A stretch of 64,000 nt of DNA from Macrostomum hystrix (lineage: Eukaryota; Animalia; Platyhelminthes): positions 10,726,001-10,790,000 of the forward strand of contig CATNEN010000007.1 of the NCBI GenBank assembly GCA_950097015.1. Reading direction: 5' to 3'. Position 1 is the first letter of the stretch. Each line of letters opens with the position of its first letter. Made by a program: the position numbers and the translations under genes. Below the pieces are notes generated by a model that saw nothing but the letters and a program-made list of their open reading frames with translations, was not told where the DNA came from and searched no databases. This document shows positions 1 through 64,000 of this stretch, in pieces.

Positions 1-274
1 AGCATCGGAAGAAAGCAACGATTCTGTACATGAAGTTGTATTTACTTGGATGCTTGTTCAATTTTTAGCCCTAATTTTTCTGTTTTTTTCTGAACTTAAA
101 AGAAAAGTTAAGTTAAGTTTTCTTAACTTAAGGACAGGGCGCTGAAGTCGTGAAGGCTTGTAACTGGGCATTGAAACAAGTGCAAGTATAGGCAAATGAG
201 CAAATACTTGTAGGTTAGAGCAAAGAGGAAAATTTGTAAACTAAACAAGTAAAATAGGTCAGTTTCACCGATCA

Positions 275-2230
275 GAGCAGCTGAGCTAATGATGGAGCAG
301 CTGAGCTAATGGAGGAGCAGCTGAGCTAATGGATGGAGCAGCTGAGCTAATTATGGAGCGGCTGAGGTAATGATGGAGCAGCTGAGCTAATGGATGGAGC
401 AGCTGAGCTAATGATGGAGCAGCTGAGCTAATGGATGGAGCAGCTGAGCTAATGGATGGAGCAGCTGAGCTAATGGATGGAGCAGCTGAGCTAATGGATG
501 GAGCAGCTGAGCTAATGATGGAGCAGCTGAGCTAATGGATGGAGCAGCTGAGCTAATGGATGGAGCAGCTGAGCTAATGGATGGAGCAGCTGAGCTAATG
601 GATGGAGCAGCTGAGCTAATGGATGGAGCAGCTGAGCTAATGGATGGAGCAGCTGAGCTAATGGATGGAGCAGCTGAGCTAATGATGGAGCAGCTGAGCT
701 AATGGATGGAGCAGCTGAGCTAATGGATGGAGCAGCTGAGCTAATGGATGGAGCAGCTGAGCTAATGGAGGGAGCAGCTGTGCTAATGGATGGAGCAGCT
801 GAGCTAATTATGGAGCGGCTGAGGTAATGGATGGAGCAGCTGAGCTAATGGATGGAGCAGCTGAGCTAATGGAGGGAGCAGCTGTGCTAATGGATGGAGC
901 AGCTGAGCTAATGGATTGAGCAGCTGAGCTAATGGATGGAGCAGCTGAGCTAATGGATGGAGCAGCTGAGCTAATGGATGGAGCAGCTGAGCTAATGGAT
1001 GGAGCAGCTGAGCTAATGGATGGAGCAGCTGAGCTAATGGATGGAGCAGCTGAGCTAATGGATGGAGCAGCTGAGCTAATGGAGGGAGCAGCTGTGCTAA
1101 TGGATGGAGCAGCTGAGCTAATTATGGAGCGGCTGAGGTAATGGATGGAGCAGCTGAGCTAATGGATGGAGCAGCTGAGCTAATGGATGGAGCAGCTGTG
1201 CTAATGGATGGAGCAGCTGAGCTAATTATGGAGCGGCTGAGGTAATGGATGGAGCAGCTGAGCTAATGGATGGAGCAGCTGAGCTAATGGATGGAGCAGC
1301 TGAGCTAATGGATGGAGCAGCTGAGCTAATGGATGGAGCAGCTGAGCTAATGATGGAGCAGCTGAGCTAATGGATGGAGCAGCTGAGCTAATGGATGGAG
1401 CAGCTGAGCTAATGGATGGAGCAGCTGAGCTAATGGATGGAGCAGCTGAGCTAATGGATGGAGCAGCTGAGCTAATGGATGGAGCAGCTGAGCTAATGGA
1501 TGGAGCAGCTGAGCTAATGATGGAGCAGCTGAGCTAATGGATGGAGCAGCTGAGCTAATGGATGGAGCAGCTGAGCTAATGGATGGAGCAGCTGAGCTAA
1601 TGGAGGGAGCAGCTGTGCTAATGGATGGAGCAGCTGAGCTAATTATGGAGCGGCTGAGGTAATGGATGGAGCAGCTGAGCTAATGGATGGAGCAGCTGAG
1701 CTAATGGAGGGAGCAGCTGTGCTAATGGATGGAGCAGCTGAGCTAATGGATTGAGCAGCTGAGCTAATGGATGGAGCAGCTGAGCTAATGGATGGAGCAG
1801 CTGAGCTAATGGATGGAGCAGCTGAGCTAATGGATGGAGCAGCTGAGCTAATGGATGGAGCAGCTGAGCTAATGGATGGAGCAGCTGAGCTAATGGATGG
1901 AGCAGCTGAGCTAATGGAGGGAGCAGCTGTGCTAATGGATGGAGCAGCTGAGCTAATTATGGAGCGGCTGAGGTAATGGATGGAGCAGCTGAGCTAATGG
2001 ATGGAGCAGCTGAGCTAATGGATGGAGCAGCTGAGCTAATTATGGAGCGGCTGAGGTAATGGATGGAGCAGCTGAGCTAATGGATGGAGCAGCTGAGCTA
2101 ATGGATGGAGCAGCTGTGCTAATGGATGGAGCAGCTGAGCTAATGGATGGAGCAGCTGAGCTAATGATGGAGCAGCTGAGCTAATGATGGAGCAGCTGAG
2201 CTAATTATGGAGCGGCTGAGGTAATGGATG
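275..2230. repeat. 21-bp minisatellite (atggatggagcagctgagcta) with an 835-bp higher-order duplication
   Basis: The unit is directly visible. Identical variant blocks (and identical ORFs) recur at 932 and 1767. Confidence 0.95.
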
Positions 2231-2430
2231 GGCTACTAGCGGATGGGCTATAGGCTGAGCAGTGGGTGAAAAATTTTAACCGGCCCTGTTTCGAAAACTG
2301 TCAAACATAATGGGAAAAAGCTAATTTCTGCATCGCTCTACTAGGCAGTAGCACAGACAGTGAAAGCAGACAGAAAAGCTGCAGTTTTTCATTTCCGTTA
2401 ACTGAAGCCACTACCCGCTGTTACCCGCAG

Positions 2431-2535
2431 ACAATTCTACCCAGGTGATATCTGGCCTGTGGGACACATGCTTCCTGGCCAATGGCACCTGCGTGCACAA
2501 CTTCCAGCTGCACTCCCAGCACAGTGATGCTCACG
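2431..2535 (+). CDS. Internal exon encoding a claudin/PMP22-type first extracellular loop; its upstream TM1 exon would lie before the window
   Basis: Bounded by ttacccgcag| and |gtgagt. Encodes NSTQVISGLWDTCFLANGTCVHNF with the GLW-x2-C...C signature. The phase-1 donor is compatible with the exon at 5924. Confidence 0.75.
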
Positions 2536-5017
2536 GTGAGTTACCTGCCGCTGTTGCTACACAGCTACATAACTACTCATTTAAGCTGAGGGAGAAACTC
2601 AAAGGGAACGCCTATAATTGTATGATGAAGTGTGTTCTCAGCCTCTCAAAATCTTCAGCCTGCACTTTCTGAGCCTTCCTCCTTCAATGCTGGTGGCATT
2701 GGGTTGGGAACTTTACCCCCACTCCCAGCTCCACCCACCCCCAGTGCGACAATCGCCTGACCGGCTGCCGGCCTGAAAACTTCCGGCAGGCAGTCAAGGC
2801 GTCGGCAGCGCCTCCAGGACTGCCGCCCTCCCCGTCGCTGCCTGTCACTTTCCCCGCCACGCCCGCTTCGGGTTCCGGAGCGTCCCCACTTCAGCCGCTG
2901 CCCCCTTCCTCCCCCAATATTCCCTCCTTCAAACTCATCTTTCTCTCTCCTTTGCGTTACAGACTCTCCCTGCCCGCACTTCCACCGCCACAGCTCCGGC
3001 TGACTCCTTCTGGAAAAAATAATTTCCCACACATTGCCATCACCCTCTTCCCCTCCGCTGCGTCCTCAAACCCCCGTGCCTGCCGCGGCTCCTCGGTCGA
3101 GTCCGGCCCACCCCAGCCGCCGGTCAGTCCGCCGACCCCGCCACCCCGCACTGCGCCGTGTCCGCCGCACCTGCAGCTATTGACAGACAGGACAGGCGGA
3201 GCTGCCGATTGAGCCCGGGCGAGGAGAAAGTGCAAGGCCCGCTGGAATCGCTGAGAAGAGAAAAGGGAGCTGGGCGGCCGTCACGGCAGCTCCCAGGGAC
3301 TCGGGACAGTTGGTAGCAGAGGGGGAGAAGTTGGAAAATGGATGAGTGGGGGCGGCTGCGCGAGGGAGAGGGGCCGCAGGGACAGAAGTGGGAGGAGAGC
3401 GGGCGGAGGAGACAGGCTCACGCGCCAGAAAGAACTCACTGGAGTGGAGACGCTGAGACCCGGATGGGGGAGCCAGAGGAGGAATGGGCAATGGAGCGGT
3501 GGATGCTGAGGCCCGCTCTCTCATGCCTATTCTCCGACGCCGCGGCAGCTGCCAGGGCTCGGACAGGGCGGGTGGAGCCGGCGGGGGGAAGGAAGGGAGA
3601 AGGTCCTCCAGCTAGTTTGATCCGGTGCCTTCGATCCGCAGCTCCGTCTCCTTCTTCTGAACCCAGCCGCAGACAGCGCAGCCGGCAGAAGACATTGGGC
3701 CAGCTTTCCTGAGCGCCCATCGTCTCATCCACCCCCGAGCGCCCACACTGGCAGTTGTTCGCGGAAGAATTGACAAAGCGGAATGCGTGAAGACTGGTCT
3801 GAGGCCGCTAGGAGCTGACATCCCGCCGAGGCTTTTGGAAGATTTTCCCGTTCCCCCGCCGCGAGATCCCCCGGAAATCCCATATCCCGCCGCAAGTGGG
3901 CCGCTCCAGCAGCGCCTGGCTTACGCCGGATATTGCAAATTGAATTAGCGCGGCCTGAGCGCTGCGGCCAGGCCGCTGAGCTGGCCCACTCTGGCAAGGC
4001 AAACTTTCGCATTAACTTAATAGTCCGGCGGATGACAATCCGCAGAATGTGGGCCGCCCACAGCAAAGCAGAAATTATTCATGCTCACAGCAGCTCAAAC
4101 AGCAGGCTGAGGCCGCATGAGTAAAGATGGGAGTGTCACGGGTGAGAGCTGCTCATGGTGGGTCAGAATCAATCAGCAGAGAGCAGGCGCTCCGCGACCC
4201 CTGGCCCGCAGCCAGATGATACAAATCAAGCTTCTGCCCGGGTCGGGCTGCCCATCGCTCCGCCCCCCACCCGCCCTGTCCACCTCAGCTGGGCATGAAG
4301 CAACTGCTGCGAGGGGGAAGTGATGGGGCGCGAGGGGCAGGGAGGCTGGGCAGTGTGAGCGCCATGCAGCCTTGCATATCGGAAGGGGCAGTGGCGGCGG
4401 AATCAGGTGCGGGGCTCACCTGCCCAATGTACTTTCTCTCCTTCTCTGTCACTACTCCGACCGACCCAGCTGCAGCTTCGCGTGAGTTGAGCTCGCCGGC
4501 AGCGCTTCATCGGCTCCGCGTCTCATCCCCGGCTGGTCTCTCCTGGCGAGGTGTCGCAGGACTTCGAGGACCGGCCGGGCAGAGAGGCGCCACTGGGGAA
4601 GGCGCGAAATTGGGGTGGATGGAGAAAGCGAAGCCGGAGAGGCTCTGGGAGCTGGAAGCCGTGTGTTCCAGCCCTAACAACGGAGGATGGAGGGCCGCAT
4701 GGAGGGGCAGCAGGTAGCGGCCCAGTGGCTGGCAGCGCCGCGGCCAACCCTGGGCCCCGGGAGAGGTCGGAGGGGCGGACGGAACTCTGGGAGATCGGAC
4801 GAGGGAAAAGTCAAGACAAGGCCGACTCCTTTTCTCAGCGTGCCCCTTCCCTCTGCTTCCGTAATCCCCTGCACTCCCGACCGCCACCCAGGCGACTCCC
4901 AAAAAAACAGCAGCGATGTGGCCGCAGCTCCCGGACACGCATTCGCTGCCGCTGCCGCCGCCGCCTTTGCCGACGCTGCCATGAGCGACCGCCGGCCCAG
5001 TCGGCACCCGCCGCCGG

Positions 5018-7478
5018 ATGAAGTCGCTGAAGAATTTCCTCAGCTTCAAGGTCCCGGACAACAGTGCCTACGAGCAGCGCGTCTATACCGAGGACTTCTG
5101 CTTCCAGGAGAAGCGGCGCCTGCGCTGGCGCTGCTGCGGCGCCGGGGCCTCCGTCCTGGCTCTTATACTTTACGCCAACATGCTGCACCCCGCCTCGCAC
5201 TGGACCGCTGCCCCGTCGGGGAGCGGTGGCACCGGCGGCGGCGGCGGCGTAAGCGGAAGCCGAGGCTCCTGGTCCGGCCTGTGGGACGCCTGCTACCTGC
5301 TGGCCTTCAACAAGACGGTGCCCCACGAGCTGCAGCATGTTAGCTGCGCGCACTTTGTGCCAGGTAGCGGCCCTCCCTCCACTCATGACCACTCATGATG
5401 CATATCCTTGCAGTTCAAAGGCGCCAGCTCCGAATGACTTTATAGATTTTTCTAAGAAATGGAAATCGGCGCCCAAACTCCAACTCTCTGTCTTTCAAAC
5501 TCTCAGCGTCTCAGCGCGAGCTCTCAAACTATTTTCTCAACAACAATCTACTTTGGTTCCCTACCACGCTTTGAATAGGAGAGAACGAGTATTTTTAATA
5601 ATTATCCTTGGATTAAAAACTAAACTTACTATTAATTCATAAATAAGATTTAATTATATTTTGTTGTTGCCATTTTTATGTTGGCATCCGATCTCTTACC
5701 CAAATATAGATGTATTCCAGCTCTTTTGCTCTTCGCCAGCCCAATCTCTCACCCTAATGTACATTTCAAATCAGCCCAATCTCTCACCCTAATGTACATT
5801 TCAAATCAGCCCAATCTCTCACCCTAATGTATATTTCAAATCAGCCCAATCTCTCACCCTAATGTACATTTCTAACCCGTCAATGTACATTGCAAACCAA
5901 AATGACATCCGCACGCCCTGCAGACTGGCAAAAGGCGATCATCGGCCTGCTATTCTTCTCAGTTCTGTTCGCTGCCATCGGCTCCGTGCTGGCCGTCTGC
6001 GGCCTCTGCGCTGGCTATCTGCCGAGGAAGATGTACTATTACCACTCGGCGGGCGAGATCTTCTTTGTGTCCGGTGAGTTCCGAAGAGCTATCAATGAGC
6101 TTACGTACAATGAGAAAATTACTACTAATCTATGCATAAGATTTCGATGGCCTGTAAAAGCTAATCCGGATCAGACCAGCCACTACAAGCGAGGCTCACA
6201 CCGCAAGTGAATTTGTTGGAGCCGACGGGATTATTTTAGCTGCTGCTCTTCGGGCAGACCCGGGCTGGACCCGGGGACGCCACCTCGAAGTGGGCCGCAG
6301 CCTCACAAAAAGCGGGGAAATCTCGGATCCCGTGCTCATCTCCTTGGGGGGCGGCGGGGTGGGAAGCGGGTGATAAAATTCGGCGAGAAAGACCTCTCCA
6401 GTCTCCGCCCACTCCTAGGGACAGCATAAACAAGGCTCAGCTGGGTACCGCAGCCGAGGCTATCAGATTATGATCGGGCGCAATGGGCCCGCAGTCCTGT
6501 CTGGGGATGCACTTATAGGCCCGCCGGCCTGGCTCAGCTGGCCTTATTCAATTTCAAGCGGTCGGGAGGGGCAGGAGAGCTCAGCTCTTGCGCGGGGACG
6601 AGGCTAGCGGGCGAAACAGTGACGGCCTACGTGAAAGATAGCCAGCTGGCCAAAGGCGTGTTAAAAATTCTACTCCTTTGATGGCGCAGTGCATAGCTTT
6701 GAAGCCAAAACTGCCTTCCCGCCCGCCTGCCTGCCTTTTTCTTTGAGAAAAATATTCTGCAAAGCTCAAAAGAGCTTGTTGGGACTGCCACCCCAGGGAG
6801 TAAAATTTGCTTGACTGCTGGTAAAGTGAGACAATTCTGGGAAATTTTAAATCATTCTTTAAGCCATTATTTTCACCCACCCCACGTTTGGCCCCTCCCT
6901 ACCCTCAAATTTAACACCCACCCCACGTTTGGTCTCTCCCTACCCTCAAATTTAACACCCACCCCACGTTTGGTCTCTCCCTACCCTCAAATTTAACACC
7001 CACCCCACGTTTGGCCCCTCACTACCTTCAAATTTAAAACCCACCCCACGTTTGGCCCCACCCTACCCTCAAATTTAACACCCACCCTACGTTTGGTCTC
7101 TCCCTAACGTCCAATTTGACACCCACGCCTAGCATAGTTTGGATCATAGTGAGTCAATGAATCACTGCACACTATTTGATCTGACCTGCCTTGCCTAACC
7201 AGTCCGCCTGCCCACTGACTTTCCTGCCTGCAGCAGTGGCCACCACCATCGCTGTTGGCGTCTATCCCTACGTTGTGCAACGCTTTGTCTACCAGTCGGC
7301 CAGCTACGGCTACGGCTACGGCCTCGGCTGGGCGACGGCGGGCCTGCTCTACCTGGCCTCGCTGAGCATGATGCTGGACGACCTGGTGCGTGAGTCGGCC
7401 CGGCCTCGGCCCTGGACAGTGCTCTGCTGCTTCTGCCCGGCCGTGCGGCGCTCCGGCGACCATCCGCAGCCAGTCTGA
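5018..7478 (+). CDS. Claudin/PMP22/EMP-superfamily four-TM protein (~246 aa); exons 5018-5363, 5924-6073, 7234-7478
   Basis: TM1 (GAGASVLALILYANML), W...GLWDAC...C loop, TM2/TM3, then YGYGYGLGW before TM4. GT-AG introns keep the frame. Confidence 0.85.
5737..5900. repeat. Short intronic tandem repeat (cagcccaatctctcaccctaatgtacatttcaaat)
   Basis: About 4 visible copies. Confidence 0.85.
6875..7130. repeat. Intronic ~41-bp tandem repeat (acacccaccccacgtttgg...ctaccctcaaattta)
   Basis: About 6 visible copies. Confidence 0.85.
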
Positions 7479-8395
7479 CACTCCCCCAACCCCCTCCCAG
7501 CACGCTTCATAGAGTCACGTGACTGTGCATCTGCGAAAAGTAACACCCCTCCGCTTTCTAAGTGCCACGGAAGTGGGTGGTCCAGAGAGCACTCGCGTGC
7601 TACCGAAGCCTTTGAGCTGCCACTCAGGTCTCGCGTACCTGCCGCTTGATCGAAGCAGTTTTCAGCGTGGGGCGGCACAAATATAATCCTCTTTGCCCTC
7701 GGCTCAGTCGGCCAGCTTAACAAAAGTGCAGCGCCAACACGCTCGGGGTGCTAAAATGTACACACAATCCATGTTTTGTTGCTGCGAGTGTACGCTCGTA
7801 CAGTGACTGTACACTCAGTGCATACCGAATGTACGCAGAGCTTTGTTAATGTACAATTTGCATGCCAATTTAGCTTATGCGCATGCACACTGGGCGCCCA
7901 TGCAGAGATGCCCACTGCGGGTGTACTTTTATTTTCACGTGCGCTCAAGCTTCTCCATAAATAGAGCGGCAAATGCTAACAGTGTCTAGAATCATTTTCA
8001 CGACTCGAAAGTATTTGGCTGCCATTCAGGCGGCTGACGCACCTGCCCCATGTCTGCCTGCACCGATCCAGGTGTCTGCGATCCCCTGGCTAGTCCCACA
8101 CCAACCGCTGGTGTCATGCCTGTTAGCTTACCCGTTAGCTTACGGATGTTCCACACCCGCTTTCTCTGCTAAACTCCTATAACAGTTACTTTATTCTATT
8201 TTTTCAGTCTTTATAAGCAATTCATATTTTATTATTACAGTGCACCTGTCTATATTGGATTCTAACTGAACTAAAAATACATTTAATTGCGTTAGCGCAG
8301 ACACAGACTGGAAGTCCCGAACTTGGGTTGCTGGATTCCGTACTCGGTTAATTTCAACTCGGCTTGAGCAGTCTCAGGTGAACCTGAGCAAAAAA

Positions 8396-9660
8396 TGCAG
8401 TATAAGGATCCGATGGCTGTGGAGATAACATGCCGTATAAGGATCCGATGGCTGTGGCGATGACATGCCGTATAAGGATCCGATGGCTGTGGAGATGACA
8501 TGCAGTATAAGGATCCGATGGCTGTGGAGATGACATGCCGTATAAGGATCCGATGGCTGTGGAGATGACATGCCGTATAAGGATCCGATGGCTGTGGCGA
8601 TGACATGCCGTATAAGGATCCGATGGCTGTGGCGATGACATGCCGTATAAGGATCCGATGGCTGTGGAGATGACATGCAGTATAAGGATCCGATGGCTGT
8701 GGAGATGACATGCCGTATAAGGATCCGATGGCTGTGGAGATGACATGCCGTATAAGGATCCGATGGCTGTGGAGATGACATGCCGTATAAGGATCCGATG
8801 GCTGTGGCGATGACATGCCGTATAAGGATCCGATGGCTGTGGAGATGACATGCCGTATAAGGATCCGATGGCTGTGGAGATGACATGCCGTATAAGGATC
8901 CGATGGCTGTGGCGATGACATGCCGTATAAGGATCCGATGGCTGTGGCGATGACATGCCGTATAAGGATCCGATGGCTGTGGAGATGACATGCCGTATAA
9001 GGATCCGATGGCTGTGGAGATGACATGCCGTATAAGGATCCGATGGCTGTGGAGATGACATGCCGTATAAGGATCCGATGGCTGTGGAGATGACATGCCG
9101 TATAAGGATCCGATGGCTGTGGCGATGACATGCCGTATAAGGATCCGATGGCTGTGGCGATGACATGCCGTATAAGGATCCGATGGCTGTGGAGATGACA
9201 TGCCGTATAAGGATCCGATGGCTGTGGAGATGACATGCCGTATAAGGATCCGATGGCTGTGGAGATGACATGCAGTATAAGGATCCGATGGCTGTGGAGA
9301 TAACATGCCGTATAAGGATCCGATGGCTGTGGCGATGACATGCCGTATAAGGATCCGATGGCTGTGGAGATGACATGCCGTATAAGGATCCGATGGCTGT
9401 GGCGATGACATGCCGTATAAGGATCCGATGGCTGTGGAGATGACATGCCGTAGAAGGATCCGATGGCTGTGGAGATGACATGCCGTATAAGGATCCGATG
9501 GCTGTGGAGATGACATGCCGTATAAGGATCCGATGGCTGTGGAGATGACATGCCGTATAAGGATCCGATGGCTGTGGAGATGACACGGACATGCCGTATA
9601 AGGATCCGATGGCTGTGGAGATGACATGCTGTATAAGGATGTTATGGCTGAGGCGATGAC
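8396..9660. repeat. 35-bp minisatellite (tataaggatccgatggctgtggagatgacatgccg)
   Basis: About 35 near-identical head-to-tail units with no spacers. Confidence 0.95.
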
Positions 9661-10935
9661 ACAGACATCACAAAACTCCAAATCACAAGCAGGATATTTC
9701 CCAAGCCGCATCAGGTTTCAGCCAGGCGGGCCGGGGGGAGGGCGCCTCGGACGGCCGGGTCGGCCAGGCGTGAAATGCCAGGCACGGCAGGCCGCGATGT
9801 TGGAACTGCAGCGGCTCAGGGCAACCTGCGCCTGAGCTCATTCGGGCAGTACTCAAGTGGACTCCCGGGGGTTGGGGAGGGGCGGCCCACAGTCGCTTCC
9901 GTGTGCGGCTTGCGAGGCCTGTTGAATTATTTAGCTTCTGACAACAGATGCGCCGGCGCCTCTCCTCCCCGATGGCTGCTCGAGTTCCCGCTGAAATGGG
10001 CCAGCGGGAGGTCGCACTCGCAGTCGAGTCCCCGGAGACAGGGGCAGAGTGGGGGCTGGGGATGCCGGCACGTCCCCGCAGCGCCAATTCTTTGGCTGAT
10101 AAGTGACTCGGGATGGGGGGGCAGAAAAGCTCGAGTGGTGGCGGCGGGGGCGGGAGAGGCACGGAGACTGGCTGTGCCGCCCAGTCCGTCCCGCGGGATG
10201 TCGGCGGATCCGGCCGCCTCCGCCGCCCAAAAACTCGAGCCCTCATCCTCGCAGCGGGCAGCGCCTTCGGTTTCGGTTTTCCTGTTTTCAGCGTCCCAAG
10301 CCGCCTAATGAAATTGAACCCCCCCGGCCAACCCGCCCTCCTCCGTCAGCCCCGGCCCGACTGTCTGCTGGGCCTGCTGCATTTTGCATGACATGCGGCT
10401 GAGACTCGAAAATGAAGCGCGCACTCACACACCCACTCACACACACACTCACAGCTGCTCACTCAGCAGCAGTGTGGGAGGCAGCGGATACTGTTAGAGG
10501 AGAAGTCAAGCTGCTGCAGCAAGCAGGCGCACATTCGCTCGGGCGGGTTTCAAGGATAGGGGAGCAGCAACAGTCGTTGGATTGGCCCATCCGGGGAAGC
10601 GCTCGGGATGCTCCAAGCTGCTCTGAGTTTCTCCCTAGGCGGGCCAAGCAGCTGCTCATCTGCACAGCAGCTGGGAAGAGCCACAGGATCGAGAATGGGG
10701 ATCGATTTATCTCATGGCACTGGCAGAACTCCCCGACAGGGAATGAGTGTTGACTCTGATGATGCTGCGGGCTAGTTCTGGAGGATGCGGCGGCAGTCGA
10801 TCATTTGGGAAGCCGCTATGGAGCAGCCGCTAGGGTACGAGTACTTTGCCATTCTCAGGTACCGGACCAATATACTTTCTTTCTGAAAGCCCAGAAAGCT
10901 ATGACATGTACAAGCCTTCAACTTTGCCTTGCGAC

Positions 10936-11120
10936 TCTACGAGCTCGCTATGGTTCCAGCTTCAATTCTACGAGTTCGCTATGGTTACAGCTGCATTATA
11001 CGAGCTCGCTATGATTCCAGCTTCAATTATACGAGCTCGCTATGGTTCCAGCTTCAATTATACGAGCTCGCTATGGTTCCAGCTTCAATTATACGAGCTC
11101 GCTATGGTTACAGCTTCAAT
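10936..11120. repeat. ~31-bp tandem repeat (tacgagctcgctatggttccagcttcaatta)
   Basis: About 6 visible copies. Confidence 0.85.
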
Positions 11121-12164
11121 TCTAGTTGACTCCTGCCTCGATTCTAGAAGGGAAAAGCACATTGGCAGAGAGCTCAGAGAGCTGCAGCGACTCGGCCGTG
11201 GGTCCCTTTTGAGGGCCGCTCTTAATGAGCTGCCAGGGCCAGTTGCTCTGGGCACGACAGCGCAGGGGATGCGGATAGGCTCGAGCTGCGCTGCCTCCAG
11301 CATGCTGCTAATAAGCCCGGGAGGAGGCAGGCCCGCGGGGAGGAGACAGCTGAAGAGACCGATTTTGAGCCGCCTGCGTGAGGGGCAAATTAGGAGCCAG
11401 AGCGGGGGCTGCGGGTGGATTTAGGGGATCAGCGGACTAGCCAGCCAGCCAGGAAGGAAGAGTAGGGATTGAGCAGCAGGGATTATGAGATAAGCGGGGA
11501 TAACTGGCGGAGGCTGGGAGGCTGGGGCGGATGGGGCGCCCGTCAGGGTGCCAAAACGGGGAAGGATGGCCAAACAAACAGGCCTAGAGTCCGCCGGGAG
11601 GGAAGAGGCGAGGTCAGCTGCTGAGCCCGGGAATGCGCTCAGAGCCTAAGTGGAACGAGGGAAGGGGATATTGGGCAGTGGCTTTTTGGGATTTGCGCGA
11701 GATCGGCATTGGGGCTAAAAGTGCAAGCGGCCATGCCGGCAGGATATTTGAGGGCCTGACGTACCAGGCTTGCACCCGGCGGTCTGCTGCTGCGCGCCTT
11801 GGCGGAATGAATTGCTGGACGCCGTGATAGGCTGGGTCGGGAGCCATAAATCAAGAATAATGGGGCTGGCCAGGCCCGCAATCTGCTGCCAGATGAGCAC
11901 CACTCCACAGCGGCCTCGGCTGACCAGCTGTCAGTCAAGGGAGGATTCTGCTCAATCTCTGTTCCCGATAACTCAGTGACCGTTTACCCACCCAGCGGCC
12001 GGCCATCAGAATTAATCGCTTTGTTTCTGATCTGGTTGTGATTAATTTTTTATCTGACGTCAAGGCTGGAGCCGGACAGGCTCAGGAGCGGCTCCTGCTG
12101 CCAGGCTCGATATTTCAGGCTAAGCAGAACTGTGGGACAATCGCTCCAGTCTGTAAATGTTCGG

Positions 12165-15100
12165 GCTACGCTCTTTCTAGGAATGCACTGTTCATGCTAT
12201 TCAGGCTACGCTCTTTCTAGGAATGCACTGTTCAGGCTATTCAGGCTACGCTCTTTCTAGGAATGCACTGTTCATGCTATTCAGGCTACGCTCTTTCTAG
12301 GAATGCACTGTTCAGGCTATTCAGGCTACGCTCTTTCTAGGAATGCACTGTTCAGGCTATTCAGACTACGCTCTTTCTAGGAATGCACTGTTCAGGCTAT
12401 TCAGGCTACGCTCTTTCTAGGAATGCACTGTTCAGGCTATTCAGGCTACGCTCTTTCTAGGAATGCACTGTTCATGCTATTCAGGCGACGCTCTTTCTGG
12501 GAATGCACTGTTCAGGCTATTCAGGCTACGCTCTTTCTAGGAATGCACTGTTCATGCTATTCAGGCTACGCTCTTTCTAGGAATGCACTGTTCAGGCTAT
12601 TCAGGCTACGCTCTTTCTAGGAATGCACTGTTCAGGCTATTCAGGCTACGCTCTTTCTAGGAATGCACTGTTCAGGCTATTCAGGCTACGCTCTTTCTAG
12701 GAATGCACTGTTCATGCTATTCAGGCTACGCTCTTTCTAGGAATGCACTGTTCAGGCTATTCAGGCTACGCTCTTTCTAGGAATGCACTGTTCAGGCTAT
12801 TCAGGCTACTGTTGTGCACGTGCGCTTGCACTGCTCAAGTGCACTCGCCCCCCTGCGCAACAAGTGCACTCGCAGTTGTTTTTGGCATTGTTGTTTTGGC
12901 GTTAAAGGCTCAGCGGTGTAAGCCGCTTAGCCGCCATTGTGTTGGCTGCGCGCTGGTTGGCTGGGCCGCCCTTTTTGGTCCTCGCCCCAGGCTGCCCCTC
13001 CCCCAGCTGCGCCGTGATTGGCCGGTGGGTAGCTGGGCCGGGGTGGTGGGTGGGGGTGGGGCGGGGGAGGGGGCCCCGGCCCTTCGTGAGCCGTGTCCTA
13101 TAAAGGCGCGGCCGGGGGCGGGTGGCTGCCCCGTGCGCGTGTTCACGCTCTACAACGCCTGACTCTGTTTCCATAACCCGTCCCCCACGCACAAATAATA
13201 ACTAATAAATATCGACCACCCGGTCTGCCAGCCGCAATCAGAAGTCCGCTGAACGAAGTTGACTACCCGCACGAGTGCGAGTGAACCAGAAGTAAGTCGC
13301 TGCCTTGTCTCCTTCATTTCGGGGGCTGTAGTGGGGACCGTCCGTGTGTCCTGACGCCGACTAAGGAGGGGGACTAGACCAGGTAGCCAGCCAGGGGTCA
13401 CCCTGTACTGTACGCCCGCTGTACTCAGACGCCAGCTCGTGCGCCCTGCCGCCCCGCTGAAGGGTGATCGACATCACAGCGTCCCGACGCGTGTGCCGGC
13501 CACTTGGGTGCGTCCTGACGCCCCAGACTTAGGGTCCCGTGCGGACACTCGCGCCCTGACGCAGGCCAGCACGGGCCCGCGTACTCTGACCCTCCTAGGG
13601 GCACCCCTCCGGGAAGTCGCGAGTACAACACTACGCTCTTTCTAGGAATGCACTGTTCAGGCTATTCAGGCTACGCTCTTTCTAGGAATGCACTGTTCAG
13701 GCTATTCAGGCTACGCTCTTTCTAGGAATGCACTGTTCATGCTATTCAGGCTACGCTCTTTCTAGGAATGCACTGTTCAGGCTATTCAGGCTACGCTCTT
13801 TCTAGGAATGCACTGTTCATGCTATTCAGGCGACGCTCTTTCTGGGAATGCACTGTTCAGGCTATTCAGGCTACGCTCTTTCTGGGAATGCACTGTTCAG
13901 GCTATTCAGACTACGCTCTTTCTAGGAATGCACTGTTCAGGCTATTCAGGCTACGCTCTTTCTAGGAATGCACTGTTCAGGCTATTCAGGCTACGCTCTT
14001 TCTAGGAATGCACTGTTCAGGCTATTCAGGCTACGCTCTTTCTAGGAATGCACTGTTCAGGCTATTCAGGCTACGCTCTTTCTAGGAATGCACTGTTCAG
14101 GCTATTCAGGCTACGCTCTTTCTAGGAATGCACTGTTCAGGCTATTCAGGCTACGCTCTTTCTAGGAATGCACTGTTCATGCTATTCAGGCTACGCTCTT
14201 TCTAGGAATGCACTGTTCAGGCTATTCAGGCTACGCTCTTTCTAGGAATGCACTGTTCATGCTATTCAGGCTACGCTCTTTCTAGGAATGCACTGTTCAG
14301 GCTATTCAGACTACGCTCTTTCTAGGAATGCACTGTTCAGGCTATTCAGGCTACGCTCTTTCTAGGAATGCACTGTTCATGCTATTCAGGCTACGCTCTT
14401 TCTAGGAATGCACTGTTCATGCTATTCAGGCTACGCTCTTTCTAGGAATGCACTGTTCATGCTATTCAGGCTACGCTCTTTCTAGGAATGCACTGTTCAG
14501 GCTATTCAGGCTACGCTCTTTCTAGGAATGCACTGTTCATGCTATTCAGGCTACGCTCTTTCTAGGAATGCACTGTTCAGGCTATTCAGGCTACGCTCTT
14601 TCTAGGAATGCACTGTTCATGCTATTCAGGCTACGCTCTTTCTAGGAATGCACTGTTCAGGCTATTCAGGCTACGCTCTTTCTAGGAATACACTGTTCAG
14701 GCTATTCAGGCTACGCTCTTTCTAGGAATGCACTGTTCATGCTATTCAGGCTACACTCTTTCTAGGAATGCACTGTTCATGCTATTCAGGCTTCGCTCTT
14801 TCTAGGAATGCACTGTTCAGGCTATTCAGGCTACGCTCTTTCTAGGAATGCACTGTTCATGCTATTCAGACTACGCTCTTTCTAGGAATGCACTGTTCAG
14901 GCTATTCAGGCTACGCTCTTTCTAGGAATGCACTGTTCAGGCTATTCAGGCTACGCTCTTTCTAGGAATGCACTGTTCATGCTATTCAGGCTACGCTCTT
15001 TCTAGGAATGCACTGTTCAGGCTATTCAGGCTACGCTCTTTCTAGGAATGCACTGTTCAGGCTATTCAGGCTACGCTCTTTCTAGGAATGCACTGTTCAG

Positions 15101-15595
15101 GCTATTCAGGCTACGCTCTTTCTAGGAATGCACTGTTCATGCTATTCAGGCTACACTCTTTCTAGGAATGCACTGTTCATGCTATTCAGGCTACGCTCTT
15201 TCTAGGAATGCACTGTTCATGCTATTCAGGCTACACTCTTTCTAGGAATGCACTGTTCATGCTATTCAGGCGACGCTCTTTCTAGGAATGCACTGTTCAG
15301 GCTATTCAGACTACGCTCTTTCTAGGAATGCACTGTTCAGGCTATTCAGGCTACGCTCTTTCTAGGAATGCACTGTTCAGGCTATTCAGGCTACGCTCTT
15401 TCTAGGAATGCACTGTTCAGGCTATTCAGGCTACGCTCTTTCTAGGAATGCACTGTTCAGGCTATTCAGGCTACGCTCTTTCTAGGAATGCACTGTTTAG
15501 TCTACGGCTCTTTCTAGGAATACACTGTTTAGTCTACGGCAGTTTATAGGAATGCACTGTTCAGTCTACGGCAGTTTCTAGGAATGCACTGTTCT
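12165..15595. repeat. 40-bp satellite (gctacgctctttctaggaatgcactgttcaggctattcag), interrupted by a solo LTR
   Basis: Tandem units at 12165-12809 and 13631-15595. Confidence 0.95.
12810..13630 (+). mobile_element. Solo LTR (821 bp), probably Gypsy-type
   Basis: TGTTGT...ACAACA termini and a 4-bp target duplication ctac (12806-12809 / 13631-13634). Contains a TATA box (tataaa ~13100) and AATAAA (~13204). No coding capacity. Confidence 0.85.
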
Positions 15596-15992
15596 GAAAA
15601 TTTAGGCTATCAAAAGTGCAATTCATTATTCTAGTCCGATCTGTGCAGTTGATGTCGATTAAATCGTTATGCCTTGAGTCCAAAAGCATCAAGTCAGCAA
15701 ACTAGATATAGATAATAGATATAGATAATATTGAAAATAAGTCACCATGGACACAAAATAGAATGTGTGGAGGTGCACAGCCACCAGCAAAAAATGTATT
15801 TATTTTAGCAGTAGCATAATACATTCTGAATCAACACATCAAGTAGAGTACCATCACGCTAACAATCAAACAATAACAATAGAATCTGAACGATACAACT
15901 CGTTCAATATGGTAAAATAGCGAAACTCCAATTCTGGGTTATTGTGAACTATCAGTGTCGCAGGGGAGTCGAAGACGCAACGAAGCTGGAGT

Positions 15993-18900
15993 CTACAGGG
16001 GACGTCCGACAGCCGCCGATGCCTGCCCGCAGGCCAGCTGCCGCACAGCCTCCAGTAGGTTGGTCTCGCTGGTCAGCAGTTCTCGGAGACGCTGCTGCTC
16101 ATCATCGGAGCGGCAGTACACAAGGCAGTGCCCGCCATCGACGCGCACGCGGCCCCGCGATTGGACCAGAGCGGCGACGCAGCTGGGCGGGTCGGCCAGC
16201 ACCAGAAGGTTGCAGCGCGGCAGGTCGAGTCCCTCGCAGGCGATGGGCGTTGCAGCCAAGATGTTGACCTCGCCGCGGCCCACCGACTCGAGTAGACGAC
16301 GCTGCTGAGGCACGGACATGCCGCCGCTCCCGCCGAGACCGTGGCCGAGGAGGCAGGCAGGGCGAAGGCCGCAGTCAGCGAATGCAGCGTGGGAGCCCAA
16401 CAGCTCGTGGAGGCGCTGAGCTGTAGCACGCTCGCGCACAATGACCAGCGTCAGGCCGCCATTGCTAACGGTGCCGCGAAGATCGTCGGCTAAGGCACGA
16501 AGTACGGAACCGCAGGCAGCTGAGGCCATTTGACACCCACGCAGTTGCTGCAGAGCCACAGCTAGCGTCCCAGCCGCCAGGCGCAGCTCGGCCAGCTGCT
16601 CCGATGACAGAATCAGCGGACACAGTCGGGCATCATCTAGAAAGTCGCCGAACTGCTGGTGGGAGCTGTCGCAGACGCTGAGGGCCAGGTCGCTGTGCAG
16701 CTGGAGAAATGGGAGCAGGTTGGGCGACTAAGATCTGCAGCAAAAGTCGAACTGGGATCTGGGAGAGTCGAACTGGAATCTGGCAGTCGAACTGGGATCT
16801 GGGAGTCGAACTGGGATCTGGGAGAGCCGAACTGGGATCTGGGAGAGTCGAACTGGGATCTGGGAGTCGAACTGGGATCTGGGAGAGCCGAACTGGGATC
16901 TGGGAGTCGAACTGGGATCTGGGAGAGTCGAACTGGGATCTGGGAGAGCCGAACTGGGATCTGGGAGAACCGAACTGGGATCTGGGAGTCGAACTGGGAT
17001 CTGGGAGAGCCGAACTGGGATCTGGGAGTCGAACTGGGATCTGGGAGAGCCGAATTGGGATCTGGGAGAGTCGAAAAGGGATCTGGGAGTCTAACTGGGA
17101 TCTGGGAGAGCCGAACTTGGATCTGGGAGTCGAACTGGGATCTGGGAGAGCCGGGACTCACCTCGCTGAGCTGGCGGAGGCAGTTAATCAGGAGGCCTAC
17201 TGGCTCGCAGACGGCGGTTCGAGCTGCCACCTCGTCTAGTACGCCAGCCAGACTCGGACAGTTAAGGCCACCGTTGGTTAGCAACTGATCAACAATAAGC
17301 ACAGCGTCAGGCGACCCAGCCGCATTGGCCGCAGTCTGCAGAGCGCGTAAAGCAGCGTCGGCGTAGTCGGTCAGGGCTTTCATGGCGGCCGCCTCTTCGG
17401 CTATCGGCGGCACCAGGCGACCAACCAGGCTGGCTCGGACAGAGAAGTCGGACAGCTCGGTCTGCGAGGCCGACGAGCTCGGCCAAGCCAGGCGGGCGCC
17501 ACCCAGCCTGTCCAGGAGGCCGAAGAGCATAGATTGTGTGGCCAGCAGGGTCGCCTGAATTGCATTGGTGCAGCTCTCAGGTTAGCAGCTTTCTGTTACT
17601 AATAATAGCAGCACTAGCAGCAGTGGTACCAGTGGTAGCAGCACTGGCAGCAGTGGTAGCAGCACTAGCAGCAGCACTAGCAGCAGTGGTAGCAGCACTG
17701 GCAGCAGTGGTAGCAGCACTAGCAGCAGCACTGGCAGCAGTGGTAGCAGCAGTGGTAGCAGCACTGGCTGCAGTGGTAAGCAGTGGTAGCAGCAGTGGTA
17801 GCAGCACTGGCAGCAGTGGTAGCAGCAGTGGTAGCAGCACTGGCAGCAGTGGTAGCAGCAGTGGTAGCAGCACTGTCTGCAGTGGTAAGCAGCACTGGCA
17901 GCAGTGGTAGCAGCAGTGGTAGCAGCACTGTCTGCAGTGGTAAGCAGCACTGGCAGCAGTGGTAGTAGGAGGGGTGGGGAGGTTCTAGCCGAGCTTTGAA
18001 CCCTTGACAGGTTTTGAACCGTAGTCGTACAGGAAACTATTTGTCTTTGAGCAAGTCACTTAATCAGCTGTAAAATGGGTACCAGCACAAGCTTAGGCTG
18101 TGTTTAGGACTGTGTGACTCCCACGCTTAGTCCATGGACTGAAAAGCTGTACATCTGGCACTACTAATTAGTGTTAGTTCGATCGATCAAGCAGTAGCGG
18201 CAGTTCTCAGCAATGGCGCACGAACCTGCCCAGCGGGCGATGCGGTGAAGCCGAGTAGCCGGGGCGCCTCAGTCGGCGGCATTCCGAGCACCTGCCGCGC
18301 CAGCAGGTGGTAGGGGTGCATGGCGCCGCAGTGGTGGGCCTCGTCCATGGCCAGCAGGCAGGTCTGGTCCAGGCGCAGAGACCCGGTGCGCAGGCAGTTG
18401 GCGTAGAACGCGGCCGTCGTCACCACCAGGTCAGCGGCGGCCAACGGCTGCTCGTCGGGCAGACTGAGCAAATCGCCGCAGACGGCGGCCACAGCCAGCG
18501 GCCGGATCTCCGTCGGGGTTGCCGCGGAGGTCGACGGCGGCGGCAGCGGACGAACGAATCGGCGCATGCGGACCTGGCGAACGGAATCAGCTTGAGGTAA
18601 GCCCAACTGCAATTCGACTAACTACTCAATTGAACTCACCTGGGCGAGCTGAGTACGCAAGAAGGCGGCCTGCTGCAGCACCAGCAGGACCTTGTCCACT
18701 AGGAACACCGCGCTGCGCAGCGGGTTTGCTTCCAGCGCAGCCAGCAGGGCTAGCGCCGCAACCAGCGTCTTGCCAGTGCCGGTTGGTAGGACACACAGCG
18801 CGTTGCCATGGAAACAGCACATCTGGTAGGCCTCCAGTTGGTAGGTACGCGGCCTCAATGTCGTCGGCCAGTCAAGACGGGCGGACGGCCAGGTGCCCGG

Positions 18901-21050
18901 AGCAGCAGCGGACACTGGCGGCGGCGCAGGACGGTCGGGCGCGGGGCAGCGGACGGCAAGACGGCGCCGGTGATCGCGACCGGCAACGTGGGCCGCAACG
19001 CTATTGCCATGGAGACGGATGCCGCACAGGTTACACAGGGAGTAGCCGTCAGCCAGCTGCGTCACGGGTTGATGGCTGGCTGCACTGGTGGTAGGGTGGT
19101 GGCGGCATCCCAGTGCAATCGTGTGGGTAGCAGAGATTGAAACGTGAAGGCAAGAATTGAAAAGTACTCACCGATAGCGAGATCCGGCTGGGGCCCATCG
19201 ATAGCTACGGAAGGCTGGGAAATACCGGCAGCGCGGAGACGCTTGAGATGGCTCTTACCCTGCTGGTGGTTCCGCATTTGGGGCCACGTATTGCACTGCA
19301 CGTTGCACACTTTGCACAGAAGCATGCCGCCTGGCTGGGCCTCAACCAGCTGCTGGCTTGAGGAGACGGCAGTGGGGGATGCGGCTGCGTTGGCGGCAGC
19401 TGGGGAGGCGGTTGCGTAGGCGGCAGAAAGAGAGGCGGTTGCCGGCGAGGCGGCAGTGGGCGAGGTAGAAGATAGGAGACCAGAGAAGCCGGACGGCGAG
19501 GGCGTCAAGCGACGAGCATCGATTCCCCAGCTAGCCAGGTTGATCGGCGAGTGTGATTTGGTTCCCAATTCTATGCTGGCTTCGTGTAATGCGAGCGTCG
19601 TTGAAGGCTGGAAACCGACGTTAGTCCTGGCTGATGAAGCGGCGGGGGTGGCGGGAGACGACGGTTGCAGCGAAGGTGCCATGGTGACCGGGAGCATGGA
19701 GGGTGAGCTGGCAGATGAGGAGGCCAGCTTTGATGCCGAGGCCGCCGCTATCGCTGCCGCCCGTCGGTGGGCCTGGCCATTCCAGTGGTCGGCCAGGTTG
19801 TTCATGCTGGTGGCGAAGATGCTGCACAGGTCGCACCTGAAACGGCCATCAGATTCCATGCGAAAAAATGGGCTGGACCGAATCTCACTGTGCAGCGGCG
19901 ACTGCCGGGATTGGTGAATCTGCTGGATCGGTTGCTGAAGTGGTTGTACGGGTTGTTGTAAACGTTCCTCGGGTTGCTGTACAGGTTGAACGGGTTGCTG
20001 GACAGGCTGCACGGGTTGATAAACAGGTTGCACGGATTGCCGGATGGGTTGCACGGGTTGCTGGACAGGTTGCATGGGCTGCTGGACAGGTTGCACGGGT
20101 TGCTGAAAAGGTTGCACGGGTTCCTGAGCAGGTTGCAATTGTCGTTGGACCGATGGTGGACATACGAGACGTGAAGGCCAGGCAGACAGGGCTGAAGATG
20201 CAGGCGGAGATATTCGCACTGACTGAAGCGATGTCTGCGGCGACTGGCTGACCTGAGCTCCTGACTGCAGAGTCATCTGCGCTAGCTGGTCAGAGAGGAA
20301 AGTCATCGCCTGCTGGCTGGTGGCAACAGCCGGTTGTCCCTGCTGTTGCAAGGGCCATGAGGCGAGCTCGCAGTGAGGCACCAGCGGCTGGGTGGAGGAC
20401 GCGGCCGACGGCTGCTGGCTGACTTCGGGCAGCCGGACCGACTGGTTCCTTTCCACGGCGTCGAAGTTCAACGCGCTGGCAGAACCGGCGACTCCGGAGC
20501 CTCCGTTGGCAGAGTTTGCTTGCGGCCCCCCGCCAATGCCAGCTATGCGAGCGGCATTGTTGTGCGCGCGGCCGCGCAGGTGGGAGGCCAGGTCATCCTT
20601 GGAGGTGGCGTGAATACGGCACAGGTCGCACCAGTACCAGACGACGCCGCCGCCGCGGTCTTCTTGCCGAACGTGCCCGGCCAGCAGGCAGTCGACGCCT
20701 TCGCGAGACTGTAGCTGCCGTCGGTGCGCCTGGCCCCTGCAGTGGGCGGCCAGGCTGGCCTCCGAGGTGCAGGCCACGTCGCAGATCAGGCAGCGGAAGG
20801 CCTGGCCCGCGGCCCCAGCCTGGACCCGGCTAGCGGCTTTCTGGTGCCGCTGGCCGCTGAGGTGGTCGGAGCGGTGACTGGCAGAAGTGAAAGTGACGCC
20901 GCACAAGCCGCAGTGGCTGCTGGTGACTTGTTGCTGCTCCTGGAAGAGGCGCAGAGGGGGACGGCTTTGCAGTAGCCTGTAGAAGGAAATCCAGATATGC
21001 GAGTCTGATCCCACACCTTAATGTGCGGGCAGAAATACCTTTGTAGGCAT
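15993..21050 (-). CDS. RIG-I/MDA5-like DExD/H RNA helicase with six N-terminal U1/matrin(JAZ)-type C2H2 fingers (~1220 aa); exons 21050-21039 (uncertain), 20939-19172, 19079-18640, 18573-18226, 17554-17162, 16700-15993
   Basis: Helicase motifs: Q PRTYQLE, I LPTGTGKT, Ia FLVDKVLLVLQQ, II DEAHH+HPY, III LGFTASP, V EGLDLPRCN, VI QSRGRVR. Fingers have C-x2-C-x11/12-H-x5-H spacing. Summed exon length is a multiple of 3. AATAAA on the minus strand at ~15800. Confidence 0.85.
16747..17152. repeat. 19/21-bp intronic minisatellite (gaactgggatctgggagagtc)
   Basis: Visible tandem units in a helicase intron. Confidence 0.9.
17605..17965. repeat. Low-complexity gcagcagtggta/gcactg repeat in a helicase intron
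   Basis: Visible tandem units. Confidence 0.9.
18035..18165 (+). mobile_element. Partial SINE copy (same family as 31905-32230)
   Basis: Shares the blocks gagcaagtcacttaa...cagctgtaaaatgggtaccagc...ccatggactga with the tRNA-headed copy. Confidence 0.55.
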
Positions 21051-21254
21051 AGCTGCCTAAGCTAGCTATCAGAAACACAGGCAAAACTGGCATGATAATG
21101 TCTCTGCGAGCGTATATCCCTATTACGAGTTAGTTAGCTAAATTTATCTTGAAGTTGTTTTCAAACCTTTCCTAAACGTTTCTATAATCTGCGACTTTTG
21201 CTTTGTTGTTGATTTTGATCATGTGGATTAAAAGGCTGAATTATCATCTATTAA

Positions 21255-21537
21255 CACTCGCCAGTGTACATTTCCCATAGAAAGCACACACTCGCCAGTG
21301 TACATTTCCCATAGAAAGCACACACTCGCCAGTGTACATTTCCCATAGAAAGCACACACTCGCCAGTGTACATTTCTCATAGAAAGCACACACTCGCCAG
21401 TGTACATTTCCCATAGAAAGCACACACTCGCCAGTGTACATTTCCCATAGAAAGCACACACTCGCCAGTGTACATTTCCCATAGAAAGCACACACTCGCC
21501 AGTGTACATTTCCCATAGAAAGCACACACTCGCCAGT
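21255..21537. repeat. 34-bp minisatellite
   Basis: cacactcgccagtgtacatttcccatagaaagca, about 8 copies. Confidence 0.92.
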
Positions 21538-22046
21538 CGATCAATATTTAGCTATCGCGCCTAAAAACTTTTTACAACGACCAACAAACTAATAACTTGC
21601 AGAAGAAAGTGAACTCAGCCGTTAATAAATAACCGATGGCGCGTCTAGCGCGCAGCGGGCCACACGCGTTCGTAGAATTTAATATAAATTAAGCCTTAAC
21701 AGACAGGTTTAAACAATAAAACAGCACTCCGCGCTGCCGGCGCGCGAACCGGTTAATTAAGTATAGAAAGAAACACTGCGAATGGACCATTGGCAGTGCA
21801 TTAGCACATCCTACGTACGCAAGAGGACAGTACAAAATAAACAATTTTTCAACAAGTGGTCAGCAAGTTTTATCACAAGCAAAAAAATAATATTGAATTT
21901 CAAAATTGAATGCTTTGCCAGCTGTAATAGCAGTTCAGAACTGACGCCAGTCAAGCTTCAGTACGTTTGATTAACAATATAATAAAAGTCCCATCGCAAA
22001 GCACCAACACGGATGAGCTCCTCGGAGAGGAGAAGGAAGAAGGAGA

Positions 22047-22520
22047 AGGATCCTCGGATGGGGAGATGGGAAGAAGGGATCCTCGGATGGGGATATGGGA
22101 AGAAGGGATCCTCGGATGGGGAGATGGGAAGAAAGGATCCTCAGATGGGATAGTGGGAAGAAGGGATCCTCGGATGGGGAGATGGGGAAGAAGGATCCTC
22201 GGATGGGGAGATGGGAAGAAGGGATCCTCGGATGGGGAGATGGGAAGAAAGGATCCTCAGATGGGATAGTGGGAAGAAGGGATCCTCGGATGGGGATATG
22301 GGAAGAAGGGATCCTCGGATGGGGAGATGGGAAGAAAGGATCCTCAGATGGGATAGTGGGAAGAAGGGATCCTCGGATGGGGAGATGGGAAGAAGGGATC
22401 CTCGGATGGGGAGATGGGAAGAAGGGATCCTCGGATGGGGAGATGGGAAGAAAGGATCCTCGGATGGGATAGTGGGAAGAAGGGATCCTCGGATGGGGAG
22501 ATGAGAAAAAGGGATCCGTG
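22047..22520. repeat. ~29-bp purine-rich minisatellite downstream of the GCP2 stop
   Basis: ggatcctcggatggggagatgggaagaag units. Confidence 0.9.
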
Positions 22521-22567
22521 GATGTAGAGATGGGAAGCGGTTGCTAAGCAGCTGCCAGGCGCGCAGC

Positions 22568-25500
22568 CTAGTTAGCGGCCACATAGAAGTAGTTGTAGTT
22601 GAGGCGGTAGATCAGGTTCATGAGGTTTAGCCGCTGATTGGCGCAGTGCTCGGCGATGGCGTCAATGAGCTGCTTGAGCAGGCCGCTGAAGTTGCCCGAG
22701 AAGGTCAGCACCGTGGCTGCCAGGTCGGCGGACTCCGCTGAGCCGCCGTGCCGGGCGATGCAGTTGCAGAAGGTGACGCAGACGGCCAGCATTTTGTAGA
22801 GCAGCTTGAGCAGGTCCGGCTGCTGCAGCATGCAGTCTGACAGGCAAGAGGTCAGCATGTGCGAGTGCCGCTCGATAAGCTCGTCCAGGTTGCCCACCCT
22901 GGCCAGGCAAATTGAGAGCGAAAATTAGATTGACGGAATTGACTGCACCGGCAATAGCTGCTCCTACGATACTGGCTATAGCTGCTCCTACGATACTGGC
23001 TATAGCTGCTCCTACGATACTGGCTATAGCTGCTCCTACGATACTGGCTATAGCTGCTCCTACGATACTGGCTATAGCTGCTCCTACGATACTGGCTATA
23101 GCTGCTCCTACGATACCGGCAATAGCTGCTCCTACGATACTGGCTATAGCTGCTCCTACGATACTGGCTATAGCTGCTCCTACGATACTGGCTATAGATG
23201 CTCCTACGATACCGGCAATAGCTGCTCCTACGATACTGGCTATAGCTGCTCCTACGATACTGGCTATAGCTGCTCCTACGATACTGGCTATAGCTGCTCC
23301 TACGATACTGGCTATAGCTGCTCCTACGATACTGGCTATAGCTGCTCCTACGATACTGGCTATAGCTGCTCCTACTAAAATGTAGGTGAGTTAATCATAA
23401 CCAAATCACAAAGCTGATTCAAGTTGCACATGGCTCATTACTCACTTATCCAGCTGAGTCCACAGGCGATGCCAGGCCGGCTCGATGACTTCGAAGGTCA
23501 TGTAGTACTCCAGGTGCTGCACAAAGGTGAGCATCTGTTGGCGCAGCGCGTAGGCCGCGGTGACGCCGGCCCTGCTGTGATGCTGCTGCAGCCACACTGA
23601 GCCAAGCAGGCGCTCCACGTGCCTGCAGTAGAACAGGTGCCGGAACAGCATCTGGTAGCGAGTGATGGCGCGCCGGTTGATCAGCAGGCTAAGCGGAAAG
23701 TCCACCTCGATGTCCAAGCTGAAGGCCTCCAGCGCTGTCAGGCGGGAAGAGGCGGCTGCGTCAGTTGAGGAGAGGCCGGCTGGCGGCGCCTCACGCAGGC
23801 TGACCAGGGCCAGCATCTGACCGATGAGGTCGTGGGGCAGCAGGGCCACCCGCAGCCGATCCCGGTTGGGGTCGGGGCCGGCGGCGCTGGTGCGCACGGC
23901 GGTCTCAAGCAGCGACTCCAGCCGGCTGAGGGAGACGCGGCCGGCCTCGCGGCGCATCTCCGAGTCGGCCAGGTCCATGAAGTGCACGAGAAAGTCGCTC
24001 TGGTCCAGCAGGAAGAAGCGCTTCAGTGAGCACAGAAGGTCGCGCAGGCCCTTGTCGCGGAGCAGCCGCATGAGCAGGGCAGCGGCCTTGGCGTGGGCGT
24101 TCTCAAGCTGCTCAACGTAGCGGCCACCCTCGTAGGCGTAAGCGAGCTCCTCGGCCGGATAATCAAGGAGTGCCTCGCCGCACTGGGCCACCACATTTAG
24201 GTACTTGCCAGTGCTCAGCACCTTCTCGGCCATCGGCCAGAGGAAGCTGGGCACTCGCTGGCTGCACAGCTGGTAGCGGTTCTCCCAGTAGTCGCTGAGG
24301 GGTGGTTCGATATTAACACTCGTACAGTGGAACTCTTTGACCATAGAACATCCTAGTCCGACTCACTTGATGTACTCTCTGGTGAGCACTTCCTTGGACG
24401 TGGCCGTGTTCTCCGTGACCATGAACTCAGCGTAGGGATCGAGCACGCGGCCTCGGTAGACCCAGGTCTGAAGCATGTCAAAGAAAGGCCGGCTGGCAGC
24501 CCGGGTCAGGTGCAGCAGCAGGCGGTGCCGCTTGGGGTCGCCGGCCGAGGCGCAGGCCTTGTCGTGCAGCAGGGACAACACCGAGCCGCCGAGGCACTCG
24601 CCCTGGTTCACATCGTAGGCGATTTCGGCCAGGGTCTCCAGCACGCGGGCCGGCTCCTGCAGGCAGCAGTGCAGCCGGTGCAGGCGCAGCTGCCCGATCC
24701 GCTGCTGATGCTCCAGCTGGCACACCAGCACGCCAAGGTCCCTGCGGGCATTGGGCACGGCAAGGGAGGCTTCAATGTACAAAAACTTAAAATCGAGGAC
24801 TTAAAGATTTCACACCTGGGATGTAAGTCTAGATCCCACACCTGGGCTGGAAGGCTAGATCCCACACCTGGGCTGGAAGGCTAGACGGCCTCACCTCAGC
24901 AGGCCGGTGATGGCGCCGCTCAGCGCCTGATTGACCATGCCGTACTCGTAGGCGGTCTTGTCCTCGGCGAAGCGGGTCACGTCGGAGCGGTGGCTGCAGA
25001 CCGGCAGCAGCTGGCCAAGCATCTCCAGCCGCGTGGCGTCCAGGCTGTTATCGACGTCGAAACCGCGACGGTCGGCCCGCGAAGCCTGCGGTCGCGGCAC
25101 AACAAACGAGCCCTGGATTCGGTTGAGTTTTCGGAGGATTCTGCAGGATCCTCTTGGAAAAAGCCTCACTTGCTAACATTTACAGCATCTTCCAGCACGC
25201 GGACTTACCTCAACGCCGCTGAGCAGGCTGAGCACATCTTGAATTATCAGCTGCTCCTGCGCCTCCACTGGGTAGACGCCGATTCCGGGCGTCAGGCGTC
25301 GCGGTGGATCGTCCAGGACGAAGTCGGCGGAAAGGAACGGCCGGTCGTAGAGCCAGTCGGGCTGCCAGGGCACCTCGGCTGGCTCGGCCGCCGGCGTCTT
25401 CTGGCGCAGCGCCGCGGAGACCGAAGCCAGCGGCAGCGTTGAAGAGTCCGGCGCCCTCTGGCGAGCTTCGGCGTTCATGTGCGACGACAGTGCGGCCACA

Positions 25501-26390
25501 TTCAGCCTGGGCGCGGAGCTCGGCGCTGAACCGGCGGCTGGCGTTGGGCGCCTGGAAGCGGCGGCGCCGAACGCCGGGAGATTCACGGGCCCGGCAAGGG
25601 ACTCCATGCTGCGCTGGGTGGCCGGGTCGCGCTTGATGCGGGAAAGCAGGTCCACGAACGGGTCCAGCTCCTTCACGCTGAGCGAGGACGGTGGGGAAAG
25701 TGTTATACTCTAGCTAGATAGATGTCAGGCAGACTACTTCTAGTAGTATGCACTGTATCCGTTCTGCTCCAGCTTACTTTTTTATCTTGAGCTCCTCGTA
25801 TTTGCGATTGAACTCCTCAGCGTTGGGATTATTGTCGCTGAGGATTCGTTTGGCCCTGTGCGCGTCAGCCTGAGAAGGATGAAAGTTAGAAGGATAAGGT
25901 TTGCTCAAAGGGCAGCAATGCAGAAAAGGAATGGTCTTTATTCAGGCGTAATCCCAGATAAGGCTGAGCTCACCAGCAACGACTGCGCATTGGGCCGGAT
26001 CGAACGCTCCAGCAGATCAATGTAAGTGTCCAGCTCCACACTGGGCTTGTCAGCTCCAAGTCTGAAATAGAAAAAACTGATGCTTCACAATTGCTGCTGC
26101 TGTGGCACTGTTCAAACAATTACGCACTCGCTTTTAAAGGCTGCACACAGCTGTTCAGTCTGTGGACTGGGGAGGGCACAACAACCACTAAATTCTCACC
26201 CTAGCTGATGTTAAAACCCATTTTACAGTTGGGTGAAGCATAAGGGGATTAGGTATCTTGAACAAGGACAAATTGGCCAGAACCATTGAGATAAAATACG
26301 GAACATGGAAAAATTCTGCACTTACATCTGGGAAAATAAGCTGCTCACATGATGAGTGAGCTGCACTCTGGCATGGTTGATGTCTGCCAT
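22568..26390 (-). CDS. TUBGCP2: Gamma-tubulin complex component 2 (~828 aa); exons 26390-26326, 26061-25974, 25869-25778, 25677-25209, 25112-24895, 24741-24367, 24294-23446, 22898-22568
   Basis: N-terminus THHVSSLF...YIDLL...KYEELK...LDPFVDLL. GRIP motifs EYGMVNQAL, LGGSVLSLLHD, WVYRGRVLDPYAEFMV, KVLSTGKYLNV, FLLDQSDFLVHFMD, YYMTFEVIEPAW. C-terminal RLNYNYFY. All introns are GT-AG and keep the frame. Confidence 0.93.
22950..23375. repeat. 24-bp intronic minisatellite (gctatagctgctcctacgatactg)
   Basis: Visible tandem units in the last GCP2 intron. Confidence 0.92.
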
Positions 26391-27434
26391 TGATCAACTG
26401 CAGCAGATTAAATGAAGCCTTCTGAAATACAATGGCAAAACTAGATTAAAAATCCACTGATGTGCCCAGCAAATACATATAAACAGTACAGTATCGTATC
26501 TTAGCACTAAACTAGCAATTTTAGCCCCTCTCTGGGGAGCACAAGCAGAACTTTTAAATCGATAAATTACCCTTCTTTTTCAAGGAATGCCTAAAGTACG
26601 CTAATAAAAACATCAAAAAGATTTTTTTTAATTGAACTAACTGGTCCCCTCCATAAGCTGGCCCAAAACATAATATCCTCAGGGTGACATTGTAAGTGAA
26701 CTGTTTCCCCAAGTATGATAGAACCGACAGAACACCAGGCTATCAATATTCCCCCCTGCAAGAAATGTTTGAACCCCCTTGACGGCAAACCAATGCCCTA
26801 ATATATCAGAGAACTGATGTTACTCAGCCCAGAAGGCAACCAAAGCCCATCAGCAAGAAACCAATGCCTCCCATTACACACAGTACAGACATAAAACAAA
26901 TTAGTAAAAGTATAATAAAGGCAGAAAATTACTACAATATATAACACCAGTAAAAATTGTCTTTGGGCTAGTATCCATTCTAATTATCACTGACAGCAAT
27001 CAGATTGTTAAATATCTGAAATTTAGCTACATTGGTTTTCTGAATGCCACTTTTCTCAAGTTTTCTTAGTTAGCAAGTGTCTTGAAAACTTGGAAACTTG
27101 AAAATCATCTAAATCCAGATGACAACAAAATAATAGTACATATCACCATTGATTATAAGCTTTATCCATTAGTTTTATAGTTTTGTAATTTGTTTGTTTG
27201 GTAGCTGGTAAATTTCTAATCAATGTCATTGATAAAACAATGTATTTTTGCCCAACACAGTATGATAATCTTGCTTCCAAAAAACCACTTGCATGATGTA
27301 CTAGGCATATGAGGATATGTAGCTCACTACTAGTTATGTCTACTAATTAAATTGAAATTGAAATTTAAACCAATTACTATTTATTTGGTTTATGGCTTAT
27401 TATCAATTGTTAAAATAAAAATAAAAAATTGTAG

Positions 27435-28530
27435 GAGGGCTATGCACAATGAGACATCATTTAGTGACACTAGACCCAAAGTCAGCAAGGAGGCAATTCT
27501 GCCCATTTTGCTGACTCCTAAGCACATACACAGATACTGTATGTAAGCATACACTCACACAGTAGGGGCCTAGTATACATCTGCCTAATCTGCCCTGAGT
27601 TTCTGATTGTCAGGCAGTGTACACTTTCACTGTGCTTTGAAGGCTGGTGTACAAGGGTGTAAGTTACATGACAAGCCCACAAGACTTCTCTTTATAGCTA
27701 CACCCCAAAATGAATGTGGCCTTGCCAGAGACTTGAGCTTAAAGACCTTGGTACAAAACACAAACACTTTAACCTAACTGCTCTGCCACTCAACCTCCTA
27801 TTAGCTAATGTAATTCAAGCTAGGTTTTTGTGCCATATGTGGAGTGGCATGTCACATCAAATTTTTATTTGGCATTCTGAATTTCAACCTAGCTATAGGG
27901 CCTAATGCAAAAATGGCATAGCACCATGAATTTTTAGACATGGAATGAAAATGAAATTAGTAATGACAAGAATCAAGATTTAAATGTGCCCTAGGTCTAC
28001 CTACACTAATATTAGTTTAAGTATGAGAATTCATATTTCTCTTTTAACATTTAAATGCATTGTAGTAAAAATGCTTTCGGGAAATATCTGAAGGAAAACC
28101 TATACATTGTAGCATCTAGTAGACATATGGCTAAACATTTTTTGCTTTGACTGATTGATTTTAATAATAATAATAATTGCAGGAGGGCTGCGGGCAATGG
28201 CACATCATTTAGTGACACTAGACCCTCAGCTAGCGAGGAGGCAATTTTGCCCATTTCGCTGACTCCTGAGCACACACACTCAGATACTGTATGCAGGCAT
28301 ACACTCATACAGGTGTGTACATCTGCCCTGACTTTCTCATTGTCAGGTGGTATACAGTTAGGCCCTAACTGTGCCTTAGAGGTTGGCCCCCAAGGGCAGA
28401 AATTGCATGACTAGCCTCCAAGCCTTCTCTCTGTGGCTGCGCCCCAAATAAATGTGGCCTTGCCATGGAATCAAACTTAGGGACTGTTGTGCAAGAGGCA
28501 AACGCAATAACCACTCTGCCACCGCCCCCC
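27435..28530. repeat. Two diverged ~350-bp copies of an interspersed repeat (27435-27790 and 28180-28530)
   Basis: Shared blocks acatcatttagtgacactagaccc, cagatactgtatg, aatgtggccttgcca. Confidence 0.8.
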
Positions 28531-28859
28531 CAACCAGTTGATTTTACTCACAGTCACAGATCCTAAAATACACTAGACACAGTATTATTTTTCAGTTTTA
28601 CTTCACTTAGTTAATGATAAAGACTACATGATTCTAGAAAATTCTTGGATTTGGATTTGAAAAATTAGCTTTCTTGGATTTGCAGCGACTAGGCCTACTA
28701 ACATTAAAGTTAGTAGTTTCAGTTGAAAATATATGAATGATTTAAATTTCTCCATAACAATTTTTATGCTTGTGGCGAATAACTATAATTACTGAGTTTA
28801 GTGTAGTAGCGGTATTATCATCAGATTATAATATATATATTATATATATCCAATGGTAG

Positions 28860-29400
28860 GCCTAATCTCGCTTACACGCTCGCCGATCATGTGACCTATG
28901 CGCGTAGAAAATCGAAGGACCACTAGAAGAGAACTCTTCTTCTAGTGGTCCTTGAGAAAATCACGCATACGTTGCTTTTTAAAAGGACTGATATTTTCTA
29001 GAATGAGACAAAATAACAATGATAATAAGTAAACTTCTTAAAAATAAAAATATTAATCTTCTCAGCAGCTTTTAATGTAGCGAATACTATAAAATAGATA
29101 AATAACTAAACGAACCAATGTTACATTGCAACGTGCTGGAATCATCACCGCCAAAGCAGCATGACAGTACAGGAGTCATTTACCTGAAGAATCGACTTCG
29201 ATTTTTTCCTTGGTTATTAAAAAATTGAAGTAAAAATTCGACGTGTTGAGAACTTCAAAAGTTTTCAGAACGCAAACAAAAGCCGGGATATGCTTACATA
29301 GCATTACATATACTTAAATCAATATTTAATTTAATTTTAGCTTTTCAAAATTAGGCCTAGGCCTACCTATGCTTACGGCCATTCGTCCCATTACCTTAGG
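28860..29400. promoter_or_regulatory. Putative divergent promoter region for TUBGCP2 (-) and the zinc-finger gene (+)
   Basis: A CpG-retaining core in the middle of a CpG-depleted AT-rich block between divergent genes. Position-based inference only. Confidence 0.4.
28906..28962. mobile_element. 41-bp palindromic transposon remnant with an 8-bp target duplication (P-element-like footprint)
   Basis: agaaaatc + gaaggaccactagaaga + gaactct + tcttctagtggtccttg + agaaaatc. Confidence 0.65.
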
Positions 29401-31904
29401 CCTAGGCCCAACCCTTGTTTTTTAGCAAGCAATCTAAGTTTTTCTTGCAATAATTATTTCTTATGTCTAATAAATTTACACTGATTACTTTGTTTAAGCT
29501 TTAGTTAGCTGCTAGGCCCTGGCTATAGATTGTGGTTTATTGAATTTTTGTCAAATTGTTTGATGAATTTTCCATTGTCAAAATGTGTGTTTGACAAAGG
29601 TTCTAATTCCAAAGCAGATGTTGGACAAAGTTTCCCATAGAGCCCGACTTGGCAAAAATGTAGTCAATGGACTCAATGAGAACTTTCTGGTTATGACTAA
29701 TAGGCTAAAAACAACAAAACCAAAAGCCAAAAGTGACATCTTCCTGTGGTCAATTAAGTTGGCAACAGTACATGCTTAGCCCAGTCCAGTCTCTAGGAAG
29801 GTGTTGCTCTTTGGGAATGAGTACAAGGCCATCAAATAAAATGCTTTGTGCAAACAAATTATGTTATGCATTGTACTCTCTAGCTAACTCACCTTTCATA
29901 TACATAATTTAGCAAGTGGTCTCTCTCCCATGCATAGCAAGAAATTTGCACTGCACTCAACATGAAAAGTATATAAAAGTCTATTTAAGTTAGTCAAATA
30001 ACTAAAAAATCAACTGATCTTCTATCTGCACATTGGCATAGGTATGATAGGAAAGTGTTTAATTATTTTCTCAGTTTAGGGTAATGTATCATCAACCAAA
30101 CAAGAATGTGTATTTTTTTAACTTCAAACCTAAGCTACAGATTTTCTATTTAAGATATGATAATAAATCAAAAGCCAAGTTATAGAAAACAGTTACATCT
30201 TTCTAAAAAGTATCTGCTTTTGCTATTTTGACAAATAGAAAAAAAGTTATTCCTGCTTTTTATCTAAAACCGAACAATGATTTTCATGTATCTTCAAACC
30301 AAACAGAGAATTTGATGTTTGGTTTTACTATTTGAGTGAGTGGTTTAATCTTATTTTTAAGGAGTGATCTATCATGAATTATGTCATTTGAAGGCATTTT
30401 TCATGCTCTATAAATAACTACATTTATGGTCATTTAATTGGCAAGCAACCACATAAAATCTTCGTCTAAAGTACATACTGAAAAAATGTTGTTAAAAAGT
30501 ATGCTTTTGCAATAAAAATTTCTACTGAAACATCAATATCTTTTTTTCCTCTTAATGCTTCATTGCACATCATGCCTCAGCTTGTAGATAATTTCTTCAA
30601 CTTTCAAATTAGTTGTTCTGTGAAACACAATAGCTTGTTTCTGTCTTGCACAAGACCAAGGAAGGAGTCAAAATTCTTGTTCGGTTTTGAAGATACACTG
30701 TTCGGTTGATGATACATTACCCTAGTTAAAGCCAAGTTGACCAAACTTGTCTGCTCATGAATTTCACTTGCCAACAAATAAGTCAACTTGTCTGCTGGCA
30801 GTCAGATGAAGAGACTAGAACCCTTGTGGCAACCTCATCTGTGGAACTAGTCAGAGCTGTGGTGGTCTTGGTCATGTACTGTTTAAAAGTTAAAACTCCT
30901 AAAACATTTAAGTGTGAAAATTAATATATGCATTGTGAGCATTAGACATGTTAAATAAATACATTATATTGAACAAATATTTTTTGTTTATTCATTAAAA
31001 AGAATCTTAACTAGGCCTAATAAAAAATAGCAACTTACTCCTATGTTTTTCCATGGCCTTTTCAAACATATTTAGCTATGTTGTAATTATTTATGCCCTG
31101 TCAATGTCTTTTGGTATGAGACTAGAGCACATTTGTTATTTATTTAACATTAATACTGTATAACAAGAAATACATCCAACATTGTGGCCACTAGGCCCCT
31201 AAGTCTTAAGAAAAAAAGGAAATCTTATTTGAAAAAAAAAACAATTGTAATAAGACAATAATTACTTGAAATCATTTCCCATAATGTATGAATTATAAAA
31301 AAATAGTCTTATGTACTTTAAAAGCATTTTAGTTCTTGTCTTATTTAAGCTATAAATTATAAGTGCTACTTGTCTCTATCTAAAGCAAGTAAATGATAAA
31401 AGCATAGCTGTCTTTGTTTTTTCAGATACTTTTTATTGTTTTGAGATCTTGAAACTGGTCAGTGGCCACCAACAGATGCTTTTCAGCTTATAGATGTCAG
31501 AAAAGGGTAAGAATGTAGCTTTGTTACACATTTTGATTGTATTGCTAGGAGTATTTTTGACTTTTAGCTACTTGACTTGTAAATTGAGAGTAAGATAAAG
31601 TATTCCACATATTCAGTTGGGCCAGATATACAGCCAGTGGCACAGCCTCATTTAATGCATAGTAACTACATAATGCTTATTCAGTCCATGGACTGGGAAG
31701 CAGCAAGAAGCAGCACACCCATCCAAATTTCTTCCCTAGCTTTTATAGCTGGGAACTGAAGTGAACTGAAGCCTGAGGAGTAAGTGTCTTGCTTAAGAAT
31801 GCAAATTGCTTCTCTTGGGCTGAGATTGAACTCCTGGCCCAAGCTACAAGCTCCTTTTATGTAAAACTTAGTTTCATAAGTTTTAGCCTTGTGGCCTTGT
31901 AGAG

Positions 31905-32230
31905 GTAGAGGTTGTAGCCTTGTGGTTAGAGTGTTGGACTCACAGCTTGAAGGTCAGGGGTTCGATTCCACTGGAACATTCCACTGACTCCACTGGAACA
32001 ATTTGTGTCCTTTAGCAAAACACTTAACTCTGAATTGCTTCAGTTCACCCAGCTGTTAAATGGGTGCCAGCATTAGCTGGGATAATTGAAGGTGGGTGTG
32101 GCTTCCGCCCACCAGGCCATGGACTGATCAGCTGTATCCAGCCTTCAGATGCGCCACGCAATAGCTGCGTCTGTGCTGTCGGCTGCACATCTGGCCCAAT
32201 CGGACAGGTGTAATCAATTATTATTATTGA
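31905..32230 (+). mobile_element. tRNA-derived SINE with a CORE-like central domain; an inverted degenerate copy lies at ~31610-31850
   Basis: A-box-like tagccttgtgg, B box ggttcgattcc, central tgtgtcctttagcaaaacacttaac...cagctgttaaatggg, short tta tail. Related fragments at ~18040 and ~26140. Confidence 0.6.
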
Positions 32231-32705
32231 ATTAATTCGTTTCATAGCACCTGCTTGTCTTATTTACTGTTGTGGTCCAATATTTTATTTGTTGTGTCAT
32301 GGTAGCTTTAGCTAATTTTTTCAGCTTCTCTTAAACTGTTGTATAGATACTCAAATGGAAGCATGCCAGATTTCATTTCTCCTATAGCTACATAAAATGC
32401 ATGATTGACTGCACCCTTGTGCTTTTAGGGTAAACTATGGTATGTCGGTCAATATTGAGTTATTTTTTTTCACGAGTGATTGTCTTTCCGTGGACTCTCA
32501 TTTCTTCGAATTTATGAGTTCATTTTAAATGTCAGCTATTGTTGTCATGCCCGACTGAGCTTACAACTTGAGTTATTACTCTCATCCTTGAATCAGAAGA
32601 TGTTTGCTTCAAGCTGCTGCATGTAGCAATCCAGTTTAATTAGTTTATCTCCTTGGTTTTTTCTCTAGCCATCTGTGATTTGAGAACTGATTCGAGTCCG
32701 AATTC

Positions 32706-35700
32706 ATGCAGCGAAAAACTGCGACCAGAAAAGCTGCGTTAAGAAGACAGCAACAGGCAGCGGGCAAAGAGCTGCTCGGTGCCAGTAGTACACTCAACTG
32801 TGCGGCTCAGCAGCTTGCTGGCAGTGAGTTTCTACTCGATCCGACAAATTCTAACTTTAGACTGCCAACACTAAAACTTGTGTACTCACACGCGCCTGTG
32901 CTAATTTTTAAAAGCCTTGTTTATCTTGCAGTGGTTTGACAAAATGCGAATTAATATTCCTCAGCTCTAATTGGCAGATATTTATTTCTGAAAGCTACTC
33001 GCATGTTGGAGTTTCATGACTCAATTTCCATCCCGCAGACGAGGGCAGCATTCCGACTCGGATTCGCATCAAGTTGGGCAGCAACCCCACAGTTGTCGGC
33101 ATGCCTGTGCGCAATCAGAGTGACGCCACCGCCGATTCCGACAATAGCGGCGACTCGGAATCGGTCTCCAACCCGCGGGCTCGCAACCCCAACAGCCGGA
33201 AGCGCCGCATCGAGTCCTCATCTTCGTCCGCCTCTGATGGCGAGCGAAATCCTTCGTCCAAATCGGCGACGACACCCGCTGCCGCTGCATCTGCTGCCCC
33301 GACCGCTTGCCCGCCAGCTCAGCCGAAACCTCAGGCGGCCAACCCGAAAGGGAAGAAGGTGAGGCCAGCAGTTAACAGCAGTTAATAGTACAGATTTGCC
33401 CTATAAATTCCTTACTAAGAGGTTACGATTCCCTACCGACAGGCCTGGAGTTAGAATATGAGCTTGCTCCTACAAAACTAAGTAGCTTATTATCCCATAC
33501 AGTAGCCTCTTATCCACTGAATTGCAGCCCGAGGACAGCAAGGCTGCCGCCATTGCTCTGGCCATGAAGCGAGCCTCGTTAGTTCGGGTCCGCATGCGCC
33601 GAGTCACCGCCCTGCTGGAGGTCGAGCCCGACCTCGGCCTGCAGCTGCGAGTCAAGGCCTCCGCCTTCCAGCGCTATCTGGACGAGCAGCTGGCCGAGCG
33701 GTTGGCCCGCGGCGACCTGCCCGACGATGAGGATGACAGAGACGGAGCCAGCAGCAGCGGCGGCCGCTCCGTGCGACGTTCAACTCGGCGACGGGCGCGC
33801 CCGACCTACTTCAGCTACGTGGACAGCTCCGGGGAGGACAATGACGATCGGAATGACGGCGACTTTGACGCGTACCAGCCAGCGACCGAGGAAGCCGGCG
33901 ACGCAAGCGGATCAACTGTTAAGTGAGTCCGACGATGTCTATGCGCTAACCTACTCGCAAGCAGTACAGTTAGTGTGTGGCGAATGTTGCTGGTCTGAGG
34001 TGCTCAGCCTGAATGGCTAATTGGAATTGGCTTTCATTATTTCAGGAAGCAGCGCAACCGCTCTTCATCGAAGCTGCAGTCCAAGGAGCCACAACAGCAG
34101 CAGCCGTCAGCATCAGATTTGCAAAGTGGCCTGACCATGGCAGAGCTGCAGTGGTCTGTGTTCCCCTGCCTGCGCTCCTCTTCTGTCTTTGAGGCCTACA
34201 ACTACTGCAGGCAGCACGGCCTGACTATGCAACTACACAGCAGGCAGCCGCCCCCTATGTTCGATGAGAATGTGATCGCCATACTGCTCAAGACCTATCA
34301 GTACCAGTGAGTCCATGGACGGGTCTCAGTAGTGTCATAGAAGTGTCATAAGTTTCCTAAAATGTTTGATAGTGAGTGTCACCAGATGTGTCATATTGAG
34401 TGTCCAGAGATGTGTCATAGTGAGTGTCTACAGATGTGTCATAGTGAGTGTCTACAGATGTGTCATAGTGAGTGTCTACAGATGTGTCATAGTTAGTGTC
34501 CACAGATGTGTCATAGTGAGTGTCCACAGATGTCATAGTGAGTGTCTACAGATGTGTCATAGTGAGTGTCCACAGATGTGTCATAGTGAGTGTCCACAGA
34601 TGTCATATTGAGTGTCCACAGATGTGTCATAGTGAGTGTCCTCAGATGTGTCATAGTGAGTGTCCACAGATGTCATATTGAGTGTCCACAGATGTGTCAT
34701 AGTGAGTGTCCACAGATGTCATAGTGAGTGTCCACAGATGTGTCATCGTGAGTGTCCACAGATGTCATAGTGAGTGTCCACAGATGTCATAGTGAGTGTC
34801 CACAGATGTGTCATAGTGAGTGTCCACAGATGTGTCATCGTGAGTGTCCACAGATGTCATAGTGAGTGTCCACAGATGTCATAGTGAGTGTCCACAGATG
34901 TCATAGTGAGTGTCCACAGATGTCATAGTGAGTGTCCACAGTTGGCTTATTGGATGCTTTGCAGGGCCTGGCTGAACTCGGCCGGCTTCGTGGACGCGGC
35001 CGTCGGGTACAGCATCGAGGTGGGCTTCCTGACGGAGACCGAGAAGCTGTACCGAGGTCCCAAGTACGCCCCGGCTGGCCAGCTGCCGTCCAACTTTTTC
35101 GCCTGCGGCCTGTGCCAGGATCCGAACAATATCTTCGAGTACTTCTGCGACTGGGAGCAGCACTGGTTTCGCGAGCACCGGGCGCTCAGGTAATGTTTAG
35201 TATAGTGAAGTGTTTTAAATCAAGTTAACTGTGTTAACTTGATTTTTTTCATAGCTACTGCTGTCAGTAGTCTGTTCGCTTTCTGGTTACATTTTTTCGA
35301 CTTGTTTTTTGTTCATAGCGTGGTATAGCGACATTTGAGTGATCTCACTGATTACAAATCCAACTCATCAACTTGCCGCCAGGCGCTGCGCGTGTGTTTT
35401 CTGTGACTTCACATGCGACCGCGTGTTGGGCATGCTGAATCACCTGTACCTGTTCCACCCGGACCAGCCCGTGCGGATGCGCGCAGCTGGCCAGTACTGC
35501 CTGGTACCGCAGGCTTTCTGGCGCACTGAGCAATGCCGCTTCCTCTGCCCGCACTGCGGCTGGGACGCCGACCGTGGCGTCGGCATCCGGCAACACCTGG
35601 AGGACTGCGGCTCCGTGTTCACTGCCAGTCTGTGCGTGCTGTGCAACTCCAGCACGGATACCGCCAAGGTTTTCATTAACCACGTACAGCAGGTGCATGG

Positions 35701-38700
35701 CCCTTCGGCCAGGCGTCAGCAGCTGCAGCAGCGGCGGCACGAGTCACTCTCCGCTGTGGAAATCCACAGGTTCGGCAACCTGGACAACTCATTAAGCAAA
35801 CCCAAGAGCCTATGAGCTATGAGCTCAGTTGAGCTCTGGCTCAGCAACTCGTCGATATGTATAGAAAAAGTATTAGAAAGCTTATTCCAGGAAATCCAAT
35901 ACTTCTCTGAGTTCTAAGAGCTTTCAAACTGTAGGCTTCCGCAATTGAAAGTCCAGAACCAGTATTAAAATGCACACGAGATATGGTAAAAGTAGACCGT
36001 CTGTCAAAATTATTGAATATATAGATGTTCTGGACAGGTTTAGACTTGATAATTGTTTCAGGATGTGCTCAAAATGTTAGGCTAGTTGGCCAGTGTTCCA
36101 GGATTTCGTTCAGGCGCAACAAACAATAACTGTCAGCTCCATTGGTACTTCTACTATGAATGCGCAAACAGCTTTGTTCAATTCTTCGATTCAGGTCCGC
36201 GGACAGCGAGTTTATCTGCCGCGTATGCAAGATCCGCTCCCCCTACCTGGGACTAGTTGATGCCCACCTGCAGACGCACCGATTCCAGCTGCTGGTGAAG
36301 TGCGCCACCTGCTACCAGCTGGTGGAGCGCGACTGGCACATCATCGGGCGTCACTACCAGACCCAGCACCCGGACTCCAGCCCGGAGACTCGCGCCTATA
36401 TTGAGACACCCAGTTACGTAATCCTGCACAGCAATGGCGAGTACGTCTGCCCCTACTGCAACTTCTCCAATTCCAGCGTGTGCGAGTTCAATGCCCACAA
36501 TTGCCCAAGGCTGCGCTGCGCGCTGCCGTCACCTGCCGAAACCAAGTGCAGCGTGTGCAGCGTCGGCTTCAACACCACCATCACCCAGGTGTGTCTACTT
36601 TGTGTGCCCGTATCTTCAGGCTGAGCCCTCCTCCGTATCTTCAGGCTGAGCCCTCCTCCGTATCTTCAGGCTGAGCCAACTTCCGTATCTTCAGGCTGAG
36701 CCCTCCTCCGTATCTTCAGGCTGAGCCCTCCTCCGTATCTTCAGGCTGAGCCAACTTCCGTATCTTCAGGCTGAGGCCCTCCTCCGTATCTCCGTATCTT
36801 CAGGCTGAGCCCTCCTCCGTATCTTCAGGCTGAGCCCTCTTCCGTATCTTCAGGCTGAGCCCTCTTCCGTATCTTCAGGCTGAGGCCCTCCTCCGTATCT
36901 TCAGGCTGAGCCCTCCTCCGTATCTTCAGGCTGAGCCCTCTTCCGTATCTTCAGGCTGAGCCCTCCTCCGTATCTTCAGACTGAGCCCTCCGTATCTTCA
37001 GGCTGAGCCCTCCTCCGTATCTTCAGGCTGAGCCCTCCTCCGTATCTTCAGGCTGAGGCCCTCCTCCGTATCTTCAGACTGAGCCCTCCGTATCTTCAGG
37101 CTGAGCCCTCCTCCGTATCTTCAGGCTGAGGCCCTCCTCCGTATCTTCAGACTGAGCCCTCCGTATCTTCAGGCTGAGCCCTCCTCCGTATCTTCAGGCT
37201 GAGGCCCTCCTCCGTATCTTCAGACTGAGCCCTCCGTATCTTCAGGCTGAGCCCTCCTCCGTATCTTCAGGCTGAGGCCCTCCTCCGTATCTTCAGGTTG
37301 AACCTCTTCAGGCCGACTCCTCCGTACTTAAGACTGACTCCTCCGTATCCTCAGGCTGAGCCCTCTTCCGTATCTTCAGGCTGAGCCCTCCTCCGTATCT
37401 TCAGGCTGAGCCCTCTTCCGTATCTTCAGGCTGAGCCCTCTTCTGTATCTTCAGGCTGAGCCCTCCTCCGTATCTTCAGGCTGAGCCCTCTTCCGTATCT
37501 TCAGGCTGAGCCAACTTCCGTATCTTCAGGCTGAGCCCTCCTCCGTATCTTCAGGCTGAGGCCCTCCTCCGTATCTTCAGACTGAGCCCTCCGTATCTTC
37601 AGGCTGAGCCCTCCTCCGTATCTTCAGACTGAGCCCTCCGTATCTTCAGGCTGACTCCTCCGTACTTAAGACTGACTCCTCCGTATCCTCAGGCTGAGCC
37701 CTCTTCTTCATATGCCAGTCAAACCCAAACTTTGCAATGGGCCGCTCCCATCCCCAGGAGGCCATCCACTCGCACCTGGTGAACTTCCACCGTATCTGCC
37801 CCGTGTGCGCTCGCGTTGAGAACACTGAGCCCGGCGATCCGCGCGATCCCGGCCGCAACTGCGGCTACTGCGAGCAGCTGCTCCACCTGGCCAAGAATGT
37901 CAGCGATGCCTCCGCCTGCTACACGGACAAGGAGATGGCCCTGTTTATGCAGGCCAAACACCACAACATCCAGCAGGTGCCCACCCAGCACCTGCACCTG
38001 CCCAACGCCTCCATGCAGAAGCTGGCCTCGCCCGACCTGTTCCGCGGCTCCCGCACCAACTGGCAGTGCCGCCTGTGCGACACCTCCTTCCCCGACATCG
38101 ACTCGTTCTCCAAGCTATTCGCCCTGTCCAACCACCTCATCAAGAAGCACCGCCTGGTGCCGCTGTTCGCCTGCCCGAAGTGCTGCCACCGCTTCTCATC
38201 CGAGGTGCTCACCACCAGTCACATTCAGCGCTGCCACCAGACCAAGCACCTCATTCCCCAGTACCTGGTGGACGAGTCCAACTTCTTCCGACCAGTCACT
38301 GTCACAACGGTGGCTTCCGGTGGCAACCTGGTTGATGTCGGGCGGCCGCCGAACCTGGGCCAGACTCTGCACAATCGCTACAAGACCCAGCAGGTAATGA
38401 GCTGCGCTGGTTCTAATTAGTAGAGTACATAACTGGGGGTTAGATTTTTCTATTGTTCTATTTGTCGAATGAAGCAAAAAATGCGTCAAAATCAAACTAT
38501 TTTATGCGAGTCTTTAACGCTCTTAAATCATTTCTCTCTATTCTCAACTGTTATAATGAATTTTCGTCTATGGTACTAGCCCGTAAATATGTGGGGACTC
38601 TGCCCACACACCCCCGAAGCACCAAAGAACTGTACCAAAAATAAGCAATCGAATTTCATAGATGATTAACGCCGTTTAATTCATCATAGTCTACGCTCAT

Positions 38701-41432
38701 ATGGTTACCCGCTAAAAAATAGGGATGTTTCTTTGGGTGATTCCACTTGGAATCTGCGGTGTTTCCAGAAAAAGAAACAGCCGAACGCTGGAAACATACC
38801 AATCGGATGATTCCATGCTTAGAATCTACCCAACTGGGCGTTTTCTCGGTGCTTCTTGGTGGCGAAATGGAATCACCCAAAGAATCCTCCAGTTCGGAAG
38901 ATTTCATGCTCAGAAACCGCCGAGGAATCGCCCGTAAATAATTCTCTGGTTGTCCCATTGGCCACTGGTTCGGGTGATTCTTCGGCGGTTTCCGCACAAT
39001 TTACGGTTACATCGGCTGCTTCCTGGGTGGTTTCTTGAACTCTTGCGAGATAGGGGGGTTTTGGTAGATTCCACTCCTATTTTGCACAAAAAACCCGCCG
39101 AAGAAGCAGCCGAATTTTTTACGGGGTAGAAAATTCTCGGCCACACTCGCTTTGCTCGCCTCGAGACCATTAAATGAAGCCTCGGACATTCTCTAAATTC
39201 TTAGAATGTTAATTAAACGGCGATTATTATGCAGCAATGCACGAATTTAGAATGGTAAGTTATATGCGGTTTAACGTGTGGCTTAACGTGCGGTCTGTCC
39301 CACACTAAATATACTACTGACTCTTAATTTGTGAAGTAACATGCGACCAATCAGAGTTTAGTTGGCGGTTTTAGATGCGAGCGCATTCTAATGCAGTCTA
39401 ACGTGCGGAATAACATTCGGCGAAAGTCACACGTGATTTATCTGTTTTTCTTTCAGGACGCCACGGCGGCCGCAGTCCCAGCGGCAGGCCCGTCCTCCTC
39501 GGCATCCAGCGGCAGCGGCCAGCGAATGCGCGAGCTGGCGGCCCGGCCACCGCCGGCCGGCTCCGTCCTGGCCGAGGCGCAGGAGCTTCGCTATCATTGC
39601 GGCAAGTGCCGCCGCAAGAGCTACTCCTTCTTCAATGTGGAGTTCCACGTAAAGGACAGCCACCCAGAGGTCTTGGTCTATGTCTGCCCCATCGCTGGCT
39701 GCGGATCCCGCTTCACTGACAATGACTACAGGCTGCACTTCGACGTGACCAACGGTGTTCACAGGAGCCACGAGCTGCGGGCCGCCTCGGCCGCCCACCA
39801 GGCCAACGCAGGCCGGACTCGCTATGCCTGCGCCCTCTGCTGGCAGTTCACGACTGACTCGGCCATGACGGTTATCCAGCACTGCGAGGCCATTCATCAG
39901 AGTCGCTTCACCCATGCCCGCTGCCCTGTCTGCAGCTTCCTCATCTGCGCCGGCCACGCCTCGCTGCAGGCTCACCTGCACAGCGAGCACCCCGCGCTGC
40001 TGCCACTGGTCAGTGCACTGCCGGTTCGGCCTCTGTGATTATCTGATAAACTCCCCAAATCGCACCGATGATTCCACTGAATGACTCCCCGCAATGCCTT
40101 CCACAGGTCAGGGACGGCACCGTGCCTCTCACGCTGGAGCAGGACAGCGGCCTCATAGTGGCGCCAGTTCGCCTGCCCGCCGGTCCGAACTGTCCAGCCG
40201 AGACAGTCGGGCTCTTCACCTGCAAGCTGTGCGGCGCCGGGGCCGACACCGCCGCCGGCGCAGCTGTCCACTGGGCCGCCGAGCATCAGCAGGAGAAGCC
40301 GCCATTTGCCTGCCCAGTCTGCCCGCGCACCTGGTTTAGCCGACGCCAGGACGCCGAGACCCACCTGGTGGAGGCGCATTCCGCTGAACCGGCTCTCGCC
40401 GCTGCCGAACGCAGCCGCGCCATCTGCGACATCTCTGGCTGCAAGTTCAACAAGGTCTGTCAGCTGGCAGATGCCGTCAGCCACCTGCGCAGATATCACG
40501 CTGACGCTATCGGCGACGAGCTCACCTTAGCCTGCCCGCTGTGCTCGCACATGCGAATGGCCTCCGTTGACCTGGCCGAGGCTCATCGGCGAGTTGACCA
40601 CGCTGGCGTGCCGCCCGAGCTGATGCCGATGGCCCGGCTCAGCGGCCGCACGGCCAAGCTCATGCGGATTGAGGTTTGAGCCAGCGGCAGTTTTCTGTTC
40701 TTCACTGTATATTGCTTTAGCCAGTCTATTCTCTATTGATTTGCTTCCATTTGCGGTCTATTTGCTCTAAGGCTTGTCTTTCTCTACCCGCAGTCTACTT
40801 TTGAAGCTTCAAGTACAGATTTAGCCTCCGGTTCCGCACCAGCCACCGAGACAGCCGTTCGAACTGCCACCCCGTCAGCTGCTTCCGCCGCTGCGCCTGC
40901 CGCCAATACCGGAGCTGCGCCTGCCTCGGCCACTGCCACTGCATCGGCTGCAGTCACCGCGTCCGCTTCCACCCGTTCAAAGTCTGCAGCAGCCGCACCA
41001 GATGAGCTGCAGCCGCCGGAGCTGCAGCCGCAGGTAATTGCAGCCAGGCCGGAGCCAGCCCCAGCCGCTCTTTCGGCGCCGCAGCCGCGCACGGAAGCTG
41101 AGATGCTGCGAGAGATTGAGTCGCGCGGCCTGATTTTTGTTCCATCCTGTGACATTCGCCTGACGGAGCCGCTGTACCCCGGCTGCGACCCCGCCAACCC
41201 AACCCAGGCCGACCTCGCCGAGGCTTTCCGTGTGCTCCGCGTTCTGCCTCCGGCTGCGGCCGGACAGGCCGCCAGCTTCGTGACTCCGACGTCCGGCGCG
41301 CAGCTATTCGCCCTGCCGCAGGGCGGCGGCAGCGGCCGCGTAGATCAACAGGCTCCCACTGGCCAAGCGGTGATGCATTACCCGCCCGGCTTCTTTGCGG
41401 CCGGCGGCAGTGGTGGCGGTCGTCAACGATGA
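32706..41432 (+). CDS. Large multi-C2H2 zinc-finger protein (~1500 aa); exons 32706-32823, 33039-33358, 33528-33922, 34046-34306, 34965-35189, 35383-35769, 36195-36588, 37758-38393, 39457-40008, 40107-40673, 40794-41432
   Basis: Many degenerate C-x2-C-x12-H-x3-5-H fingers (e.g. CVFCDFTCDRVLGMLNHLYLFH, CPKCCHRFSSEVLTTSHIQRCH) and basic NLS-like segments. All junctions are GT-AG and keep the frame. Confidence 0.8.
34368..34941. repeat. 22/24-bp intronic minisatellite (gtcatagtgagtgtccacagat[gt])
   Basis: Visible tandem units. Confidence 0.92.
36608..37705. repeat. ~25-bp intronic minisatellite (ccgtatcttcaggctgagccctcct)
   Basis: Visible tandem units. Confidence 0.92.
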
Positions 41433-44400
41433 CAGCACTTTTATCTCCGCGTTTGTTCTATTGCCTAGCTTAAATATTCACAGCTGCGTTCAAGGCCACT
41501 ATCACTTTTGTGAAAGTGACTTGCTGGACTGAGGGCTAATTCAGATGAACAAAGGATTTATTCAGCTTTCTAGCTGTTCGTAAATGTTTCTCGGTAATGA
41601 AATTATTATGCTACTTTGTTGTTATCGTTTTAAGTCAATTGTCTGCATTTTAGTTACTGTTTGCTTGTCTGATTCTATTTAAGTATGTGTCAGGCACACT
41701 TTGCCTTATCTTATTGCATGACAATATCACGATGTCGCAAAGGTCTCAATGACAGCGTTTTTGATCGGTCTAAATTCATCGAATTCTTTGCTCGCTCTTC
41801 TGTTATTAACTTCAAAGTTAAGTTTATCTCCTCCAATCTCTGCTAACATCTGAAATGAGTAAGCTATTGTTGCCATTTGTTGCAACATTTCGCCATTGTG
41901 TAGTTTCCATGCTGTAAATACAATTGATATTGTGCAAGTCTGAATGCTTAAATTGTACTGCATTATTTAAACTGCTTGCTGACTAACTTTGGCAGAAAAC
42001 TCTGTTGCAAATAAGACGCAAGCACAGTTAAAAAATCGGTGCTTAGGCTTTGACTTCTTGTACGTAAAGTGCATAAAATTCGCAAGCCTATCACTCCAAG
42101 AGGCATGCTGCCAAGGCGATGAGTTGGGATTAAAGCACAATATAAAAAGAGGTGTCACTCTCGCTTTACCAAAGCCATCGAACGTAAGTGTACTGAGGTA
42201 CATTTATTAATTATAGAAGAATACTACTAAATGTACTACGAAAGTAAAGGAGTAGTAAGTTATTATTGCGATTGCGTGCGGTCAACAACAACAAGGGCCA
42301 TCTCCTTCTCCTTCATGCATGCAAAATCCTTTGACGACCAAATTGTTTGTCAGTTAAGCATCATTTCGCACCCGGTACCTATGGATTGAATTTCAAGGAA
42401 TTGTGCTATGGGGTCTTACTTCCGCTATATATTTACAAACATATTTGTAAATTTCTTTGCACATTGAAACTGTTGAAGCGCGGTCAGTGTGGAACCCGCA
42501 ATAAGCGAATCTTCCATTTAAAACAAAACTTAAGCAACTAAACATTCCTTTTCAGTTTTTTTGCTTAAGCATGCTTATTGTAGATAAATAAGTAAGTTTT
42601 TCCCTAAACATAAAAAATATATGCTCGTTAGCTCGCATTATTAATTTATTTAAACTCCAGTTCAATGTTACAATTACTTAATTTGTATTAAGTCATGAAC
42701 ACATGGAAAAAATAATATGAACTCATTGTTGTATGCATGCAGACGGAATATATTTTCACAACACAATTAAAAGCTTTGTTCATAACAGCCAGGCGAAAGA
42801 GTAAAAAGCTATGATATTATTACCTGAAGACGATAAACAAGTAGCGCACACGTCGCACAACCCTTGTTCGACTACATACATGCTACGAATGATACGTATT
42901 GGCCTTGGTCTATCCTAATAATTATCTTCCCTCAGCTTATCCCTATGCCATATGCTAAATACGTTTAGTATTTCTTACAGGGACTGCAACTATACTCAAA
43001 TTTAAATTTGTGCCAAAGTTAGTGACTTCATCAAGTGCTATAATTCAAGAACTAGAGGTACTAGAGTGCAGGCCTTAAATGTGCAGGAGATACATGTTTT
43101 TGGGATCCAGGTATGGCCATATAAGTACATTTGTTGTGCTCCAAATTGGGACAAGCTGGCATTACTTAGTATTCTCAAATTAGTTATTTAATTTCATACA
43201 AATTAACATTAGAAATGAACACAAACATAAATTCAGTAGATTAGGTCCTAATATTAAAATTACACCCTTAAGTCATAAGATTCCAACAAATCAGTAACTG
43301 CTATGACTTGATATTATAGACAGCTTGCTAGTATGGCCAGACAGTCTAATAATGTAATATACAGCTATGACTTGCTTATGGACATGGCTGCAATGCCCTT
43401 AAGTTCCAGAATTATAATTTATAGACATAGTCACTGTCCATAAAAAAGCACACCACAATTGTATGTTGAAATGAGGAACATGGCAGCTATGTCAATAATT
43501 TTGTTATGCTTATTGTTATCTGCATGGCAGCTATGCCCCTAATGGGCAAAGTGTGACATTTTTATGGTTTGTTTTCTATTTTACCTTGATGACAAAATGT
43601 AAAGTAAAAAGTACTTACTTATTTGCAGGGGGCCTGGGGCACTTGACACAAAAACACAGGAATGGCATGCCCCCAAAAGTAAAAAGTAAAGAAGCAAAAT
43701 AATTCCAAACAACATGTATATATAAAGGAAGTGCTTATTCCCATGGTCCCGTGCCAATAAGTTCAATTTTATCCACATGGATCCATGCCGATAATTTTCT
43801 GCTTATCCACACAGCAGCTTGTATGAATAGGTCTACTCAGTTATTGCCTTTCTTTGGCTCACTGGTGAGGTATATTTTTAACAGCAAGATTTTCCTCATT
43901 TATATAGTGTTCTTAAAATTTGTTTTAATACAGTATTTTCCTATAATATAAAAAATATTTATAGTATATGGCATATAAAATATATAGCACAGAAATAAAA
44001 AAAATACTTGAGATATACTGTATAGTGCAAAAATATTGAAATGTTACAGTAGTTTGAGTTATCCTCTGCAGTTTAATATTTATATGATGTTGTATTTTAA
44101 GGCAAAATGAGGCAAATGTAAAATAAGGAGTTTTCTCAGAATGTTCACATATGAATATCTTGGGCTCCTGGTCTGCAAGAGATAGGGCCTAGTAAATCTC
44201 AACCCAGGGTTGCAGGTTTCTTGTATGTTTTTTGGCTGAGTCATCCTGTTTAAATAAATAGTAGAAGTGACTCAGCTGGCTTGAAATCTCTGTTCTATGC
44301 ATCCAGTGGGTATCAAACTGGGCAAAGAAATCTTTTTGTGTTTTAATTGCTTTTGCAGTACTAATGAGCTCCAGTATAGCATAAGTTCACTGTTAATTTT

Positions 44401-46155
44401 TTTTAATTCCAACATCACTGTATGTTGGGTCCCCTAATAATTTGGAAATTGTGAAAACTAGGGGCTTGTTATAGAAATTTTATGGAAAAAAGATAAATCA
44501 GCTTTAGTTCCTTGAAAGAACAAAATATATTACTATCATTAGTACCTTTATAGCTTTATCAAGTATAGCTACTATAGTAGCCTAGTTTAATTATTTGCTT
44601 ATGGTTTATATTTAATTATTAGTATAAATATTTGTATACTGATATTACATAGTATACCAATGCTTGAGTTAAGCTTTTAATAAAGCATTGTCAATCTTTT
44701 TTGTTTCTTTGACTAGTCATGCAATCATTATCTCATTGAATTAGTTTCATCATTGTCATTATAGCAATGTTTTCAGTTTTGTTAACTTATACTTAGCTAC
44801 CTTATTATACCCATCCACATTGTTAGTGAAACCATTTTTGGTATTTGAACTTACTAATGTTAGTTTTCATTGAAATTTTAATGTTACTTGTGTCCTAAGA
44901 AAGCATTACACACTGGTGTCATTCAAAATAAGCCAGTCCCTAATTTGACTGACTGACTAAAGACTATGAAAATATGTAAGCTCTGAGACAAAACATTATG
45001 TGTCACATGTTTTGTGTGACTTATTGCTAGTGTGTACCCAAGGCACCTAGGTTTAGATAGATGACATGTGTTCCACAGCACCTCTTTAAGGCATTACACA
45101 AGGTCTAAAATCAGCTGCAAAAGAATGAGGTATTTGTCTGCCCAGCTGAAATTTTACAGTATGATTTTAGATTTTAGATCAGATTGTTGCAGTTATTGCA
45201 GATTATTTTTATTATGTGCAGCTTAGATGTGCAGCCAATGACAGTTAAGACTCAGTTTTAGACCCGGGGCCAGCAGATAAATATTATTTGCTGCACTGCT
45301 GCCAGCCCGTTTGCAGAGTTCAAAGTTCGCTGCTGCTGCACCTGAGAGTGCGCGCGGACCAACCCCACCCAGATAGCAACACCAACCCTGTGCCAGGCTG
45401 TGCTGTTCGGTGTGATGCCAGCTCCATTATGATCCAATCTGTGTTGCAGTCAGTGCATGGAAAGTGTTCTGCTTTGTTGATGGTTCAGTTCGCAAGTTAT
45501 TCGCCTGTCTGACCTTTCCCCTCGGAGCACTCCCTGTAGGGATCGAGCATGTCAATATGCAGCATTTGCTTCAGCTGTGCCGAAAATGACTAGCTCGGCG
45601 CCTCCATTGTCTTCTCGACTCGCCTGTGCGCACTGCCCAGAGCTACAGGCACCAGACTGCAGCCGGGGCTGGGCAGGCCAGGGCAAAGAAGGCAAAAGTG
45701 CTCAGCTGTCTGTGAGGTCCAGTTCTAAGGGAATACGCAACTCGAGAGTCTGTCGGTCCAGTTATGGATTTGGGTGGAGGGTTGGGCAAGTGCGCGCTGT
45801 GTTTTCCTGCCCGCAGTATCTGCACGCCTCCCTCCCTTTTTTATTTGGACCAGCCAGTATCTGCAGCGCATTTTCGGCGAGCCTGCACCGTAGCCCAGCC
45901 CCTCCCTGCCCCCTTGCCACCCCAGCCTATCTGCTGTGGGCCCGCCTCACTCCCCTGCTGCAATTATTTCCTTATTTGAAATTGCTCCGCCCGCCTTTAC
46001 ATTTGCTGTTATAAAGCAATACAAAGGCACGTTAATTTCAAATCCATAGTCAGTCAGCTCCTGCCCTACTTGCCGCTGTTGCAGGCTAGCGCTCGGGCCA
46101 GCCAGTCTCCGTTTAGCCAGTGCGGCCGCCCGTAGCCTGCCGTAGCGCCAGCCTC

Positions 46156-48134
46156 ATGGGCGGCGTCAACAGCCTGTGCATCGGGCGCTGCCGGCATCCC
46201 TCCGACACGCCAGAGAATCACCTGCAGTCCAGGCACTGGCGAAAGCCGCCTAAACCTCAGCAGCCTCCGCTACTGCTGTCACTGCAGCTCAACAATGGAG
46301 CCGCACCGGCCGCGGGGGAGGCCATTGCCAGCACGCCGCTACGCGTTGAAGTTTCGCCACCCGCTGACTCGGACGTGTCCGGGGTCTTCAGCAACCTCCA
46401 GCAGGCGCAGCCGCCACAGCAGCAGCAAGTCGCGCCGCTGCCAGCCCGGCCGAGCCGCTGGTCCCTGCGTGAGTCGTTTAGCAAGTCCAGCAAGTCTCAC
46501 CGGCGCAACTTTAGTGCCGCCTTCTCACAGGTCGACACCGCGGACGATGCGGACGACTCGCTGCAGCAGCGGCAGCATCGGCTGCCAAAGTTCGAACTGC
46601 TCGAGCTGAACTCGGCCAGTGAGGAGCAGTTCATGACCCTGCCCGGCGTTAACCGCGCCACCGCTGAGAACATTGTGGCCTACCGGCGCCAAATTGGCGC
46701 CTTCCGCCGTGTCGAGGACCTTGTGCTAGTGCCGGGCATCGGCGGCGACAAGCTGCGCCTCCTGCGTCCGGAAGTCTGCGTACGTGCCGGCCCTCCGTCG
46801 CCGAATTCGGCAGCATCGCCATCTTCTGTCAATGGTTTAAGCTGTGGCGGCGGTGGCAAGCCTTTGGCGCTGAACTCGGCGAACCTGTTCCAGCTGATGC
46901 GCCTGCCGGGCGTCACCCAAGCAACTGCCGAAGCTCTAGTCAATGAGCGGCAGCGCCGCAGCGGCTTCCGCTCGCTGGACGAAGTCGCCTCCCTGCCAGG
47001 TGTCGGATGGGCCCTCCTGACCGGCCTCCGCGGCCGCATTTGCTTGGACATCTCCGACGAGCAGCAGGCCGGCGAACCGCCGACCCTGGCCAGCCGTTTC
47101 AGCGAGTCGCAGCTCTGCCTGCTGGCCGAATGCCGCATCTTCGACAGGCCCTACGCGCGGCCGCCGACATGCGCGGCCTTCGATGGCCTGCTGGCCGGGC
47201 GGCCGACTGTGCGCGTGGCCGCCTGGAATCTCAACCGGCTCAGCCTGGACAAGGTCGCCAATCCGGGCGTCCTTGAGGTTCGTGCTGTTCCCTCACCCTC
47301 TGATCCACAGTTCCCCGTATTGATCCTAACTCTATGGCCAAAACCCTGTCTCGGGTTCAGGTGGTCTGCTGCACGCTGCTGGAGAACGCCATCTCCGTAT
47401 TGGCCGTGCAGGAGCTGACCGAGCCGGCCGCGCTGCAGCGGATCTGCGACGAGCTCAACCAGCCCACCCTGCCGGCGGTGCTTCGGTGGCGGGGTGGCGA
47501 GCGCGGCCAGTGGAGCGCCTGTGCCTCCGAGTCTCCAGTTGGACGCGCCTTCCAGGCGGCCGAGTACGGCGGCTTCGTCTACCGCGCCGGACCGCGCGTT
47601 CGGTTCCGCCAGGCTGCACCGCTCGAACGGCCCTCCGCTGACCGCGCCTTCACCCGCAGCCCGTTTGTTGCCCAGCTGTCCATTGGCGGCTGCCGTCTCC
47701 TCGCTGCCAGCCTGCATCTGAAGGCGCCCCAGCTTGGCGACTCGAGCTCCGGCCGCACCGAGTCGGAAGCCGACTTCCTACCCGACCTGGCCGACGCCCT
47801 CGCCTCCGTCGGCGGCCCCGACGCCCGCTGCCTGCTGCTCGGCGACTTCAACCTTCCGCCAGACCACGCCGCTTTCGAGCCGCTGCGGCGACTTGGCTAC
47901 TCCTGCCTGCTAGCGCCGGACGAGCCGACAAATATCAGCAGGGAGTGCCCGGCAGGCAGCCGCGCCTACGACAACCTTTGGGCGAGTCCGCTGTGCAAGC
48001 GGGCCTTCACCGGCCAGGCCGTGGTGGTCCGTAACGGCCTGTTTCACCCGCTAATCCCAGCCAACTGGAACTTCGGTGGGCCCGTCAGCGACCACTGCCC
48101 TGTGTACGCCGAGTTCTACTCCGACGTTCAGTGA
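46156..48134 (+). CDS. EEPD1: Endonuclease/exonuclease/phosphatase domain-containing protein 1 (~631 aa); exons 46156-47277, 47361-48134
   Basis: N-terminal MG...C (acylation-like). Two ComEA-type HhH domains (LNSASEEQFMTLPGVNRATAENIVAYRRQIGAFRRVEDL). EEP motifs AWN, AVQE, LLGDFN, YDNLW, SDHCPV. Confidence 0.92.
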
Positions 48135-48676
48135 TTGGATGCGGGACCCACCGACTGCTGACCCTAGGATGGCGGGCGAGATTCACCACCGCCCTCAGGA
48201 TTCTATGCCAGTCCTCAGTGTGTCGGGCCAGCTGTGCCTTCTGTTTTACAGTATTTTTTGTACCTATTCTGAACTGCGTTCATTTGCGGGACCCTCGCCG
48301 CCTCGTCCCCTTCTGTTTTATTGTTGTACTTAATTACTGCACCTGTCGTGCACAATACACCAATGGCTTCAATGGATTCAAACTGAAATACTTTTTTAAT
48401 TGAGACTATTTTTGTTGCTTTCTTACTGGCGCACTTGGCTTTTGCGTTTTCACTGCAGCCCCTCCGTTGTTTCAGATTTATTGTTTTATTATACAGTAAC
48501 TAAGATTTTTATCAGCACGATGCCACTGCATGTCTCTGTTGTACTTTCCCAGCTTCTGTCATTTTTCATCGGTTTTACAATACTGTATATTTTGCTCTGC
48601 CGCAACAGTAGTATGTTAGTTCCTGATTAACTAACTTTCATTATTGGCCTACGTTCCCATGTCCTCTGAAGTTCCT

Positions 48677-48868
48677 TGATTGGCCGAAATTACCTGTTGA
48701 TTGGTTAGAGTTCCCTGATTGGTTAGAGTTCCTGATTGGTTAGAGTTCCCCTATTGGTTAGAATTCCCTTATTGGTTAGAATTCCCTTATTGGTTAGAAT
48801 TCCCTGATTGGTTAGAATTCCCTGATTAGTTAGAATTCCCTTATTGGTTAGAATTCCCTGATTGGCCG
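48677..48868. repeat. ~19-bp tandem repeat of an inverted CCAAT box (ctgattggttagaattcc)
   Basis: About 9 units, each with ATTGG or a near variant. Confidence 0.85.
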
Positions 48869-49745
48869 GCAAAATCAGTCCCGCTTGCCGTTTGTTTTTC
48901 AGCCCGCCAGTGCACTTTACTATGCATGGCTGATTCTGCCAATACCAATTCTAATGCCAATGCCCAGTTGTTACCCAGTACAATTGAAGGCCAATTTGTG
49001 TGCCTTTGCATGCTAGCTGGCCAAGTTTTTAGCTTGATGCTCTGTTCTGTGCCATTCTGCTGCCTCATCTCCACTGTTTGCATGCTCGGAAATACAGCAA
49101 GCACCGACTGTGCTTCATCCACTGCAGCTCCTGTGCCGGGTGCTTCAAGCTTTCCTTGACTTTGCTTTCATCGAGCTACCGCTAGCACAATCAGCCTGCA
49201 GCTTAGTCTCTTTCCCATTGGCAATATCACAGATTTCCCCAAAGCAGCAATAGCAAGTCTCACAGCGCGCATTGACCTTTGACCTGCAGCTCAAGCCAGC
49301 GCGGTGGCGCAAGCACATGCAGTCCCCTCCACCCCCTGTTTTGAAATCGCGCCATGCGTTCCGCCCAGATCGCGCGACATTTCACAGAGCTGAAGCCAGC
49401 TGGGGTAGCCAGTTAGGAACTCGGTGGCTCTCACTGCAGGTGCCACACTTATCTGGCTCTACAAGCCTAGTGTTACCTACCTGTGCTTTCAAGCTAAATC
49501 TCAGGCAATTATCTCTCTTATTCAAAGCCTTCCTACATTGTATTATAGTGTAGTGTAAAGTTTAGTTTGTACTTTAAAATTTTATCTTTAGAGTTGATAG
49601 AATGAACAAAGAGTTAAACTTACCTGGATTTGCTACGTCAGCAAGCTGTGATTATAAACTAAGTCTATTTTTGATCCCTCGTGGTGTTAAAGCCACTTGT
49701 TGACCTGTTCCAACACTTCCAGACAGCAAGCAGCTCTGCCTGCCT

Positions 49746-49971
49746 ACATCGCCGCTCCCCAAAGTCACGTGACTGGTACCGCCTGTTTGACATCGCCGCT
49801 CCCCAAAGTCACGTGACCGGTACCGCCTGTTGACATCGCCGCTCCCCAAAGTCACGTGACCGGTACCGCCTGTTGACATCGCCGCTCCGCAAAGTCACGT
49901 GACCGGTACCGCCTGTTGACATCGCCGCTCCCCAAAGTCACGTGACCGGTACCGCCTGCAGACATCGCCGC
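49746..49971. repeat. 43-bp x5 tandem repeat containing palindromic GTCACGTGAC, immediately upstream of the CDK5 ATG
   Basis: acatcgccgctccccaaagtcacgtgaccggtaccgcctgttg units. Confidence 0.92.
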
Positions 49972-50000
49972 CTAGTTCAATTAGTATTCCTGTCGCGGCT

Positions 50001-52001
50001 ATGCAGAAGTTCGAGAAGCTGGAGAAGATCGGCGAAGGCACTTACGGCACGGTGTTCAAGGCGAAAAACAAGGAGACGGGCGAAATCGTCGCCCTGAAGC
50101 GGGTCCGCCTGGACGAGGACGACGAAGGCGTTCCCAGCTCCGCGCTGCGCGAGCTCTGCCTGCTCAAGGAGCTGAAGCACAAGAATGTGGTGAGGTTGCA
50201 GGACGTGCTGCACTCGGACCACAAGCTCACCATGGTGTTTGAGTTCTGCGACCAGGACCTCAAGAAGTACTTTGACTCGTGCAACGGCGAGATTGAAGCT
50301 GACGTTGTCAAGTCTTTCTTTCACCAGCTGCTCAAGGGACTGGAGTACTGTCACAACAATAATGTGCTGCACAGGTGGGACTGGGTTGCTTGCCTCTGCT
50401 GCTCCAAAGCAAAAGACTTAAACAGGCTGCTCTAAGCCCATAGACTCATTCAGACTGCTCCAAACCCATAGACTCAACCAGACTGCTCCAAACCCATAGA
50501 CTCAACCAGACTGCTCCAAACCCATAGACTCAACCAGACTGCTCTAAACCCATAGACTCCCAGTTGAAGACTCCATGCAACAAACACTCCCTGCGCAGAG
50601 ATCTGAAGCCTCAGAACCTGCTGATCAACAAGAACGGCGAGCTGAAGTTGGCGGACTTCGGCCTGGCTCGCGCCTACGGCATCCCGGTGCGCTGCTATTC
50701 GGCTGAGGTCGTGACCCTCTGGTACCGGCCGCCGGACATCCTGTTTGGCGCCAAGCTCTACTGCACCTCCGTGGACACCTGGTCGGCAGGCTGCATCTTC
50801 GCCGAGTTGTCCAACGCCGGCCGGCCACTCTTTCCTGGAAACGATGTGGACGACCAACTGAAGCGGATATTTAAGTGAGGCTCACACTGGTGCTTACCCA
50901 TGTGCTATTCAGTGAGGCTGGTGCTTACCCATGTGCTGCTATTCAGTGAGGCTGGTGCTTACCCATGTGCTGCTATTCAGTGATGCTGGTGCTTACCCAT
51001 GTGCTGCTATTCAGTGATGCTGGTGCTTACCCATGTGCTGCTATTCAGTGATGCTGGTGCTTACCCATGTGCTGCTATTCAGTGAGGCTGGTGCTTACCC
51101 ATGTGCTGCTATTCAGTGATGCTGGTGCTTACCCATGTGCTGCTATTCAGTGAGGCTGGTGCTTACCCATGTGCTATTCAGTGATGCTGGTGCTTACCCA
51201 TGTGCTATTCAGTGATGCTGGTGCTTACCCATGTGCTGCTATTCAGTGAGGCTGGTGCTTACCCATGTGCTGCTATTCAGTGAGGCTGGTGCTTACCCAT
51301 GTGCTATTCAGTGAGGCTGGTGCTTACCCATGTGCTATTCAGTGATGCTGGTGCTTACCCATGTGCTATTCAGTGAGGCTGGTGCTTACCCATGTGCTGC
51401 TATTCAGTGATGCTGGTGCTTACCCATGTGCTGCTTTTCAGTGAGGCTGGTGCTTACCCATGTGCTGCTATTCAGTGAGGCTGGTGCTTACCCATGTGCT
51501 ATTCAGTGATGCTGGTGCTTACCCATGTGCTATTCAGTGAGGCTGGTGCTTACCCATGTGCTATTCAGTGATGCTGGTGCTTACCCATGTGCTATTCAGT
51601 GAGGCTGGTGCTTACCCATGTGCTATTCAGTGAGGCTGGTGCTTACCCATGTGCTATTCAGTGATGCTGGTGCTTACCCATGTGCTATTCAGTGATGCTG
51701 GTGCTTACCCATGTGCTATTCAGTGATGCTGGTGCTTACCCATGTGCTATTCAGTGTGCCCGCTCCCACCCGCAGGCTGCTGGGCACTCCAACGGAGGAC
51801 ACGTGGCCGGGCGTGACCCAGCTGCCGGACTACAAGTCCTTCCCGCTGTATCCGGGCAGCTCCAGCCTGCAGCAGGTGGTGCCCAAGATGACCGCCAAGG
51901 GCCGCGACCTGCTGTCCCGCCTGCTCGTGTGCAACCCGCAGTACCGACTGCGAGCAGACCAGGCCCTGCAGCACCCGTACTTCTCTGAGCCGGCCGCCTA
52001 A
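50001..52001 (+). CDS. CDK5: Cyclin-dependent kinase 5 (291 aa); exons 50001-50374, 50599-50874, 51776-52001
   Basis: [23 protein letters not shown], the diagnostic PSSALRE helix, [36 protein letters not shown]. Confidence 0.97.
50875..51755. repeat. 31/34-bp minisatellite filling CDK5 intron 2
   Basis: gtgaggctggtgcttacccatgtgctattca units that begin at the splice donor. Confidence 0.93.
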
Positions 52002-52896
52002 CACTGCCCGCCTGTGCTCCCTCTGATTTCAGCCCTTATGCAGGGGTCGGCAAACTCCGGCCCGCGGGCCATAAACTCCCAAATCCGGCCCGTTGCCCCT
52101 TCCGACACCTACAGTATCCTGTTTCATCTTTCCCCTGTCTCATCTCTCCCGTGTCTCATCTCTCCTCGGTCTCGTCTCTCCTGTGTCTTATCTCTTCCCG
52201 TGTTTCATTTCTCGTGTGTCTTATCTATTCTGTCTCATCTCTCTCCCCTATCTCATATTTGTACAGTCAATGCGGCCCGCTGTCGTCTTTTAGGTTCTCT
52301 CTTTGGCCTGCTAGCTAGTAAGTTTGCCGACCCCTGCCTTAGGCCTGTAGATTTACTTTAGCTCAGTAGCCTACTATGAGTAGAGTAGTTGCAATCGTGA
52401 TGGTCGCATTCTCACTCGCCATAATTCTCAGCCAGTAGTTCTTTCTGAACTAGGGGCGATTCCGATGAAATCTGAGATTTTCTTTGTCCCAGAATCAGCG
52501 GACTGCTGCGCGCAGTGTCGGCTCGAATTTCACGTGCAAATTGACTACCATTAGTGTTAGGAATTAGCAGAGTGTAGTGTACCTTTCGCAATCTGTTTCC
52601 ATAGCTGTGCTTCTAGTCAGTCATGTACAGCCCTGTGCCCATCCTTGTTGTCTTTGCTGTGTCCTTCGTACCTTTTTAGCTTGTCAATTTGCAATTCTAC
52701 TTGGCATAATTTCCTTTTCTTGTTCAATTACTTAATGATCCGCTCGGGCGGCAGCCCAGTCCCTATACCTAATTGCCTGTCTGTGATCCACCGCTACGGA
52801 ATAAATGCTCTCAACAATGACTATACTGTAGTTTGGGAGGCCTTTGTCTTCAGCTCAAACTCTGCCTGCCACTTGGCGCTTTCATTCAGTTTGCAG

Positions 52897-53203
52897 GCTA
52901 TGAGCAGATAGCTATTGTCTAACAGCCAGGCTATGAGCAGATAGCTATTGTCTAACAGCCAGGCTATGAGCAGATAGCAATTGTCTAACAGCCAGGCTAT
53001 GAGCAGGTAGCTATTGTCTATTGCCTAACTGTCAGGCTATGAGCAGATAGCTATTGTCTAACAGCCAGGCTATGAGCAGATAGCTATTGTATAACAGCCA
53101 GGCTATGAGCAGATAGCTATTGTCTAACAGCCAGGCTATGAGCAGATAGCAATTGTCTAACAGCCAGGCTATGAGCAGGTAGCTATTGTCTAACAGCCAG
53201 GCT
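52897..53203. repeat. 33-bp intergenic minisatellite
   Basis: gctatgagcagatagctattgtctaacagccag units. Confidence 0.9.
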
Positions 53204-53315
53204 GTTTATATTAGATTTGTACTTCTGCCAGTGAAAGCTTAAAAAACAGTTTAGAAAAACAGTTAATAGCATAGCACAGGAGTTTCCTGCCCATTGCTTC
53301 CCGCAGCAGGCAGGC

Positions 53316-56300
53316 ATGACGTCATCCTCGTCCCAGCCCGACGAGGTTGAGCTGCGCCAGGTTTCCGAGCTGCGGCCGTTTCACTCGCCCGGCTCGGCCA
53401 TTCATCCTGGCCACGACGGGCGTCACGTGATCTGCCAGCGGAACACCTCGGACGGCTCGTCGCTGTACGTGGTGGACACAGCTGACTGCAGCATTCGGCA
53501 GGAGCTCATCGGCCAGACGGAGAAGGTCACGGCGGTTGCCGTGTCGCCAAAAGACTCTGCTGTCTACACTGCCAACAAGGTAAATAGATGAGAGCTGAGC
53601 AGTGTGAGCTGGATGCAGCTGAGCACTGAGCTGCAGCTGAGCAGGTGGGTGAGATGTTATTGTTAAGATCACACAACGCTTTCTCAGGAGCTGCTGCTGC
53701 GCCGCTGGGACTGGCTGACTGGGGAGTCCGGCAGCACCTGGCGCAGCTTCCATCGCAGCCCCATCACCCTTCTGGCGGTCAGCGAGGACGGCCGGCGACT
53801 CGCCAGTGGCAGCTCCGACGGCGCCGTGCGGCTATGGGACCGCGTCAACGGCGACACCCGACCTTGCCGGGGACATTCAGGCCTCCTCAGCCTGTTGCGC
53901 CTCCTGGCCGGCCGGCTGTTCTCGGCTGACGGGCACGACTACAAGGTGCGCGTCTGGTCCGCCGACACCGCTGAGCTGGGCGGAGCGCTTGAGGGTCACC
54001 AGAGCTCCGTCACCGGCATCTGCCTGCTGGACTCCGGGCGGGCCGTCACCTGCGGCAGGGACCAGGTGAGGCAGTATGAGCGCATGGATGAGCAGATGTA
54101 GTATGAGCACATGGATGAGCAGATGCAGTATGAGCACATGGAGGAGCAGATGCAGTGTGAGCACAGGAATGAGCATCTGCTCATGAGCACAGGAATGAGC
54201 AGCTGCAGTGTGAGCACAGGAATGAGCAGATGCAGTGTGAGCACAGGAATGAGCAGCTGCAGTGTGAGCAGATATAGTATGATGACAGTAATGAGCAGAT
54301 GCAGTGTGAGCACGAATTAGCAGATTCAGTGTGAGCACAGGAATTAGCAGATGCAGTGTGAGCACAGGAATTAGCAGATGCAGTATGAGCACAGGGATGA
54401 ACAGATGCTGTATATGAGCACAGTTATGAGCAGATGCAGTATATGAGCACAGGGATGAGCAGAAGCAGTATATGAGCACAGGGATGAGCAGAAGCAGTAT
54501 ATGAGCACAGGGATGAGCAGAAGCAGTATATGAGCACAGGGATGAGCAGATGCAATATATGAGCACAGGGATAAGCAAATGCAGTGGAAGCAAGGGGAAT
54601 CCGTTATCTCTCGCCTCTCCCAGGTGCTCATTGTCTGGCAGCTGAGCAGTTACAGTCGCCTAGCAACTGTGCCCAGTGACGAGAGTCTAGAGTGCTGCAT
54701 CCAAGCCCCAGCCGGCCTTGCCGTGTCGCTGGGCCTGGGCAGCGTGGCCGGCGGTCTGGTGCTAACGGGCGGTCAGTCGGGCCGGCTCCGGTTCTGGGAC
54801 CTCGGCGGCGAGCGGCGCCGTTGCCTTCTGGAGCTGAGTCGCGGCGACGCCGGGCAGAGCGGCGGTGGTGGAGGCGGCGGCGAAAGCGCCGAGTACTCGC
54901 CAGGTAGCATTCAGTGCGCCCTGCCGCTGGGTGATGGCCTCCTGGTTGCCAGGCAGGCCGGCTCCGTTGAGATCTATAGCAACAGCGGCCGCCTCGAGGC
55001 CGAGTGGTGCGGCGCCCTCGGCGAGGTCACCTGCGTGCTGTCGGGCCCGCCCATCGGTAGCGATGATCGTCGGACAGCCACCAGGCTGCTGCTGGCCACG
55101 GACTCCGGACCCTTTCTTCGCGTCTTTCTGTGGCGACCCGGCCGCCCCGCTGACTGGCGCTGCCGCTCCCTGCAGCTGCACGGCGAGCTTGACGCCCTGA
55201 TGTGCTGCTCGCTGCTGCCCGGCAACCGCCTGCTCACCGCAGCCAAAGGCGGCCGCGTCCGCTTGCACCGCCTGGAGGTCGCCGGTTCGACTCTCGCCGA
55301 CGTGAGCGCCGTCCACATTGGTGACCTTGAGCCCGGCCACGAGGGTCACGTGACTGCACTGGCCGCCACTGCCGACGGCAACCTGGCCGTGTCCGCCTGT
55401 GAGACGCCCGTTATCAAGGCCTTTCAGGTGACCGACTCCGGTCTGGCCATTGTTGCCATGGTGACCAGGCCGCACGAGAAGGCCGTGAACTGCCTGGCGG
55501 TGTCGCCAAACGACGCACTACTGGCCGCTGGCAGCCGCGATAAGTCCCTGTCGCTGTGGTCGCTGCCCAAGCTGCGGCCAGTCGGCCGACTCATCGGGCA
55601 CAAGCGAGGCGTCTGGGGCGTCAAGTTCTGCCGCCACCAGCAGCTGCTGGCCAGCGTCTCCGCCGACTGCTGCGCCCGCGTCTGGGATCTGCGCGACCTC
55701 AGCTGCCATCGCTGCCTGCAGGGTGACCACCCGCTGTACGACCTGGACTGGCTGGGCTCGCAGCACCTGGTCACCACGGATCAGGTAGGAACTGCTGGCT
55801 GACTGGCACCTTCTTATTCACCTGGGTTCGAGCACCCACAATGACTCACTTTCCTCTCCCTCCCCCCTCATCCTCAGTCCGGCCTGGTCCGCGTCTGGTC
55901 GGTGCGGGACCGCGCACCCGTGGCCACCCGGGAGGGCCACACAGGCCGCGCCTGGTGCATCGCTGCCCTGGGCGACGCCGCAGCCGCTGCAGATGACACT
56001 GATGACAATGCCAATGCTGGCGGCTCCGGTGGGCACTGGCTGACTGGCGGCGAGGACGGCCGGCTTCTGCTGTGGCGTGATGCCACCACCGAGGCGACCG
56101 CCGAGCGCGCCGAGGCCCGCGCCGACGCCCTAGCCAAAGAGCAGCGGCTGCAGAATCTGCTTGGCTCCGGCCGCCTCGCCGAGGCTCTGGCTCTTGCGCT
56201 GAGCCTTAGCCAGCCGACGAGGGCGCGAGGCATCGTTGCCAGTCTGGTGGCAACCTCCGGCACCGGCCGTCTCGACCCGGAGCTCGTCCGCGGCCTCGAG

Positions 56301-56552
56301 GAGCCGCTGCAGCAGCGCCTGCTTGAGTTCTGCGCCGGCTGGAATTCCAACTCGCGCACCTGTCACGAAGCCCAGTGCGTCCTGCACGCCCTGCTGCTGG
56401 TCCGGCCGCCTCAGCAGCTGCTGGCTTGGCCAAGCCTGCGGCGCCACCTGCCGGCCCTGCTGGCCTTCACGGAGCGGCACGAGCGGCGGGCCCAGCAGCT
56501 GGCCGCCTGCCGACACCTGGTTCGCCTGCTGGGCGCCGATCCGGCAGCCTGA
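53316..56552 (+). CDS. TBL3: Transducin beta-like 3 / Utp13 WD40 protein of the SSU processome (~825 aa); exons 53316-53579, 53688-54065, 54624-55784, 55878-56552
   Basis: Many WD40 repeats (HEKAVNCLAVSPND, GHKRGVWGVKF). Utp13 C-terminal motifs WNSNSRTCHEAQ and AFTERH. Confidence 0.92.
54068..54590. repeat. Degenerate ~25-30-bp minisatellite in TBL3 intron 2
   Basis: atgagcagatgcagtatgagcacagg-type units. Confidence 0.85.
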
Positions 56553-56779
56553 GTAGATTCAAATGCGCATTTCCGTGTCCCTGAGCTCCCTCATTGATTT
56601 GCATGTGCGACCTGGTTCAAGTAAACTCAACTCTTGTGCATTTCTCACCAGCTGCCGTTGGGCAAAAGCCGGCTTTTGAAGGAAACCGCTTCGTGTTTGT
56701 TTTTTTAGTTTCTAGTCACTAACCGCTTTTTTAATTACTGAGGATTCTAATAGGCCATATGCCAGGATTCTAATGCGAA

Positions 56780-56985
56780 ATCCTAGGATTATACTAAGCC
56801 AGATCCTAGGATTATACTAAGCCAGATCCTAGGATTATACTAAGCCAGATCCTAAGATTATACTAAGCCAGATCCTAGGATTATACTAAGCCAGATCCTA
56901 GGATTATACTAAGCCAGATCCTAGGATTATACTAAGCCAGATCCTAGGATTATACTAAGCCAGATCCTAGGATTATACTAAGATT
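56780..56985. repeat. 23-bp minisatellite in the TBL3-MED27 spacer
   Basis: tcctaggattatactaagccaga, about 8-9 copies. Confidence 0.9.
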
Positions 56986-57063
56986 CTAATGTGAAATCCC
57001 GGGATTCTACTAAGTCAGATCCAAGGATCCCAGGATTCTAATTACCACACCTTCTGCCCGCAG

Positions 57064-59155
57064 GAGAACCTGAGCCACCTGTCAATTCAGAGCCTGCTGC
57101 TGGTTCGCGAGCTGCGGAGCGAGCTGCTCCAGCTGCACCAGCCGGCCTCCGACTGTCCCGGGTCAGCAGGCTTCGAGCAGCTGGCCGCCACCGCTCGGAA
57201 GCTGGCCGAGAGCGTCCAGAGCCTGGACCAGCTGGCGGAGAAGATGGGCCTGCTGGCCAGGCAGTACCAGCAGACCGGCCCTCCTGACCAGTTGGCCCTG
57301 TACCCCAACATCCTGCTGACTGACGCGGACCCGGAATGGCACGCGGCCACCACCCGCGCCCTCCTAGGCGAGCGCTGGCGGGCCGACATCTGCGGCCTGG
57401 TGCGCGATGGCCTCGCTAACCGGGCCCTCCTGCACGCCCGAGCTCGAGCTTCAGCGGCCGCTGCGGCGGCTTCGGCGGCTGCTGCTTTACGGGCCACCGG
57501 CGGCTTCGGAGGCCGGCAGGGCGACGCGGTTACTCAGTCGCACCAGCTGCGGCAGCACCTGGAGCGCGAGCTGGCCCGCAGCTACCGGTCCCAGTGCGAG
57601 CGAAACCACCGCGACCCGGACCGGCTGCTCACCGTCAGCGTGGAGCCCGCATCTCCCAGCACCAACTTGGTGGTCATCACTACCGACTGCTTCCACGTGC
57701 TGCTCTTCACCCGTGGCCTCATAATCGAGATTGCTCAGGTGAGCCACCACGAGTTCCATTTAGTTCTGAGAAAAACTCTATGATTTGCCGATTCAGTGAT
57801 GAGATTTTGGATTCAGGCCTCATGGATTCTTCAGGTGAGGGGATTAGGATTCAGGCCTCTTGGATTCTTCAGGTGAGGGGATTAGGATTCAGGCCTCATG
57901 GATTCTTCAGGTGAGGGGATTAGGATTCAGGCCTCATGGATTCTTCAGGTGAGGGGATTAGGATTCAGGCCTCATGGATTCTTCAGGTGAGGGGATTAGG
58001 ATTCAGGCCTCATGGATTCTTCAGGTGAGGGGATTAGGATTCAGGCCTCTTGGATTCTTCAGGTGAGGGGATTAGGATTCAGGCCTCTTGGATTCTTCAG
58101 GTGAGGGGATTAGGATTCAGGCCTCATGGATTCTTCAGGTGAGGGGATTAGGATTCAGGCCTCATGGATTCTTCAGGTGAGGGGATTAGGATTCAGGCCT
58201 CATGGATTCTTCAGGTGAGGGGATTAGGATTCAGGCCTCATGGATTCTTCAGGTGAGGGGATTAGGATTCAGGCCTCATGGATTCTTCAGGTGAGGGGAT
58301 TAGGATTCAGGCCTCATGGATTCTTCAGGTGAGGGGATTAGGATTCAGGCCTCATGGATTCTTCAGGTGAGGGGATTAGGATTCAGGCCTCATGGATTCT
58401 TCAGGTGAGGGGATTAGGATTCAGGCCTCATGGATTCTTCAGGTGAGGGGATTAGGATTCAGGCCTCATGGATTCTTCAGGTGAGGGGATTAGGATTCAG
58501 GCCTCATGGATTCTTCAGGTGAGGGGATTAGGATTCAGGCCTCATGGATTCTTCAGGTGAGGGGATTAGGATTCAGGCCTCATGGATTCTTCAGGTGAGG
58601 GGATTAGGATTCAGGCCTCTTGGATTCTTCAGGTGAGGGGATTAGGATTCAGGCCTCTTGGATTCTTCAGGTGAGGGGATTAGGATTCAGGCCTCATGGA
58701 TTCTTCAGGTGAGGGGATTAGGATTCAGGCCTCATGGATTCTTCAGGTGGCGGGACTAGAATTCAGTCTTTGAGGTTTCTTCAGAGGGGGGTTAAATGTT
58801 TAAAATCGGTGAGTAAATAAATATTCGCACTGTCCTGCTGTCGCAGGTGCTGGGCCTGGGCGAGCCGCTGCCCCGGCCGAACCAGGCGTGGCCGGGCTCG
58901 CAGTTCCGCTGCTTCCGCCAGCTGACAGCCGGCCTGCTGCAGCTGCTGGTGGCCGGCAGGCAGAGCGGCGGCGGAACCTTCCTGCTGCAGCTGCTCATCA
59001 AGTGGCTCTGCGCCTTCCGCAACCTCTTCCAGCAGCGATGCGCCCGCTGCGACCGCATCCTGCGAGACCAGCTGCCGCCGGCCTGGTTCGACTTCCGCAA
59101 GGACGACCGCCCTGTCTACCACCTGGCCTGCAAGAGCGCCGTGTGCGCCGCCTGA
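57064..59155 (+). CDS. MED27: Mediator subunit 27; exons 57064-57738, 58847-59155; no genomic in-frame ATG at the N-terminus
   Basis: C-terminal WLCAFRNLFQQRCARCDRILRDQLPPAWFDFR...HLAC matches the MED27 Zn-binding end. N-terminal ENLSHLSIQSLLLVRELRS begins right after the acceptor cttctgcccgcag. Confidence 0.85.
57808..58749. repeat. 38-bp minisatellite in the MED27 intron (gattcttcaggtgaggggattaggattcaggcctcatg)
   Basis: About 24-25 units. Confidence 0.95.
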
Positions 59156-59256
59156 CTGCTCCTGGAACATCTGAGTCTAGTCACAATGGCTGCGGCTGCC
59201 ATCTCCTGACTTGTCCGACTGCCTGTGTCCCGAGTGCTGCATTTTCATGCCTTTAA

Positions 59257-59450
59257 ATATACAGGTTCATGCATCACATATACAGGTTCATGCATCACAT
59301 ATACAGGTTCATGCCATCACATATACAGGTTCATGCATCACACATACAGGTTCATGTCATCACATATACAGGTTCATGCATCACATATACAGGTTCATGC
59401 CATCACATATACAGGCTCATGCCATCACATATACAGGTTCATGTCATCTA
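59257..59450. repeat. ~21-bp repeat downstream of the MED27 stop
   Basis: atacaggttcatgcatcacat units. Confidence 0.85.
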
Positions 59451-59548
59451 AGGTACATGCCTTTGTTTCACGCAATTTCCTGCTTAATTTTTCCTTGGTT
59501 TTGTTCAATTTTCAGTGTTTAGCTGTAAGTGTCCGTAGTGTTCCTTAA

Positions 59549-59779
59549 ATTGCGATAACTAAAAGTACAACTGAAACTTGGTCGCAGCCGGTCAAGCTGT
59601 GTCCAGTAGTAAGTGCGAGTAGTGCTCGTTCAATTGCGATAACTAAAAGTACAACTGAAACTCGGTCGCAGCCGGTCAAGCTGTGTCCAGTAGTAAGTGC
59701 GAGTAGTGCTCGTTCAATTGCGATAACTAAAAGTACAACTAAAACTCGGTCGCAGCCGGTCAAGCCGTGTCCAGTAGTA
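59549..59779. repeat. 84-bp tandem triplication
   Basis: aattgcgataactaaaagtacaact... recurs at 59549, 59633 and ~59716. Confidence 0.9.
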
Positions 59780-61832
59780 GGCATACGAGTATCTTAGCCA
59801 GTTTAAAACCGCCCCTTTTTTCTAACTGCGCAAATGTACTTTAGCGACAACTAAAGTAGGTGGCGCATGCCTGAGGTGCTGCACTCAGATCTTGTTATTG
59901 GATCTGTCTCGGCTGCAATCTCTAAGCTGAATGGTCCGAGCACAAATTGGTGCCGCTCTGAGCACTGTGAGTGCTCAACAATCCCCCCCACAGCCTGTTC
60001 ACTGCGCCTAGCCCGGCCCGCATTGTTGCTTAACAGCACAATCGACAAGCTGTGATGAGCTGTGGGTTGTGGTTAGAAAAGAGATGCGCCCTGTGATAAA
60101 AGGCCTGATGAGTACAACTGTACTCGAGCAATTCTCTCAGTCCATTCTGAGCGGCTCATGGAGCGCATCTTTCAGCAGACCAGCCACTTCGGCCGCTTCC
60201 AGCTGCGGGTGATTGTCAACCCGCTGCTGATCTCCACGATCTGCACCTTCCACATACTGGCGCCCATCTATGTGCTGTACGACCCGCCAAGCTTCAGGTA
60301 AAGATAGCCCGCCACAGACTCACTGAAACACATTAATCCACTCACTAATCCATTAACACTCAGAAACTTAAACCAATCGATACATTGACCGACTAGGCAC
60401 TAACTGACCCACAAACCCACGCGACTCCCATCTCACCCACTGAATATAAAGCAGCTAACCCACCGGCACAATGAGATCAACATTGAACCACCGACTAAGT
60501 GGCGCCCACTAATAGACCATAATAATTCACAGACTATTACTGAGGTGTTGACCCACTGACATACAGCCAAATTGACCACCTTGATCTCCACGTGTGGCTT
60601 CGCTGGCATTCTGGTGGGAATCTTGCTTTCGGGATACCTGGCCGACTGGTGAGCTGACCCTCTGACACTGACCCACTGATCCACTGCTACCTGGCCCATT
60701 GGTGAGCTGACCCACTGACCCTGACCCTCTGACCCTGACCCACTGACCCTGACCCACTGAACCACTGACCCACTGCTACCTGGCCCACTCCTAAACTGAC
60801 CGATTGACCCAATGACCACTGACCCACAATCCACAATTGCCAGGCTAGGCAGGCGCGTGAGCCTCATCGTCACCCTCTGGGTGCTCACTGTGGCACAGGT
60901 GGCCTCTCTGTTTTCCGTGTCGGTGGCCTACGCAGCAGCCGTCCGCTTCCTGATCGGAATGGGCGCGCTGTCGTCGTACACGCTTGCCTACGTGATGTCC
61001 ATCGAGCTGGTGGGGCCCGGCGCCCGGCACCACATCTGCGCCGCGCTCGCCTACTGCTGGTCGATTGCCTCAGGCCTGATTGCGCTGGCGGCTTTCCTGA
61101 CCAGATGAGCCAGGCTTCAAGTGCTCACTCACCTGCTCACATGCCGCAGACAACTTCCCAGATACCGCACTACCCACCCTCTAAGTCAATGTCTGAACTG
61201 GCTCGCACCCGCCAGATCCTGGCGTGGCCTCTTCATCTGCACCCTGGTGCCTACGCTGCTGATGTTGCTGCTGGAGCACCTGCCCTGTATGGCACCGAAG
61301 TCGCCGCGCTGGCTGATGTCGTGAGGTCGCCGTGTGTGTGTGTGTGTTGGTTCAGATCCCTCGCTAGGCATACGGGGGGCGCGCCAGCGCGCCCGACGCC
61401 TCGACGAAGGCCCGCACCCCTTCTGGGTCGTTCTGCAGTGGGGACATAGAGCCGTTGATAGCCTCTGGGATGTGAAGCCGGCGCTCCTCCGCCCACCTGG
61501 GGCAGTCTAACAGGAAATGCCGGGTGTCTTCTTCGGGGGCATTGCAGTGCGGGCAGGCAGCGGTTGGGTCGCGGCCCCAACGATGCCGGGTGGCCTGCAG
61601 GAAGGGCCTGAGGTCGCCGTCGCGACGCCGGTCGCATCATCAACCAGATGCTGCTGGACAATAGCCAGAGTGCCGAGCAGGCCAGCGCGGCCGTCAAGGA
61701 GCTGCTCAGCTCCAGCGAGGACGCGGCTGCTCCGGGCGAGGCGAGGGGCGGACACTCGGTGCGGCGATCCCTGCGAATGCTGGCGCGGAGTCCCCGGCTG
61801 CTGCTGAGGTTCGGCATAATCTGCTGCAACTG

Positions 61833-62505
61833 GTGAGACTGGGGATGTGCTCACCTGTGACTCACAGCAGCTGGTGAGACTGGGGATCTGCTCACCGGTT
61901 ACAGCAACTGATAAGGCTTGGGATCTACTCACCTGTTACAGCAACTGATGAGGGTGGGGATCTGCTCACCTGTGACTCACAGCAGCTGGTGAGACTGGGG
62001 ATCTGCTCACCGGTTACAGCAACTGATAAGGCTTGGGATCTACTCACCTGTTACAGCAACTGATGAGGGTGGGGATCTGCTCACCTGTTACTGCAACTGA
62101 TGAAGCTGGGGATCTGCTCACCTGTTACAGCAACTGATGAAGCTGGTGTTTTGCTCACCTGTTACAGCAGCTGGTGAGGCTGGGGATCTGCTCACCTGTT
62201 ACAGCAGCTGGTGAGGCTGGGGATCTGCTCACCTGTTACAGCAGCTGGTGAGGCTGGGGATCTGCTCACCTGTTACAGCAGCTGGTGAGGCTGGGGATCT
62301 GCTCACCTGTTACAGCAGCTGGTGAGGCTGGGGATCTGCTCACCTGTTACAGCAGCTGGTGAGGCTGAGGATCTGCTCACCTGTTACAGCAGCTGGTGAG
62401 GCTGGGGATCTGCTCACCTGTTACAGCAGCTGGTGAGGCTGGGGATCTGCTCACCTGTTACAGCAGCTGGTGAGGCTGGGGATCTGCTCACCTGTTACAG
62501 CAACT
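61833..62505. repeat. 37-bp intronic minisatellite (ggtgaggctggggatctgctcacctgttacagcagct)
   Basis: Visible units that start at the exon/donor junction. Confidence 0.92.
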
Positions 62506-62799
62506 GTGCCACCTTGAATCGCCCCGAAGGTTCCTGATGGCCGCAATTTTCTATGGCATCGCGATGGGCGCCAAGAACTTGCCCGGCAGCATCTTCCTGA
62601 CCTCCTTCCTCATCGGTCTGGTGGATTTTCCCGCCACCCTGATCATGCACCTGGCCTCCAACCGGCTGGGCCGAAGGACTACCTTCATCGCTGCACTGGG
62701 CGGCTCCGCGCTGGCCCTACTCGGCCGGGCCGCTGTAAGCTACCTGGCCAAGGGTGAGTGGCATTCCTGATCTGCTGGGCCTGATAATAGGGTGACTGG

Positions 62800-63020
62800 G
62801 TAGATCACTGCCACTATAAGAGTAGATCACCTGCCACAATGGGAGTAGATCACCTGTCACTATGGGAGTAGATCACCTGCCACAATGGGAGTAGATCACC
62901 TGCCACAATGGGAGTAGATCACCTGCCACAATGGGAGTAGATCACCTGCCACAATGGGAGTAGATCACCTGCCACAATGGGAGTAGATCACCTACCACAA
63001 TGGGAGTAGATCACCTGCCA
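62800..63020. repeat. 23-bp intronic minisatellite (gggagtagatcacctgccacaat)
   Basis: Visible tandem units. Confidence 0.9.
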
Positions 63021-63486
63021 CTCTTATGCTGCTTGCCTCGCACCCGTCAGACCTCACCTGGCTGCTCATCGCGCTATCGTTAACTGGCAAGATGCTGAAC
63101 TCCACAGCCTTCTCAATCCTGTACATCTGGACCGGGGAGCTGTTCCCCACCAACATGCGCAGCGCCGGCCTAGAGTAGAGAATACTACTGATTCTCTGCT
63201 CAGCTAGGTCAGTAGCACTGGTGGATTTTAGGCAGAAAAATATGAGAAACCAGCACACTCGATGACGCTGAACCCTTGCCTGAAACCATGCAACCCGCTG
63301 AACCGCAGCGCGACTTCGTACCCGGCGGCTTCGGGCCCGTAGTCGCCTACGCTGTCTTCGCCGTCAGCTCCTTTTTGTCGGCCGGGATTTCCTTCGCTGT
63401 GCCGGAAACCAAGGGCGTCACCATTTCGGACACGTTGAGGATCTGGTTAGGAGAAACAGGTGCACCGCTTGTCTAGCCGTCATGTT

Positions 63487-63697
63487 AGACAGTTCTCACA
63501 CCTGACAGTTCTCACACCTGACAGTTCTCACACCTGAAAGTTCTCACACCTGACAGTTCTCACCTGACAGTTCTCACACCTGACAGTTCTCACACCTGAC
63601 AGTTCTCACACCTGACAGTTCTCACACCTGACAGTTCTCACACCTGACAGTTCTCACACCTGACAGTTCTCACACCTGACAGTTCTCACACCTGACA
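63487..63697. repeat. 16-bp intronic minisatellite (gacagttctcacacct)
   Basis: Visible tandem units. Confidence 0.9.
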
Positions 63698-64000
63698 CTT
63701 TAAACCTCCTGCAGGCCGGCAGCAAAGGAGCGGCGGATGCGGCAACGGGCGACCGGAACCTGCTGGCCAAATCCGGACAGGAGGGGCCGACGGAGAACAC
63801 ATTAGCTTGAGCTCGGCATGCTCAACTGGTAGCTCGAAGACTCAACTGAACTCGCGAGCCTCGAAAGTTAACGATTACGTGAATATTTGTACAATTAAGA
63901 CGCTTTGTACTGCTACGGTAGCTGATTGAAACCAAATAAGCAAATAAATTCATGCCGAATTCGAACACCTCTACTGTAAGTAGACGGAAAGTACAAAATA

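Follow-up and report, generated by a model that had tools for sequence, protein, structure and literature searches.

The locus examined here, on the minus strand of a 64,000-nt stretch of the Macrostomum hystrix genome (hereafter, the window), raises the question of whether an RNA-sensing type of helicase can carry an array of zinc fingers and end without the C-terminal domain of RIG-I-like receptors (RLRs), as well as the question of where such a protein would then belong and what it might do. A preliminary description, made from the sequence alone, had read the locus as a RIG-I/MDA5-like helicase of candidate new architecture encoded by a gene with one intron. We find that the gene has five exons between 20939 and 15993, encoding ~1219 residues, and that its coding region starts at 20939, not at 21050. 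Its parts are as follows, in the order of transcription.

20940..20941, minus strand: putative trans-splice acceptor AG, following a pyrimidine tract
19172..20939, minus strand: exon 1, 1768 nt; zf-met fingers 1-5 and long low-complexity Q/P/A/S linkers, which include a 21-nt repeat coding for QPVQPVQ (20137-19930)
19080..19171, minus strand: intron 1, 92 nt, GT..AG; skipped in contigs of X2, X3 and X4
18640..19079, minus strand: exon 2; finger 6, conserved linker and start of Hel1
18574..18639, minus strand: intron 2, 66 nt, GT..AG; skipped in one X2 contig, short side 32 nt
18226..18573, minus strand: exon 3; Hel1 motif II (DEAHHC) and motif III (FTASPAG)
17555..18225, minus strand: intron 3, 671 nt, holding a CAG-like minisatellite (17615-17965); skipped in X2 record 5
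17162..17554, minus strand: exon 4; end of Hel1 and helical insertion (Hel2i-like)
16701..17161, minus strand: intron 4, 461 nt, occupied by a 40/61-nt minisatellite; skipped in contigs of X2, X3 and X4
15993..16700, minus strand: exon 5; rest of Hel2i, Hel2, one C-terminal helix and stop TAG (15995-15993)
15799..15992, minus strand: 3′ UTR, with AATAAA at 15804-15799, 189 nt past the stop

All four GT-AG introns are skipped by spliced contigs, from up to three public runs each. These runs (X2-X4) are not recorded as RNA, but we take them to be RNA-derived because their contigs are spliced. The 19172/19079 junction of the preliminary description is in frame and is spanned by contigs of three runs, which skip 92 nt with CT..AC ends as the window is written; X3 record 14 extends 125 nt on one side of it and 442 nt on the other. 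That junction stood, whereas the intron count did not, four introns being present where one had been proposed. The exon frames are compatible, exon 1 is covered by contigs over 19172-20568, and the contigs link exon 1 with everything that follows as far as the 3′ UTR, bearing out the proposal that fingers and helicase share one transcript. The stop and the AATAAA predicted about 190 nt beyond it were both found in place. Contig records 4, 10 and 16 cross the stop codon without a break, and 3′ UTR contigs extend to 15815-15852; as the contigs pass through the stop, there is no CTD exon downstream. The gene is expressed and single-copy in the M. hystrix genome.

The gene lacks a start codon: upstream of finger 1, no in-frame ATG occurs as far back as the preceding stop (21020-21018). 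The spliced leader found in arrays of this genome ends in ...TTGCATG/GT, and the start Met is most likely donated by this ATG-ending leader at the putative acceptor at 20941-20940. The record of the Macrostomum lignano orthologue, labelled ‘partial’, begins at the same point and without a Met, and the first Cys falls at residue 7-11 in most of the full-length family members that we read.

The six fingers named in the preliminary description were all recovered, with every quoted string and the C-x2-C-x12-H-x5-H spacing throughout.

20912-20844, minus strand: finger F1
20792-20724, minus strand: finger F2
20630-20562, minus strand: finger F3
19835-19767, minus strand: finger F4
19316-19248, minus strand: finger F5
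19035-18970, minus strand: finger F6

The finger exon matched zf-met in Pfam at 1.6e-28 (five stretches, 98.5 bits; cut-off 21.2) and zf-C2H2_jaz at 1.2e-15 (57.6 bits; cut-off 22.6). Binding of dsRNA is established for the fingers of ZNF346, ZFR and ZMAT3. ZNF385A also binds dsRNA via fingers of the zf-met/JAZ type (PMC11985509). By analogy with these four proteins, the Macrostomum fingers would be expected to bind A-form dsRNA.

The remainder of the protein is a helicase of the RLR/Dicer (duplex-RNA-activated ATPase) type, with Hel1, a helical insertion and Hel2. Pfam places ResIII/DEAD on exons 2 and 3 and Helicase_C on exon 5 (1.6e-11). All of the helicase strings listed beforehand (FLVDKVLLV, DEAHH, LGFTASP, LLGHG..GMS..QQ, EGLDLPRCN and QSRGR) are present, as are motifs I, Ia, II, III, the IV-type GHG..GM..QQ, V and VI. 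Exon 2 contributes the Q-like RTYQLE, motif I LPTGTGKT and motif Ia FLVDKVLLVLQQ, and exon 5 contributes LLGHG..GMSVPQQ, ATPIACEGLDLP and motif VI QSRGR. Motif V is somewhat diverged (ATPIACEG versus ATSVAEEG in the family). The ATPase residues are invariant across 24 family members including the M. hystrix protein, and duplex-RNA-stimulated ATPase activity is predicted. Against solved structures (PDB), the best phmmer matches were RIG-I (1.1e-12) and an ancestral Dicer helicase (1.8e-12), then MDA5, LGP2 and DRH-1, with FANCM at 1e-3; for exon 3 the top solved relatives were the ancestral Dicer helicase, plant DCL3/DCL1 and RIG-I. In its AF2 model, family member P0026 shows a core with pLDDT >90, an insertion made up wholly of helices and a single long helix at the C terminus, and its best Foldseek matches, spanning ~540-560 aligned columns, were RIG-I (E 2.7e-28), MDA5, LGP2, DRH-1 and a Dicer helicase.

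Only 50 residues, holding a single ‘pincer’ helix, separate QSRGR from the end of the M. hystrix protein, in line with the ~45-55 residues beyond motif VI that mark the family. We ran Pfam exon by exon, with orthologues standing in for the full-length spliced protein. The absence of RD/CTD, CARD, PAZ and RNase III that had been claimed holds for every exon, and neither exons nor orthologues contained Dicer_dimer/DUF283, PAZ or RNase III; CARD, Death, DED, TIR and other adaptor domains were likewise absent from the exons and the orthologues scanned. Genome-wide, RIG-I_C-RD (PF11648) occurs at only two loci, the nearest 2.2 Mb from the gene.

The same finger-helicase build without a CTD occurs in sponges, a coral, molluscs, a brachiopod, a nemertean, crinoids, hemichordates and M. 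lignano, in over 30 database proteins of seven phyla, all with the same end point; examples are M. lignano PAA57349.1, Lottia V4BFR5 and Lingula LOC106154762. The M. hystrix gene is the flatworm orthologue of this family, which is ancient and widely conserved among animals. The M. lignano orthologue (P0001) has six fingers and aligns colinearly with the exons, with identities of 47-84%: 47% for exon 1 (residues 2-463), 82% for exon 2 (residues 680-817), 84% for exon 3 and 63% for exon 4 (residues 937-1067), with exons 4-5 colinear with its insertion. Nearly all members end 0-16 residues beyond the helicase core. In family members the helicase-proximal finger lies 76-82 residues before motif I, the first Cys of M. 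hystrix finger 6 lies 74 residues ahead of PTGTGKT, and the finger-helicase linker is modelled with confidence in P0026. Constant throughout the family are one finger, the helicase and, between finger and helicase core, a linker of fixed length (~45 residues). Towards the N terminus the members vary, with 1-13 fingers and, in some, a Z-alpha domain; one Z-alpha-bearing member groups with a coral protein, and these variants point to nucleic-acid sensing. Among the matches listed there were no vertebrate, insect or nematode members. Databases label members “uncharacterized”, “RIG-I-like” or “Dicer-like”, and our full-text literature search found no paper describing the family. The claim of a new architecture therefore survives only in part: the family is new to the described literature as far as searched, yet its members are already in public databases, and the build is that of an ancient animal family rather than a peculiarity of this locus.

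In a helicase tree rooted on Hef/FANCM, in which the M. hystrix gene was represented by exon 5, the family was monophyletic (SH-aLRT 99); within it, exon 5 and M. lignano P0001 formed a pair (support 100), and the Macrostomum branch was long. The RLR clade (support 98) excluded the family, which is a separate clade and no derived RIG-I/MDA5. The assignment to RLR/Dicer-type helicases and not to FANCM was upheld, Hef/FANCM being split from all RLR/Dicer-type helicases, the family included, at support 100. The first split of the rooted tree left the family together with the Dicers (support 91), but this placement is not significant, as a sister relation of family and RLRs was not rejected (AU p = 0.42).

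The best explanation of the locus as a whole, and in our view a reasonably probable one, is that this six-finger RLR/Dicer-type helicase, an orthologue of the family, is likeliest a dsRNA-tethered ATPase that serves as a cofactor of RNAi or antiviral defence. The finger array would hold the protein on long A-form duplex RNA through many weak contacts, independently of RNA sequence and ends, and the helicase core, with all ATPase motifs kept, would hydrolyse ATP on the duplex and translocate along or remodel it. Since the protein has no effector domain of its own, it is most likely a cofactor, one that may prepare dsRNA for, or pass it to, small-RNA machinery of the Dicer or RdRP type, in a mode resembling that of DRH-1/DRH-3 in nematodes or LGP2 in vertebrates, unlike that of a CARD-signalling receptor. 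The earlier suggestion that the fingers stand in for the CTD, in a dsRNA sensor or RNAi cofactor, likewise has the standing of a hypothesis.

Other functions would be compatible with parts of these data. A housekeeping nuclear or nucleolar helicase, unrelated to defence or RNAi, would remodel endogenous RNAs that have structure, such as pre-rRNA, snRNA and hairpin precursors. It would fit with the occurrence of zf-met/U1-like fingers in spliceosomal and nucleolar proteins too, with weak Pfam matches of exons and orthologues to SF3a60/Prp9 and zf-U1, and with a single-copy, apparently vertical history since the animal ancestor without lineage expansions, as is usual for housekeeping genes and atypical of fast-evolving immune genes. 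Absence from vertebrates, insects and nematodes among the matches listed would nevertheless be unusual for an essential factor, the characterised relatives (RLRs, Dicers, DRHs, RdRP-linked helicases) all act on dsRNA in silencing or immunity, and the Z-alpha variants point away from such a role, which we consider unlikely. Somewhat less likely still is an antiviral receptor that signals as RIG-I and MDA5 do, in which dsRNA binding by fingers and helicase would trigger an immune cascade. RIG-I, MDA5 and LGP2 are indeed the closest solved helicases in sequence and fold, Z-alpha is a domain known from immune sensors, and NCBI names some members ‘RIG-I-like’ or ‘DHX58-like’; but the lack of signalling and adaptor domains in the exons and orthologues scanned, the position outside the RLR clade, and the presence in this genome of canonical CTD-bearing RLRs all argue against it.

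Two further readings concern the gene model and the class of helicase. An annotation artefact, whether two neighbouring genes or a canonical RLR or Dicer with missed 3′ exons, might have been suspected of a first reading made without transcript data, and contig depth in runs X2-X4 is low across 20562-20935. Every exon junction is bridged, however, the stop codon is read through by contigs, and no RD domain lies within 2 Mb; the bridging contigs, together with the shared build and end of the orthologues, refute this reading, and we regard it as highly improbable. The least probable is a DNA-branch translocase of the FANCM/Hef type instead of an RNA helicase. Hef and FANCM are weak phmmer matches and JGI names one member ‘ERCC4-related helicase’, but the FANCM E-value is 1e-3 versus 1e-12 for RIG-I, the insertion consists of helices throughout, like that of RLRs and Dicers, and the phylogenetic split refutes it.

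Returning to the cofactor reading, a broader version can be put forward tentatively, as a possibility that we rate at less than even: the family may be a further, hitherto unstudied, ancient branch of the RIG-I/Dicer superfamily, present in the last common animal ancestor and lost in vertebrates, insects and nematodes, whose members would act as end-independent dsRNA sensors or translocases (Z-RNA sensors in the Z-alpha members) feeding RdRP/Dicer silencing, as a separate arm of ancestral antiviral or transposon defence. Animal dsRNA-sensing research rests on two helicase lineages, the RLRs and the Dicers. Surveys of invertebrate RLRs choose genes by the C-terminal RD domain (for example PMC8998645 and PMC9334734) and therefore miss the zinc-finger-helicase family. 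That this motor is paired with another RNA-binding module in a distinct clade spread over sponges, a coral, lophotrochozoans, echinoderms and hemichordates suggests that ancestral animals had a larger set of dsRNA tools than model organisms show. A motor of this kind without a CTD also offers a natural test of how far RLR behaviour depends on that domain. In the laboratory flatworm M. lignano, RNAi is applied by soaking, and both in situ hybridisation and transgenesis are in use; because its orthologue is single-copy, function is directly testable there.

Of the known systems, the RLRs (RIG-I, MDA5, LGP2 and C. elegans DRH-1/DRH-3) share the SF2 type, Hel1, helical insertion, Hel2 and pincer helix, along with the motif set PTGxGKT, DExHH, TASP, GHG..GM..QQ and QxRGR, and of the solved proteins they match most closely in both sequence and structure. 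LGP2 and DRH-3 likewise lack CARDs, tandem N-terminal CARDs being confined to RIG-I and MDA5. Unlike RLRs, the M. hystrix protein has N-terminal zf-met fingers, a single pincer helix and no RD/CTD, the defining RLR feature, which reads RNA ends. The Dicer helicase domain (animal, plant and fungal) is also of the same type, but the M. hystrix protein stops directly after Hel2, with no Dicer_dimer, PAZ, RNase III or dsRBD. The zf-met/JAZ proteins (ZNF346/JAZ, ZFR, ZMAT3/Wig-1 and ZNF385A) have the same finger spacing and long non-TGEKP linkers; they carry no enzymatic domain, whereas in Macrostomum the fingers are joined to an ATPase and, across the family, the spacing between last finger and motif I is fixed. 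The nearest helicase relatives outside the family are the helicase-RdRP(-TUTase) fusions and dsRBD-helicases of protists, fungi and some animals (E-values of ~1e-58 and 1e-55 among the matches listed, versus 1e-37 for Dicers and 1e-33 for RLRs). These follow a similar logic, joining a dsRNA-type helicase to another RNA-handling or RNA-binding module, but their partners are RdRP, dsrm or kinase domains and each forms its own clade (support 99). The M. hystrix genome itself encodes two Dicers (its Dicer_dimer loci sit on other contigs), canonical RLR CTDs and helicase-RdRP fusion genes, and possible partners for the zinc-finger helicase therefore exist in the same animal.

Every string quoted in the preliminary description lies in minus-strand open frames between window positions 21017 and 15993, and frame bookkeeping and contig evidence agree on a model whose coding total is 3654 nt, or 1218 codons. 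Splicing was read from Logan contigs of three public sequencing runs of one study (X2-X4), mapped to window 15700-21300. On the plus strand the four stretches that these contigs skip end in CT..AC, corresponding to GT..AG for the minus-strand gene.

Exon model of the zinc-finger-helicase gene (coding exons from frame and contigs)
20939-19172 (-), exon 1, first and long; fingers 1-5: CGLC..HLSGQRH, CLIC..HCRGQAH, CDLC..HLRGRAH, CDLC..HWNGQAH, CKVC..HQQGKSH
19171-19080 (-), intron 1, 92 nt, skipped in three runs
19079-18640 (-), exon 2; finger 6: CNLC..HVAGRDH
18639-18574 (-), intron 2, 66 nt, skipped in one run, with a short side of 32 nt
18573-18226 (-), exon 3
18225-17555 (-), intron 3, 671 nt, skipped in contigs
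17554-17162 (-), exon 4
17161-16701 (-), intron 4, 461 nt, skipped in three runs
16700-15996 (-), exon 5
15995-15993 (-), stop codon
15804-15799 (-), AATAAA, read from the sequence

Individual contigs link exons 1 and 2 (X3 record 14), exons 2 and 3 (X2 record 7) and exons 3, 4 and 5 (X2 record 5), while records 4, 10 and 16 run unbroken across the stop into the 3′ UTR. Because the contigs skip the introns, the 19172/19079 junction proposed from the sequence is right and fingers and helicase share a transcript; because they cross the stop codon, there is no further exon 3′ of it, and the downstream CTD exon that was looked for there was not found. Although no record lists the runs as RNA, their contigs lack the introns, and the gene is single-copy in this genome (220 Mb, 42 contigs), so they can hardly derive from anything but RNA. 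At 3′ UTR positions 15881, 15888, 15919 and 15921 the assembly is contradicted by X2 and X3, and at 16546 by all four runs, with 16615 also listed as a variant; the transcripts were therefore sampled from a strain or haplotype other than the reference. Minisatellites fill intron 4 (16745-17153) and intron 3 (17615-17965) and also flank the gene (15000-15593, 21254-21537, 22044-22537 and 22950-23375); on both strands, some of these arrays give rise to long ORFs that are spurious. The neighbouring gene upstream, likewise on the minus strand (23445-24344), codes for a gamma-tubulin complex component (GCP_C_terminal 7e-48, GCP_N_terminal 3e-15).

From 21017 onwards the finger frame is open, yet it has no ATG before finger 1, and we consider it a well-motivated proposal that the initiator methionine would be donated by a trans-spliced leader at the acceptor AG 20941-20940, which is strong, has a pyrimidine tract and is followed by in-frame GAG CAG CAA. 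What we take to be the 3′ end of the Macrostomum spliced leader served as query and was found in many genomic copies reading ...TTGCATG then GT, so the leader ends in ATG.

Leader arrays and putative join
Contigs C15, C17 and C42: spliced-leader arrays, period about 11.6 kb, ...TTGCATG then GT
Contig C39, 12667898-12693869: spliced-leader array, period about 927 bp (loci L010 and L011 are listed for the arrays)
Window 20939 (-): first exon bases after the putative leader join, GAGCAGCAA

The predicted N-terminus would then be (M)EQQQVTSSHC. The Macrostomum lignano orthologue, deposited as 'partial' and without a Met, starts seven residues before its first Cys, and in most full-length relatives examined the first Cys stands at residue 7-11. 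A variant, GAAGACTCTCTTTTTTGCATGGT, fills the 927-bp array, and scattered leader copies with GC, AA or CA in place of GT resemble retro-copies of trans-spliced mRNAs. Three other starts were discarded. A leader join at the acceptor 20978/20977 enters the wrong frame and soon meets a stop; an ATG at 21093 with a GT donor near 21038 does not keep the frame of the fingers through either nearby acceptor; and a loose contig end at 20952 continues in sequence from contig C25 that has only about 22 nt in common with the window, a chance local match that carries no information on the 5′ end.

Exons were searched singly, with database orthologues standing in for the full-length spliced protein. Single-exon translation and Pfam recovered all six fingers, each spaced C-x2-C-x12-H-x5-H (6/6), followed by the helicase strings LPTGTGKT, FLVDKVLLV, DEAHHC, FTASPAG, LLGHG..GMSVPQQ, EGLDLPRCN and QSRGR. 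The finger exon matched zf-met (1.6e-28, five stretches) and zf-C2H2_jaz (1.2e-15), exons 2 and 3 matched ResIII/DEAD, and exon 5 matched Helicase_C (1.6e-11); these strings and matches are far beyond chance. A phmmer search of the whole finger exon against the PDB returned no match, which leaves Pfam as the basis for the finger type. CARD, RD, PAZ and RNase III had zero Pfam matches in any exon, in agreement with their proposed lack. Fingers 3 and 4 are separated by a linker with a 21-nt coding repeat (19930-20137, minus) of about ten QPVQPVQ heptads, and a comparable repeat in the M. lignano orthologue gives a weak 'Decapeptide' Pfam match.

This architecture was put forward as new, and we found no description of it in open-access full text, though an earlier account may exist elsewhere; it is not, however, peculiar to this locus. 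The closest protein among 1.8 billion representatives, M. lignano PAA57349.1, shares 68% identity over exon 5, aligns colinearly with the five exons (47-84% identity) and has six fingers. Exon 5 as query drew 115 representatives below 1e-10, and the best full-length relatives all carry several zf-met/JAZ fingers, followed at the very C-terminus by ResIII/DEAD and Helicase_C. By the source names of database entries, this family occurs in molluscs (bivalves, gastropods and cephalopods), hemichordates (Ptychodera, Glandiceps), crinoids (Antedon, Anneissia), sponges (Oscarella, Sycon, Corticium), a brachiopod (Lingula), a nemertean (Lineus) and a stony coral (Oculina), with no vertebrate, insect or nematode member among the matches listed. 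Names given to its members in the databases include 'uncharacterized', 'RNA helicase', 'RIG-I-like', 'DHX58-like', 'dicer-like 1' and 'dicer 2-1'. Among the compact members are those of Glandiceps (819 aa) and Oscarella (788 aa). Finger number varies from 1 to 13; constant features are a finger 76-82 residues ahead of motif I, invariant ATPase residues and, in nearly all members, a C-terminus 0-16 residues past the helicase core, longer tails being confined to Dreissena polymorpha and two unnamed contig proteins. Some members (P0179, P0193, P0195-P0197 and P0201) also carry a Z-alpha (Z-DNA/Z-RNA-binding) domain, which lies upstream of the helicase-proximal finger in P0179 and P0196, where domain order was checked; P0179 pairs with the Oculina protein in the tree. 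Invertebrate RLR surveys use the RD domain as their criterion for including a gene and report CARD, Death, DED, IG, SAM and CASc N-termini, with zinc fingers absent (PMC8998645, PMC9334734, PMC11103948). The gene has a real, unusual, sensor-like architecture and is one member of an ancient, widespread and unstudied animal family.

An AF2 model of an 819-residue Glandiceps member, built on a family alignment of 24 sequences, reached a pLDDT of 78.9 overall and above 90 over residues 245-816. Hel1 and Hel2 are present with an all-helical insertion (about 518-641) between them, and the chain ends in one helix of 30 residues. Model confidence is high for the proximal finger and its linker, and the distal fingers float on disordered linkers. 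Foldseek matched this model best to solved structures of RIG-I (E 2.7e-28), MDA5, LGP2, DRH-1 and an ancestral Dicer helicase, in alignments of ~540-560 columns.

Phylogenies were built by 'quick' search from 65 helicase cores and then from 52 cores, among them named RLRs and Dicers, with archaeal Hef and FANCM as the root. In the rooted tree the zinc-finger family is a clade (SH-aLRT 99), within which exon 5 and M. lignano pair at 100 on a long Macrostomum branch; RLRs (98), Dicers (99), helicase-RdRP fusions (99), dsRBD-helicases (99) and Hef/FANCM (100) form clades of their own. On these trees the family is a separate branch of the RLR/Dicer superfamily, and the earlier label of RIG-I/MDA5-like does not hold in the sense of a derived RIG-I or MDA5. 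A node with a support of 91 unites the family with the Dicer, RdRP and dsRBD groups, and a clade with the RLRs is not rejected (AU test, p = 0.42), so that either side is compatible with the data as its sister. Sponges and cnidarians group together within it, as do hemichordates and lophotrochozoans, an arrangement that fits vertical descent from the animal ancestor. The separate dsRBD (dsrm) clade with the same helicase type contains P0046, P0069, P0079, P0081, P0092, P0095 and P0204, and its Heterostelium protein also has a protein kinase domain.

The nearest relatives outside the family are the helicase-RdRP fusions. RdRP (PF05183) matches directly adjoin RLR/Dicer-type Hel2 matches in long open frames on contigs C32 (34568-38150; L005, L012) and C7 (2556477-2563888; L007) of this genome, and these loci are helicase-RdRP fusion genes in an animal genome, which also contains two loci with canonical RLR CTDs and two with Dicer_dimer. 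Animal RdRPs are patchily distributed (PMC6396948). Because the family lies near these fusions in sequence and both distributions are patchy, a link between the family and animal RdRPs suggests itself as a lead.

The gene product is a conserved, expressed and complete RLR/Dicer-type motor with dsRNA-type fingers, lacking a CTD, an adaptor and a nuclease, and we hold this structural and evolutionary description of gene and family with high confidence. An annotation artefact is refuted, as is a FANCM-type enzyme: exon 5 matches RIG-I at 1.1e-12 versus only 1e-3 for FANCM, and the family does not group with FANCM in the tree. That the protein is a true signalling receptor appears improbable, as an adaptor domain was looked for and none was found; a housekeeping nuclear RNA helicase is a slightly less improbable reading, though still an unlikely one.

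The zf-met/JAZ fingers of ZNF346, ZFR and ZMAT3 bind A-form duplexes without sequence preference, from which we infer that a finger array on flexible linkers would give length-dependent avidity for long dsRNA. ZNF385A fingers likewise bind dsRNA (PMC11985509). Having no end-reading cap, a motor without a CTD would be expected to bind duplex stems, hydrolyse ATP and translocate along or remodel them, and the fixed proximal finger may help it close around the duplex. Since there is no output domain, the likeliest role would be that of a cofactor that hands dsRNA to Dicer- or RdRP-type machinery or modulates it. Judged from the behaviour of its parts, we give this reading, a dsRNA-engaging ATPase acting as a cofactor, roughly even chances of being correct; the role so proposed would be similar to those of DRH-1, DRH-3 and LGP2.
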